DNA of 63,250 nucleotides, filler included, from an uncultured virus (IMG/VR IMGVR_UViG_2049941000_000294) (lineage: Duplodnaviria; Heunggongvirae; Uroviricota; Caudoviricetes). It is 10 parts of one record of this genome, joined end to end, with 100 filler letters (N's around TTAATTAATTAA, not from the genome) between each part and the next. Parts side by side here need not be neighbours in the genome. Positions count along the whole stretch, not along the records: positions 14,363 to 37,542 come from IMGVR_UViG_2049941000_000294; 9 more parts are not named here. One strand, 5' to 3'. Below, one piece after another: positions 1 through 63,250 of the stretch. The position numbers and the translations under genes are program-made. Below the pieces are notes generated by a model, which worked only from the letters and a program-made list of their open reading frames with translations, had not been told where the DNA came from and ran no database searches. The number at the start of each line of letters is the position of its first letter. Position 1 is the stretch's first letter.

Positions 1-787
1 GTTTAACCAATTAACCAACGGTTAAACCGATAGACCTACCCCCACACGCTAAACAACGCGCATTTGCAAGCGTTTGAGCGGCGTTTAACGATTAACCAAG
101 AGTAACCGATAAACCATGCAGGCGGTTAATTTACAGGCTCATATCGCACGCAACAGCCCAGGCATCAAGGGAAGCGTTCAGCGAGTTGNNNNNNNNNNNN
201 NNNNNNNNNNNNNNNNNNNNNNNNNNNNNNNNNNNNNNNNNNNNNNNNNNNNNNNNNNNNNNNNNNNNNNNNNNNNNNNNNNNNNNNNNNNNNNNNNNNN
301 NNNNNNNNNNNNNNNNNNNNNNNNNNNNNNNNNNNNNNNNNNNNNNNNNNNNNNNNNNNNNNNNNNNNNNNNNNNNNNNNNNNNNNNNNNNNNNNNNNNN
401 NNNNNNNNNNNNNNNNNNNNNNNNNNNNNNNNNNNNNNNNNNNNNNNNNNNNNNNNNNNNNNNNNNNNNNNNNNNNNNNNNNNNNNNNNNNNNNNNNNNN
501 NNNNNNNNNNNNNNNNNNNNNNNNNNNNNNNNNNNNNNNNNNNNNNNNNNNNNNNNNNNNNNNNNNNNNNNNNNNNNNNNNTTTTTGACGGGCGGGGGAC
601 ACCGGGCGGCGGGGGTGCCCACGGCTCAATTTAACCGAGTTTAACCAATTAACCAACGGTTAAACCGATAGACACAGCCCCACACACTAAACAACGCGCA
701 TTTGCAAGCATTTGAGCGGTGTTTAACGATTAACCAAGAGCAACCGATAAACCATACAGGCGGTTAATTTACAGGCTCATATCGCAC
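1..787. repeat. Two near-identical copies (1-148 and 639-787) of a non-coding segment rich in TAACC/GGTTA motifs, with a G-rich block at 588-620
   Basis: Direct comparison of the two copies; no credible ORF. Confidence 0.8.
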
Positions 788-831
788 NNNNNNNNNNNNN
801 NNNNNNNNNNNNNNNNNNNNNNNNNNNNNNN

Positions 832-843
832 TTAATTAATTAA
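832..843. other. Artificial scaffold linker TTAATTAATTAA in N-runs (also 1952-1963, 4613-4624, 9617-9628, 11720-11731, 14307-14318, 37587-37598, 60998-61009, 62680-62691)
   Basis: Identical 12-mer with stops in all six frames, always embedded in N padding. Confidence 0.97.
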
Positions 844-1016
844 NNNNNNNNNNNNNNNNNNNNNNNNNNNNNNNNNNNNNNNNNNNNCCTTCTTGAAGCT
901 CGACGCCATCTACAAGCGCGAGAAAAAAGCCATCGCACCAATCGACGAAGAAAGCGTCGAGAACGAGGCGATGAAAATCGTGAACGAAATTGCACAGAAC
1001 TTTATAGGAAGATAAC

Positions 1017-1342
1017 ATGTCTACGAATGTATGCACTTTTTGTGGCCGCCTCGGCGACAATCCGGAAATCACGCTCTTGCCCACCGGCAAGGAACGCGTG
1101 CGCTTTTCCATCGCGGTCGACCGCAACTACAAGCGCGAAGACGGCACCAGGCCTAGCGACTGGATTCCGGTCGTCATCTGGGGTTCTGCGGCCTATGTGA
1201 AAAAGACCAACCTGGGCAAGGGCGACAAGGTGTGTGTCACCGGCCGCATCGAGATCAACGAGTGGACCGACGGCAACGGCATGCCGAAGCGCGGCTTTGT
1301 GCTCAAGTGCGACGGCATCGAACTGGTGCAGAAGAAACAGAG
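1017..1342 (+). CDS. ssb: Single-stranded DNA-binding protein, 3' end in gap (second start at 1858-1907)
   Basis: GRLGDNPE...FSIAVDR...DWIPVVIWG...KGDKVCVTGRI OB-fold pattern. Confidence 0.9.
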
Positions 1343-1358
1343 NNNNNNNNNNCGAAAT

Positions 1359-1853
1359 ATGGCTGATATCCAGGAAAAGGTAAACTATCTCTCAAGGCTG
1401 CTCCGCGTCCAGGTCATAGAGTTCCTGGTCAAGGAAGACCGCATCAAGCACGGTGCGGCACCGCTCGCCGACGAAGAACTTGAATTCTTCAAGCACGCGG
1501 TCAACAAGATGCCGTGCTGCACGGCGCAGCTGCGCAGGCTCTTTGACGACGCGCACGATATGCACGAAGAAAAAGGCATGTTCCCGCACGCCGTCACGGT
1601 GGGCGACCTGGAATGGTGCCTGAAGTACAGGATAATCGGCTACAGCAGCACGCAGAACGTGAAGCACTCCTGGCTTCCGAAAAAGGAAGACACCGAACTC
1701 CGCACGCTCCCGGCATTCCGGGCGCTTGCCGAAGTCTACCGCCCGCTCATCGCTACGGGCAAGAAAATCCTGCCGCCCGTTGACCGCAAGGCCATCGAAA
1801 GCGAGGCGCAGGCAATCATCAACCAAGTTTCAAACGCAATCAAGTTAGGATAA
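1359..1853 (+). CDS. Hypothetical phage protein upstream of ssb (homologous C-terminus at 889-1015)
   Basis: Open frame MADIQEKV...IKLG, followed directly by an ssb start in both variants. Confidence 0.7.
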   Translation: MADIQEKVNYLSRLLRVQVIEFLVKEDRIKHGAAPLADEELEFFKHAVNKMPCCTAQLRRLFDDAHDMHEEKGMFPHAVTVGDLEWCLKYRIIGYSSTQNVKHSWLPKKEDTELRTLPAFRALAEVYRPLIATGKKILPPVDRKAIESEAQAIINQVSNAIKLG

Positions 1854-2033
1854 TAGAATGTCTACGAATGTATGCACTTTTTGTGGCCGCCTCGGCGACA
1901 ATCCGGANNNNNNNNNNNNNNNNNNNNNNNNNNNNNNNNNNNNNNNNNNNNTTAATTAATTAANNNNNNNNNNNNNNNNNNNNNNNNNNNNNNNNNNNNN
2001 NNNNNNNCCGCAACTATTACCACAGGCACAAGA

Positions 2034-2405
2034 ATGACCCTGAATTTATTCGCAGACAGCGCGAGAGCACCAAACGCTGGAAAGAAAAGCACAAGGAAGC
2101 AAAATGACAGACAACGCATGGAAAAAGCAGGAATGGCGCGACGCGCACCTGCAAAAGCAGGAACCGGCACCGAAAATCGACAGGTGCAGCAAGTGCGGCA
2201 AGCGCAGGCCGGTAAGCCTGATGTCGGAAATCGGGTTCCAGGTGTACGCCTGCAGGCAGTGCCTGATGAACTGAAATACTACACCGAATGCCACCTGTGC
2301 GGGTTCCGCAAGTGGTGCACGATGGACAAGAACCAAAAGCCGATATGCATCGCGTGCGCGACATACGGCGTCAACCCAAGATTCACAAAGGACAAGTGCA
2401 GATAA
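2034..2405 (+). CDS. Hypothetical protein with C-terminal CxxC...CxxC zinc-finger motif
   Basis: CHLC and CIAC motifs; operon context. Confidence 0.55.
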   Translation: MTLNLFADSARAPNAGKKSTRKQNDRQRMEKAGMARRAPAKAGTGTENRQVQQVRQAQAGKPDVGNRVPGVRLQAVPDELKYYTECHLCGFRKWCTMDKNQKPICIACATYGVNPRFTKDKCR

Positions 2406-2888
2406 TGCAGACAATCGAAGAATACCAGCGCTACACCAGGCAGCTCGAAGGCGAAGTCAAAAAATGGCACGATGCCTTCGACGCAAGCGAGGTCATGAAC
2501 CGCGAACTCGCCGCCGAGAACAAACGCCTCAAGGAAAAATTCGCAAAACTCCACAAGACCATCTAAACCCAAAAGGACAACCAAGATGCAAATCCAAATC
2601 ACAAAAACCGACTGCGTGAAAATCGTAAACGAAAATTTACGGGGGGGGGGGGAAACCTTCAAAAACCCGGGGNNNNNNNNNNTGGCGGACTGCACACTCG
2701 CTGGGAACGGATTTTCGCGAAGGCCCTTGTTGCCCTCTATGACGACAAGCCGAAGGAGCAGGGCGCGATAAACGCCGAACTGAACATTCTCCGGAACTTC
2801 GTGCAGGGCGTGAGCGCACGCCTGGGAAAGGCCGAGAANNNNNNNNNNGAAACCGCTGAAGAAAAAACCGAAGAACAGGAGGAAGAAA

Positions 2889-3084
2889 ATGCGTAACGAA
2901 CTGATGATTGATATCGAAACCACCGGACAGCGGGTCGGTTGCAAGGTCTTGAGCCTCGGAGCCTTCGGCTTCAACAAGGAAGGCCAGCAGGTCGATTTCT
3001 ATAAGCGCTTCAACGCAACCGTGCAGGCCGACGAAGGCCTTGTTGACGACGACTCGACGATGGAATGGTGGAACCGCCAGGACC
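2889..3084 (+). CDS. DEDD 3'-5' exonuclease, N-terminal fragment
   Basis: MIDIETTG motif; homologous to the full copy at 52777-53316. Confidence 0.8.
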
Positions 3085-3144
3085 NNNNNNNNNNNNNNNN
3101 NNNNNNNNNNNNNNNNNNNNNNNNNNNNNNNNNNNNNNNNNNNN

Positions 3145-3946
3145 GGCCAAGAAGGCCGCAGAGGCCAAGGTGAAGAAGCTCCAGGAAGAAGGCAGGAACG
3201 CAAGAATCGGGAAGTTCTCCAGCTACGGTGTAGACTGCATGGACGAAGCCGACAAGTTTGAAATCGACAAGTATGACAGCAAGGGGCAGGAACAGGCCAA
3301 GGAAGCAGNNNNNNNNNNNNNNNNNNNNNNNNNNNNNNNNNNNNNNNNNNNNNNNNNNNNNNNNNNNNNNNNNNNNNNNNNNNNNNNNNNNNNNNNNNNN
3401 NNNNNNNNNNNNNNNNNNNNNNNNNNNNNNNNNNNNNNNNNNNNNNNNNNNNNNNNNNNNNNNNNNNNNNNNNNNNNNNNNNNNNNNNNNNNNNNNNNNN
3501 NNNNNNNNNNNNNNNNNNNNNNNNNNNNNNNNNNNNNNNNNNNNNNNNNNNNNNNNNNNNNNNNNNNNNNNNNNNNNNNNNNNNNNNNNNNNNNNNNNNN
3601 NNNNNNNNNNNNNNNNNNNNNNNNNNNNNNNNNNNNNNNNNNNNNNNNNNNNNNNNNNNNNNNNNNNNNNNNNNNNNNNNNNNNNNNNNNNNNNNNNNNN
3701 NNNNNNNNNNNNNNNNNNNNNNNNNNNNNNNNNNNNNNNNNNNNNNNNNNNNNNNNNNNNNNNNNNNNNNNNNNNNNNNNNNNNNNNNNNNNNNNNNNNN
3801 NNNNNNNNNNNNNNNNNNNNNNNNNNNNNNNNNNNNNNNNNNNNNNNGATGAAGTCGAAGACGAAATCAAGCGCCAGGACGAAGAACGTGCGAAGAACAA
3901 ATCCGAAGACGATGATGACGATCTTGAAAACGAGGAGGAAGAATAA
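3145..3946 (+). CDS. Fragments of the acidic C-terminal part of a probable ParB-like protein (second phage)
   Basis: Lies between the exonuclease and clamp-like genes, as 51093-52485 does; similar acidic tail (ENEEE). Confidence 0.45.
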
Positions 3947-4568
3947 TGGCTAAGGAAAAGACCGAATTCGAAATTCGTGCCAACACATTAAAGGCGATGG
4001 CCAAGCAGTGCACCGCCAAGGTCAAGGACGGACGCCCCGCACTCATGGCCGTGTTCATCGACCGTATGAGCGAGAACGCCTATGCGATTGACGGTTACAA
4101 GACTGCCATCCTCGACATGTACGACCACATGGGCCCCGCCGAAATCAACGAACTGGCTTTCTACGCCGACATGCAGGCAATCGAGTTTACCAACGGATTC
4201 GCCCTGGTATCCGCGAAGAAGAAGGAAACTTTCGTCAAGAACTTTGGCAACGGTTTAGCCGACGCCGACACCAAGCGCTTCGACTACCCCAACATCATGA
4301 ACATTCTCCCGAAGGTCGACGACCTCAAGCACGTAACCAGCACTCACGCGAATTTCTTGCCGAGCGCTCTTGTCGCAATCGACAAGGTCGTGACGGCCGC
4401 AGAGCAGAACACATCTTGCTCGGTAACCGAGAGGCTGTATGGTGAAAGGGAATGCTCCATTCACGTCGCCTTTTACAAGGGACTCCTTGTCGGCGTGATG
4501 CCGTATCACACTCCGGAACAGTTCCTCGAAGAAATGCCGAGCCGTGGCCACTATTTCGATGCCATCAG
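3946..4568 (+). CDS. Hypothetical protein, beta-sliding-clamp-like; homolog of 50391-51089
   Basis: AYAIDGY, ELAFYADMQ and YPN motifs shared with 50391-51089. Confidence 0.6.
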
Positions 4569-4668
4569 NNNNNNNNNNNNNNNNNNNNNNNNNNNNNNNN
4601 NNNNNNNNNNNNTTAATTAATTAANNNNNNNNNNNNNNNNNNNNNNNNNNNNNNNNNNNNNNNNNNNN

Positions 4669-4953
4669 GGCCTCATCTACAGCGAACTCAAGACGGCAAA
4701 GGAAAAACACCCGAAATTCTGCGAAGATTTTACCGACGACCTTACCGGAATGAAGTGGCAAGAATACGAAGACAATATCAAGGCCCGTAACGAAGACCAC
4801 GCACCGACAGCAGAAAGCATACTGATGGAAGAAATTGCCGAAGCGTTCAACGCCTACCAGCACGGCGACCTGGAAAACAGCATGGCGGAATTTGCACAGT
4901 GCGGAGCCGTGATCCTACGAATGATGGAATATGTAGCAAAGGAAATGAAATGA
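4669..4953 (+). CDS. MazG-like all-alpha NTP pyrophosphohydrolase (partial)
   Basis: ILMEEIAEA...AEFAQCGAV EExxE pattern. Confidence 0.55.
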   Translation, partial: GLIYSELKTAKEKHPKFCEDFTDDLTGMKWQEYEDNIKARNEDHAPTAESILMEEIAEAFNAYQHGDLENSMAEFAQCGAVILRMMEYVAKEMK

Positions 4954-6156
4954 TTTGTCAACTAACCGCTGCGCAGGCNNNNNNNNNNNNNNNNNNNNNN
5001 NNNNNNNNNNNNNNNNNNNNNNNNNNNNNNNNNNNNNNNNNNNNNNNNNNNNNNNNNNNNNNNNNNNNNNNNNNNNNNNNNNNNNNNNNNNNNNNNNNNN
5101 NNNNNNNNNNNNNNNNNNNNNNNNNNNNNNNNNNNNNNNNNNNNNNNNNNNNNNNNNNNNNNNNNNNNNNNNNNNNNNNNNNNNNNNNNNNNNNNNNNNN
5201 NNNNNNNNNNNNNNNNNNNNNNNNNNNNNNNNNNNNNNNNNNNNNNNNNNNNNNNNNNNNNNNNNNNNNNNNNNNNNNNNNNNNNNNNNNNNNNNNNNNN
5301 NNNNNNNNNNNNNNNNNNNNNNNNNNNNNNNNNNNNNNNNNNNNNNNNNNNNNNNNNNNNNNNNNNNNNNNNNNNNNNNNNNNNNNNNNNNNNNNNNNNN
5401 NNNNNNNNNNNNNNNNNNNNNNNNNNNNNNNNNNNNNNNNNNNNNNNNNNNNNNNNNNNNNNNNNNNNNNNNNNNNNNNNNNNNNNNNNNNNNNNNNNNN
5501 NNNNNNNNNNNNNNNNNNNNNNNNNNNNNNNNNNNNTGTTCCTGTTGCTTAATCGAACTATTTATCAAGAATGACAAGATGAACAAACTCTGCAACAGCG
5601 AGGTAGACACATGACAACTTATTTTTTCATAGGATTAGCTTTCGGATACGTCGTCGCACTGGTAATTGTTTTAACAAGGAAGTAATCATGGAAGAACTTA
5701 AACTTATTGACGTCGCACTCATTTTCGCGCTTGTCATCAACGGCATTCTGATCGGGCTCGCGCTCTTTTTGAAACGCGAAGAAGATTTCTGGAAGATGAT
5801 GTACAACTATTCTGAAAGACAAAACAACAAACTATTCGAAGACAACAAGAAACTCGCAGATGAACTCAAGAGGCGAGATGATGGCTAGAGATTGCANNNN
5901 NNNNNNNNNNNNNNNNNNNNNNNNNNNNNNNNNNNNNNNNNNNNNNNNNNNNNNNNNNNNNNNNNNNNNNNNNNNNNNNNNNNNNNNNNNNNNNNNNNNN
6001 NNNNNNNNNNNNNNNNNNNNNNAAAGTGCATCTACTTTATATGTATGCACCCGAAGTACAACGATAGTTTCGGATGCCAACTAGATCCATATTGTTCGTG
6101 GATCCAATACAAAGAAAAGAAAGTCTGCAAGAATTACGAAGAAAAGGAGGCATGAT

Positions 6157-6447
6157 ATGGAGCAGGAAACCATCACAATCTTCGGCAGCGGCAGCCTTGC
6201 CGTCACCGACAAAGCCAACATTATTTCTCCTAAACACTATTCCTGGACGCCTTCAGAAAAAGAAGTTCCAAACGACAACAGAACAATATTCATCGTAAAA
6301 GATAGATGCCATTTCATCGGATTTTACGAAGGTGGAAAATTCTGGGACTCCGAACAAAAAGACATTCCCATAAACAAAAGACTGAAAAGGACTGAAATAA
6401 AACAACCTTTGCACTGGATAGATTATCCGGAGGACAACTCGCCATGA
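6157..6447 (+). CDS. Hypothetical phage protein
   Basis: AGGAGG RBS upstream; overlaps the next gene. Confidence 0.6.
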   Translation: MEQETITIFGSGSLAVTDKANIISPKHYSWTPSEKEVPNDNRTIFIVKDRCHFIGFYEGGKFWDSEQKDIPINKRLKRTEIKQPLHWIDYPEDNSP

Positions 6448-6665
6448 AGAACATCGTCGGCAAAGATAGGATGACCATGCAGGAGTGTGTCGATTTCTTC
6501 GGGTTCTCCCGGCAGAAAATCGGCAGACTCATCGCGAAGTCAAAACTCAAGAAACTTGTCCCGCCATTCCCGTTTATCGACTTGACCGGCAGCGACAAGC
6601 GGCACGTCTACTATTTCGACAAGGAAGCAGTTTCTTCCTGGGTCGAAGCAAATAGTATGGGATAG
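6444..6665 (+). CDS. Small HTH protein, probable excisionase
   Basis: MTMQECVDFFGFSRQKI helix-turn-helix directly upstream of the integrase. Confidence 0.65.
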   Translation: MKNIVGKDRMTMQECVDFFGFSRQKIGRLIAKSKLKKLVPPFPFIDLTGSDKRHVYYFDKEAVSSWVEANSMG

Positions 6666-6669
6666 CATC

Positions 6670-7854
6670 ATGAAACGCTACAGCATATTCCAGAAGCACA
6701 AGGCGAAGGGCAACATGACCTGGTACGGCCGTATTTCGGAAAGCGGCCTGTTCCACGTCGTTTCGCTCGGCACAAAGAAGAAGGCCGATGCCGTCGCATG
6801 GCTCGACCTGATGAACGCGCAGAAGTTTCTCCCGGAAGGGATGGCCAAGGAAAAGCCCGACGCGAACCTTGTGGAACTCTCTCGCAAGTTCATCGACTCT
6901 TGCGAGACAGCCAACAGCGCAAGCGACGCAACGCTTCGCGCTTACCAGTTGCGCATCTCGTATTTTCTGGAATGGGCCGCGCAAAACGGCAAGAGCCTCG
7001 TTTCGCAGGTCAGCGACAAGGACGCCGTCGATTTTTCCACGCTCATTGCAACACGATACGCCCCGAAGACAGCCGGNNNNNNNNNNNNNNNNNNNNNNNN
7101 NNNNNNNNNNNNNNNNNNNNNNNNNNNNNNNNNNNNNNNNNNNNNNNNNNNNNNNNNNNNNNNNNNNNNNNNNNNNNNNNNNNNNNNNNNNNNNNNNNNN
7201 NNNNNNNNNNNNNNNNNNNNNNNNNNNNNNNNNNNNNNNNNNNNNNNNNNNNNNNNNNNNNNNNNNNNNNNNNNNNNNNNNNNNNNNNNNNNNNNNNNNN
7301 NNNNNNNNNNNNNNNNNNNNNNNNNNNNNNNNNNNNNNNNNNNNNNNNNNNNNNNNNNNNNNNNNNNNNNNNNNNNNNNNNNNNNNNNNNNNNNNNNNNN
7401 NNNNNNNNNNNNNNNNNNNNNNNNNNNNNNNNNNNNNNNNNNNNNNNNNNNNNNNNNNNNNNNNNNNNNNNNNNNNNNNNNNNNNNNNNNNNNNNNNNNN
7501 NNNNNNNNNNNNNNNNNNNNNNNNCGAATACGTGCGCAAGCCCAAGCTGAAGCAGAGCGCGAAAGGCTTCTGGACCCAGGACGAAATCAACGCGATCCTC
7601 GCGGCCGCACCGAGCACGGAATACCGCAAGTTCTGGGCGCTCATGGCGTTTGCAGGGCTTCGCTATTTTGAGGCCCGCGACCTACGCTGGAAGGACATCG
7701 CAGACGGCAAGATTACGCTTGTCGGCAAGGGCGGGAAACTCGCTACCGTGCCCGTATCGAAACGCCTGCAAAACGAAATGGGCACGCCAGGAAACCCGGA
7801 CGCCACTATCGTCGCCGCAGGCACGTTCGCCAACAACACAAGCAGCATCCGAGC
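6670..7854 (+). CDS. int: Tyrosine integrase (two fragments across a gap)
   Basis: ALMAFAGLRYFEA and GKGGK motifs; homologous to 44941-45939. Confidence 0.88.
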
Positions 7855-9213
7855 NNNNNNNNNNAAGAAAGAACACCTGACGCAATCTCCTCTCCGACGT
7901 CAGTAAACATACCCCACCCGATTACAGGATTTTCCTCGTCGGGCTGGTTGTTGAGCAACAACATGTACGAGCCCATTCTTGACTTCAACGTAGATTCAAC
8001 AACGACGCGGTTGCTCGTCGAGTTGTAGACATCCGTGAAAGTCAGCGCATTCTGCTTCCCACCAATAGCTTCTCCTATCGGATAGTCCTGCCCTGCAAAC
8101 CTGTAGTTGGCCGCGGATGCNNNNNNNNNNNNNNNNNNNNNNNNNNNNNNNNNNNNNNNNNNNNNNNNNNNNNNNNNNNNNNNNNNNNNNNNNNNNNNNN
8201 NNNNNNNNNNNNNNNNNNNNNNNNNNNNNNNNNNNNNNNNNNNNNNNNNNNNNNNNNNNNNNNNNNNNNNNNNNNNNNNNNNNNNNNNNNNNNNNNNNNN
8301 NNNNNNNNNNNNNNNNNNNNNNNNNNNNNNNNNNNNNNNNNNNNNNNNNNNNNNNNNNNNNNNNNNNNNNNNNNNNNNNNNNNNNNNNNNNNNNNNNNNN
8401 NNNNNNNNNNNNNNNNNNNNNNNNNNNNNNNNNNNNNNNNNNNNNNNNNNNNNNNNNNNNNNNNNNNNNNNNNNNNNNNNNNNNNNNNNNNNNNNNNNNN
8501 NNNNNNNNNNNNNNNNNNNNNNNNNNNNNNNNNNNNNNNNNNNNNNNNNNNNNNNNNNNNNNNNNNNNNNNNNNNNNNNNNNNNNNNNNNNNNNNNNNNN
8601 NNNNNNNNNNNNNNNNNNNNNNNNNNNNNNNNNNNNNNNNNNNNNNNNNNNNNNNNNNNNNNNNNNNNNNNNNNNNNNNNNNNNNNNNNNNNNNNNNNNN
8701 NNNNNNNNNNNNNNNNNNNNNNNNNNNNNNNNNNNNNNNNNNNNNNNNNNNNNNNNNNNNNNNNNNNNNNNNNNNNNNNNNNNNNNNNNNNNNNNNNNNN
8801 NNNNNNNNNNNNNNNNNNNNNNNNNNNNNNNNNNNNNNNNNNNNNNNNNNNNNNNNNNNNNNNNNNNNNNNNNNNNNNNNNNNNNNNNNNNNNNNNNNNN
8901 NNNNNNNNNNNNNNNNNNNNNNNNNNNNNNNNNNNNNNNNNNNNNNNNNNNNNNNNNNNNNNNNNNNNNNNNNNNNNNNNNNNNNNNNNNNNNNNNNNNN
9001 NNNNNNNNNNNNNNNNNNNNNNNNNNNNNNNNNNNNNNNNNNNNNNNNNNNNNNNNNNNNNNNNNNNNNNNNNNNNNNNNNNNNNCTCCTTTTTTTGTGT
9101 TTTTGCGTAGTTCTGCGAGAAAATTCCTCGCAAACACGCGCCTTTCACCTGTCCGTCCACTCAAACCTGAACAGCTTGGAATTTGTGCTTGTGAGGGCGT
9201 CGTNNNNNNNNNN

Positions 9214-9572
9214 TTGTTTCGCCACGCGATGGGACGGATCCACACCATGCCCGTGCTCGTCGCCGCGCTCGTGCACTTGCTCGTACCTCCTCCGGCTTCC
9301 ACCATTAGGCCGTCACCAATGCACATGGCGACGTGCGTTATATGCTCGACGTCCTTGCCGAAGAAAAGCACGTCCGCGTCCTTCTCGCCGCCCTTGGCTA
9401 CCTTCTTCCAGCTCTTCTTCTTGAGCGCCTTGTAGATGCCCTGCGCAGTCATGTCGCCCTTCGGCAAGACGCCAAAAGCCCACAAGCACTCGAGGACGAG
9501 GCCCGAGCAGTCGAAACCGCCGCCGCACTTGCCGGAGCCATCGCCGCCCCATACGTAGGTCAAGGCCCGTAA
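9214..9572 (-). CDS. NlpC/P60 (C40) peptidase, partial
   Basis: YVWGG...FDCSGLV...HVAM catalytic Cys/His. Confidence 0.9.
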
Positions 9573-9672
9573 NNNNNNNNNNNNNNNNNNNNNNNNNNNN
9601 NNNNNNNNNNNNNNNNTTAATTAATTAANNNNNNNNNNNNNNNNNNNNNNNNNNNNNNNNNNNNNNNNNNNN

Positions 9673-9882
9673 CTTCTCGTCGCCCACCTGGTCGACGAAG
9701 CAGTCCACCGCCACGCCACCCGAACGGAAGTTGGTGACGAACCCCTTGTAGAACTTGAACCGGAAGCACCCCTCGTCGGTGTGGATGTCAACACCGACAT
9801 CCTCGGCCACCTTGTAGAGGCGGTTGCCGATGGGCGTGACCTTCAGCATCTGCGGGTATGCTATTACGACCTTTACCTTCAT
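9673..9882 (-). CDS. DUF1353-like phage protein, N-terminal part
   Basis: GFVTNFRS resembles the GFxTDxAS motif; follows the small membrane protein, as 44258-44773 does. Confidence 0.5.
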
Positions 9883-10145
9883 AGCGGCCTCTCTTCGGGA
9901 GTGTGGCTCGGGCTGCTGCGTGTGATCATGGAAAGCTGTCCCTGTATCACTCCGAGCTGGTGCTTGATTTCTCCCATTCCCGATTCCAGCTTGTCCATTC
10001 CCGATTCCAGCTTGTCGAAGCGGTCGTTGCCCTCGTTCAGCCTCTTCTCGAGGTCTTTCACGCGGGTGTACAACCAGAAGATAAGGAGCATTGCGGGGTA
10101 CCCCAGCACGTTCCCGATGTCACCGAAAATTGAAAGCGTGTCCAT
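9879..10145 (-). CDS. Small membrane protein with coiled-coil tail (holin-like)
   Basis: N-terminal hydrophobic GNVLGYPAMLLIFWLY; homolog at 43924-44139; 21-bp tandem duplication at 9975-10016 (DKLESGM x2). Confidence 0.65.
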   Translation of the reverse strand: MDTLSIFGDIGNVLGYPAMLLIFWLYTRVKDLEKRLNEGNDRFDKLESGMDKLESGMGEIKHQLGVIQGQLSMITRSSPSHTPEERPL

Positions 10146-10148
10146 ACG

Positions 10149-11675
10149 CTACCTCTCCGCAATCAGCGCGGCGAACGACACGGACTCGACAGTCTTGTTG
10201 ACGCCGCTGTACACGAACTTGCGCATGCCGTACGGCTCGATAGTCATCGTCACTCCGTTTCCATCGACAATTTGCCACTGATGACTGCTGTTGTACCATA
10301 CCGTATAGTAGGTCACGCTCTTGCTCTCGCTGCTGTTGTTGAACACGTACTTCGTCTGCCCCTTGTGTGTCCACTCGCTAGCCTTCTGCCAGTTGCCGCC
10401 ACTCTCGCCGTTGGCGCCCAGGATGACCACGTTGTCCAAGTCCGTGTCGGCAGCACCGTAGAACGGAATCGTGCGCACCTTGGAAAGCGTGCCCACGGTC
10501 GTTCCGTCCGGGCTGATTTCCGACCAGAACTCGATGCCGTCCGGTCCGATTACGACTTCCTCGATGCCGTAGTCGTCCTGCCCAGACAACACCTTCTTGC
10601 GAACGATTGCGATGCAGTCTTTGGCGTCAATCGTAGCTTTCGGCTGTCCTTCGGCAGGGTTGTGTGTGTACGCACGCACCCACTTGTTTACGAGAACGCG
10701 AGAGTCTCCATCACCACCTCCAACATCAATAGTCCCGTCATAGAACGTGGCGTCGAAAGGTCCGTTATTAGAAGTTCTCGCTATACCAAACTTCAGCACG
10801 TTATTTTCCGTGAACTTGATTCCTCCGTTGTAGGCAAACTCGGCCTTGTATCCGGTAGGTTCTCCTCCACCGTCGACCACCTCAAACTTGAGCTTGTTGC
10901 CGTTTAGCACCGCCCTTCCACCNNNNNNNNNNGAATGATAAGTTCTGAAATCGACCCGGTAGCGAACAGCGCGAAAATCTCCGACAGCGTCCAGACCCTG
11001 TTGCGGTCGCTGCCCGTGCCGTGCTGCGCGTACACCATGTCCGTGAGTGCGGGCGTGTCGGTCGGGTGTGCGCTCTCCTGCTCCTGCCTCATGAGGTCGA
11101 GGCTGGTGATGCTTTCCTCGAAAGTCTCTTGTTCGTTGTTGTCTGCCATAATGCGTTCTCCTATTTGATTGTCGTGACGACTACGTATTCGTTATAATTG
11201 ATTACCGCTCCAGGGTTAGATGTCTTCCAGTACATGATTTCCCACGTACGGCTACCGTTCGCAGGTACACTTCCGAGCGATGCGATGTTGAGTCTTCCGT
11301 CATCCCACTCTCTCGGGTCTCCCGATTTTGGCGTCTCGGTCAATACGCCATCAACCCATATATTTCCATGATTGAAATAAGCCTCGCTGTTTACTCGTCC
11401 TCCGGCCTGAATCTGTACGTTTCCCGACGACCCATTACGAATGTTGTTTAGAGTCAGTCGGATTCTAACCCTTTGCGGCCATTCGCGCCTTACATTTTGC
11501 GACATCCATCCTCTAGCTGGATGCATGGTGAAGTAGTCGGTCGCCATGTTCGAAAACTTTCCGACGTTGATGATGTCGAGAACAGGAGATCTGCTTGGCA
11601 GCGTATTAAAATCATCATGACCCATCGCCTTGTAGACAATCTGGTCGAGGAACTGCTGCCCCTGCATATCACCAC
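10149..11675 (-). CDS. Cluster of tail-region structural protein fragments (10149-10922, 10933-11149, 11161-11675)
   Basis: Long beta-rich ORFs directly upstream of the lysis genes. Confidence 0.5.
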
Positions 11676-11775
11676 NNNNNNNNNNNNNNNNNNNNNNNNN
11701 NNNNNNNNNNNNNNNNNNNTTAATTAATTAANNNNNNNNNNNNNNNNNNNNNNNNNNNNNNNNNNNNNNNNNNNN

Positions 11776-12104
11776 ACCAGTAAAGAACGGCACTGCGGCA
11801 CCGACAGTCTTGTACAGCACGTAGCACTTATTTCCACGCACGCTCGCCACGACACCGAGTGCGGTAAATCCCGCCGCAGACATCTTGGCGTCGTCAACGG
11901 TATCTCCGGAAACGAACGTCACCGAGCCTTCGGCAACACCGCTGCCAGGAGTGGCCGTGCTGTACACGCTCGTTGTCGGAACATACACCGCGTCGCCCTG
12001 CTTGGGACGCGAAACAACAACGTTCACGCCGTCGAAGTGCACCTTGCCGGAGTCGGCCTCGAGCGAAACCGTGCTCTTGCCGAGAGCCGCACGGGCAGAA
12101 GCGT
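11776..12104 (-). CDS. DGR target protein, internal N-proximal fragment (third allele)
   Basis: GVNVVVSRPKQGDAVYVPTTSVYS...CYVLYK nearly identical to 18920-19129 and 21225-21470. Confidence 0.85.
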
Positions 12105-12113
12105 NNNNNNNNN

Positions 12114-12552
12114 NGCCGTTGTGGAGGTTGGACGCCGTCCAAGTGTTGATTGTCGCGACGCTCTGTACGCCCTTATAATGGCCTTCCGAACTGATTACGG
12201 ATTCCACGTAGGCTTTAACTTGCGTTTTCGTCGCTAAATTGGAGTTCGTTCCGTCGGCAATAGTGCCGTCAACCTCGTTGTAGACGTTCGCGTTGAACTT
12301 CGCCTTGGTCAGCTCGCCATCCTTGACCTTGGAATTGGTCACGGCATCCGTAGCAATCTTGCTCTCGGTGACAGCTCCGGCGGCGATTGTAGCCGGAATC
12401 GATACGTTGCCGGACAGGTCGGTATTGCCCGAACTGCCAGTCACGTTTCCCGTCAGCGAAATCTGTATGGGCGTATCAAGCCCCTTGGCCGCGATGCCGA
12501 GGATATTTCCGTTCTCGTCTTCGAGTTCTGATACAGGATTCGTTATAGCCAT
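12114..12552 (-). CDS. Tail-fibre-like protein, N-terminal fragment
   Basis: ISLTGNVTGS and AVTESKIA repeats typical of fibre proteins. Confidence 0.6.
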
Positions 12553-12561
12553 AATATCTCC

Positions 12562-13287
12562 TTACGTTGTCGGCAGCGGGTTCGTGCGCCAAAACTTCAA
12601 CCTTCCACCGCCGCGATACCGCATGCGTAAAACATTATCTTCTATCGTCTCGGGATTCACACCCAGCGGGTCGTTCGCGCTTCCGGTGCCCACAAGGGTT
12701 TCATCGTGGTGAAGGTGGTCCGTAATCTTCGGCTGCCACACGCCGAGCGAGTCAACCCACATGATGTCGTCGCCGACGTCAACCATTACGTTGCCGGGCA
12801 TGACCGTACCGGCATCTAGGAGCGTAGCACTATCGCCCTTCTTGTGCGTCGTGAGCGCATTCACTTCGGCCACCGTGAGATTGCCCAGCCAGCCACCGAC
12901 CTCGCCCGAAATCGCGTCGTTNNNNNNNNNNCCGTTCTGCCAGCATGTGTGTTAATAGCATTCTGCAGAGCAGCATCAGCGGATTCGCGTTGGGCCTTTT
13001 CGGTAGCGTCGGCGGCTTCGCGCTGAGCCTTCTCGGTCGCAACAGCGTCGTTTATTGCGGCCGCGAGCGCGGCGATAGCGGCATTCAGCTGCTCGACGGT
13101 TGCGTATCCGGTCAGATCCAAATGGAAAATCCTGGACCACGTATCGCCAGCCCACATCACGAGGTCGCCAGCGGTAACGGCAAGCGGTTCGCCGTTCGGG
13201 TTTACGAGTAGTCCGGAGTCCTTTACAGCCCAGATGTCACCATCCGTTCGCTGATCGAGCGGCATGGCATTCAGTTCGGCAACGGTC
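12562..13287 (-). CDS. Fibre/collar-like structural protein fragments
   Basis: TEKAQRExADA coiled-coil repeat x2; GTGSANDPLGV motif. Confidence 0.5.
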
Positions 13288-13743
13288 NNNNNNNNNNCGA
13301 GTCCGTCGATATCACACTGAACACCTATTCCCATCTGCTGCAAAACGACCTTGCAGACGCCGTAAACGCGATTTAGTATATTGAGGACACAATGGATACA
13401 ATAATCAAAGAATCCGAAATCACTCCAGAGCAGAACCATCTGCTGCGATTTGGTCACGCGCCGATTCAACACCAAATGGCTTGCCTCCCGCCAGTACTCG
13501 ACCAAATATTAGAAGAAGGTCGCAAGATTTTTAATGACGCCGTCTTAAAAACTGAAAAGGATATCGGAAAATTACTGAAGGCGGGAATGTTCCTGCTCCA
13601 GGATTACAACGCCAAGCACTACAACATCATAAGAAAAGAAGTAGATACGCCCCGAGAATATGACGGCATTTTCAGACATATAATCGAGGTCCGCATAGAG
13701 CACAAAAAGTCGTCTCGAAATGGGCACAGAAGANNNNNNNNNN

Positions 13744-14216
13744 AAGAGCGTCCTTAATACCGTCAAGCGTCATGTGGTCCTTGATACGGCCACCATCCTG
13801 TTCAACCTGGTCATTTAGGTCTTCAAGGTGACGGCAGAGCGTCTTTTCGGTACGCTCCAAAACCGCTTTCATTCTTTCGGTCATTACGCAACCTCCTCGA
13901 CGCCCTGCATCTTCGCAAGCAACGCCGGAACGTCTTCGCTGGTGAACGAGAAGCCGAAGTAGGATACTTTCGGGACGTTGGCGAACGCCATGTCGAGAGC
14001 AGCCTTCGCGGCATCGACATCTACCATGTTGTCGACAAGAATTCCGGACATTTCGAGCCAGGGCTTGACCTTCCCCACAAGTTGCGCAGGGTTGCGCTTG
14101 AGCGCCCCGAGAGCGGCGAAACCGAGGAAACGGTCTGCAGCCTTCGAGATGGTCGCCACCTGGTCGGCCATGAAGCCGATGAAGCCGTCAACGGCCTTTT
14201 CGAGCGATATCTGCAT
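13744..14216 (-). CDS. Two hypothetical proteins (13884-14216, 13744-13884) homologous to 38990-39364 and 39361-39588
   Basis: MQISLEKAVDGFIGFMA vs MLISFDKAFDGLIAFMA; LCRHLEDLNDQV identical. Confidence 0.75.
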
Positions 14217-14362
14217 GGGCTACCTCTTTTTACGAGGCTTGCGCCGTGCTGGTGGAGGTGGCNNNNNNNNNNNNNNNNNNNNNNNNNNNNNNNNNNNNNN
14301 NNNNNNTTAATTAATTAANNNNNNNNNNNNNNNNNNNNNNNNNNNNNNNNNNNNNNNNNNNN

Positions 14363-14652
14363 TAAGGCCCAGGAATGGGCGGAGTTGTCGGGCCCATAGC
14401 GGAACCGTGCTTGTGTGTGCTCAAATTGTAGGCGGCGGCATTGACGAATGTTCCGGCCGCATCGACACACTTTGCCGCAACCTCATCGGTTGCAAAAACA
14501 TGACCCCTTACATCAAGCGCACCTTCGACCAGGAAAGATTTTCCGTTTGTAGGCTTCGCGACAATCGAGCCATCCTTTTTGAGCCAGATGTATTGACCGT
14601 AAGGCGAATGGACCGCGACTTCGCCCTCTTCAAGTTTTTCCGGGAAGTCGCT
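14363..14652 (-). CDS. Mu gp45-like baseplate spike, C-terminal part (divergent copy, not in ORF track)
   Basis: Manual translation LEEGEVAVHSPYGQYIWLKKDGS...LSTHKHG matches GEVMVHSPFG...LSTHMH of 57693-58223. Confidence 0.8.
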
Positions 14653-14662
14653 NNNNNNNNNN

Positions 14663-15078
14663 TTGCTAGAGACCTATTTCGTTGCGCGTAGCAACAAGCG
14701 CCGCTCGAGAGACGCGGTATTGTTCGAGATGTGCTTTGAAAAGTCTCTCGTCCGTCTATGCAATGACCTGAACGGGCGCAGGCTCGATACTACCCCGAAC
14801 TATGCCTTCGTCGTTTTTAGTCCCAAGGCGAGAGAAATTTTCGCCACGGCGATGTACGTGCGCATCGTGCATCACTACCTGGACCGCAAGTTGCGCCCGA
14901 TATACGAGGACGTGCTTTCGGACCGTACCTACAACAACCGCAAGGGAAAAGGCTTGCACGCCTGCATTGCGAACTTCCGAGAGGATGTGCGCGAGATGAC
15001 CTGCAACTACACTCGCGATGCCTGGATTGTCCACATGGACCTCAAGGGCTATTTTCCGAACGCGTACGTAGAGATTGC
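14663..15078 (+). CDS. DGR reverse transcriptase, N-terminal fragment (allele 3)
   Basis: Nearly identical to the N-terminal half of 16481-17662. Confidence 0.9.
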
Positions 15079-15088
15079 NNNNNNNNNN

Positions 15089-15159
15089 AATGATACCGGT
15101 CGTAAGACCGGCTGTACCAACGCCTTTGGAGGCGTACTCATCGTTGTTATACAGGCCAT
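15089..15159 (-). pseudogene. 5' end of a homolog of 38469-38975 with no in-frame ATG
   Basis: The YNNDEYASKGVGTAGLTTGII frame is preceded by a stop; both nearby ATGs are out of frame. Confidence 0.55.
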
Positions 15160-15282
15160 CTTATCATCTCCTTAAGTTGGCTGTTAAATGCCTCCTCCGG
15201 TATTTCCGGATTCGGCGCTCTCTCGAAGATGAATATTGCTTTTGCGCCGCGTAAAAACATTAGTTTGGGCACAAGATATTTT

Positions 15283-15469
15283 TTAGCGCAAAACTGCAAC
15301 GTCAATACGGATGTCGGTAATGAGTTCGAGTATCTCTTTCATGTCGGAATTGCCACGCCGCAAACGCCTCTCCGTGTCCTTGACCTTTATGTAGAGCCAA
15401 AATAAAGGAGCATAGCCGGATAGCCGAGCACGTCGCCTATCGTCGAGAAAATCGAAGAAAGTTCATCAT
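15283..15469 (-). pseudogene. Frameshifted, truncated allele of the holin-like gene
   Basis: DELSSIFSTIGDVLGYPAMLLLFWLYIKVKDTE...VAVLR* with its ATG out of frame. Confidence 0.6.
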
Positions 15470-15532
15470 TTTATTCTCCAAAATTACGCCGGAGCCGCTC
15501 GCCTTCAATTGCTTTATCATCATAACTAGCCA

Positions 15533-16345
15533 TCAGACCCTCACCTTATACTTTCGCTGGAGCACGGCACGAAAATCGTAGCGAGCACGCAGCGCAAAGC
15601 AGTTTTTCTTGTTATTCCATTGCAAATACCGCCTGAACGATGTCAGTACCTCACGCCTAAACCGTTCAGTGACATTCCGCATATCTTTTGTCCTTAAAAT
15701 CCCGACGTAGGTATTCATCGACGAAAGCAATTGCGCAGTTTTCCACTGCACGTTCCGAGTATGATTCCATTCATTTATTTTTGCAAATGCCCGGTGTACA
15801 GTTCCGTTGTCGGCATACTCGCGTTTGAACTTCACCCGGCTACCGAGTATATGTATGCCCTTCGAATAGTGCTGGCAGTAGAACTTCCGTTCATTCAGTT
15901 GCACCTTCAGAGCCAAAAGCCTTGAGCGAATCTCCGGCATCATCGAGAGGAATTTCGCCTTGTCGGTAGTCACGATGTAAATGTCGTCAACGAAGACAAC
16001 GACACGCAAGAAACCAAAAGTCTCCAGCCACTTCACAACATTGTTGATGTAGTGACCCATGGCATTTTGCCAGCAAAGAAAGCCTATAGCACCGCCAGTT
16101 CCCACCGGCTTATTGAATAAGCTCTTTTCCGGAGTAATAGCGGACCAGTTCGAGCGCGGCACATACACCTTGCAGTTTCTCGCAGGGTCAGCCCGCATGC
16201 AGGATTCCATCATGTATCTAACGTCAGCCTCGTCATCTCCGATGTAGTAGCGGTCGATGAGGTCCATCTGCTGCGCAAGCGCAATCTCAACATCGGCGTT
16301 CGGGAAATAGCCCTTGAGGTCCATGTGGACTATCCAGGCGTCACG
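15533..16345 (-). CDS. DGR reverse transcriptase, C-terminal fragment (allele 2)
   Basis: MDLKGYF, GGAIGFLCWQ and FVDD motifs; close to 16481-17662. Confidence 0.92.
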   Translation of the reverse strand, partial: RDAWIVHMDLKGYFPNADVEIALAQQMDLIDRYYIGDDEADVRYMMESCMRADPARNCKVYVPRSNWSAITPEKSLFNKPVGTGGAIGFLCWQNAMGHYINNVVKWLETFGFLRVVVFVDDIYIVTTDKAKFLSMMPEIRSRLLALKVQLNERKFYCQHYSKGIHILGSRVKFKREYADNGTVHRAFAKINEWNHTRNVQWKTAQLLSSMNTYVGILRTKDMRNVTERFRREVLTSFRRYLQWNNKKNCFALRARYDFRAVLQRKYKVRV

Positions 16346-16480
16346 NNNNNNNNNNTCGCTTGTCCAAACTGCACAACGACGCTCCTACCGTACACATGCA
16401 GTCAACAAGCGCCTTGAGCGTCTTTTCAGTAAGACGCTTTAACTTTTCGCCCAAAATCGCCTTCAAGTCATAACTAGCCA

Positions 16481-17662
16481 TCACAGCCTCACCTTGTACT
16501 TGCGCCGAAGCACCGCACGAAAACCGTAGCGGGCACGCAGCGCAAAGCAGTTCTTCTTGTCATTCCATTGCAAATACCGCCTGAACGATGTCAGCACTTC
16601 ATGCCTGAATCGCTCGGCGACATTCCGCATATTCTTTGTTCTGAAAATTCCGATGTAGGTATTCATCGACGAAAGCAGACGAGCGGTTTTCCAATGGATG
16701 CTCCGTTCGTTCCTCCATTCCTCGATCTTCGCAAACGCTCGACGCACCGCGCCGTTGTCGGCATACTCGCGGTCGAATTTTATGCGACTGCCGAGCATGT
16801 GCACGCCTTTCGAATAGTGCTGGCAGTAGAATTTCTTTTCGTTCAGCCGTACCTTCAAAGCGGAAAGCCTTGCGCGTATCTGCGGCATCATCGAGAGGAA
16901 TTTCGCCTTGTCGGTAGTCACGATATAGATATCGTCGACGAATACAACGACACGTAAAAAACCAAACGTCTGCAGCCACTTCACGACATTGTTGATATAG
17001 TGACCCATCGCGTTTTGCCAGCAAAGAAATCCTATCGCACCTCCCGTGCCTACCGGCTTGTTGAACAGACTCTTTTCCGGAGCAATCGCGTACCAGTTTG
17101 AACGCGGAACATATACGCTGCAATGCCGTGCAGGGTCGGCACGCATACACGAGGCCATCATGTACTTCAGATCATCCTCGTCGTCGCCGACATAGTAACG
17201 TTCAATCAGGTCAAGTTGCTGCGCAAGCGCAATCTCTACGTCCGCGTTCGGGAAATAGCCCTTGAGGTCCATGTGGACTATCCAGGCGTCACGCGTGTAG
17301 TTGCAGGTCATCTCGCGCACGTCCTCGCGGAAGCGAGCGATACAGGCATGAAGGCCCTTGCCCTTGCGGTTGTTGTAGGTACGGTCCGAAAGCACGTCCT
17401 CGTATATCGGGCGCAGCTTGCGGTCCATGTAGTGATGCACGATGCGCACGTACATCGCCGTGGCGAAAATCTCCCTCGCCTTGGGGCTAAAAACGACGAA
17501 GGCATAGTTCGGGGTAGTATCGAGCATACGCCCGTTCAGGTCATTGCGCAGACGAACGAGAGACTTTTCAAAGTTCATCTCGAACAGCACCGCATCTCGC
17601 GAGCGACGTTTGTTGCTTCGGGCAACAAAATAAGTCTCTAGCATTTCATCTAGCAATACCAT
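16481..17662 (-). CDS. DGR reverse transcriptase, full length (393 aa)
   Basis: KAREIF, RKGKGLH, DLKGYF, IGFLCWQ, FVDD and LG motifs plus a basic C-terminus; adjacent to avd and TR. Confidence 0.95.
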   Translation of the reverse strand: MVLLDEMLETYFVARSNKRRSRDAVLFEMNFEKSLVRLRNDLNGRMLDTTPNYAFVVFSPKAREIFATAMYVRIVHHYMDRKLRPIYEDVLSDRTYNNRKGKGLHACIARFREDVREMTCNYTRDAWIVHMDLKGYFPNADVEIALAQQLDLIERYYVGDDEDDLKYMMASCMRADPARHCSVYVPRSNWYAIAPEKSLFNKPVGTGGAIGFLCWQNAMGHYINNVVKWLQTFGFLRVVVFVDDIYIVTTDKAKFLSMMPQIRARLSALKVRLNEKKFYCQHYSKGVHMLGSRIKFDREYADNGAVRRAFAKIEEWRNERSIHWKTARLLSSMNTYIGIFRTKNMRNVAERFRHEVLTSFRRYLQWNDKKNCFALRARYGFRAVLRRKYKVRL

Positions 17663-17790
17663 ACTATCCACCGAACGGCCTGCATTAGTCAAGTNNNNNN
17701 NNNNNNNNNNNNNNNNNNNNNNNNNNNNNNNNNNNNNNNNNNNNNNNNNNNNNNNNNNNNNNNNNNNNNNNNNNNNNNNNNNNNNNNNNN

Positions 17791-18163
17791 NTGCCGTCGT
17801 TGACCGTACTTCGCGGGCGATCCTTTCTCGCCACGCGACTATGCCATCGTCAATTCTTTGTATGTATTCGTATGATTCTACGCACTTTTTTCCAGGCAGC
17901 ACCTTCTTGTCGATACACAGCCGCATCAGACCTTTCAGCACTTCAAAATGCGCGAGGAATCTGTCCGTGTGAACCACCTTCTCGTTTCCGCGCAACTTGT
18001 AAGAAAGAGTGAACTCGACAAGCATCGCAGTCGCCGCGTCAAGGAGCCTGTCGCCGAGAACGGCCCTGTCTCGTTTTGGAATCGAAAACCGCAGACCGTA
18101 CACGATACCAACCAGCTTGTAGGTATCCACGTATATCGGAGTATCGACAACTTTCTTTGACAC
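17791..18163 (-). CDS. avd: Avd (accessory variability determinant), second allele, 3' end in gap
   Basis: Highly similar to 18324-18782; different upstream sequence. Confidence 0.85.
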
Positions 18164-18198
18164 TCCCGCAGAAAATTGCCGAAAAGCANNNNNNNNNN

Positions 18199-18303
18199 TC
18201 GCAACCGACAACGCCCGATTGTTGTTGTTCAGGTTGTTGTTGCCGTTGAAATTCCCGTTGTTGTTCAAATTCCAGCCATTGGAGCGGGAACGGACAAAGG
18301 GAA
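18199..18303 (-). ncRNA. DGR template repeat (TR)
   Basis: Reads PFVRSRSNGWNLNNNGNFNGNNNLNNNNRALSVA; all 28 adenines in 18203-18303 lie in 14 AAY codons; within the aligned spans it differs from both VRs only at adenines. Confidence 0.97.
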
Positions 18304-18323
18304 CCGCCGCAGCCGAAGCTGCA

Positions 18324-18782
18324 TCAAGGCGCACTGCCGGAACTGGTATTCATGATACCGTCGCCTCCTCTTAACTGCTCTTGCACGCCGGAATGGCGGC
18401 CATTGTTTGACGCCGCCGTTGACCGTACTTCGCGGACAATCCTTTCTCGCCACGCGATTATGCCATCGTCAATTCTCTGTATGTATTCGTAAGACTCCAC
18501 GCACTTTCTTCCCGGAAGAACCTTCTTGTCGACGCAGAGACGCATCAGACCTTTCAACACTTCGAAATGCGCGAGGAATCTGTCAGTGTGGACTACCTTC
18601 TCGTTTCCGCGCAACTTGTATGACAGCGTAAACTCAACGAGCATTGCCGTCACGGCATCAAGAAGCCTGTCGCCGAGCACGGCCCTATCGCGCTTCGGTA
18701 TCGCAAAGCGCAGGTTATACACGATACCCACGAGCTTGTAGGTATCTATGTATATCGGTGTATCGACGACTTTCTTTGACAC
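18324..18782 (-). CDS. avd: Avd four-helix-bundle accessory protein
   Basis: PIYIDTYKL...IPKRDRAVLGDRL...IAW pattern; positioned between VR and TR. Confidence 0.88.
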   Translation of the reverse strand: MSKKVVDTPIYIDTYKLVGIVYNLRFAIPKRDRAVLGDRLLDAVTAMLVEFTLSYKLRGNEKVVHTDRFLAHFEVLKGLMRLCVDKKVLPGRKCVESYEYIQRIDDGIIAWRERIVREVRSTAASNNGRHSGVQEQLRGGDGIMNTSSGSAP

Positions 18783-18804
18783 GCGGAGATCCTTTTGGTG
18801 TGCA

Positions 18805-18827
18805 GGCGCGGCTTTGAAGGCCGCGCC
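18805..18827 (-). promoter_or_regulatory. GC-rich hairpin downstream of VR2 (DGR target-recognition stem-loop candidate)
   Basis: GGCGCGGC-TTTGAAG-GCCGCGCC, perfect 8-bp stem, 15 nt after the target stop; no U-tract. Confidence 0.75.
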
Positions 18828-18842
18828 GAAGAAGGTGGAAGG

Positions 18843-19129
18843 CTAAATATCCAAGAGCGCGACCGACAACGCCCGAAGGTTGGCGTACAGGGCGCCGCTG
18901 CCGTTGAAANNNNNNNNNNACCCGGAGTGGCCGCACTGTACACGCTCGTGGTCGGAACATACACCGCGTCGCCCTGCTTGGGACGCGAAACAACGACGTT
19001 CACTCCGTCGAAGTGCACCTTGCCGGAGTCGGCCTCGAGCGAAACTGTGCTCTTGCCGAGAGCCGCACGGGCAGAAGCGTCCGCCGAATAGTCGGCGGCA
19101 TCGTCGTACTTGTTTATATAGCTTGCCAT
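18843..19129 (-). CDS. DGR target protein B (N-terminus 18920-19129; C-terminal VR2 and stop 18843-18909; middle missing)
   Basis: C-terminus FNGSGALYANLRALSVALLDI*; 10 mismatches to TR in 48 bp, all at adenines. Joining the two parts across the gap is an inference. Confidence 0.85.
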
Positions 19130-19141
19130 GGTCTAAATCTC

Positions 19142-19312
19142 CTATGCGTTCGGGACGGTTATCGTCACGTTGTTCAATTTCAGTCGGTGGTTCGTCGCGT
19201 CGTAGGCAGCGTCGATTATATCCTGCTTCTCAACGACCTTCTCCAACACCTTCGTAGTCAGCCTTTCAAGCTGCGAGCCTTTGATGGCCTTGTCATCGTA
19301 TGTATTCGGCAT
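19142..19312 (-). CDS. Small hypothetical protein (56 aa)
   Basis: MPNTYDDKAIK...VPNA*, with a GGAGG RBS, between two operon genes. Confidence 0.65.
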   Translation of the reverse strand: MPNTYDDKAIKGSQLERLTTKVLEKVVEKQDIIDAAYDATNHRLKLNNVTITVPNA

Positions 19313-19324
19313 TTAAGTCACCTC

Positions 19325-20392
19325 CTACGCGTTGGCGGCATTCCAGGCCGCGGTGAAAAGTGCATCTACTTCGGCGTCCGTCATAAACGACAGGGCGGCC
19401 TGCTTTGAATTCCAGTTGTCGATGTCCGACTGCGAGATGTTGTCAAGCAGGGCCTTGTTAGTGTGCGAGTGTCTTGCCGACGTGTTCTCGTCCACGTTGC
19501 CCTTGTACGCATCCGTGAAGTCGTTAGTCGAGAGACCCCTGCCTTCGACTTTGTCCACCTTGCCGTCAAGTTTCGCCGCGACGTCCTCGCCGCCAACAAG
19601 CAACTCCTGCACGTCCAGGCGGTCGGCGGTGCGGTCGCCAAGGTTAGTTTCGGATACAGCCTCCTCGTTGGCGCGGACTCGCGCGTCGAGATCGTTCAAC
19701 GCTGCGGCCACCACCTCGCCCATGCCGGTATTGCCCGGGTCTATGGCGTCGATTGCAGCCTTCACGCCGCCCGACGTGACAGCCTTCTGCGAGCCTTCCG
19801 TCGGCGTCGTGTCCATCGTCTCTTCGGTCGCAACAATCTTGCCGTCCGCCTCGCGCACGGCCTTGATGTACTTGCCTGTACCGCCGACTTCGGCAACATC
19901 CAGCGCNNNNNNNNNNTGGCGTCGATGGCGACCTTCACGCCGCCCGACGTGATAGCCTTCTGCGAGCCTTCCGTCGGTGTCGTATCCATCGTCTCTTCGG
20001 TCGCAACAATCTTGCCGTCCGCCTCGCTTACGGCCTTGATGTACTTGCCTGTACCGCCGACTTCGGCAACATCCAGCGCATTGATTGCATCGCGCACCGC
20101 CTTCGGGGTCGCAGCCTTAGAATCGTCGCTCTCGCTTGCAGCGATACTGCCCTTGAGCTGCACGACACCTGTCTGCGACGTGGTGCCGGAGCGGATAGTC
20201 TTCTTCGTCGCGGTAATNNNNNNNNNNGTATTCTGCGTGAGGGAATCTATGGCCTCGATGGTCGTACCGCTCGCGGTCGGGTCACTCTTGCTCGCCTGCT
20301 TAATCTTGTAGTTGCCTTCGGAGCTCTGCCAAATCTTCACGCTCTGGTCGTCGGACACGTAGAAGATGACTTCCTGCCCGTCTACAACGGGG
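19325..20392 (-). CDS. Fibre-like structural protein fragments with a duplicated ~145-bp segment
   Basis: KVDKVEGRGLSTNDFT, GVVQL..AATPKAV and PTEGSQKAVTSGGV fibre motifs; 19762-19906 is close to 19934-20078. Confidence 0.65.
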
Positions 20393-20402
20393 NNNNNNNN
20401 NN

Positions 20403-20503
20403 AACCGACAACGCCCGACCGTTGGTGTACAGGGGGTAGCTGCCGTAGAAAGCCCCGGTGGCGTACAAATTCCAGCCAAGGGAGCGGGAACGGACAAAGG
20501 GAA
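20403..20503 (-). repeat. Variable region VR1
   Basis: Ungapped 101-bp match to 18203-18303 with 17 mismatches, all at TR adenines. Confidence 0.97.
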
Positions 20504-21539
20504 GCCAGTAGCGCGAATTGATCGAGTTCGTGTTAAGCTGTAGCGCGCCGCCTCCGATTTTCGACAGCGTCTTGTTAAATATGTCTGCGGCAGGGTTCTC
20601 GAGCGTGTACTTGACGTGCCTGAAGATGTCCTGTACGATGCCGAGCCCAGGCTGGAACCAGTCACCACGACGAAGTCCGTCCACATTCGCAAACTGACCG
20701 TATGAACCCCATGTCAGGTTATGGTTGTAGGCAAATTGCGCAACTCGGAAGAAGGCCGAATTGTCGGCCTCATTCGCATCGACAAGTACCTTCGTCGCCG
20801 CCTTGCCATCCTGGAAGACGACGGAATTGCTCGCCAGCGAGCTCGGATACGCCAACCGACGAGATTCAAGATACTTTCGGAAGCCCGCCTCGCCTGCACC
20901 AAACTTGGCGATAGTTTCGGCCACCTTGTACGTCGCAGTGTCATGAGCCGTAATGTCGGATGCCGCAGGACCGAGTGTCAGGCCCCAGTCGGCCCCGTTA
21001 AGAAAGTCGTTTCGCAACCCGTTAGTACCGCCGTTCCAGCCCTCGTTCTCTCTCTCGCCGCCTCGGCCCGTCAGCCACGCAAACAGCACGTCTATTTGGC
21101 AGGTTGCGCGGAAGCCGACAAGACCCTGCGTATCCTCGGCGTCTCCAGCCTTGATTTTATTAATGTCTGCATCGGAAAGCTTGTCGGACGGAATGGTATA
21201 TGCAGAAGATGTCGCGCCGGTAAAGAAAGGACCGGCAGCACCAACGTTCTTATACAGCACGTAGCACTTGTTGCCGCTCACGCTCGCCACGACGCCGAGC
21301 GCGGTGAAGCCCGCCGCCGTCATCTTGGCGTTGTCAACGGTATCGCCAGCGACGAACGTCACAGAGCCTTCCGTAACGCCGCTGCCAGGAGTTGCCGAGC
21401 TATACACGCTCGTGGTCGGCACGTACACCGCGTCGCCCTGATTGGGGCGCGAAACAACGACGTTCACGCCCTTGTAAATGCCGGAGCGGTACACGCCGTG
21501 ACCGCCCTTATATATCGAACTTATTTTGTACATACCCAT
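20403..21539 (-). CDS. DGR target protein A with C-terminal variable region, probably C-type-lectin-like
   Basis: GDWFQPG...YWLPF...GWNLY...RALSV C-terminus; VR1 at 20403-20503. Confidence 0.92.
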
Positions 21540-22041
21540 GAGTCATCCTCCTCGTTACGGAGTCACGTTCCGCCTCGATTTCGAGCTCGAGCATCGGGAC
21601 GACAGTTTCGCCGGAGTACGCAGAGTCGATATTGAAGTCGTCACACGTGAACGTGGTGCCGTTCTTGATGACCGCAAGTTCGCAGTCCTTGCCAACAGCG
21701 GAATCTGCGACGCCGATGCGTAAATCCTGATCAACCCACTCGTCCCACTTTACGAACGAAAGCTCGAATGAGCCCGAAGCATCCTCGCCTCCGGTCACGA
21801 ATTTCAGCTTCACGTTGCCCGCGATTTTTTCCTTTCCGGGAGCGAGGCCAATAGCGCCCGAAGCCAAAAGCCTCGCACGGACGATGCGAAACTCACCGCC
21901 CTTGAACTGCACCTCGTCCGCAAGCGCAAAAGAAAGCGAGTGACACTCCAGCGCTGCATCTGCTTCGACACCGAACGAAGCCTGTCTTGAGTTACCTGTG
22001 AAGGTGTAGCTCGAATCAAGAACTGCATATACACTATACAT
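21508..22041 (-). CDS. Hypothetical tail-region protein
   Basis: 177-aa ORF between the receptor-binding protein and target A. Confidence 0.7.
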   Translation of the reverse strand: MYSVYAVLDSSYTFTGNSRQASFGVEADAALECHSLSFALADEVQFKGGEFRIVRARLLASGAIGLAPGKEKIAGNVKLKFVTGGEDASGSFELSFVKWDEWVDQDLRIGVADSAVGKDCELAVIKNGTTFTCDDFNIDSAYSGETVVPMLELEIEAERDSVTRRMTHGYVQNKFDI

Positions 22042-22056
22042 AGTTTACCTCTTTTT

Positions 22057-24813
22057 TTAAAGCCTCATTAAAAATTCTTCGACAAACGTCGATTCAAATT
22101 CCATAGCATGAGCGTTCGGGTGCGTGTTGTCGGCACTTACGCGGAACTGTTGCAAACGCAGGTCGTGAGCCGCCTGTGCAACATTCGGCTTGCCGTTCAC
22201 ACGATGCAACAGCGGGACGTTGTAGTCGAAGTTTTCATCCAGCACGGCGACGCCCCATTTTTCGGCGCAATCCTTCGCCGCCTGCGGGTAGTCCGTATTG
22301 TCGCAACCGTTGGACACGATTACGCCTATCTTTGCGAACGGGTAATTGGTTATAAGATACTCAAGGACAACGTTCCACGCACCGTACTCTGTTTCTGTCG
22401 TGTTGTCGCTGATTGTGCCAAGAGGGATGTTCTTGTGTCCCGGACCGTCATTGATGCCGAACTTCAACGTGATGTAGTCAACGTCCTGCGGAATCTGGTA
22501 CAGGCGTCCCGTAGATGGATACGTGAAGCTGTCCTGCGCCGTTGACGTTCCCGCCTTGTAGCCGATCGTGGAACCGGACACCGCGAAGTTTACGACCGTC
22601 ATGTCGTTACGAAGACCGACATAGAGAGGATAGGACTTGTTCTGCCCTTGGTACTTTCCGTCAGGGAACGGGTCCGAAACACCCTCGGTGAAACTGTCAC
22701 CGCAAGCGTACCATTTCTTTCCCTTGAGGATGGAATTTCCCGAACCGCCCGAAGCGGCCTCCTTCAATTCCTCGTGGGTGACGTAACGTTCAGTATAGAG
22801 CGTATTCGCGAACGTGGCGATGTTCGCGATGTTTTCCGAACTCGCGGTAGTCCCCGAAATCGAGACAAATCCGAGCCGGACAAACTTCGTAGTCGGATTG
22901 GCGGTCAAGATTGAAGCAATAGTGACAACGTTTCCGGTCTGCTGAATCAGCGGGTTGTCGATGTACGAACCGTCCGCTGCGTAGCAATAGTAGTTCGCAT
23001 TTGATGCGGTCACTCCGCTCTTCATCGTTATCGTGAACGTGCTGCCTGCCTGTAACTCAAGAAGCTTTGTCGAAATTCGACCGTCGGCAGAATATGGCAA
23101 CCCGTCGTGAGTACCGATGCCGTAGTTTTCCCACATGTCCGGGTCGTTAAGGTCATACGAGCGTGTCATCTTGGCGTCTATGGCGCCTATCCTTGCTGAA
23201 AGCGGAGCCACGCACTGCGCCACGGCCGTATCTACATACGTCTTCGTCGCGTAATCGGAGCTAACCTTGATTGGCTGGTTGAACGTGATTATGTTGGACA
23301 AGTTCGCAGCAGAACATTCGACGCCGGAAACGTTGATTATGGCAAGATAGAACTTCTTTGCGGTAGGGTTGTTTTGGACAAACGTTGCCAACGTTGAAAC
23401 GTTCTGAAGTCCTGCGATGAAAGTACCGTTTTCCGTGTACGCGTAGAAATACACGGTATTTCCAAGGAACGACGCACTGGCTCCCTTCGTGAAAGAGAAA
23501 ACCGACGTCGGGTCGATTTCAAGCATGTCGTTAGTCGCGAGACGTTTCCCGTTGGAGCCTGAATCGTATCTATTGCCATAGTTACCGTCGATAGTCCACG
23601 TGCCCCAGAGACTGGAGTCGTTGAGGTCTAGATAAGCGGTAGGCGTATCACCTCCTCCGCCGCCGCCACCTCCACCGCCGCCGGAAGCCGCAATGGCCGC
23701 ATCGACGTATTCCTTCGTCGCATACGGATTCTCGTACAAAGTCGCAGCAAAAGAAAGTATGTTAGTCACGTTCGACGCAGACGCCGTTCCGCTGCTCAGT
23801 CTGACTTCAATCTTTATCTTGTCTGTAAGAGGATACTGGGTCTTGATTACGGACACGGCACCGCCGGTTATATTTGTCGCGTTCACGTAGCCAAGATAAG
23901 TCCCGTCCATCTTGTAGCACATCGCATTCCACGTCTGCAACGAATAGCCGGATTTCATCGTGAACGAAATGACAGAATCGTCCGTAAGATACAGATCGAC
24001 GCTGTGCATCCTGGACGAGTTAGACTCGCTATTGCCAGTCGTTGTGTTCAGCCCCCCGTCACGCCACTTGGCAGACGAATTCAAATCGACAACAACTTTC
24101 AAATCTCCCGTCTCGATGTCTTCGATGGCCTCCTGCAAAGAATCGCAGAGGTTATCGACGTACTCTTTTGACGCTACGTTATACACGTACACATCCGCAT
24201 TGAATGTCACGATGTCGTCAAGGTTGGACGGTATAACAGCCACAGAACCTGTCGGAATCATCGACAACTTAAATAGTTTAGCTTCGGGATGGCTCTGAAT
24301 CCACGTCGGGAAATTCTCCACCGAAATTAGTCCGGAAATAAAGGTTCCGTCATCTTCGTAAGCGTAAACATATATCGAAAGCGACGTAATATTCGCACCT
24401 TTCGTGTAATCGAATATCGTATTGGGCGCAAGCGCCAAGCTATCCGGGGTGCTCAACCTAGAATCGCTAGCCGAAACGCTACCGTTAGTCGAGTCGATTT
24501 GCGAATTAGTCCATAGGCTCGAATCGTTCAAGTCTATCGTCGATACTAATACACCTAAATCGCTTGCTTTGGCAAGCAAGTTCGCAGGGACCTTCTTTTT
24601 GCCGGTTGCAGTTTGCAGCTCGAAGCTCGCATCAGTGGTCAGATCGGAGTCCGTTGCGGTATTCGTTAATGCGGAGGTATTGGCGGGAATGGTGCGCGGG
24701 CCGTCAGTTTCGTTACTGACAACGGTTACATCATCAACGCCGGGAGCTTCAGTCGATTCAAGATCGGCGACAAAATCTTTATAATTGACATATTCAACTT
24801 CAGTAGCAGACAT
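22057..24813 (-). CDS. Receptor-binding/tailspike protein with four repeated modules and a C-terminal SGNH/GDSL hydrolase
   Basis: GDSFT, AVSGS, FGIND and DNTHPN blocks; N-terminal anchor shared with 41413-43635. Confidence 0.85.
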   Translation of the reverse strand: MSATEVEYVNYKDFVADLESTEAPGVDDVTVVSNETDGPRTIPANTSALTNTATDSDLTTDASFELQTATGKKKVPANLLAKASDLGVLVSTIDLNDSSLWTNSQIDSTNGSVSASDSRLSTPDSLALAPNTIFDYTKGANITSLSIYVYAYEDDGTFISGLISVENFPTWIQSHPEAKLFKLSMIPTGSVAVIPSNLDDIVTFNADVYVYNVASKEYVDNLCDSLQEAIEDIETGDLKVVVDLNSSAKWRDGGLNTTTGNSESNSSRMHSVDLYLTDDSVISFTMKSGYSLQTWNAMCYKMDGTYLGYVNATNITGGAVSVIKTQYPLTDKIKIEVRLSSGTASASNVTNILSFAATLYENPYATKEYVDAAIAASGGGGGGGGGGGDTPTAYLDLNDSSLWGTWTIDGNYGNRYDSGSNGKRLATNDMLEIDPTSVFSFTKGASASFLGNTVYFYAYTENGTFIAGLQNVSTLATFVQNNPTAKKFYLAIINVSGVECSAANLSNIITFNQPIKVSSDYATKTYVDTAVAQCVAPLSARIGAIDAKMTRSYDLNDPDMWENYGIGTHDGLPYSADGRISTKLLELQAGSTFTITMKSGVTASNANYYCYAADGSYIDNPLIQQTGNVVTIASILTANPTTKFVRLGFVSISGTTASSENIANIATFANTLYTERYVTHEELKEAASGGSGNSILKGKKWYACGDSFTEGVSDPFPDGKYQGQNKSYPLYVGLRNDMTVVNFAVSGSTIGYKAGTSTAQDSFTYPSTGRLYQIPQDVDYITLKFGINDGPGHKNIPLGTISDNTTETEYGAWNVVLEYLITNYPFAKIGVIVSNGCDNTDYPQAAKDCAEKWGVAVLDENFDYNVPLLHRVNGKPNVAQAAHDLRLQQFRVSADNTHPNAHAMEFESTFVEEFLMRL

Positions 24814-24825
24814 AATTCAATCTCC

Positions 24826-25210
24826 TTACGTTTGGCTTTCGGTGCTAGTTCCGCCACTAACAAGCAAAATAGCGTACACAAGAGTCGTATTATCAACAGT
24901 AACGCTACGAGTCCCAACACACATAAATTCTCGATACCCATTTTCATAAAACGGCACAAGTTTCGCAGGCGATGCAGCATCATAGAACACATACACTCTA
25001 CGCACAGTACTTACATTAGAGCAATAAACACGCTTAACTTGTCCAACACTCCAATGTTCTGCCATCTGCCAAGCACGCCATTCTTCCATTCCGGTTTCTT
25101 GGTCAATGTCGTCAGAATACTCGAACGAAACAAGCCCAGCATCAAAAAACTTTGACGTTTTCAGCGAAACGGCATTTACATTACCCAATTCCATCTTTCC
25201 GCTGAAAAAT
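24826..25210 (-). CDS. Tail fibre adaptor, C-terminal part (N-terminal part at 26736-27068)
   Basis: Homologous to 40532-41395. Confidence 0.75.
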
Positions 25211-25561
25211 NNNNNNNNNNNNNNNNNNNNNNNNNNNNNNNNNNNNNNNNNNNNNNNNNNNNNNNNNNNNNNNNNNNNNNNNNNNNNNNNNNNNNNNNNN
25301 NNNNNNNNNNNNNNNNNNNNNNNNNNNNNNNNNNNNNNNNNNNNNNNNNNNNNNNNNNNNNNNNNNNNNNNNNNNNNNNNNNNNNNNNNNNNNNNNNNNN
25401 NNNNNNNNNNNNNNNNNNNNNNNNNNNNNNNNNNNNNNNNNNNNNNNNNNNNNNNNNNNNNNNNNNNNNNNNNNNNNNNNNNNNNNNNNNNNNNNNNNNN
25501 NNNNNNNNNNNNNNNNNNNNNNNNNNNNNNNNNNNNNNNNNNNNNNNNNNNNNNNNNNNNN

Positions 25562-26188
25562 TCCTTCCATATCAGTAAGCACACGCAAAACGTAGCTGTA
25601 CACAACCTTGATGTGTGCCGGTTTAATCTTTTCAACAATGGCCTCAAGCTCCGAATCTCGCGGAGTCCCAAGAGACGCATTGCACTTCGATTTGCACGTC
25701 ATGCCTCGCGGACCCGGAGAATCGCGATACACTTTGATAAGAACAAAGAAATTTGCCATATCGCCATTCTTTTCGGCCACCCAAGCGGGAAAAACTGAAG
25801 GACTCTTGAAAAACTCGTAAATATCGAATCGCGCGCCGTAAAGTTTCAGAACCGAACGCAGATAAGGCACGGTGCAGCCGCCCTTACTACGAGATACACG
25901 GACAATCTCTCTTTTACGACCTGCATTTGTACTTTGTTCAAGACCTTTCAACGGAAGTCCGAGTTCGCGTTCCCAATCGGAATAAGACGTCGTCTTCAGC
26001 GGACTGCATTCGTCAACAAGATGTCTAAGGCTGTCGTGTACCGCCTTGAATCCGGAAGCGAAAGCGGAAAAAAGCTTCCACCAGTTCCCGTTCTTGCCTG
26101 TAAACCAAGCAAAGCCACGCGGCATAAGGCCAAGAAGCGCATAACGGAAATCATCTTCCGCTCGAACCGGCAAATTCCAGGTCTGTGA
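25562..26188 (-). CDS. Mu gp48-like (DUF2313/YmfQ) baseplate protein fragment
   Basis: LLGLMPRGFAW...DWERELGLP...KPAH. Confidence 0.85.
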
Positions 26189-26198
26189 NNNNNNNNNN

Positions 26199-26725
26199 GT
26201 AGAGCATCGCGCCCAGCACGTGCGCAAGAACCTTCAGCACGCCTTTTCGCAGCGTGCTGGACTGGCCGTAAAACTGGACGGCCATCGCATTCTCGACAAT
26301 ACGGACAAGGTCCTGCAAACTTTTAAATTCCATCTGTAGCCTTCCACTTGATTTCGTAAAGCAGCGCGACGTTTTCGCTGTCTGGCCGTTCTATCGTGAT
26401 TTTAATCGACATCGTTTCCTTATCGACGATTTCTGCGCTGCACTTTACAGATTTCGCCACGCCGTCCTTGACCATCCACGAAAGAGCTTCGACGACAAGC
26501 GTCTCGACCTGGCGGGCAGTGTCATCGGTAAGTTTTCCGGGAAAGGCCTCGTAGATGTATCCGCCAAGAGTTCCCTTTTCATCGAGAGCGTCACCCCACC
26601 AACCACCTACAACGGGAGAAAGGTTCGCCACCTTGTCAAGGTTGCGTTCGCGTGCATAGGTGCCGATGGATATGATGACAACGTTTTCGAGGCTGTCCGT
26701 AGTAAGCAAGTCGTGGTCGGCCTCG
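26199..26725 (-). CDS. Divergent Mu gp46-like gene (26323-26725) and gp47 start (26199-26333) from a second phage lineage
   Basis: LENVVIISI, GGWWGD and LSWMVKDGVA motifs. Confidence 0.8.
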
Positions 26726-27347
26726 NNNNNNNNNNTATTACCACTGGGGAATTCGTGTATATAGTACTAGATAAAGTAAAATTGCTTGGATTATGGATAA
26801 TTAGCAATCCGCCTTTATAATTACCGATATTGACAGTTGCATCATTCGACACAATCGATTTAAGACCGAGTTTTTCAATCACTTTCCAAACCTGGCTATC
26901 GTCTGACTGGTCCAGTTCAAGCCCACCACCAAGAACAACGTTCTGAAGCTCACTCTGAATCATGTTGAAAAAAGCAGCATCGAGATCCGTCGCCGGTATC
27001 AACTCGCTTTCATTGCCATCGGTAAATTTGTGTTCTTCGGTCGCCGTATCTGTATTTATGTAGTACATAATAACCTCTATACGATAATCATTCGATTACT
27101 GTCATCAACAATCGGGTTNNNNNNNNNNNNNNNNNNNNNNNNNNNNNNNNNNNNNNNNNNNNNNNNNNNNNNNNNNNNNNNNNNNNNNNNNNNNNNNNNN
27201 NNNNNNNNNNNNNNNNNNNNNNNNNNNNNNNNNNNNNNNNNNNNNNNNNNNNNNNNNNNNNNNNNNNNNNNNNNNNNNNNNNNNNNNNNNNNNNNNNNNN
27301 NNNNNNNNNNNNNNNNNNNNNNNNNNNNNNNNNNNNNNNNNNNNNNN

Positions 27348-28314
27348 TAACGCCGCGAAAATAACGCTTAATCGCATCGGTAACGCTTTCTTTCACAGAG
27401 TCGTTGAACGGCGTCACGCTCGCAGAAACTTCGAGCGAAACAGGCGTAACGCTGAATACACGAACATCAGCGCCAATAGGCCTCCGGGCATCGCTTGTCA
27501 AATATCCCTTAACCTCTTCGACCTGGTCAGCAGTGCACACGATGTTATCGCTGTTGTAATTGGCGATAGCAACGCTCACAGAATTGACGTTCGGCTTTTG
27601 AGGAAGGATATACGCATCGGTAACAAACTGGTGTCTTGTAGCCCACGTCCAGTAATCATTTTTCGAGCCTCCGTTTACGGGATTTTGGATCCTGTTCTGC
27701 AAGCGAGCCCGATACATTTCGGCAGTTTCGCCCCAGCCTTGCACATCGCCATTGACAAGCACTACAAATAAAGCGCCGCCAGCAATATCTTTGGAGCTCA
27801 TTGATTCAACGCCAGCAATATCTACGTCGCGAAATTCCAGCGCAACGCCGTCGTCAAGGTTAGAATCAGCACCGTACACCAAAGCCCTCACCGGGACATC
27901 CTTTGCGGAGTTCGTCACCGTTGTAGTTGTAATTACTTCGTATTCAAGACTCGACGACGAATCGGTAATTACAGTGCCTTCCGGAATCGACACGGAGCTG
28001 GTGCCGCTTGCAAGCACTACACGCGCATATCCAGTAGCGTACATCGGAGGCTTGTGCGGCACACCGTATTCAGTGCCGAAGCCGTCAAGACGATCAACGT
28101 CGCAACTCCAGACAAAGGCGTTTTTCCAGATTTTCTTTTCGATAAGGACAAGCAGATGGAGCGCACCGCCGACAACGGCGGCAAGTACCTTGAAAACGGA
28201 TTTACGCAAGACGCCCGTCGTCGGCATATCCGCAAGCCTGTTCAGCATGTCAAACTGGACAAACAAGGAATTTTCTACAATTCGAACAAGTTCTCTTAAG
28301 CTCTTAAATTCCAT
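27348..28314 (-). CDS. Baseplate J / Mu gp47-like protein, partial (further pieces at 58735-59002, 62179-62337, 62736-63250)
   Basis: ATGYARV, IPEGT and ETAEMYRARL...GGSKNDYWTWA motifs. Confidence 0.88.
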
Positions 28315-28625
28315 CGGTAGCCTTCCACTTCAGCTCATATAAAAAAGGATCCTCTTTCTTTCCATCCGGGCGCGTAATAACAACAGACAAAGCAAGAATC
28401 TTGTCTTCATTGATAATATTCGAGGAACAATCAACAGATTTGGCAACGCCGTCGTCAATCATCCACTGCAGGGATTCTTTTACAAGATTTTCGACAGACT
28501 TGGCGGTCGATGGAGTAAGTTTCCCTGGGAAAGCCTCGTACAGATAACCGCCCAAAACACCCTTGTCATCAAGAACGTCGCCCCACCATCCGCCAACGCA
28601 CGGCTTTAAATTCGCATTACGGCCA
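28304..28625 (-). CDS. Mu gp46-like baseplate protein, partial
   Basis: Nearly identical to 58278-58745. Confidence 0.85.
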
Positions 28626-28636
28626 NNNNNNNNNNA

Positions 28637-28962
28637 CAATACACCGGACGTGACAACAAGGCTATCGGCAATTGCAAAGGTAACGGAGATGCCGAAATCG
28701 CTCTTGTCGTCTGTGCGACGGGGCTTTCCGAAAATACGGTGCTCAACATGAGCTCTTGTGACGTAAATGCCATTGCCGAGGTTGCCGCAAATTTTTTAGC
28801 CAATGGCGTGGCGTAGGCCTTGATGACGGTTTTGCCGTGCTTGCAGGCGTGTTCCATTGGTCTTACAGAGAAATTATGGATCTTAGTTCCGAGGAATTTA
28901 AATACAGTCTGAAAGCAGCTGAAAAATTCCTTAAATGGAAAACTCCGAAATCTGTGAAGTGA
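28637..28962 (+). CDS. Tail assembly chaperone with -1 frameshift extension (P2 E/E'-like); not in ORF track
   Basis: Frame 0 ends ...AANFLANGVA* at 28816; slippery TTTTTTA at 28792-28798; -1 frame open to 28962 with LAGVFHWSYREI; upstream of the tape measure gene. Confidence 0.8.
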
Positions 28963-29077
28963 AATCCATTCTTTGAGTTAGATTATTAAGCCTGGGGCAA
29001 ACGCTACAGGCTTTTTACGTGAAAAAAGATGTGTTAAAAAGGTTCTTTTTTTGCATGCTTTGGATGATATTTGAATC

Positions 29078-29958
29078 ATGGCCAGTAAAATAAATGCCCA
29101 GATCGGGCTGAATGTAAACAAGAGCTCCGTCGATGCGGTTGTAAACAACGTTTCGACTGTTAAAAAGCAGGTCCAAAGCGTCGGTCCTGTTTTTGACAGC
29201 CTCCAAAAAAAGATTGAATCTTTGGGCAGCGTCGCCAAATGGGCTGCTATTGGTGCCGGAGCTGAGCGTGTTTTTGGCGGCATCAAGAGGATTGTCGATT
29301 CCGTTTCGAATTCGTTCAAAAAGCAATTCGATTTCGCTCAGTCTTACGCTTCTTTTGGTGACAGGATCGCAAAAACGTCGCGCCTTGTCGGTATGTCCGT
29401 CAAGGACTATCAGGCGTTCGCTTCGGCTGCAAAGCATGCCGGAATGTCCACCGAAGAGATGGACAGCGCCTTGCGAAAATTCAGCGTGAACCTGGGTAAA
29501 GCGCGGGCTGGTGACCGTGCCGCGTCAAAGATGTTCGATTCTATTCTTGGAGGTCGAAAACTTTCCGGTTTCAAGGATTCGACGTCGTTGATTTCCGCCA
29601 TTGCTGATGGCTATAAAAAACTTAATTCCGCCGAACAAAAGGCTTTTGTAACAAATGAACTTTTCGGACGTGGCAGCGTTAAAATGGCTGAACTTTTGTC
29701 CGGAGGTGGCGAAGGTTTGCAGAACGCCTTGGCGAATTTCGAAGGCGGTTTTTCCGAAGAGGGAGCGAAAAATGCGGAGTTGTTTAACGACGAATTGCAA
29801 AAGACCCAGGAGATTATCGACTCTTTGAAAATTTCGGCGGCTCAGGAACTGTTTCCTGTCATTACGGAAATGTTCAAGTCTGTGCAAAAGTTTGTCAAGG
29901 AAAACCGAGCTGAACTTTTGCCGGTCGTCAAGGATCTGGTCGCTCATTCTGTCGAGTT
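29078..29958 (+). CDS. Tape measure protein, N-terminal part (other pieces at 32729-33719 +, 61272-61531 -, 61548-62168 -)
   Basis: Helical Ala/Lys-rich protein, LFGRG motif, hydrophobic segment; between the chaperone and gpN. Confidence 0.85.
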
Positions 29959-30023
29959 NNNNNNNNNNGTAACAAAAATAAGCGACCCAAAGGCTCAAAA
30001 AAATATTTTTGACACAAGTTTTT

Positions 30024-30554
30024 TTACGACCCAGGATTCGGAGGGCTCGGGCTACCCGGAGCAGCCGTCGCGTGCATGTGCGTTGATAGGCTTACACGAG
30101 TTGACTTCCGCATAGCAGTAATCTCGCCATCGGCTTCAAGCTTACCGCCAACAGTCATATTGCCGGTCGTCTCGATATCGCCCACGAATCTAAACTTTTT
30201 CGAATCGGTCACCAGCTCGATACTACCATCATCCTTGAGCTTGATGCCGGAGCCAAACGGCGAATGGACCATCACTTCACCAGGATTCAACTCCGGGCAT
30301 TCGCCACGCGTCGCAATGACAACGCCGTTTTCACGGCTGCCGCCGACGAATATCGCCACACCGTCAACATCGCCTTTAGGGCGACTAGAGAAGCCATACT
30401 GCTGCATCAGCTCGACGTTACGGCGTTTTTCATCGGCGACAAGGCCGATATCGGAGAGCATCTCGCCGGCCTTGTACTTGGTCGCCGTAATCACGCAACG
30501 GCCCACAATCAGCCGCAAACGGGCCAACAGGGGCTCTAAAAGACTCATACTCAT
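30024..30554 (-). CDS. Mu gp45-like baseplate spike
   Basis: QQYGFSSRP motif; C-terminal HxH. Confidence 0.88.
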   Translation of the reverse strand: MSMSLLEPLLARLRLIVGRCVITATKYKAGEMLSDIGLVADEKRRNVELMQQYGFSSRPKGDVDGVAIFVGGSRENGVVIATRGECPELNPGEVMVHSPFGSGIKLKDDGSIELVTDSKKFRFVGDIETTGNMTVGGKLEADGEITAMRKSTRVSLSTHMHATAAPGSPSPPNPGS

Positions 30555-31603
30555 CCTTGCACCGCCTTCTTGATACTCGCCCACGGATCCGCCTTTGCAG
30601 CCTTCCTCGCCTTGGATTTCTCAGGCTGTGGCAAAAAAGAATCCGGCTGTACCAGCGTCAAGTTTGTCACCTGGCCATCGCCACCCCACGAATATTCGAC
30701 GCTTGAAACAAGCAGGTCAAGCGGAGATTTGACGAATAAATCCGGGGCGACGAACGAACAAACGGTTCCCGGCTCCCAAAGTCCCCCAGAATGAGCCCAT
30801 CCGATAACGCTCGCGTTGACCGCCATCGATTTCGCCTCGCGGATGCGGCACTCCCAATCGGCACGGGCTTGAACTTTATCCTTATCGACGGAATTCGAGT
30901 CCACCAGAACGAACGGCCTTGAGCGCCGCACGTCTTTGTCGTTTGCGATGCCTATAGCCTTGTTTTTCGCGCTGCCGGTGCCATACACGGTGTACTTCGA
31001 AAAACGGTCTGAAAGCGACAAATCCACGGAAGCAGAGACGAGGTTTTCTCCTTGCTGCAACATCGGGCCACGTGGTGCTTTTTCGGGCGTAAAGAGAAAC
31101 ACAGTCCCACGGCCATCGGAGCACGGCATCACGCCTCGCTCTTTGCACAGTTTCGACAATGTATCAACAGCTTTACTCCCAGGATCGACTGCAAACCTCT
31201 TAAAAGGCATGCCGACATCTACGTTGTAGCGGTTGTCAAACCGGATGTCAAATCTCGCGCATATCGAGCGGATAATCTCGTCCATCTTTTTATTTTCCCA
31301 TTCGAATGGACTTTCAATGCAGCAATCGGACAAGTCGATAGTTTTTTCGTTTCCGGAAACGGTCACCTGACGCGAACCCTGCGAAAATGACGTAGATAAC
31401 TTGTCCGCATAACCCGAAAGAACCTTTTTGCCATCGACGGCAATCTCGACAGAATCACCTGGGAAAATACTCACGTCGTCGCCGCTTTCGGACTTTGCGA
31501 CAAGAGTCAGCGAAAAAGCAGCCGCTATATGGTCGATCGAACGGGACACGCTCGCGCCCGTCCAGTAAGAAAACTTTCGACCGTTGGCAAAAACTTCAAT
31601 CAT
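30551..31603 (-). CDS. Mu gp44/gpP-like baseplate hub
   Basis: WTGASVSRSIDHIAAAFSL...DRFSKYTVYG...RADWE. Confidence 0.9.
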   Translation of the reverse strand: MIEVFANGRKFSYWTGASVSRSIDHIAAAFSLTLVAKSESGDDVSIFPGDSVEIAVDGKKVLSGYADKLSTSFSQGSRQVTVSGNEKTIDLSDCCIESPFEWENKKMDEIIRSICARFDIRFDNRYNVDVGMPFKRFAVDPGSKAVDTLSKLCKERGVMPCSDGRGTVFLFTPEKAPRGPMLQQGENLVSASVDLSLSDRFSKYTVYGTGSAKNKAIGIANDKDVRRSRPFVLVDSNSVDKDKVQARADWECRIREAKSMAVNASVIGWAHSGGLWEPGTVCSFVAPDLFVKSPLDLLVSSVEYSWGGDGQVTNLTLVQPDSFLPQPEKSKARKAAKADPWASIKKAVQG

Positions 31604-32718
31604 TTCGAAAGCACCTTCAAAGAATCCCTCGTCACCAGAAGCGGGTCACCGATATCGTTGCGCTCCAGGATATCATCAAGTTTATCGAGGTTGCCGTAAC
31701 AGTCAAAGCAAATCGACAGGACATCTCTCGTCGCAGGCAACGGCAATTCCACAATCTCAGCAAGATGCGTCATTTCGTCGCGTAGATACTTGAGAGAGGT
31801 CGCTTCGAGGTCCGCCAATTCAGCGTAATCGTCAACAGATTCCATGTTGACGGCAGCCCCTTCGAACGCAACAGCCACACGCTCCTGCATCTCGCGGGCT
31901 TCATCCGCACTGACAAAAGAGCTGTTGACTACAGATTGCGCAGCCATCGAAGCTGCACTCATAACGACCAGCCGGTCGATTTTCGCGTTCAGTTCCGAAG
32001 CGGCAACTCCGGAAGAATCAGGCGTACCGCCTTGAGACGACATAACCGTGAGGCTTTCGTTCACGTAATCGTTGAATCCGCCTTCCGGATCAACAGTCTC
32101 TTTCGCCATTGTCAGCAAACGCTGAACGCGAGCCGCAAAATCGGCAGGCGTCTGCAAGATAAGCTGAACATTCTCGCGGATTCGCGAAATAGTCTGAACA
32201 AACTGCGAAGCGTCACGCATCGACTGGCGTGCACACTCAATCTTATCCATCACCATCGACACGTGCGAAGACACGGAATCGACAANNNNNNNNNNACGGT
32301 CAAAAACTTCTTCCAGGCGTTCGCGGTCAAGCTCGCAATTCGGACCAACGAGATAAATGGACAACGTAAAACTTTTTACCTTCTTGCCCAAATCCTGGTT
32401 TACATGTTTGTCCGAAAACGGTAAAGCAGTCGTTACAATTTCACGACCGCCGGACGTTTCAGTTTCCTTGTAATAAAAAGGAATGCCGTCGTAAGATGCA
32501 GCGACACATTCAACGTCGCCATTTACCGTGCTGACCACTACCTTCTGCAGCGAATCTACGTANNNNNNNNNNGCAGACTTTTTCGGGTCCTCTTCCGGAA
32601 CAAACGTAGCCTCGCCTTCAGCGTACTCATAGACTTCGGAACTGTACTTTAAACGGTATTCAGGGCATCGGGCGTAAAATTTGCCATAGTAAGGATGGAC
32701 AAATTCAAAAGAGCCTTC
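31600..32718 (-). CDS. Mu gpN-like DNA circularisation protein, scrambled fragments (also 36853-37542, 56450-56647, 61054-61272)
   Basis: ASYDGIPF...GGR...PFSD...DLG and HPYYG motifs. Confidence 0.82.
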   Translation of the reverse strand, partial: EGSFEFVHPYYGKFYARCPEYRLKYSSEVYEYAEGEATFVPEEDPKKSXXXXYVDSLQKVVVSTVNGDVECVAASYDGIPFYYKETETSGGREIVTTALPFSDKHVNQDLGKKVKSFTLSIYLVGPNCELDRERLEEVFDRXXXXVDSVSSHVSMVMDKIECARQSMRDASQFVQTISRIRENVQLILQTPADFAARVQRLLTMAKETVDPEGGFNDYVNESLTVMSSQGGTPDSSGVAASELNAKIDRLVVMSAASMAAQSVVNSSFVSADEAREMQERVAVAFEGAAVNMESVDDYAELADLEATSLKYLRDEMTHLAEIVELPLPATRDVLSICFDCYGNLDKLDDILERNDIGDPLLVTRDSLKVLSK

Positions 32719-33987
32719 NNNNNNNNNNTTACCAGGCGTTTGCGTCGGCTGCAAAGCATGCCGGAATGTCCACCGAAGAGATGGACAGCGCTTTGCGAAA
32801 ATTCAGCGTGAACCTTGGTAAAGCGCGGGCTGGTGACCGTGCCGCGTCAAAGATGTTCGATTCCATTCTTGGAGGTCGAAAACTTTCCGGTTTCAAGGAT
32901 TCGACGTCGTTGATTTCTGCCATTGCTGATGGTTATAAAAAGCTTAATTCCGCCGAACAAAAGGCTTTTGTGACAAATGAACTTTTCGGACGGGGCGGAG
33001 TTAAGATGGCCGAACTTTTGTCCGGAGGTGGCGAAGGTTTGCAGAAGGCCTTGGCGAATTTCGAAGGCGGTTTTTCCGAAGAGGGAGCAAAGAATGCGGA
33101 GCTATTTAACGACGAGCTCCAAAAGACCCAGGAGATTATCGACTCTTTGAAGATTTCGGCGGCACAAGAACTGTTTCCTGTCATTACGGAAATGTTCAAG
33201 TCCGTGCAAAAGTTTGTCAAGGAAAACCGGGCTGAACTTTTGCCGGTCGTCAAGGATCTGGTCGCTCATTCTGTCGAGTTTGTGAAATCTCTGTTGCCGT
33301 TGACTGTAAAACTTTTAAAGTCGGTACTTAAAATATTTGACCTGATTGGGCCAAAAGTCTTTATTATCGTTGGAGGCTTAGTTTCGATGGCTCCTGCGGT
33401 GGTGCAGATTCTGTCAGGGCTTGTAATGATGGCTCCGATTTTAACAAAGATTGGTGTTGTTCTGAAAAGTATTTTTATGTTCGGGCAAGGTTTGCTAATT
33501 GGCGTAAAACTTTTTGTCGGCCTTATTGGTGGAGCTTTGCTGGCAAAAATTGCGCTTGTGACTGCTGGAATTGTGGGGTGGGTGTACGCATTCAGATCCG
33601 TGTACAAGAATTGGGATATGCTGAAGTCATTTCTGAAAGATATTGCTTCTAGCGTCGGAGATTGGTTTGCAAATATCGGCCAAAAAATCAGCAATTTCTT
33701 CATGGACAAACTTTCTGGCNNNNNNNNNNNNNNNNNNNNNNNNNNNNNNNNNNNNNNNNNNNNNNNNNNNNNNNNNNNNNNNNNNNNNNNNNNNNNNNNN
33801 NNNNNNNNNNNNNNNNNNNNNNNNNNNNNNNNNNNNNNNNNNNNNNNNNNNNNNNNNNNNNNNNNNNNNNNNNNNNNNNNNNNNNNNNNNNNNNNNNNNN
33901 NNNNNNNNNNNNNNNNNNNNNNNNNNNNNNNNNNNNNNNNNNNNNNNNNNNNNNNNNNNNNNNNNNNNNNNNNNNNNNNNNNNNNNN

Positions 33988-35086
33988 TCAGTCCTGCCCG
34001 GTGAACGTGGCTGCTGGAGATTCCGCTTCCGACGTTGCGAATAAAGTTGTCGCCGCTATTATGGCAAAGACGAGTTTGCCTGTAACGGCTTCGGCTTCTA
34101 GCGGCGTTGTCACTTTGACCGCAAAGAACAAGGGCGGTTTTGGTAACGGTCTCGATATTCGCTGGAATCACAACCAGGGCGAAACTCTCCCGGATGGCTT
34201 GAGCATTGCTCTTGTCGCGATGGCGAACGGCGGTGCTGATCCGCAATTCGATGACGCTAACGTTGCCCAGACTTGCGCGGGTAACTGGTTCAACATGATT
34301 GTTATCGGTTCTTCCGAAGCGGATAACATTGCCTACATCAAGGAGATGTTGGATGTTCGTTGGACTGCTATGGTCCAGCAGACTGGCGTGATGTGCTTCA
34401 GCCTTAACGGCGGTAACGAATCTGCGTTCACGACAAAGGCAAACGCATTGAACTCCCAGGAGATTGTTCTTGCGGCTATGCCGAAGTCTCCGACTTCTGG
34501 TGCTGAAAAGGCTTCGGCTTTGTTCGGCTGCGTGGCTCCGAAGGCGCTTAACGATCCTGCCGCTCCGCTACACAATTGGGCTGTTGCTGGAGTTGTCGCA
34601 CCGAAACGCGATGACCGTGAAGACTTTGATGGCAACAACAGACTTTTGAAGTCCGGCTGCGCTTTGATGGTTGCCGCTGACGATGGAAGCGTGTTTACGA
34701 GCCGTATCGTGACTACTTACAAGCGTAATGCCCAGGGTGTTCAGGACGATTCTTTCTTGCAGCTTGAAACGGTGCTTACTTTGTCTTACCTCCGCTGGTA
34801 CTGGAACAACTATCTTGCTGGCAAGTACGCCCATGCGAAGCTTGCTCCGGATGGCTCCAAGTTTGGCACTGGTCAACAGGTAATGACGCCGAGTCTCGGC
34901 AAGGCTGAACTTATTGCGTGCTACGAAAAATGGGAAGAAGCCGGTCTTGTTTATGACTCCAAGGGATTCGCAGAAAATCTTGTTGTCGAACTTGATCCGA
35001 ACGACCCGTATGCGATGAATTTCTTGATTCCGGTCCATCTGGTCAAGCAGTTCTTTGTTTCCAAATCCAAAATTGTTCACGACTAA
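33988..35086 (+). CDS. Mu gpL-like contractile tail sheath, C-terminal part (other pieces at 36309-36842, 37643-37735, 60226-60953, all minus)
   Basis: VVTLTAKNKG, RIVTTYKRN and LFGAGSQLA motifs. Confidence 0.92.
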
Positions 35087-35098
35087 GGAGGCCTGAAA

Positions 35099-35476
35099 AT
35101 GGACGAAATTGATGTTGTTGGTGGCGAATACGAATTCAAAATCAACGGTTTTCAGTACAACTTAAAAGGTCATCCGAACATTGAATATGGCGGTAAGCAT
35201 TACGAGCCGGTTATCGGTCCGGGCGGCGTGCATCTTGGCGACAAGTGCGTCGGAGAAAGCCCGAGCAAGATTTCCTTGACGCTTGTTGACCTGAACTCTC
35301 TTGATATCGTCGAACTTCAGCAGACGCGCAATGCGACCATTACGCTCAAGAAGCCGAACGGCAAGACATTCGTGATGAAGCATGCTTCCTGCAGCGCTCC
35401 GATTACTGAGAATTGCGAGGATGGCGAAGTCGCGGTTGAATTTTCCGCAGGTCCTGCGAATGACCAGAAATCGTAG
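35099..35476 (+). CDS. Mu gpM-like tail tube (second copy at 35774-36046, minus)
   Basis: 125 aa, directly after the sheath. Confidence 0.85.
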   Translation: MDEIDVVGGEYEFKINGFQYNLKGHPNIEYGGKHYEPVIGPGGVHLGDKCVGESPSKISLTLVDLNSLDIVELQQTRNATITLKKPNGKTFVMKHASCSAPITENCEDGEVAVEFSAGPANDQKS

Positions 35477-35497
35477 ATAACCCTTCTTGTCTATGAT

Positions 35498-35578
35498 ATC
35501 CGCACTCGTGGGAGTCCGTTAGAGGTAGCTTGACTGCGTATCTCTAACGCAGGTCTGGGTTCGAGTCCCGGATGCGGC
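35498..35578 (+). ncRNA. tRNA-like structured element after the tail tube gene (partial second copy at 35707-35753, minus)
   Basis: T-arm CTGGG-TTCGAGT-CCCGG; closing CCGCA/TGCGG stem; no canonical D-arm or anticodon loop. Confidence 0.5.
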
Positions 35579-37738
35579 TTAACTTGTTCAAATNNNNNNN
35601 NNNATTTTCGACAGTGTCGGACGTCAGCAAGTCGCCACGACTTTTGTCAAAGTCGAGGTCGAAATATCCGTCACTTCTGCGATACAAAGCAAGGTCNNNN
35701 NNNNNNCGATATGCAGTCAAGCTATCTCCAACGGACTCCCACGAGTGCGGATATCATAGACAAGAGGGGTTATCTACGATTTCTGGTCATTCGCAGGACC
35801 TGCGGAAAATTCAACCGCGACTTCGCCATCCTCGCAATTCTCAGTAATCGGAGCACTGCAGGAAGCATTTCTCATCACGAACGTCTTGCCGTTCGGCTTC
35901 TTGAGCGTAACGGTCGCATTGCGCGTCTGCTGAAGTTCGACGATATCAAGAGAATTCAGGTCAACAAGCGTCAAGGAAATCTTGCTCGGGCTTTCGCCGA
36001 CGCACTTGTCGCCAAGATGCACGCCGCCCGGACCGATAACCGGCTCNNNNNNNNNNNNNNNNNNNNNNNNNNNNNNNNNNNNNNNNNNNNNNNNNNNNNN
36101 NNNNNNNNNNNNNNNNNNNNNNNNNNNNNNNNNNNNNNNNNNNNNNNNNNNNNNNNNNNNNNNNNNNNNNNNNNNNNNNNNNNNNNNNNNNNNNNNNNNN
36201 NNNNNNNNNNNNNNNNNNNNNNNNNNNNNNNNNNNNNNNNNNNNNNNNNNNNNNNNNNNNNNNNNNNNNNNNNNNNNNNNNNNNNNNNNNNNNNNNNNNN
36301 NNNNNNNNGATATCGAGACCGTTACCAAAACCGCCCTTGTTCTTTGCAGTCAAAGTAACAACGCCGCTAGAAGCCGAAGCCGTTACAGGCAAACTCGTCT
36401 TTGCCGTAATGGCGGCGACAACTTTATTCGCAATGTCCGAAGCGGAATCTCCAGCAGCCACGTTCACCGGGCAGGACTGGCCGGAAATCATCAGACGGAT
36501 GGTACCGTTTACGGCAAGAGTAGCCGGGGTTCCGGAGCCCGCAACGGTAAACGTCAAAGTACCCGTCGCCGCCGCCGAAGTGGAATCGTCAGCAATCGGC
36601 AGCGCCCAGAGTTCCACCGACTTGGAATTCTTGCGGAAAGCCTTGATCATCAAGGCAAGCTGAGAACCAGCGCCAAACAGTGCGTCTGCCTGTTCGTCGC
36701 TCGTGATCAAAGTAAGAGAACCGTTTTCACTCATCTTAGAGAGAAGCGGCTGGCCGATAATCAAGTTTTTCCAAGGCATTGCGCCGACTTTCGGCGACAT
36801 AGAGCCACCAAATTCCGTCGCAAAAATCGGATACATGTTATCNNNNNNNNNNTGCCTCTTCGAACGCAACAGCCACACGCTCCTGCATCTCGCGGGCTTC
36901 GTCCGCACTGACAAAAGAACTATTGACGACAGACTGAGCTGCCATCGACGCCGCACTCATAACGACCAGCCGGTCGATTTTCGCGTTCAGTTCCGAAGCG
37001 GCAGCTCCGGAAGAATCAGGCGTACCGCCTTGAGACGACATCACCGCAAGACTTTCGTTCACGTAGTCGTTGAAACCGCCTTCCGGATCAACAGTCTCTT
37101 TCGTCATTGTCAGCAACCGCTGAACGCGGGCCGCAAAATCGGCAGGCGTCTGCAAGATAAGCTGAACATTCTCGCGGATCCGCGAAATAGTCTGAACAAA
37201 CTGCGAAACGTCACGCATCGACTGGCGAGCACTCTCAATCTTATCCATCACCATCGACACGTGCGAAGACACGGAATCGACAACAGATTTCGCCTTGCCA
37301 ACGATGCTGAAATCTTCGCTAAATTTTGCTTGTGCGGAATCAAGGTTTTGCTCGGCCTTCGCAACTGAAGAACCGCGTAAATCAACGACGCTCCGGTCAG
37401 ACTTTTTCGGGTCCTCTTCCGGAACAAACGTAGCCTCGCCCTCCACGTACTCATACACTTCGGAGCTGTACTTGAAACGGTATTCAGGGCAGCGGGCGTA
37501 AAATTTGCCATAGTAAGGATGGACAAATTCAAAAGAGCCTTCNNNNNNNNNNNNNNNNNNNNNNNNNNNNNNNNNNNNNNNNNNNNTTAATTAATTAANN
37601 NNNNNNNNNNNNNNNNNNNNNNNNNNNNNNNNNNNNNNNNNNGGGCATCGCTCCGACCTTTGGCGACATAGAGCCACCAAATTCCGTCGCAAAAATCGGA
37701 TACATGTTATCGGCAGGAATTTCGTTGAAAGTCATAAT

Positions 37739-38349
37739 CTAATTCCCTGCGGATTCTTCCGCTGTTTCAGCTTCGGCAAGTTGTTCGCCAGGCCTCAGCT
37801 CCGTTACAAAAGTCATCGACTGACTACCAGTCTTGAGCTCGTTATTCGCACGCAAGAAATCTTTCGTCGCTGCGGACCTGTCGATTTTCGCGGTAAACGA
37901 AACTTCGAAAGTGATCCTCGCTGCTCCGCGCTCTGTTTCGGAGCGCACGGAAAGATTGTTGCTATACGATCGCAGAACACACTTGCTAACCAGACCGCCA
38001 TAAGGACCGACCCAATACGGACAAGGTTCAACAACGGCGCAAATTGCTTGCATGGTATCGTCGAGAAAATCATTCAAGTCAGAATCGGAATCCACACCGT
38101 CGATATTGCTTTCGTTACTCAAAAAACTACGTGCATATATTTCGATGTACATTTCCGATTTGGCATAATAAAAACGGGGACTCGTATCTTTATCGTCAAA
38201 GTCGATGTTAGGTACATTGACGATGATAAAAGACTGCTCTTCAGGCCAGGCTTTCTTTTTTCGCGAAGCGGAAACGTTCGAGCCTATTCCGGTAAGGTTA
38301 GCCGTCTTGAGAGTATTGACAACGGCATGGCGAAACGCCTTGATGCAAT
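37739..38349 (-). CDS. Tail terminator/completion-like protein upstream of the sheath, partial
   Basis: Open frame ending 3 nt before the sheath ATG at 37735. Confidence 0.55.
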
Positions 38350-38468
38350 NNNNNNNNNNGTAAACACTAACTGCAAAAACGATATTCGTCTTGAGAGATT
38401 AAGAGAGCGGCTGAATTCGGAAATTCCGGAGGAAGCCTTTAAAACACCACAATCAAGGAGATGATGAT

Positions 38469-38975
38469 ATGGTGTATCAAGACGACAACAAAGAGTACGC
38501 CTCTAAAGGCGTCGGTACTGCCGGTCTTACGACCGGTATCATCGGAACTGTCCTCGGTTCCGGAATTCTTAACAATGGCATTGCTGGCATTTTCGGCGGT
38601 AACCAAAATCCGACTGCAAGCCCTGTGTATCAGTTGGCTCAGAAGGATAACGAAATCGCACTGCTCAAAGCTCAGCAGTATTCGGACAACAAGTTTTTCG
38701 CTTTGTCCGAAAAAGTTGCAGGGCTTGAGACGAAGATTGTTGCAATCGAAACTGCTGCACCGCTTCGCGACAAGATTCTGTCTGACAGTATCTTGAATTT
38801 GCAAAAGCAGATGTCTGAAATCTCTGTGCGTAGGGTCCCGAACTACGCACTTGATCCGGGATATGGCCCTGCGTTCGTTGCCCCGATGCCGCCTCCGGGC
38901 TACGCATTGCAGCCTATCGTGCAGAACGGCACTACAGTCACTCCGGCCGCGACTACTACGGCTCAGGCTGCATAG
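38469..38975 (+). CDS. Hypothetical protein with Gly-zipper membrane segment and coiled coil
   Basis: YASKGVGTAGLTTGIIGTVLG; AAGGAG RBS. Confidence 0.75.
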   Translation: MVYQDDNKEYASKGVGTAGLTTGIIGTVLGSGILNNGIAGIFGGNQNPTASPVYQLAQKDNEIALLKAQQYSDNKFFALSEKVAGLETKIVAIETAAPLRDKILSDSILNLQKQMSEISVRRVPNYALDPGYGPAFVAPMPPPGYALQPIVQNGTTVTPAATTTAQAA

Positions 38976-38989
38976 TGTGGAGGTGATGC

Positions 38990-39588
38990 ATGCTTATTTC
39001 GTTTGACAAGGCTTTCGATGGTCTTATTGCCTTTATGGCCGAACAGACTTCGAAAATAACGGACAACATTGTAAAGTGGTTCTCTATCGGTGGACTCGCT
39101 GTCGCGAAAATCAATCCTGGACCGTTGAAAAATACAATACGTCCTGTGCTTGAAATGCTCAGTGTCTTGCATGATGGGATGGTTGACATCGACCTGCTGA
39201 AGGTTGCTTTCGATGAGGCCTTTAAAGCTGTTCCTGAAATCACCTATCGCAAGTTTGTATTCAACAAAGACGATGCTTGTGGTCTTGTCGCGAAATTGCG
39301 TGAGATCGCTTCTGCCGAAATGCGGCAGACGCAGATGACTGCGTCTGGCACGGAGGTTGGATGATGACTGACAAAATGAAAAAAGTGCTTGAACGCACAG
39401 AAGAAACGCTTTGCCGTCACCTGGAAGACTTGAACGATCAAGTTGATGCAAACGGTGGCCGCATGAAGGATCACAAGGTTCTTGATGGCATCAAGGATGC
39501 TCTTAAGTCCTTGTGGTACAAAAAGGAAATTATGGGCGGTGCTGACGTTGTCAAGACGGCGGCAAAATCGATGCCTGCCATGATGTAA
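38990..39588 (+). CDS. Two hypothetical proteins (38990-39364, 39361-39588)
   Basis: GGAGG RBSs; conserved homologs at 13744-14216. Confidence 0.78.
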
Positions 39589-39610
39589 CTTATCAGTGGA
39601 TTCTTCGAGA

Positions 39611-39643
39611 CGACTTGCAGTAATGCGAGTCGCCTTTTTTTTT
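39611..39643 (+). terminator. Intrinsic terminator
   Basis: CGACTTGCA-GTAA-TGCGAGTCG stem followed by T9. Confidence 0.8.
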
Positions 39644-39692
39644 ATGTGCCTAAAATGTGTCGAACATTTATTTATTATTTACTTTGACGAGC

Positions 39693-40106
39693 ATGACAAT
39701 CGTTGATTATGCTTTGACATTTTTGGGTCGCCCGTACATTTGGGGTGGTGACGGATCCGGTAAGTACTGTGGCGGTTTTGATTGCTCTGGGCTTGTTGTC
39801 GAATGCTTACGTGCTTTTGGCCATGTGGACTGCGATTTGACCGCACAAGGTCTGTATGATTATTTGACTGGCTGTGGTTGCGAGAAAGCAGAATATCTTT
39901 ATTGGAAGCCGTCTGACGTACTCTTTTTCGGCAAAAGCAGGAACTGCATTACTCATGTAGCTATAGCTATTGGTGATGGCCTGATGGTCGAGGCTGGAGG
40001 CGGCGGATCCAAATGCAAAACCTTAGAGGCTTCTACAGGAATGGTTCGGGTGCGTCCGATATTTTACAGAAAAGACTTTGTGGCGGGTTTAAGGATGCCT
40101 GATTAG
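39693..40106 (+). CDS. NlpC/P60 peptidase, probable endolysin
   Basis: PYIWGG, FDCSGLV and HVAIAIG motifs. Confidence 0.9.
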   Translation: MTIVDYALTFLGRPYIWGGDGSGKYCGGFDCSGLVVECLRAFGHVDCDLTAQGLYDYLTGCGCEKAEYLYWKPSDVLFFGKSRNCITHVAIAIGDGLMVEAGGGGSKCKTLEASTGMVRVRPIFYRKDFVAGLRMPD

Positions 40107-40108
40107 AA

Positions 40109-40329
40109 GTATGCACTTTTTTATACACTTTTTAATTAGCGTTTTTCGAAATTGAACGAAAATAAGTAAAAGTGTGTGAAAGTAAATAAATATGATTGTA
40201 TGTGAAAAATACAAGTAATTAAAACAAAATGGCAAAAATGGGCGAAAATAAAAATTTTTACTTTCTTTCGCTCGCAAAACATTATACTTTCGTGATTCTC
40301 AACAGAATCAAGTCTTTAAAGTTGTGTAT
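40109..40329. other. attP-like region: tandem 12-bp repeats, AT-rich spacer, 50-bp block shared with 44787-44836
   Basis: 40109-40133 = 44833-44857; 40280-40329 = 44787-44836, which lies just downstream of the integrase. Confidence 0.65.
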
Positions 40330-40340
40330 NNNNNNNNNNA

Positions 40341-40523
40341 ATGACGTGTAAGTCGAAGTGCAATGCGTCTCTTGGAGCTCCGCGAGATTCGAAGCTTGAG
40401 GCGATTGTTGAAAAGATTAAACCGGCACACATCAAGGTCGTGTACAGTTACGTTATTCGCGTGCTTACCGATATGGACGGAAACCCGATTGTTGATGATA
40501 ACAACCGCATGATTATCGTATAG
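40341..40523 (+). CDS. gp48-like protein, C-terminal part
   Basis: LEAIVEKIKPAH. Confidence 0.8.
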   Translation: MTCKSKCNASLGAPRDSKLEAIVEKIKPAHIKVVYSYVIRVLTDMDGNPIVDDNNRMIIV

Positions 40524-40531
40524 AGGTTATT

Positions 40532-41395
40532 ATGTACTACATAGATACAGATACGGCGACCGAAGAACACGAATTTACCGATGGCGATGAAAGCCAGTTA
40601 ATCCCGGCGACGGATCTCGATGCTGATTTTTTCAACATGATTCAGCGTGAACTTCAGAACGTTGTTCTTGGCGGTGGACTTGTGTTGGACCAGTCGGATG
40701 ATAGCCAAGTTTGGAAAGTGATTGAAAAACTCGGCATTAAATCGATTGTGTCGAACGATGCAGTTGTCGATATCGGTAATTATAAGGGCGGATTGCTAAT
40801 TATCCATAGTCCGAGTAACTTTACTTTGTCTAGTACTATATCGACGAATTCTCCGGTGATAATTATTCCGATGTGGGCGGATGGTTCTCCGGAATCTTTC
40901 AACTTTGTATATAATAACCAAATTCTCACCATAAAGAAAGGCCAGATGATTATTGGCTGGGCATTGAATCTTCCTGGGGTTGGTGCCGTACAGATGGCTG
41001 CTCTTGCTATTCCCGTATTTTTCAGCGGAAAGATGGAATTGGGTAATGTAAATGCCGTTTCGCTGACAACGTCAAAGTTCTTGGATACCGGGTTTGTTTC
41101 GTTTGATTATTCTGACGACGTTGATCCAGAAACAGGAATAGAAGAATGGCGTGCTTGGCAGCTGGCAGAAAATTGGAGTATTGGACAAGTTAAGCGTGTC
41201 TATTGCTCTAATGTAAGTACTGTATGCTATGTATCTGTGTTTTATGACGCTAATTCGCCTTTTAAAAACGTTCCTTTTTATAAGGGCGGCTACAGAGAAT
41301 TTGTTTGTGTTGGTACTAGAAACGTTACTGTCGATGAAACAACCCGTGTGTACGCAATTTTACTTTGTAATGGCGGCTCTTACATGGGAAGTTAA
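40532..41395 (+). CDS. Tail fibre adaptor protein
   Basis: FTDGD...PATDLDADFFNMIQRELQNVV, typical of Mu-type fibre N-termini. Confidence 0.82.
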   Translation: MYYIDTDTATEEHEFTDGDESQLIPATDLDADFFNMIQRELQNVVLGGGLVLDQSDDSQVWKVIEKLGIKSIVSNDAVVDIGNYKGGLLIIHSPSNFTLSSTISTNSPVIIIPMWADGSPESFNFVYNNQILTIKKGQMIIGWALNLPGVGAVQMAALAIPVFFSGKMELGNVNAVSLTTSKFLDTGFVSFDYSDDVDPETGIEEWRAWQLAENWSIGQVKRVYCSNVSTVCYVSVFYDANSPFKNVPFYKGGYREFVCVGTRNVTVDETTRVYAILLCNGGSYMGS

Positions 41396-41412
41396 ACGTA
41401 AGGAGTTTTAAA

Positions 41413-43635
41413 ATGGCTACTGAAATTGAATATGTCAACTACAAAGATTTTGTTGCTGGGCTTGAAACGACGGAGAATCCCGGCGTCGATGATGTAACCG
41501 TTGTCAGTAACGAAACTGACGGTCCGCGTGTTGCTCCTGCCAATACGTCTGCTCTTTCGAATGCCGCGACTGTAAGCGACGTTGCTGCTGGCAATGCTGT
41601 AGAACTGCAAACAAGTGAGGGGAAGAAAAAACTCGATGCTGGAACGCTGTTGCAGGTGACCGCGCAGAACGCACTTGGGAGTATAAAGAACCTATCCACC
41701 ACCATCAACTCGTTCCGCACGGGTGACGTGATACCCGTGGACGGACCGAGCGGCACCGCAAAGATGATCGTGAGCACGCTATTGAAAATAGCGCGTGCCT
41801 CCGTAACGAACACAAACCTCACGGGGGCAATTAGTTTTGCTTCGAACGATACGAATGCAGTAAGAAGTTCGTCTTTTGATTATCCGTGTTTGAGCCTTTC
41901 AATCACTAAAAGCAGTGCAAATTACTATGCGGGTATAATATGCAAGTCAAACCTAAAGATGATCGTAGCAACTGCAAATACAATAATTGCCATTGTGCAT
42001 AATAAACAAAATACACCAGTAACCTTTAATCTTTGTTTTTCGCAGTATGATTATAGTTGGTCGTCCCAGACTCTTGTCACTAAAGTGACACTAAATGCTG
42101 GTGAATTTAAATATGTGCCTTTCGAAGTGAATAGTACATTGAGAGGATGGTCTAACGATAATGTTTCTTTTGTCTGTCGTCTTGATAATGATTGCTCCAT
42201 ATCTTATGATTTGGACTTGTCGCTTTTCTCGGATGTGGATTATAATGGAGTTGCCCCCAAGGCATATTATTCCGAACGAAGTAAAAAGGCCGACGTTATT
42301 GAAACTCTAAAAAGAGTACCACCGGTATATTCATCATTACTCAATGGAGGTTCTTACGTTAGAGGTGAAATTTATGGCGAGTTGACTCCGTCCTCAACTA
42401 CTTTGTATTACTTATCTTTCAATATCAAGACTTACGTTGCCGAAAGTAAAAAACTCGCATTCGCAATAAAAGTACCGGACGGAGACACGGCCAAGTACTT
42501 GAATAAACTGGTTGTTACAAATAGTGCGGGTGACTGGACCTCGCCTGTAAAAACTTTCGCTGATGGAATGAGTAAACTCAAGACAACATCTTTGAAAGTT
42601 TTCGAACTTGACCTTTCCGACATTGCTTATGATGAGAACAATCAGTATTACCTAATGGTTGGAGGGCAATGGGTGTCAGGTACGGCTAGACCAATTTATT
42701 TCACATTCTTCGATGAATCGTATCTTACTGACATCGTGTCAAGTGCGAACCTAATAACCGATGTAAGCGCACCTCTTACAAGCGATTATATAACTTGTTG
42801 GGGAGACTCGCTAACGGCTCTAGGAGGATGGACTGGGGTTTTGCAGACGAAGAGTGGTATTCCGTTGTACAACTGCGGTGTTGGTGGCGAAAATTCGAAG
42901 GATATTATTGCTCGTCAAGGTGGTGATATTATGATGCTTTTCACGAGCGATAACCCGAACATCGTAATTCCCGCGACTACTGATGCTGTAGAAATCAGAA
43001 CGAACAATATAAAAACACTTTTTGGAAATTATGCCCATCCGCTTGCTCAGCCTGGTGGCTACGTGAACCCCGTCACACTTAACGGCATCAAGGGAACTCT
43101 GTCGCTATCGTCTAGCAAATATTACTTTACCCGCAGTGAAGCGGGTGAAGCCAAGACCATTGATAGGGATGCAAGGATTGTGACCTATGGCGATGTAAAG
43201 TATAACTCTCCATATCTTATGATAATCTTTATTGGCCAAAATGGCGGGTGGAGCGATGCTGCTGAACTCATCGACCAGCACAATAAGATGATAGCCCATT
43301 CCAGTGCGAAGCACGTACTTGTTCTAGGGTTGTCGAGTGGTACTACTGAAAGCAGGGCAGATTATGAAGCTGCGATGAAGGCTGAATTTGGGCGGTACTT
43401 TGTGAGCATCCGTCAGTATCTTGCACATCCTATCTATGACGAGAACAATCAAATTGTGTCTTGTTACGGACTTGCGGACGAAGGACTTACTCCGAGTGCG
43501 AACGATTTAGAAAAAATAGCAATCGGTCAAGTCCCGAGCCAATTGCTTGCAGACGGAGTTCACTATACGGACGCGACAAAGACGGTTATCGGAAACATGC
43601 TCTACAAGTATTGTCAAGACCTCGGTATTTTCTAA
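41413..43635 (+). CDS. Receptor-binding/tailspike protein with C-terminal SGNH hydrolase
   Basis: WGDSLT, GVGGE, IGQN and DGVH blocks; shared N-terminal anchor. Confidence 0.85.
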   Translation: MATEIEYVNYKDFVAGLETTENPGVDDVTVVSNETDGPRVAPANTSALSNAATVSDVAAGNAVELQTSEGKKKLDAGTLLQVTAQNALGSIKNLSTTINSFRTGDVIPVDGPSGTAKMIVSTLLKIARASVTNTNLTGAISFASNDTNAVRSSSFDYPCLSLSITKSSANYYAGIICKSNLKMIVATANTIIAIVHNKQNTPVTFNLCFSQYDYSWSSQTLVTKVTLNAGEFKYVPFEVNSTLRGWSNDNVSFVCRLDNDCSISYDLDLSLFSDVDYNGVAPKAYYSERSKKADVIETLKRVPPVYSSLLNGGSYVRGEIYGELTPSSTTLYYLSFNIKTYVAESKKLAFAIKVPDGDTAKYLNKLVVTNSAGDWTSPVKTFADGMSKLKTTSLKVFELDLSDIAYDENNQYYLMVGGQWVSGTARPIYFTFFDESYLTDIVSSANLITDVSAPLTSDYITCWGDSLTALGGWTGVLQTKSGIPLYNCGVGGENSKDIIARQGGDIMMLFTSDNPNIVIPATTDAVEIRTNNIKTLFGNYAHPLAQPGGYVNPVTLNGIKGTLSLSSSKYYFTRSEAGEAKTIDRDARIVTYGDVKYNSPYLMIIFIGQNGGWSDAAELIDQHNKMIAHSSAKHVLVLGLSSGTTESRADYEAAMKAEFGRYFVSIRQYLAHPIYDENNQIVSCYGLADEGLTPSANDLEKIAIGQVPSQLLADGVHYTDATKTVIGNMLYKYCQDLGIF

Positions 43636-43923
43636 GACGATCGATCGTTGGCGTAATGGTATTCGCAAGTGCATTGATTCTAATTTGTCTTTAATGGAAT
43701 ATCCGAGGATTGTGTAATGATAAACGAACACGCAGAATGGCGAAAGTTCTTGCAGCCGCTTGTGACGGGGCTTGTCACCCTCATGGCGATTGCTACGCTG
43801 TACTTGCAACGAAGTGCAATTTAAAAAAAGGTGTAAAAAATGGATTTGTAACGGCTAGATTCTTATGAATGGTCTCCGCTGTGCAACAGCGAAGTTGCTG
43901 TAGACAATCCGTAACGAGGCTGT

Positions 43924-44139
43924 ATGGACATAGCGTCAGTATTCGAAACAATCGGCAACGTGCTTGGCTATCCCGCCATGCTCTTAATCTTTTGGCTTTA
44001 CATCAAGGTAAAGGATACCGAGAAGCGTTTGCAGCAGGGTGACTCCGACATGAAGGAGATGCTCAAACTCATCACCGACATACGCATCGACGTTGCCGTG
44101 CTTCGCGGAAAGAAAGAGGATAGGGAGGGCGAAAAGTGA
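43924..44139 (+). CDS. Small membrane protein (holin-like)
   Basis: One hydrophobic helix and a charged C-terminus. Confidence 0.65.
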   Translation: MDIASVFETIGNVLGYPAMLLIFWLYIKVKDTEKRLQQGDSDMKEMLKLITDIRIDVAVLRGKKEDREGEK

Positions 44140-44257
44140 CCAAGACAATTATCGCATTATCAGTTTGCAACATAATAGGATTGATTTTGATCCTTATTCC
44201 GGAAATGTGACATGGGGTTAGTTTGTTCTATAGTTATTTCTGTCGCCGTATTTTTCT

Positions 44258-44773
44258 TTGGAAAAATACTTTTCGACGAAAATGATTGGAAGGGTAAAAA
44301 ATAGTATGTCGAAAGTTGTTCTTGAAAGTGCTAAAATTTTAAAGCCTTTAAATGTTAGAAATTTTACATATAAAGAAACCAATTTTTACGAGTTTCAGCG
44401 TGAATTTCAGATGCTAATCCATACCAATCGAGGTGATTACTTGTGGACCGTTCTTCCTCCGTACACGAGTAATTGCGGCTCGATTCCGTGGCTTGGCCAA
44501 AAGGTTTTGCGTGTAAAATCTTTTGATCCTGACAACGAATTGCAAAACGCTTTTTTCTTTTTCCACGACGACCTTTACCAAAAAAAAGGCTACAACATTT
44601 TCAATCGCGATGATTCAGACGCTCTTTGCCGTGGCGGTCTTCGCGAGGCTGGGTTGTCTCGATTCCAGGCATCTACGATAGACTTCTTTTTGATGCTCGG
44701 TGCTTGGGGACACTGGGGCGATAATGAATATCACAACAAAGATTGCTTGAGTAGTCTTGTACCTTGCAAATAA
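44258..44773 (+). CDS. DUF1353-like protein
   Basis: SNCGSIP, HDDLYQ and RDDSDAL motifs. Confidence 0.65.
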   Translation: MEKYFSTKMIGRVKNSMSKVVLESAKILKPLNVRNFTYKETNFYEFQREFQMLIHTNRGDYLWTVLPPYTSNCGSIPWLGQKVLRVKSFDPDNELQNAFFFFHDDLYQKKGYNIFNRDDSDALCRGGLREAGLSRFQASTIDFFLMLGAWGHWGDNEYHNKDCLSSLVPCK

Positions 44774-44858
44774 CTTGTGCCTAAATCATTATACTTTCGT
44801 GATTCTCAACAGAATCAAGTCTTTAAAGTTGTGTATGCACTTTTTTATACACTTTTTC

Positions 44859-44890
44859 AAAAAAAAGAAAGTCCGGGATTAATCCCGGAC
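44859..44890 (-). terminator. Intrinsic terminator after the integrase
   Basis: Perfect palindrome GTCCGGGATTAATCCCGGAC followed by a T-tract on the minus strand. Confidence 0.8.
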
Positions 44891-44940
44891 CGCTAGTCCT
44901 TGAACCAATTATAGCATCATGGTTCGCACTCGTCAACCGT

Positions 44941-45939
44941 CTATTTGTAAACTTCGCTTATTGCCTTTTCGGAATCGGTGTCGAGGATGTGACCGTATGT
45001 GTCGATTGTCATCGTGATGTTTTCGTGACGCATCAAGTCCCTGACTACCATAAGATTTATACCCTTATTCGCTCGTAGGATGTTCGATCCAAAAGAGTGC
45101 CTGAAGCGATGTGCATGAGCTTTTCCTGGGAATCCTTCCGGAATGGCTTTTTGGGCAGACTTCCTCAGCTTGTACTTCGAAAATTTAAAATTCCACTCGC
45201 CGTCATAACGGTCGATTTCTCTCTTCAATCTTGGACACACTGGGATTGTTGCCGGCTTGTCGCCTTTACCGACAACGTGTATTTTCCCATCGTAGATTTT
45301 TTCTGGCCGCATTGCGACGGCTTCGCTAACGCGTAAACCGGCAAACGCCATGAGAGACCACAAGAGACGTGTCTTTGGATCGGGTGCGTTCGCGATTATC
45401 CTGTCGATTTGGTCTATCGTCCAAAAGTCTCGGTGAGTTTTAGTTACTTTTCTTTTGGGAATCGCTTTTTTTATTGGATTTTTGGGAAGCAGTTCGAGTA
45501 CATCGACGACGAAATTGAAAAAGGTCGCAAGAATGGTTTTCTTGTGCATATATGTTCGCGAGGAATTTTGTTCGGTATTTTTCAGAAACGCCTCATTTAT
45601 TTCTTTTGTCGTTATTGAAGAAACGGGCCTGTCGAAAAGTGGCCTGATTGAATCTACACCATTGACTATTACATACACGCTTGCAGGCTTTACGCCCTTG
45701 GATCTTTCGTACTGTTCGAATTTGATAACGGCTTCTCCTAGAGTCATTGTTTCGGCTTTGTCTTTGATGTCAAAGTCGCCGGCTTTCAGCCGTTCTTGCA
45801 TGCGAAACTTGGCTTCGGTTTTGCTTGACGTGCCGAGGCTAAAATAATGGGTTTTCCCTTTTGCGTGCGGGTCGGGAACTCGTGCGTACCAAGTTTGTAT
45901 GTTTTTTGATTTGTTCTTTTGGACTAGCGTTACGGCCAT
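44941..45939 (-). CDS. int: Tyrosine integrase
   Basis: GLRVSE, GKGDK, HRFRH and RHENITMTIDTY catalytic set. Confidence 0.96.
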   Translation of the reverse strand: MAVTLVQKNKSKNIQTWYARVPDPHAKGKTHYFSLGTSSKTEAKFRMQERLKAGDFDIKDKAETMTLGEAVIKFEQYERSKGVKPASVYVIVNGVDSIRPLFDRPVSSITTKEINEAFLKNTEQNSSRTYMHKKTILATFFNFVVDVLELLPKNPIKKAIPKRKVTKTHRDFWTIDQIDRIIANAPDPKTRLLWSLMAFAGLRVSEAVAMRPEKIYDGKIHVVGKGDKPATIPVCPRLKREIDRYDGEWNFKFSKYKLRKSAQKAIPEGFPGKAHAHRFRHSFGSNILRANKGINLMVVRDLMRHENITMTIDTYGHILDTDSEKAISEVYK

Positions 45940-45942
45940 GTG

Positions 45943-46191
45943 TTACCTTGTCTTTCTTCTTGATGCCATTATTCGTTTGGTTCTTCTGTCGAGCCATGTT
46001 TCTACAGCGGCTTTGCTAAAAAGATATCCTCCGGGATGGATTTTAGGTTCGATGTTGTTGTCGCGGATTTCTTTGGACAAGGTTGTCTGCTTGACGCCCA
46101 TAGCATCCATAGCTCCGATGGTGGTATAGTATTCGTCATCGAGATAGATGACTGTCTTTTGCGAAAAATCAAGAGATGTTTTTGCTGTCAT
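45943..46191 (-). CDS. Small HTH protein, probable excisionase
   Basis: AMDAMGVKQTTL helix-turn-helix, immediately upstream of int. Confidence 0.65.
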   Translation of the reverse strand: MTAKTSLDFSQKTVIYLDDEYYTTIGAMDAMGVKQTTLSKEIRDNNIEPKIHPGGYLFSKAAVETWLDRRTKRIMASRRKTR

Positions 46192-46207
46192 TTTTTTTCT
46201 CCTTCTT

Positions 46208-49200
46208 TTACAATAAAATCTCTAAACTGATATTGAAAATTTCTTCATTCCAGCCACAAAAGGCTTGCATTTTGTGGCAAATATCCAATAGTTTTTTCAA
46301 TTCCGGGACGTTCATTTCTTCTGGCGTTTTCGGCGCTTTGTTGCAGAGCCATTTCTTTGGAGGGCGTTTCATGATTATATCTCTCCTGGTTCGAGTTCTA
46401 CGATGGATGAATGTGTCAGCGGAAATTCGAGGAAACGACGGTCTTCGATATCCTTGAAATCTTTTAATCTTACGACGGTCGTGTTCTTTAGAATCTTTTT
46501 TATTTGGGGCCATTTTCTGCCGTAAAGCTGGTGCATACTGTTGTTGAATAGCTTGTTGCGCTTGGCTTTCGATTTTCGCATCACGCCTCCTTATCTTAGT
46601 GAAAAATTTTTAGACTTTCCTTGTTTGATTTTTATATAACATTCCGGGCAAACCTTGGCGTTTATGCCGTGAGCCGTTCCTAATCTATATATAGTGCCAG
46701 TTACTTTTACAAGCGGCTCCCTGTCGTCAGAAACTCCACATCCAGAGCAAAATTCAGTAAATAACAATCCCATTTTTACTTGTCCTTGAATTTATCTGCA
46801 AGCGCAAGCCAAAGCGATTTGTACTTGTAATGAATTGTTATTTGTTTATTGTATTCGTCTGCCAATTCTTCACTACCTGCACCATAAAAGAGGTCTTTGA
46901 AATGTGTCGCATTCATTTCAGCGATTACAGACCTCAACAAGCACCGCTTGTACTTGTGGTGACGGAGTTCCTTTTCTGCCTTTGCTTGAATCACGTACAA
47001 ACCTTGTGCGTAATCGTGGACTTGCTTTTGCAATTCCGCAATCTCCGCATTGCGTTCATCAAGAATGGCGTCAGTTAGCTTTTTATCATCTCGTAAATCA
47101 GCATTGTCACTTTTCAGCGCCGCAATCACCTTGTCGGCTTCCGCCTTAAGATAGCACGGCACATAAGACATATCCTTGTTCAACATTAACTGATGCTTCA
47201 GTTCGCTCATTTGTACACCTCCGCCTTGGCTCGGCATTTTGCTTCTGCTATATTTATTGCTTTCTGCATTTGTTTGCAAGCTTCGTCGAATGTGTTAAAT
47301 CCGTCGTTCCAAAATCTTGAATTGCAATGCGTGTATTTCCGCAAATATTCGTCAACGGCAAATCGGCTTAACGCTAAAGCCCTCGCAAGCCACAGCGCAC
47401 GCTGAGTCTTGCAAATCTGCTTTGCGTTTAATTTCAGCCCTTCGCACATGGATTCTATGCTTTCAATGTGGACTTTTCTAACGTTTTCAAGTCGCTTTAT
47501 TTCGTATTTCAGTTCCGCGTTCTCGCGCTTGAGGCTTTCGTATTCCTCAAGCGGTATCTCGCACGTCATGATTGGCGGGTGTTCAGCGCCGGGGTGCGTG
47601 GGGTAGTGTTTTACGTTGTGTTTATTGTTCATCGCTTACTCCTTTTCTTCTGTAACTTCCATTCTATAGCGTTTGCCGTTTATTGAAAAAATGAAAACTT
47701 GTTTATTCGAGAGTAAAAACTGAGCTGCCGCGCCAATGGCTTCGTCAGTTACAGGTGACTTTGTTTTCCAAACGCCGGGTTTAATTATCGTACCTGCGTA
47801 GATTGCTGATAAGCCGCATCCAACGTGATAATCTGCCATATTTACGCGACTCCTTTGTAAATGTGGACGGTCATTGTCCCGGCGTCCTGGAGCGTGAACG
47901 TAATTTCGAACGGGACTCCAGCGAGAATATTCGCTGCCTTGCGTCTGGCCTTCCATGCCTTCTGCACTTCGAGTCTGTGAGCGCGCCATGCGGGGTCTTC
48001 GCGATGGGTGTAGAAGTATCTTAAGCTTTTACGTCTGCAAGCAAGCTTGCCTTTTTCTGTTGCACGATAGCGTTTGCTGCGGTCGTGGGCGGACTTCTTG
48101 CCGGCCGGACTTTGTTCCCATGCCTTATGCTGTGCGATTCGTTTTGGTGACTTATCGTAAATCCTGTCGAGGTTTCGCCTGTTACGTTTGACTGGGTCTT
48201 CGACGAGGCATGTTTTCACGTTGCCGTGTGCCTCCGTTCGTTCAGCGATTAGAGATTCCCAGTCCTGCATAAACTTCCTTTACTCTTTCGTTTAGTAGTT
48301 TGTTTACGTATTTTTTGCACTTGCGTTTTACGACTCCCCACACATGGAATTGTAATCTCATGTTGTCGAATCTGTGCTTGTACTTGCTTTCTAGGTGGTT
48401 AATGGCGTTCTTCAACAGCAACTGTGTAGTTCTCGCTCGTTCTGCACGTTCCGTAAAAAGTTGTCTCTTGAGTTTGCATACAAGATTGTCAACCGCATTC
48501 GCGTAATACACATCGACATAACGGTCATCTTCTTCCATACGGACGCGTTTTAATTCTTTGATGGAGTTCATGTTTCTTCCTTGATAGGTTATAATTCCTG
48601 TTGAATTTATCGCGGCGTTGCCGATGATGATTTTTAATCGTTCTTGGACGTTGCAAACAACGCCTTCCCAGTAATCTTGACCTTTGCCGTCGTCTGCGAA
48701 GCCGCATGCACTTGACATCGCTTCGGCATGGGTTTTCAAGAGCTGCAAATCGGTGGCGGACATCTCGTCAATGCGTTGTGACGGGCGGTTGTTGTAAAGC
48801 CTAAATTTTCGTCTGATTATGCTCATGGGTGGCCTCTGGCATTGGTGTTTTCGGCATCCAGCATTCCACTTCTTTTGGCAAAAATTCACATCCCCAGCCT
48901 GGGGCTGATGCATAAAAAATGCAATGCGACGGATTTAAAAACATTTGTTTGTAAACGCCAAGAAAACGCTCTCTTACTCCACTGTCGCCTTCAAAAAGAT
49001 GTCGGCGTGCAATGAACTCGACTTCTTGATTTATTTCCGGAAGCTTATCACTTGGCGATATCCATTCGCATTTTAATGCAACGGTTTCTCCATTGAACGA
49101 TTCGTCTATAGCCTGGAAAATGTCGTTGTAGGCATTGGCGAGTATTGTGGCTGTGGTGAATTCGCCTTTGTACGTGCCTTTTGCTTTTCGATTAGCAATA

Positions 49201-50340
49201 GTCTGATCAATCAATCCTGCCTGCCAGGAGATTCTTTTTTCGAGGCGTTCGTGGATTATTTTTCTGATTTCCTTTATCTGGTCGTCGATGCCGTCGATGC
49301 CATATATCTTGTTTTGCTCGACAAGAAAATAACGAATGCTGTTGAGTTCTTCGAGCCGACGGCGAAAACGATGCAGCATCGTCGATGCGTAACCGGCATC
49401 ATCTTTCTTGAGGTTTTCTTGCAGAATGTCAAGATTCTTTTCGAGATATTCTATGTAATTCATTTGAATTTCCTTGGCTTTAGTTTTTTCCAGTGTTCCG
49501 GATCTATAACGCAAGATGTGCAGACAAACTTGACTCCGCGTTGGAAACACCACTTGCGATATCCACAGATGCCGCAAGTGGTGTAGGTTTTGAATTCTAT
49601 TTCAGATGTCATTCGCTATTCGTTTTAATTGATCGTGCAAATCTTCAAGGCATCCGCTAAACGTTTTGTAAACTTTGACTATTGCTTTTGATGTGTAGTA
49701 TTGGAGCGCTAATAAACTTTCTAAAGTTTCTTTTGATAACATTTGTTTTTCTTGATAAAGTCTTGTTTTTGAAAAGTCACTATACATCGATCTCGTTGAT
49801 TCTAGCTGCTTTAGAAAGTTTTCAGTTTCTCGTTCGTCTTGCTCGCGCTGTCTTTCATAATCTTCTTCGAACATTATTTCACCTAAATGTTTTGTTTTCG
49901 GCTTTGCTCTTTTGCTGTTCTTGATAAAGTTCTTTGGTTTTGTCGCCTTTGGTTTCAAGGTATATTTCGAACCAGATGTCAAGATCTTCCTTTTTGTAAA
50001 AGAATCTTTTGCCAACTTTTTTGGAGTCCAGTTCGCTGTTCTTTCTGGCATTCGAAATAATCTGTAAGTTTATTCCCAAATATTCATGTGCCTGTTCAAT
50101 GGTCAGGTAACCGAGGCTGTTCATTCTTTTTATGTTGGCGCTTTCTGTTTCTTGTTCCTTGTTGTCTTGGTTTTCCGTCGTTTCGCTGGCATTATTTTGA
50201 ACTGCGGGTTCTACGGCATTTTCATCTTGCGCAGGTTCGTAATACGCTGTTAACGCTTTTGCGATGATCTCCATGATTTTAAGTTTCTTGCCATTTTTTT
50301 TTTGCTTCGGCTTGATCGTCGATGATGCCGTTGAACGCAA
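46208..50340 (-). CDS. Run of small early hypothetical genes (e.g. 46591-46773, 46776-47210, 47207-47632, 47636-47840, 47842-48270, 48801-49463, 49602-49877, HTH protein 49879-50340)
   Basis: Tightly packed co-oriented ORFs; YLTIEQAHEYLG HTH and WISPSDKLP motifs. Confidence 0.65.
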
Positions 50341-50390
50341 ATACAGGTAAGTTGCATTTCCCTTGTATTGATATTGTTTTAATTTCCATT

Positions 50391-51089
50391 TTAATTTTCT
50401 CCTTCTTTTTCTTTGTTGTTTTCAATTTCAGATTCCGCGAAGTAGGACTGGATTACAGCCTTTGACGGTACGACTTCGATGTCGTGCTTATTTTGCCTGA
50501 GCGGCCATGCGACTAGCATCAAGCCGCTCAGCGTTGCGATGTGGCAGCCTTCGGCTTCCGCACCGTACAGGATGTTTGCGATGGTTTCTGTAACGATGGG
50601 TAAAACGCCAAAGGCGTCCGCGACGGAATCCAGCACGCCGATTTCGCCTGGGCGGAATGTCGCCCCTGTTGCAGAAACATTCTGCAAAGATTCTGCTGGC
50701 GGCAACATGCTGAGCAAGTTGGGATAAGGGAGTTCGGTGTCTTCGAGCTTTTCGTAGCTCGGATTATCGAGACCGAGACCGTATTCCATGACAAATTCTT
50801 CTTTCTTTTCGGCGGTGACGAGTGCACGGCCATTGAGGTAGTTCAGGACCTGCATGTCTGCGTAGAAAGCGAGTTCCTGGAGTACGTCAATCTTGCTAAA
50901 GTCTTCGTACTGGTTCAGGTCCAAAACGGCTGCTACGCGTCCGTCCGTGGCGATGGCGTGAGCGGTGCGGTTAGGCACGAAAACGCACTTGAGGATGTTG
51001 GAGCCGGTTCCCTTCTTTGCAGAGATTTTCTTGCCCATGATTTTGAGGGCTGCAGCGGTCTTTTCGAATGGAGATTTTTCGCGTGACAT
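50391..51089 (-). CDS. Beta-sliding-clamp-like protein
   Basis: AIATDGR and YPN motifs resemble DnaN ATDGHRL/YP. Confidence 0.55.
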   Translation of the reverse strand: MSREKSPFEKTAAALKIMGKKISAKKGTGSNILKCVFVPNRTAHAIATDGRVAAVLDLNQYEDFSKIDVLQELAFYADMQVLNYLNGRALVTAEKKEEFVMEYGLGLDNPSYEKLEDTELPYPNLLSMLPPAESLQNVSATGATFRPGEIGVLDSVADAFGVLPIVTETIANILYGAEAEGCHIATLSGLMLVAWPLRQNKHDIEVVPSKAVIQSYFAESEIENNKEKEGEN

Positions 51090-51092
51090 AGT

Positions 51093-52485
51093 TTATTCCT
51101 CTTCGTTTTCTGGATTTTTGTTTTCGGCATCATCGCCAATTTCGTCGTTGGCGCGGCGTTCGAATTCTTCGCGGCTGTCCATCTCAAGGAACTCACGGAT
51201 ATCGTCATCTACGCCGTTGTACCAGTTCACGATGTGGTCGGCTACTTCGTCGAGGAAGTCGTCTTCTGCGCTGTACAGGTGTTTCAGGTAGGTTTCCTGG
51301 TTGCCGTTTTCGTCTTCGTGAACGCGGTTGAGGATTGCCAGGATGAAAGCTTTTGCTGTCCTGCTGATGTTGCCGAAAACGCCCTTGAGCTTGTTTGCGA
51401 CAATCCTTTTTTCTTCTTCGCTCGCTTCACGGCGGATTTTTTCGCGACGCTTGTAATCCATGTGATTCATTTGCCAGTCCCACGAATCCGGGTTTTCGTT
51501 GCGGGCCGGATCGGCGGCTTCGTTTCCGTAACCTTCGTGGCGGAACACGTGGCCCCATTCTGCGGTCTTTTCGTTCACCCAGAACATCGGCTTCTTNNNN
51601 NNNNNNAGCGATGCTGTCCTTGACAAACTCGCGTTCGTCTTCTTCTTCCGTCGAAGTGCTGACATATCCGTTCCATTCGTTCTCGGCATCCATGCGGTCA
51701 TCTTCGGGGACTTCTTCGAGACCGTCCTTGAGGAACTTCTTTCGCCAGTATTCTGCTTCTTTTTTGACCTTGTCCTCGAAGCATTCACGGTCGAGGCAGT
51801 AGCTGCACTGCACGTCGCCGAACAGATCCAGCTGGCGGTCGCTCCGCTTTTCGCAATTGCGACAAAGCTTCTTCGCGTCAAACGGTGCACGTTCAAGTAG
51901 CGGGCGGGCATCCATGACGGCACGCTTGAGTTCTTCCGGATTTTTCCGCGTGGCAAATTCCAAATATTTGGTCACGTCTTCTGGGCTGCACATGGTCAGC
52001 ACTTCGGCGTGACCAAGGTTGATGCGGCCTTCGGCGAGATACTTCATCGCCTTGTCGCCAAGCTCGGTGATGCGGCGGCGGCCTTCTGCCCAGCGGGCGG
52101 ACTTGCCGAACATGGCCCCGATTTCCGTGCGGGTCTTGCCCTGGGCAAAGAGATTTGCGACTGCGTTCGCCTCGTCAACCGCGTTCATGTTCTCGCGGAC
52201 GATGTTCTCCGTCGTCGCGAGCGTGTATGCGGTCTCAGCGTCGGCCTCGATGATTGTGCAGGGGACTTTCTGCATGCCCAGTTCGCGGCATGCCTTGTAG
52301 CGGCGGCTACCTGCGATGACTTCGAACGTGCCATCGTCAAGCGGACGCACGGTGATGTTTTGCAGCAACCCGTTAGCGTTGATGCTCGCTTTCAAGTCTT
52401 CGACGCTTCCGATTTCTGAGCGTGGATTGTTCGGGTTCTCGCGGATTTTCGAGACCGCAATTTCCCTGAATTTATCTTGATTCAT
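51093..52485 (-). CDS. ParB/RepB/Spo0J-family protein with long C-terminal extension (spans a 10-N gap)
   Basis: NPNNPR, GLLQNITVR, IAGSRRYKA and ENIVRENM motifs. Confidence 0.9.
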
Positions 52486-52776
52486 GTCTTGATCCTTCTT
52501 TGAGTTTTTAAACTTTCTCCCTCCGGCGGCTGAACAATTAAGCATAGGAGGTTTTGTGTGAGTGTTGTGGCGTGCGCCACTGCCGCCATCGGGATTTAAA
52601 CTTTGTCCGTCAATTTCTTGCAAGCGTTCTTCAATCGCGTCGATTTCCTTCTTGCCCGGAAATTCGAGGCCGTGACGCTTGCAGAAGTTGCGGCATGCGC
52701 GGATGCTCCTGCCTTGCGGCAAGACTCCCAGCTGGACGAACCTTTTGTCAACGTTTGTCCATGACTTGTACATCGG

Positions 52777-53316
52777 CTAGTCCTTGAACAGGGAACGGAA
52801 TGCACGGAGTCCACGCATATGGGCTTTCGCATCTTCGAGTGCGCTGTGTGCCTTGCCGTTTTCTTCTGCGGACTTGATAATCGGGAACTCCTTTTTCAGA
52901 GTCCGGTAATCGCAATGATCCCAGAAGTTCCACGGGAAATGGTAGCCGAAGTGTGCGAAAAAATGCTTGAGAATCGGGAAATCGAAATCCGTTCCGCAAC
53001 TCCAGACCTTGAAATCGTCTTTCTTGCCCATGGCGAAATTCTTGTAGCACCAAGCCTTGAAATCCGCGATGCCTTCTTTCGGGTCGTCCTTTCCGCCAAA
53101 CGATTCGTCGAACACTTCCTTGTCCTTTTTACGCCACCAGTCCATAGTGGAGAGATCGTCCTGAAAGCCTTCCTCGACGAGCTTGAGAATGTTGAAGCGG
53201 CGGTAGAATTCGCACTGGTTGCCGTCGCGGTCGAAGCCGAACGCCCCAATTGTGAGAACTTTGCAGCCGGGATTCTGCCCGGTGGTCTCGATGTCGATCA
53301 TCAGTTCGTTTTTCAT
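52777..53316 (-). CDS. DEDDh 3'-5' exonuclease
   Basis: MIDIETTG, DFDFPIL and HSALEDA motifs. Confidence 0.9.
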   Translation of the reverse strand: MKNELMIDIETTGQNPGCKVLTIGAFGFDRDGNQCEFYRRFNILKLVEEGFQDDLSTMDWWRKKDKEVFDESFGGKDDPKEGIADFKAWCYKNFAMGKKDDFKVWSCGTDFDFPILKHFFAHFGYHFPWNFWDHCDYRTLKKEFPIIKSAEENGKAHSALEDAKAHMRGLRAFRSLFKD

Positions 53317-53339
53317 AATCCTTCCTTTGAGTTTGTTTG

Positions 53340-53573
53340 TTAAAACTTGGCGATGCCCTTGTATTCGCAGTGCTTGAACATCGTGATTTTGATTGCTTTC
53401 ACGGAGTCTGCGATGAAGCGTGTCTTCGAGCGTTCGATGAACTTGCAGATATCGCTTACGTCCGGGTGCGGCTTTCCGCTGACTTTCACTTCTGTAATCT
53501 TCTTCTGGTCCGTGAATACGCTGACGACGTAAGAGCCGAACCGCGTTTCGCCTTTGAGCCTTGTGACTTCCAT
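53340..53573 (-). CDS. Hypothetical protein
   Basis: GGAGG RBS; operon context. Confidence 0.6.
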   Translation of the reverse strand: MEVTRLKGETRFGSYVVSVFTDQKKITEVKVSGKPHPDVSDICKFIERSKTRFIADSVKAIKITMFKHCEYKGIAKF

Positions 53574-53593
53574 GCATCCCTCCGGGCTTGCGT

Positions 53594-54064
53594 TTAGAAC
53601 GGCAAGTCTTCCATGTCGGCCTGTTGCTGGGCTTCGTAGGCTTGCTGGAATTCCGTCTTCGGCTTTTGCTGGCCTTGCGGCTGGCCCTGCGTTGCCGTGC
53701 CGTTGCCTTTCGCCGTTCCGCTGGACTTCGGCTTCGCCATCTTCCGCATCTCTGTGACGAGCACGTAGATTTCGTTATGCTGTTCGTTCGTCTGCGAATT
53801 CACCCAGTTGTTATTGCGGAGCTTGCCTTCGACCATCACGCGGTCGCCCTTTGCGAACTGCATGCGGCTTAGCGTCGTCGCGAGGTTACCCCACGCGGTG
53901 CACTTAACCCAAGTGCTCTTGCTTTTCCACTCGTTGCCTTCCTTGTACGGTTCGCTTGTGCAGACGTCAAAAGTGAATCGCGGCTGGTTCTGCGAACTGA
54001 GTATATATTTCGGGTTGTCGCCCAAGTTACCGATAACTTCATAAAAATTCTTGAAAAGGCTCAT
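53594..54064 (-). CDS. ssb: Single-stranded DNA-binding protein
   Basis: IGNLGDNP, KGDRVMVEGKL and C-terminal EDLPF. Confidence 0.95.
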   Translation of the reverse strand: MSLFKNFYEVIGNLGDNPKYILSSQNQPRFTFDVCTSEPYKEGNEWKSKSTWVKCTAWGNLATTLSRMQFAKGDRVMVEGKLRNNNWVNSQTNEQHNEIYVLVTEMRKMAKPKSSGTAKGNGTATQGQPQGQQKPKTEFQQAYEAQQQADMEDLPF

Positions 54065-54626
54065 TTCAATTCTCCGTTCCATTCCTTAGGATATCTTACA
54101 GGTTGGCTTCGTGGGTCGCTTTCAGGCAAGAGCCGTGGCGAAAGTGACGGATCTTCGCCGTTGCGGATGCCGTTGTAATTCATGGCCAATAACCGTGTAG
54201 CCCTGCGGACAAATTCCCTGCTACCGCCGTTGGCACATTTCTCTTCGTCTCGTCGGAGAATGTACCAGGAATATTCCTTTTCCCAGCCAACCTTAAGGCA
54301 CAGCATGTGCAGGGCGGTCCTGTAGTTGTGCTGCTTGATAACCTGTTGTACAAATTCCGGACGCTTGACCATGGCTTACCTATCCTTCGGCAATACCTGC
54401 GACAGCCATCGCGAAAAGGAACATCGCGAAACCGAAGCCGGTTGCCAATCCAATTAAACAGTCCTTCATCACTTGCCTCCGTAAAATTCGACGGCTATAT
54501 AGAGAGCGGCTGTAGCGATGGCGAAAAACGCGGCGAGGATGCAGACATCGCTGATGATGAGGGACTTTTCGTCCGGGTTCTCGTTCAGCCACTTGATAGC
54601 GGCCTTTACGTTATCGACGAGTTTTT

Positions 54627-55766
54627 TCATCCTGCCTTTCTCCTTTCGGCTTCGGCCTTGCAGTAGGCGGTGCAATGGCCTTTCCAGTTGTTGATTGCGA
54701 CTCCGTCCTTGTCGCAGCCTGGGCGGTCCACGAAGTTCATCTGGTACCACATCCGGGCGTCGTCAATATCGAGGTTCCTGTCGAGGGCGAAGAGCCTCAC
54801 GTCCTCGGAGCTTCTCGGCGGGGAGTTCGCCTGCGGCTTCTGCGGTCGGTGACGCTGGTTGTGGTTGATGACGAACTGCGGGGGAGTGTTGCCCGCCGGA
54901 TGGCTAGAACCGGCGGACAACGTTTTTCGCCCCTCTCCAGGGCTAGGCATTACCAGAGCCTCAAAAGAATCCCCTGCGGCGGATGTTCTAGATTCCAGTG
55001 CACCACCGTTTCCGGCGTCGGTCATGTTCTCGGAGTCCTTACGGATATCCGCATCCGTCGCAGGTTCTTCGCGACCGCGCTTGTGGCGGTCGCTCTGGTC
55101 ATTTGCCGGACTGTCCGGCTGAGCAGCATTCGTGCCGTCTTCGGGACTGCATGACGGCGATGCATGCCGACAGCTTGAGCTGTTGTCCCGGGTCTTCGCG
55201 TTTTGTCTACACTTATCTAGTCCAGGCATGTCGAGAGCTAAAGGGTTGGAGACTGTGGTAGTACGGGCAACAGCGACGTTTCCGTCAGTCTCTCCGCCAG
55301 CAGCCTCGCGGCGTGCTGAGTCTCCGTTGTTTGTGCTTTCCTTGTCGGGTACTTGGTAGTTACCTGAGGCGGTTTCTTGGTCGTTAAATTCTTCGAGGCC
55401 GTTGCCGCTTTCGTCCGGGGCATTACCGTTCCCGGCGACCTCTTGAGACTTTTGCTTCTGCTTGCGGGCCTTGGCACTGGCTTTACCGCCTTTCTTGCCA
55501 GCTTCCGATTTGGCAGAATATTTCTCGTTGGCAGTTGTTAGCATATCTTTCGTGAGTTCGTCTTCGGAATCGATATTGCAAAAAAGAAGGTCTTCAGCCA
55601 TCTTTCTTACCCAATTGGCTAGGCTATCATTGTCGTTGCCAAAATTGTGGACGATTCTTGCAAAATCGAGAATCGACAGAGGAACCCATTTAGGTTGCCA
55701 TGTGACGTTATCTTTAACCATTAACAACCATGTTCTTGTGGAGTTCTTTGATTGCCATGTTGACAA
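54627..55766 (-). CDS. Probable phage replication initiator
   Basis: AGKKGG motif, low-complexity linker, C-terminal INNWK helical domain; upstream of ssb. Confidence 0.6.
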   Translation of the reverse strand: MSTWQSKNSTRTWLLMVKDNVTWQPKWVPLSILDFARIVHNFGNDNDSLANWVRKMAEDLLFCNIDSEDELTKDMLTTANEKYSAKSEAGKKGGKASAKARKQKQKSQEVAGNGNAPDESGNGLEEFNDQETASGNYQVPDKESTNNGDSARREAAGGETDGNVAVARTTTVSNPLALDMPGLDKCRQNAKTRDNSSSCRHASPSCSPEDGTNAAQPDSPANDQSDRHKRGREEPATDADIRKDSENMTDAGNGGALESRTSAAGDSFEALVMPSPGEGRKTLSAGSSHPAGNTPPQFVINHNQRHRPQKPQANSPPRSSEDVRLFALDRNLDIDDARMWYQMNFVDRPGCDKDGVAINNWKGHCTAYCKAEAERRKAG

Positions 55767-56106
55767 TCATCTTACCGCTTACAGATGATATCGGAATGTT
55801 GAGCTTTTGAGAAATCGTTTTTGCGAGTTCCCTTTCCATCATTTCAGATTCTTCTGTAATTTCACGTAGTATTTTGGCCATGATTCTACCTTAGCCATCG
55901 ATGATGATGGTTACTACGTTTAAACCAGGAGTAAACAATTCGGCAATTTTGAGGGCTGTCTTGCTATTTTCCTTCAATTGTTCGTGCTTAAATCCGTCGC
56001 CAAGCTGATCGATGATTTTTTGGTTGGTCTGGGCGACTCCGTTCAAAACTTCCCACACGAATCTTTTTTCGGTCTCGTTCAGCTTGATTGTTTTGATGTC
56101 GGTCAT

Positions 56107-56242
56107 GATAGCCTCGCTTGTTTGTTTTAAAAACAAAGTTTTTGATTTACAATTGAAAATATATAAACTGAAAAACAAAAAAGCAATAGGTAAACAAAAA
56201 AAATTTGTTTTTTAATCAAATGATTTTTAAATTTTGCTTTGG
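56107..56242. promoter_or_regulatory. AT-rich divergent promoter / genetic switch region
   Basis: Between the leftward early operon and the rightward HTH repressor; palindrome TTTGTTTT-A-AAAACAAA at 56121-56137. Confidence 0.55.
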
Positions 56243-56439
56243 ATGGATATTGAAGCTTACAGACTGAGAAAAAAGAAAACGGTTGCAGATTTAGCTGAAA
56301 TGCTAGGAGTTAAAGAAGCCGCCGTTTACAATTACAAGTACGGAAAAAGTAAACCGTCTTATGAATCCATCGAAAAGATGTTACTTGATGGGGCCTACAT
56401 ATCTGAAGTCTTTTCTGATTCTGTTCAAGATAAGGTTAT
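56234..56439 (+). CDS. XRE-family HTH repressor, N-terminal part
   Basis: TVADLAEMLGVKEAAVYNYKYGKSKP; the fusion to gpN in the ORF track is a gap artefact. Confidence 0.85.
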
Positions 56440-56643
56440 NNNNNNNNNNGCTCTCAAGTATCTACGAGACGAAATGACTCATCTTGCTGAGATCGTGGAA
56501 TTGCCGTTGCCTGCGACTAGAGATGTTCTCTCAATTTGTTTCGATTGCTACGGAAACCTCGACAAACTGGATGATGTCATTGAACGCAACGACATTGGGG
56601 ACCCGCTTCTGGTGACGCGTGAATCTTTGAAGGTGCTTTCGAA

Positions 56644-57696
56644 ATGATTGAAGTCTTTGCCAACGGTCGAAAGTTTTCTTACTGGACGGGCGCTAGCGTC
56701 TCCCGTTCGATCGACCATATAGCGGCTGCTTTTTCGCTGACTCTTGTCGCAAAGTCCGAAAGCGGCGACGACGTGAGTATTTTCCCAGGTGATTCTGTCG
56801 AGATTGCCGTCGATGGCAAAAAGGTTCTTTCGGGTTATGCGGACAAGTTATCTACGTCGTTTTCGCAGGGGTCGCGTCAGGTGACCGTTTCCGGAAATGA
56901 AAAAACTATCGACTTGTCCGATTGCTGTATCGAAAGTCCATTCGAATGGGAAAATAAAAAGATGGACGAAATCATCCGCTCGATATGCGCGAGATTTGAC
57001 ATCCTTTTTGACAACCGCTACAACGTAGATGTCGGCATGCCTTTTAAGAGGTTTGCAGTCGAGCCTGGGAGTAAGGCGGTTGATACGTTGTCGAAACTGT
57101 GCAAAGAGCGAGGCGTGATGCCGTGCTCCGATGGCCGTGGGACTGTGTTTCTCTTTACGCCCGAAAAAGCACCACGTGGCCCGATGTTGCAGCAAGGAGA
57201 AAACCTCGTCTCTGCTTCCGTGGATTTGTCGCTTTCAGACCGTTTTTCGAAGTACACCGTGTATGGCACCGGCAGCGCGAAAAACAAGGCTATAGGCATC
57301 GCAAACGACAAAGACGTGCGGCGCTCAAGGCCGTTCGTTCTGGTGGACTCGAATTCCGTCGATAAGGATAAAGTTCAAGCCCGTGCCGATTGGGAGTGCC
57401 GCATCCGCGAGGCGAAATCGATGGCGGTCAACGCGAGCGTTATCGGATGGGCTCATTCTGGGGGACTTTGGGAGCCGGGAACCGTTTGTTCGTTCGTCGC
57501 CCCGGATTTATTCGTCAAATCTCCGCTTGACCTGCTTGTTTCAAGCGTCGAATATTCGTGGGGTGGCGATGGCCAGGTGACAAACTTGACGCTGGTACAG
57601 CCGGATTCTTTTTTGCCACAGCCTGAGAAATCCAAGGCGAGGAAGGCTGCAAAGGCGGATCCGTGGGCGAGTATCAAGAAGGCGGTGCAAGGATGA
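56644..57696 (+). CDS. Mu gp44/gpP-like baseplate hub (second allele)
   Basis: Nearly identical to 30551-31603. Confidence 0.9.
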   Translation: MIEVFANGRKFSYWTGASVSRSIDHIAAAFSLTLVAKSESGDDVSIFPGDSVEIAVDGKKVLSGYADKLSTSFSQGSRQVTVSGNEKTIDLSDCCIESPFEWENKKMDEIIRSICARFDILFDNRYNVDVGMPFKRFAVEPGSKAVDTLSKLCKERGVMPCSDGRGTVFLFTPEKAPRGPMLQQGENLVSASVDLSLSDRFSKYTVYGTGSAKNKAIGIANDKDVRRSRPFVLVDSNSVDKDKVQARADWECRIREAKSMAVNASVIGWAHSGGLWEPGTVCSFVAPDLFVKSPLDLLVSSVEYSWGGDGQVTNLTLVQPDSFLPQPEKSKARKAAKADPWASIKKAVQG

Positions 57697-58223
57697 GTAT
57701 GAGTCTTTTAGAGCCCCTGTTGGCCCGTTTGCGGCTGATTGTGGGCCGTTGCGTGATTACGGCGACCAAATACAAGGGTGGCGAAATGCTTTCCGATATA
57801 GGCCTTGTTGCCGATGAAAAACGCCGTAACGTTGAGCTGATGCAACAATACGGTTTTTCCAGTCGTCCAAAAGGCGATGTTGACGGTGTGGCGATATTCG
57901 TTGGCGGTAGTCGTGAAAACGGCGTGGTGATCGCGACGCGTGGCGAATGCCCGGAGTTAAAGCCTGGTGAGGTGATGGTCCATTCGCCTTTTGGCTCCGG
58001 CATTAAGCTCAAGGATGATGGTAGTGTCGAACTGGTGACCGATTCGAAAAAGTTTAGATTCGTCGGCGATATCGAGACGACCGGCAAGATGACTGTCGGC
58101 GGTAAACTTGAAGCCGATGGCGAAATTACAGCCATGCGGAAGTCAACTCGTGTGAGCCTGTCAACGCACATGCACGCGACGGCTGCTCCTGGTAGCCCGA
58201 GCCCTCCGACTCCTGGGTCGTAA
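57693..58223 (+). CDS. Mu gp45-like baseplate spike (second allele)
   Basis: As 30024-30554. Confidence 0.88.
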   Translation: MSMSLLEPLLARLRLIVGRCVITATKYKGGEMLSDIGLVADEKRRNVELMQQYGFSSRPKGDVDGVAIFVGGSRENGVVIATRGECPELKPGEVMVHSPFGSGIKLKDDGSVELVTDSKKFRFVGDIETTGKMTVGGKLEADGEITAMRKSTRVSLSTHMHATAAPGSPSPPTPGS

Positions 58224-58277
58224 AAAAAACTTGTGTCAAAAACATTTTTTTGAGCCTTCGGGTCGCTTATCTTTATC

Positions 58278-58745
58278 GTGATGAGCGACCTTGCTTTGTA
58301 TCGCAGAAGTGACGGATATTTCGACCTCGACTTTGATAAAAGTCGGGGCGACTTGCTGACGTCCGACACCATCGAAAACGCCGTGATTATATCTATCGGC
58401 ACTCATGCCCGCGAACGCAAACTTGGCCGTAATGCGAATTTAAAGCCGTGCGTTGGCGGATGGTGGGGCGACGCTCTTGATGACAAGGGCGTTTTGGGAG
58501 GTTATCTGTACGAGGCTTTCCCTGGAAAGCTGACCGCCTCGACCGCCAAGTCTGTCGAAAATCTTGTAAAAGAGTCTCTGCAGTGGATGATTGACGACGG
58601 CGTTGCTAAAGCTGTTGATTGTTCCTCGAATATTATCAATGAAGACAAGATTCTTACTTTGTCTGTTGTTATTACGCGTCCGGACGGAAAGAAAGAGGAT
58701 CCTTTTTTGTACGAGCTGAAATGGAAGGCTACCGATGGAATTTAA
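58278..58745 (+). CDS. Mu gp46-like baseplate protein
   Basis: IENAVIISI, GGWWGD and LQWMIDDGVA motifs. Confidence 0.9.
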   Translation: MMSDLALYRRSDGYFDLDFDKSRGDLLTSDTIENAVIISIGTHARERKLGRNANLKPCVGGWWGDALDDKGVLGGYLYEAFPGKLTASTAKSVENLVKESLQWMIDDGVAKAVDCSSNIINEDKILTLSVVITRPDGKKEDPFLYELKWKATDGI

Positions 58746-59001
58746 GAGCTTAAGAGAACTTGTCCGAATTGTCGAAAATTCCTTGTTTGTCCAGTTTGAC
58801 ATGCTGAACAGGCTTGCGGATATNNNNNNNNNNCGTGCGGTCAAATTCTTTGGCGGAATCGTTCAGAATTGATTCCGTTGTCAAGGATGGAAATTCGGTA
58901 TCCGAAATTCTTTTTGCGCTTACGTTTCCGTCGGACCCTGATGATCCTGTCGTTGCTGAAGTTGCTGATTGCTCTGTAACTTTGAAGAATGGTGATATCT
59001 G

Positions 59002-59693
59002 ATGACGACGATTGTCCAACATATAACGCCTCGTTCGGTACGAGCTGATGGAATAGTCCGATTGTGGGGAGCCGGTTTTGACGGCTCTTGCAATGTACTG
59101 ATCGGCAATCGCCCGGCGACAATCGTTGACTATGAAAGCGACTTCATTGAATTTGTCGCTCCTGGTTCTGTTGGCCAGCATACGGTGAAGCTTGTTCGTG
59201 GCTCCGATGAAATTTACAGCGAAAAATTATTTGTCGTGTCTTTCGAAAATTCGCAGACCTGGAATTTGCCGGTTCGAGCGGAAGATGATTTTCGTTATGC
59301 GCTGCTGGGCCTTATGCCGCGTGGCTTTGCTTGGTTTACAGGCAAGGAGGGGAACTGGTGGAAACTGTTTTCGGCATTCGCTTCCGGATTCAAGGCTGTG
59401 CACGACAGCCTTAGACATCTTGTTGACGAATGTAGCCCGCTGAAGACGACGTCTTATTCCGATTGGGAACGCGAACTTGGACTTCCGTTGAAAGGTCTTG
59501 AGCAAAGTACAAATGCAGGTCGTAAAAGAGAGATTGTTCGTGTTTCGCGAAGTAAGGGCGGCTGCACCGTGCCTTATCTGCGTTCGGTACTGAAACTTTA
59601 CGGCGCACGATTCGACATTTACGAGTTTTTCAAGAGTCCTTCAGTTTTTCCAGCTTGGGTGGCCGAAAAGAATGGCGAGATGGCAAATTTCTT
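59002..59693 (+). CDS. gp48-like protein with N-terminal IPT/TIG Ig-like domain, partial (second start at 62337-62635)
   Basis: ITP...G.VRLWGAGF...VLIG...IEFVAP pattern preceding LMPRGFAW. Confidence 0.8.
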
Positions 59694-62600
59694 NNNNNNN
59701 NNNNNNNNNNNNNNNNNNNNNNNNNNNNNNNNNNNNNNNNNNNNNNNNNNNNNNNNNNNNNNNNNNNNNNNNNNNNNNNNNNNNNNNNNNNNNNNNNNNN
59801 NNNNNNNNNNNNNNNNNNNNNNNNNNNNNNNNNNNNNNNNNNNNNNNNNNNNNNNNNNNNNNNNNNNNNNNNNNNNNNNNNNNNNNNNNNNNNNNNNNNN
59901 NNNNNNNNNNNNNNNNNNNNNNNNNNNNNNNNNNNNNNNNNNNNNNNNNNNNNNNNNNNNNNNNNNNNNNNNNNNNNNNNNNNNNNNNNNNNNNNNNNNN
60001 NNNNNNNNNNNNNNNNNNNNNNNNNNNNNNNNNNNNNNNNNNNNNNNNNNNNNNNNNNNNNNNNNNNNNNNNNNNNNNNNNNNNNNNNNNNNNNNNNNNN
60101 NNNNNNNNNNNNNNNNNNNNNNNNNNNNNNNNNNNNNNNNNNNNNNNNNNNNNNNNNNNNNNNNNNNNNNNNNNNNNNNNNNNNNNNNNNNNNNNNNNNN
60201 NNNNNNNNNNNNNNNNNNNNNNNNGGCGAATCCCTTGGAGTCGTAAACAAGACCGGCTTCTTCCCATTTTTCGTAGCATGCAATAAGTTCAGCCTTGCCG
60301 AGACTCGGCGTCATTACCTGTTGACCAGCGCCAAACTTGGAGCCATCCGGAGCAAGCTTCGCATGGGCGTACTTGCCAGCAAGGTAGTTATTCCAATACC
60401 AACGGAGGTAAGACAAAGTAAGCACCGTTTCAAGCTGCAAGAAAGAATCGTCCTGAACACCCTGGGCATTACGCTTGTAAGTAGTCACGATACGACTCGT
60501 AAACACGCTTCCATCGTCAGCGGCAACCATCACAGCACAGCCGGACTTCAAAAGTCTGTTGTTGCCATCAGGGTCTTCACGGTCATCGCGTTTCGGCGCG
60601 ACAACACCAGCAACAGCCCAATTGTGTAGCGGAGCGGCAGGATCGTTCAACGCCTTCGGAGCCACGCAGCCGAACAAAGCCGAAGCCTTTTCAGCACCAG
60701 AAGTCGGAGACTTCGGCATAGCCGCAAGAACAATCTCCTGGGAGTTCAATGCGTTTGCCTTTGTCGTGAACGCAGATTCGTTACCGCCGTTAAGGCTGAA
60801 GCACATCACGCCAGTCTGCTGGACCATGGCAGTCCAACGAACATCCAACATCTCCTTGATGTAGGCAATGTTATCCGTTTCGGAAGAACCGATAACAATC
60901 ATATTGAACCAGTTACCCGCGCAAGTCTGGGCAACGTTAGCGTCATCGAATTGNNNNNNNNNNNNNNNNNNNNNNNNNNNNNNNNNNNNNNNNNNNNTTA
61001 ATTAATTAANNNNNNNNNNNNNNNNNNNNNNNNNNNNNNNNNNNNNNNNNNNNTGTAAAACTTTTTACCTTCTTGCCCAAATCCTGGTTTACATGTTTGC
61101 CCGAAAACGGCAAAGCAGTCGTTACAATTTCACGACCGCCGGACGTTTCTGTTTCTTTGTAATAAAAAGGTACTCCATCGTAAGATGCAGCGACACATTC
61201 GACGTCGCCATTTACCGTGCTGACCACTACCTTCTGCAGCGAATCTACGTACTCGTTACGCCATCCAGCCATCAGATACCCCCAAGCATATAGCCGCGAG
61301 ACCAGTCGAAGTCGCCTTTAGCGGGAGGCGTAATCTTCGTGCCTCGAGGAACGTTGTTGAAGTCAACGGCGAAGCGGTTGGTAACCGTAGTGCGAGACTC
61401 ACTCACCGCCTGTACAGCCGACGCGGCAAGAGTAGATTGAGCGCCGGAAGTACCATTCGCATTAATGTCTATATTGCCAAATCCAAACAAACTTTTAATC
61501 TTGTCAGGAAACCCGCCAAATAAACCAAGAACNNNNNNNNNNGGCCATCAGATACCCCCAAGCATATAGCCGCGAGACCAGTCGAAATCGCCTTTAGCGG
61601 GAGGCGTGATTTTCGTGCCGCGAGGAACGTTGTTGAAGTCAACGGCGAAGCGGTTGGTAACAGTCGTGCGAGACTCGCTCACCGCCTGGACCGCCGACGC
61701 GGCAAGAGTAGTCTGAGCGCCGGAAGCACCGTTCGCATTAACATCTATACCGCCAAACCCAAACAAACTTTTAATCTTGTCAGGAAACCCGCCAAATAAA
61801 CCAAGAACGGAGCTCTTGATTTGACCGACAAAATTCATAACGCCAGAAAGTTTGTCCATGAAGAAATTGCTGATTTTTTGGCCGATATTTGAAAACCAAT
61901 CTCCGACGCTAGAAGCAATATCTTTAAGTAACGACTTCAGCATATCCCAATTCTTGTACACGGATCTGAATGCGTACACCCACCCCACAATTCCAGCAGT
62001 CACAAGCGCAATTTTCGCCAACAAAGCGCCGCCAATAAGGCCGACAAAAAGTTTGACGCCAATTAGCAAACCTTGTCCGAACATAAAAATACTTTTCAGA
62101 ACAACACCAATCTTTGTCAAAATCGGAGCCATCATTACAAGCCCTGACAGAATCTGCACCACCGCAGGNNNNNNNNNNAATTCTTTGGCCGAATCTTTCA
62201 GAATTGATTCCGTTGTCAAGGATGGAGATTCTGTGTCCGAAATTCTTTTTGCGCTTACGTTCCCGTCTGATCCGGATGATCCTGTTGTTGCCGAAGTTGC
62301 TGATTGCGCTGTAACCTTGAGGAATGGCGATATCTGATGACGACGATAGTCCAACATATAACGCCTCGTTCGGTACGAGCTGACGGAATAGTCCGATTGT
62401 GGGGAGCCGGTTTTGACGGCTCTTGCAATGTACTTGTCGGCAATCGTCCGGCGACAGTCGTTGACTATGAAAGCGACTTTATTGAATTTGTCGCCCCTGG
62501 TTCTGTTGGCCAGCATACGGTGAAACTTGTTCGCGGCTCCGACGAAATTTACAGCGAAAAATTATTTGTCGTGTCTTTCGAAAATTCACAGACCTGGAAT

Positions 62601-63250
62601 TTGCCGGTTCGAGCGGAAGATGATTTCCGTTATGCNNNNNNNNNNNNNNNNNNNNNNNNNNNNNNNNNNNNNNNNNNNNTTAATTAATTAANNNNNNNNN
62701 NNNNNNNNNNNNNNNNNNNNNNNNNNNNNNNNNNNGAAACAGGCGTAACGCTAAATACATGCACATCAGCGCCAATAGGTCTCCGGGCATCGCTTGTCAA
62801 ATAACCCTTAACCTCTTCGACCTGGTCAGCAGTGCACACGATGTTATCGCTGTTGTAATTGGCGATAGCGACGCTCACAGAATTGACGTTTGGCTTCTGA
62901 GGAATGATATACGCATCGGTGACAAACTGGTGTCTTGTAGCCCACGTCCAGTAATCATTTTTTGAGCCACCGTTTACGGGATTTTGGATCCTGTTCTGCA
63001 ANNNNNNNNNNGTATTGGCTGGAATGGTGCGCGGTCCGTCGCTGCTGTTGCTGACAACGGTTACATCATCGACGCCGGGAGTTTCAGTCGATTCAAGATC
63101 GGCGACAAAATCTTTATAATTGACATATTCAANNNNNNNNNNGAATAAAGCGCCTCCAGCAATGTCTTTGGAGCTCATCGATTCAACGCCAGCAATATCC
63201 ACGTCGCGAAATTCCAGCGCAACGCCGTCGTCAAGGTTAGAATCAGCACC

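Follow-up and report, generated by a model that had tools for sequence, protein, structure and literature searches.

A question raised by this locus is whether a single DGR rewrites two genes or one. The window, which is the whole 63,250-nucleotide stretch of DNA from an uncultured virus (IMGVR_UViG_2049941000_000294) that we analysed, holds a template repeat (TR) and two variable repeats, VR1 and VR2, and the original prediction placed both VRs in one cassette. We find instead that VR1 and VR2 are alleles of a single target locus from co-assembled strains, rather than two targets. The overall reading, to which we assign a probability of about 85%, is that of a single-target DGR of tailed, probably temperate rumen phages that most likely infect Fibrobacter, with the two VRs of the window being strain alleles.

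The identity of the element as a DGR, which had been predicted, is borne out by the adenine specificity of its TR/VR differences (17/17 and 10/10) and by an intact reverse transcriptase (RT), an avd gene, IMH and IMH*, and a target with a predicted lectin fold. Features of the cassette and their copies lie on the minus strand unless stated otherwise. Upon recomputation, TR positions 18203-18303 align without gaps to VR1 (20403-20503), the variable repeat of a second strain, with 17 mismatches in 101 bp, every one of them at a TR adenine; 17 of the 28 TR adenines are altered in VR1, and the probability of all 17 falling on A by chance is 2.7e-12. VR2 (18862-18909) is the 3' half of one strain's variable repeat and has 10 mismatches in 48 bp against TR positions 18204-18251, all at A (10 of 16 changed and no other base; chance 1.2e-6). 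VR1 and VR2 differ from each other at 7 of their 48 shared positions. The TR (18199-18303), identified by this comparison, carries its 28 adenines in 14 in-frame AAY codons, and the predicted 14 Asn codons and repertoire of 15^14 (2.9e16) hold as well. Five relatives have a TR that matches that of the window but for one base, and two further relatives are each one base more different. Nine VRs sharing the window TR are changed at 126 of 240 A sites versus 2 of 592 other sites. In 25 in-register proteins, drawn from the 32 with a VR anchor among 120 homologues, Asn positions are changed in 279 of 350 cases (349 of 350 NNY-reachable) and other positions in 6 of 500. The TR/VR pattern is absent from the nearest virus record (G001), which is 52% complete and uninformative on the cassette. 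A minus-strand repeat pair in another locus (L029) was discounted as a repeat within a tail gene.

Gene order was as predicted. Positions 18199-18909 form a single gap-free segment that holds VR2, hairpin, avd and TR, and sample contigs of two runs join 18199 directly to 17694, which places the RT after the TR. The same order, target-VR-hairpin-avd-TR-RT, is found without gaps in a relative locus (L001). The TR extends across the gap into 17694, and in relatives it is 111 bp long with 31 A; its 3' end (IMH*) and a spacer of about 30 nt before the RT start occupy 17663-17694, as indicated by the contig join and colinearity with L001. In every one of 23 loci checked (21 by script and 2 by eye), the VR has CT in place of the last AA of the TR, and this position therefore represents IMH*/IMH and no variable site. 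The IMH after VR2, which comprises the last target codons and shows this fixed AA-to-CT difference, lies at 18847-18861, and VR1 runs on into its own IMH in sample contigs, with a loose end at 20403 in three runs. The base just past VR2 (18861) is a non-adenine mismatch to the window TR, while VR1 equals the TR there; the window TR is probably collapsed across strains.

The RT gene (16481-17662) encodes an intact protein of 393 aa (RVT_1, E 2.4e-12) with a catalytic FVDD, and its sole PDB match is bRT (8UB7; E 2.5e-9). Residues R63, D132, I210, Q216, D243 and D244 are invariant across 18/18 RTs. Motif 4 reads IGFLCWQ and departs from the canonical DGR motif (I/V/L)GxxxSQ, which is characteristic and not defining: 15 of 155 DiGReF elements deviate from it, WQ not being among the listed variants. 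WQ occurs in 36 of the 40 RTs gathered, by searches that used WQ-containing patterns. The avd gene (18324-18782; 152 aa, GTG start) matches PHROG 3206, annotated 'Avd protein of DGR' (E 9.9e-12), and its matches to Pfam bAvd and NCBIfam DivGenRetAVD fall below the curated cut-offs.

The window is a scaffold that merges several related cattle-rumen phage strains. It consists of 69 segments, and self-BLAST finds a diverged second copy elsewhere in the window for 22,012 of its 57,261 non-N bases. Duplication of the same kind as for the target and its VR extends to the RT, avd and tail genes. The duplicates include a second RT allele covering the C-terminal 270 aa (15533-16345; 83% nucleotide identity), an RT N-terminal fragment on an inverted scaffold piece (14663-15078, plus strand; 90% nucleotide identity), a second avd copy that is the allele of another strain (17792-18187; 86% identical by self-BLAST), and a third fragment from the 5' part of a target, also a strain variant (11776-12104; 85-96% identical to the other copies). 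At least three strains that share a common TR are combined in the window, so that VR1 and VR2 represent one locus in two different strains.

In an alternative arrangement, a single phage with a single cassette has two targets, VR2 being adjacent and VR1 remote behind a GDSL-domain tail gene, as in the Bacuni phages, which carry two targets and whose RTs are 33-35% identical to that of the window. As would be expected of a remote second target, the VR1-strain target has a different N-terminus and different upstream genes, and the alternative N-terminus is found also in P0050. Two targets nevertheless appear improbable, given that RT, avd and tail genes are doubled in the same manner as the target. 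Contigs of the second avd copy rejoin the same hairpin at 18801, at a depth of about 53 that is like that of VR1 (35-42 for the first avd copy), and the target:RT depth ratio is about 1:1 (0.79-1.08 in three runs of one sample). The sample runs were examined as assembled contigs, among which no single contig covers the target-to-RT span, and the depth classes that assign strains are close (about 35-48 versus 49-54 in the deeper runs). Relatives carry one target: a TR/VR pair is present in 32 of 45 loci (7 duplicate a contig of a different collection), with one VR each within the DNA examined; a relative that is 95% complete has a single VR and a single TR; and one target plus TR is found in 5/5 records. 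Two VR-bearing genes per RT, as in Bacuni, were found neither in sample contigs nor in depth nor in relatives. In a scaffold that is a mosaic of strains, the TR/VR pattern itself might be suspected of reflecting faulty assembly or ordinary divergence between strains, but the probability of this is negligible, as it is refuted by the adenine specificity (p 2.7e-12) and by the same pattern in gap-free contigs of other assemblies. The single-locus reading carries a caution: where a metagenomic scaffold is gap-rich, 'multiple VRs' can be alleles from different strains.

The original prediction also held that the element is or recently was active, and at the family level this is supported by VR comparisons among relatives. 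Two relatives (L028 and L006) differ at 21 of 8,182 bases, and all 21 differences lie inside the 113-bp VR. By such comparisons, the family of the window phage was recently active. Another near-identical pair (L026 and L027) has no VR differences, and activity is therefore not universal. It could be argued that the element was formerly active and is now frozen in the window strains, as these are 80-96% identical and their VR differences could be old, L006 has a frameshift in its VR, and the VR is unchanged between L026 and L027. We consider a frozen element unlikely, since the RT reading frame and catalytic residues are intact, the TR is conserved while the VRs differ, and the rewriting seen in L028/L006 is very recent, albeit in a relative whose RT is 56% identical. 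In addition, low-depth (2-3x) contigs with indels relative to the TR in one run are possibly rare VR variants.

The target gene (20403-21539; at least 379 aa) has an alternative short N-terminus and a split C-type-lectin fold in the predicted model (pLDDT 89.9), with the VR in frame at its 3' end. The model aligns with 4EPS over 200 residues (Z 13.9, rmsd 3.6, 14% identity) and with the Lcl C-terminal domain (Z 8.8). No PDB entry reached E<=0.001 in a Foldseek search, in which 4EPS came first at E 0.04, and Pfam, PHROGs and NCBIfam assigned no family. The protein is 88% identical over 358 aa to the target of a relative (L015). The N-terminus of the common, 402-aa type of target lies at 18920-19129, its body lost in a gap; it is 96% identical to and colinear with L015, where its counterpart is the single target of the locus. 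The tail module ends with the target, a putative virion adhesin that is probably a host-receptor binder.

Mu gp44/gp47/gp48-type baseplate and sheath genes are present in the window by Pfam, and the same genes lie upstream of the DGR in a relative (L046), which agrees with the predicted Mu-like tail. A tyrosine integrase is found in 2/2 near-complete relatives and 3/4 records and fits the predicted temperate lifestyle; the integrase of the window (44944-45942) is on a segment without contiguity to the DGR. We infer that this family of tailed phages is probably temperate. Scanning genome contigs with a single RT sequence gave no match. In an alignment-based scan, the three RTs from named genomes that came nearest (54-59%) belonged to Fibrobacter MAGs, with the host assigned by MAG binning, which is not proof, and an 87%-identical target fragment carries a Fibrobacter label. 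The host is thus most likely Fibrobacter, one of the main cellulose degraders of the rumen.

Under the single-target reading, the tail module of each phage ends in target(VR-IMH)-hairpin-avd-TR-RT. If the genes are expressed, RT-Avd would copy the TR RNA with about 50% misincorporation at adenines, as extrapolated from BPP-1, and the cDNA would replace the VR and rewrite the C-type-lectin-fold protein at 14 codons of its C-terminal tip. The rewritten tip probably contacts the host receptor.

As a DGR the element is ordinary, its system type being known and a relative whose RT is 95% identical already catalogued. That relative (L010) belongs to the rumen phage DGRs of Roux et al. 2021 (PMC8144416), where its contig is an RT-OTU representative labelled rumen and phage-structural, with target cluster PC_00023, and 4 of 5 contig names looked up appear in the supplement. 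The relevant passages are a catalogue entry only and comment on neither the WQ motif nor the RNA layout. The supplement names Fibrobacter as a DGR-encoding genus yet to be explored, and receptor diversification in Fibrobacter phages was noted there as unexplored in 2021.

The window RT is 33-35% identical to those of described DGR phages. The closest RTs from cultured phages, at this identity, are those of the Bacteroides phages Bacuni F1/F2/F4, whose target, in the pertinent passages of PMC8143477, resembles BACOVA_04982 (4EPS). In Bacuni 33 nt lie between the end of the TR and the RT start, with the same pentaloop hairpin upstream, whereas its RT has IGNLFSQ, and the same passages describe two targets, a siphovirus morphology and a human-gut Bacteroides host. 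The best structural match of the window target, 4EPS, typifies domain group 1 of Bacteroides DGR variable proteins, which is 70% prophage-encoded according to passages of bioRxiv 2024.11.15.621889; unlike that group, the window target has a probable host in Fibrobacterota, and its identity over 200 residues is only 14%. The prediction of a 'BPP-1-type' element stands in part. Bordetella phage BPP-1 (mtd-avd-TR-brt; 8UB7) is alike in gene order, in adenine-only changes at about 50% of sites, in IMH/IMH*, in the post-VR GC hairpin and in a C-type-lectin target; R63 aligns with R74, and I181- and Q187-equivalents are present by motif position. In contrast, the RT motif is WQ and not SQ (IGxxxSQ), Mtd matches the target model at only Z 4.4, and the TR-to-RT spacer is about 30 nt versus the 140-nt Sp required in vitro.

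The short spacer provides a mechanistic lead, since the cis-priming known from BPP-1 requires 140 nt and a lineage recently active in relatives has 13-37 nt (24/24 loci measured). A BPP-1-type intergenic Sp of about 140 nt is absent. An Avd-binding stem-loop and an avd:Sp duplex might instead lie partly within the RT gene; in weak tests downstream of the TR in 13 loci there was no consensus fold or conserved stem-loop, the energies of an avd:Sp duplex being mostly near or weaker than those of shuffles, and RT codons 1-25 had no excess synonymous conservation (0.54 versus 0.46-0.58, likewise a weak test). Local structure is found upstream of the TR instead. Directly 5' of the TR, and overlapping the 3' end of avd, is a covarying RNA element (18326-18367) with an 8-bp outer helix and a 5-bp inner hairpin with a pentaloop, in which 169/169 cells are paired and 6 of 13 pairs have changes on both sides, a level reached in 0 of 500 shuffles. 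The inner hairpin is present in 28/29 loci versus a 6% background. Locus by locus, in a permissive search, the outer helix averages 8.2 versus 6.7 bp, which is not significant, and exceeds the shuffle mean in 27/28. The single-sequence fold of the element is no better than shuffles (z 0.93). At the Rfam gathering level neither the window nor 6 loci had a match, and 12 further loci had none except a single tRNA; relaxed thresholds gave chance-level matches only. Among 31 sources, a covariance model of 13 Fibrobacter-type sequences hit 8 held-out close loci strongly and gave weak hits to only 6 distant loci. The post-VR DNA hairpin (18805-18827; 8-bp GC stem, 7-nt loop) has a stem of 6-9 bp in 16/16 relatives, a count made without shuffle control, and the single-sequence fold of its region is no better than shuffles (z only -1.26).

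A tentative possibility, which we do not favour strongly, is that in this DGR lineage, which spans phages of Fibrobacter and Bacteroidales and includes Bacuni, the TR is reverse-transcribed through an RNA layout unlike that of BPP-1, in which the upstream pentaloop hairpin has a putative role in binding RT/Avd, with no downstream Sp and with another priming site or primer. In four more distant DGR phages the hairpin was not found upstream of the TR, and the TR abuts or overlaps the RT gene; the short spacer is therefore more widespread than the hairpin. An in-frame TR-RT fusion was rejected as a conserved feature, being in frame in the closest relatives but in only 7/18 loci overall. The upstream hairpin constitutes a defined 42-nt element for mutation, and its inner hairpin occurs in a cultured phage, Bacuni.

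On recount, the mismatch and adenine tallies of the original prediction proved correct. The template repeat (TR; 18203–18303) aligns without gaps to the variable repeat VR1 (20403–20503, both on the minus strand) with 17 mismatches, every one at a TR adenine (17 of 28), and the 48 bp of VR2 (18862–18909, minus strand) hold 10 mismatches to the TR, again all at adenines (10 of 16). The chance of an all-adenine placement is 2.7e-12 for VR1 and 1.2e-6 for VR2. The 28 TR adenines are accounted for by 14 AAY codons in frame, giving the predicted capacity of 15^14 (2.9e16) variants. The general retrohoming model within which this pattern is read, and the role of hairpins that follow VRs, are in part general knowledge of DGRs.

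The window itself is a mosaic of strains. It is made up of 69 segments between N runs, and 22,012 of its 57,261 non-N bases (~38%) have a second, diverged copy within it, mostly 80–97% identical and in some cases inverted; the duplicated DGR parts are the reverse transcriptase (RT; 83% and 90%), the accessory gene avd (86%) and the 5' part of the target (85–96%). Other findings from the window are possibly strain-mosaic artefacts as well, and the 12-base islands of A/T only that recur with 44-N runs on either side (e.g., 832–843, 1952–1963 and 14307–14318) are likely artefacts of scaffolding or masking. The sequencing runs containing this DNA are mostly bovine gut metagenomes, and assembled contigs of four of them, three being from one sample, possibly the source of the window, and hence not independent, were placed on 16356–22100. 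These contigs link 18199 to 17694, so that the RT leader follows immediately on the TR, with the second avd bypassed; the second avd links back to the hairpin at 18801, and VR1 extends into its own IMH (the 3' end of the VR). A contig of depth 25 linking 18876 to 20466 is a third VR allele. At 18861, a non-adenine base in the VR2 flank differs from the window TR, and VR1 has the TR base. Thus, the VR2-hairpin-avd-TR piece that had been described as contiguous may switch strain inside the shared TR. The adjacency of TR and RT is supported by the join of 18199 to 17694.

An alternative to strain copies is that one phage diversifies two targets, the VR1 gene and the VR2 gene, under one RT. Such an arrangement exists in Bacteroides (Bacuni) phages, as described in PMC8143477, and the VR1 gene has an N-terminus that differs from the common form and recurs in the target homologue P0050. 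The relatives have a single target, however, which makes the two-target reading unlikely. RT scans recovered 8 viral and 37 metagenomic loci, and each of the 32 (of 45) with a TR/VR pair has a single VR upstream of the TR in the fetched DNA; 7 repeat a contig from the other collection, and several of the remaining 13 are cut by contig ends. The gap-free locus L001 has a 402-aa target followed by VR, hairpin, avd, TR and RT, and its 51.8-kb record (95% complete) contains one VR and one TR. A target-profile search likewise found one target plus a TR in 5 of 5 records. Moreover, the median depth of the target body relative to the RT was 0.79–1.08 in the three runs of the one sample, which fits a single target for each RT. 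Together with the duplicated strain copies, these observations argue against two targets in one cassette. Elsewhere, Pseudomonas phage LPPA56 (L067, 963–1777) has a pair of VR-like repeats upstream of avd and, immediately in front of the RT, a distinct Asn-rich TR, with everything there annotated as hypothetical; this is apparently an unannotated two-target DGR.

Sequence comparison indicates that the DGR family, as seen in the relatives, has recently been active, which bears out the predicted activity at the family level. In nine VRs with the same TR as the window, 126 of 240 adenine sites (52%) but only 2 of 592 other sites were changed, in agreement with the roughly 50% published for Bordetella phage BPP-1. 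Loci L028 and L006, whose RTs are 56% identical to that of the window, have 21 differences in 8,182 bases, every one in the 113-bp VR (one insertion and one non-A change among them). For L009 and L010 (RT 95–96%), 15 of 34 differences fall within the VR, and L026 and L027 have no VR differences. Among the 120 target homologues listed, 32 have the VR anchor, 25 of them in register; no two of the 25 are alike, a distinctness that is partly by design since the database was clustered at 90%. In these, 279 of 350 Asn positions were changed, the residues were AAY-reachable at 349 of 350, and 6 of 500 other positions were changed. The L006 VR (7199–7312) has a 1-nt insertion that frameshifts the end of the target, which is in frame in the otherwise identical L028, and the VR of locus L024 has a 3-nt insertion.

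The window RT (393 aa) has the BPP-1 enzyme bRT as its sole PDB match. In that alignment, R63 falls opposite R74 and D132 opposite D138; by motif position, I210 and Q216 would correspond to I181 and Q187 of bRT. Its motif is IGFLCWQ. WQ is absent from the variants listed for 155 DGRs, and occurs in 36 of the 40 RTs collected here, although the patterns used for searching bias this figure. A PHROGs match backs the identity of avd. The target has no family in Pfam, PHROG or NCBIfam, and its predicted model (pLDDT 89.9) matches many C-type lectins, among them BACOVA_04982 (4EPS; Z 13.9, rmsd 3.6, 200 residues aligned), as well as Legionella Lcl (Z 8.8); viral models that it matches include DUF1566 and tail-fibre proteins. 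From this fold, its place after the tail genes and its "phage structural" label in Roux et al. (PMC8144416), the target is probably a receptor-binding protein. The VR1 target begins with a short N-terminus (21477–21539, minus strand) unlike that of the common 402-aa form, and this shared VR1/P0050 end suggests a single lectin body whose virion anchor can be exchanged. Different genes precede the VR1 target, namely a 177-aa ORF and a tail-fibre-like protein of 918 aa that has a GDSL/SGNH domain at its C-terminus (22057–24813, minus strand; Pfam E 1.7e-8; tail fibre in PHROG); a protein resembling the latter at its N-terminus has a different C-terminal domain (41413–43629, plus strand).

The spacing between TR and RT departs from that of BPP-1. 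There, a 140-nt spacer (Sp) downstream of the TR is required for Avd binding and priming, whereas in the present lineage 13–37 nt separate IMH* (the 3' end of the TR) from the RT start (24 of 24 loci). A nested helix lies upstream of the TR (18326–18367). Scored on the same 13 sequences from which it was derived, it is paired in 169 of 169 cells, with two-sided changes at 6 of 13 pairs; 0 of 500 shuffles reached this pairing, and slid controls were 34–45% paired. Of 29 loci, 28 have the inner hairpin (6% in shuffles), Bacteroidales loci and Bacuni F1 among them, and 4 of its 5 pairs show compensatory changes. Two degenerate hairpin patterns gave 18 matches in 2.9 million viral contigs, several of them on contigs already among the loci compared here; all 18 lie before a TR whose VR mismatches it at adenines, and an RT follows in 17, the remaining match being cut by a contig end. 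The G-U pairs favour a sense-strand RNA. The upstream element has no Rfam match, and no description of the hairpin was found in the literature, on which Table S3 of bioRxiv 2023.10.23.563531 might bear; in the available part of that cryo-EM preprint, 207 of 278 DGRs are reported to have BPP-1-like elements, and Bacteroidota are not named. Priming may genuinely differ from that of BPP-1, although this is the less likely option. In the other case, a Sp like that of BPP-1 would overlap the RT gene and the hairpin would be an accessory stop or stability element. Two weak tests detected neither a conserved fold or upstream-downstream duplex in 13 loci nor excess synonymous conservation in RT codons 1–25, and the short spacer is not special to the present element, since four distant DGR phages have it without the hairpin. 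In the closest relatives (window counterpart 16481–17694 plus 18199–18334, minus strand), the TR shares the reading frame of the RT ORF and no stop separates the two. Gene callers may therefore run the RT on across the TR; this arrangement is not conserved more widely as a family feature.

The window DGR is another member of a known DGR type. In 13 of 15 files of the Roux et al. 2021 supplement (PMC8144416), four of five contig names looked up are present under the rumen target cluster PC_00023, among them that of L010 (RT 95% identical), and Fibrobacter is named as a DGR-encoding genus. We also drew on parts of PMC11080232, PMC3521204, PMC11054128, PMC7826257, PMC5758913, PMC11661182, PMC5737381, PMC6182149 and bioRxiv 2024.11.15.621889. 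The named-genome RTs nearest to that of the window come from three Fibrobacter MAGs (54–59%), one of which also has tail genes in common (44–69%), and those farther away are mostly Bacteroidales; an 87%-identical target fragment carries a Fibrobacter label. A quick tree was built from a subset of 31 RTs without near-duplicates, with two RTs of proteobacterial phages as the root. In it, the 11 RTs of Fibrobacter type group as one clade within the Bacteroidales-type RTs, and monophyly of the 15 Bacteroidales-type RTs was rejected (p-AU 0.0036). As this group was defined after viewing an earlier tree, cross-phylum transfer of the cassette from Bacteroidales phages to Fibrobacter-type ones is suggested rather than proven. 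The tail genes in the window (GpP/gp44, baseplate J, gp48 and sheath) are Mu-like, as predicted, and a tyrosine integrase is present in the window on a segment unlinked to the DGR; both of the two near-complete relatives also have one.
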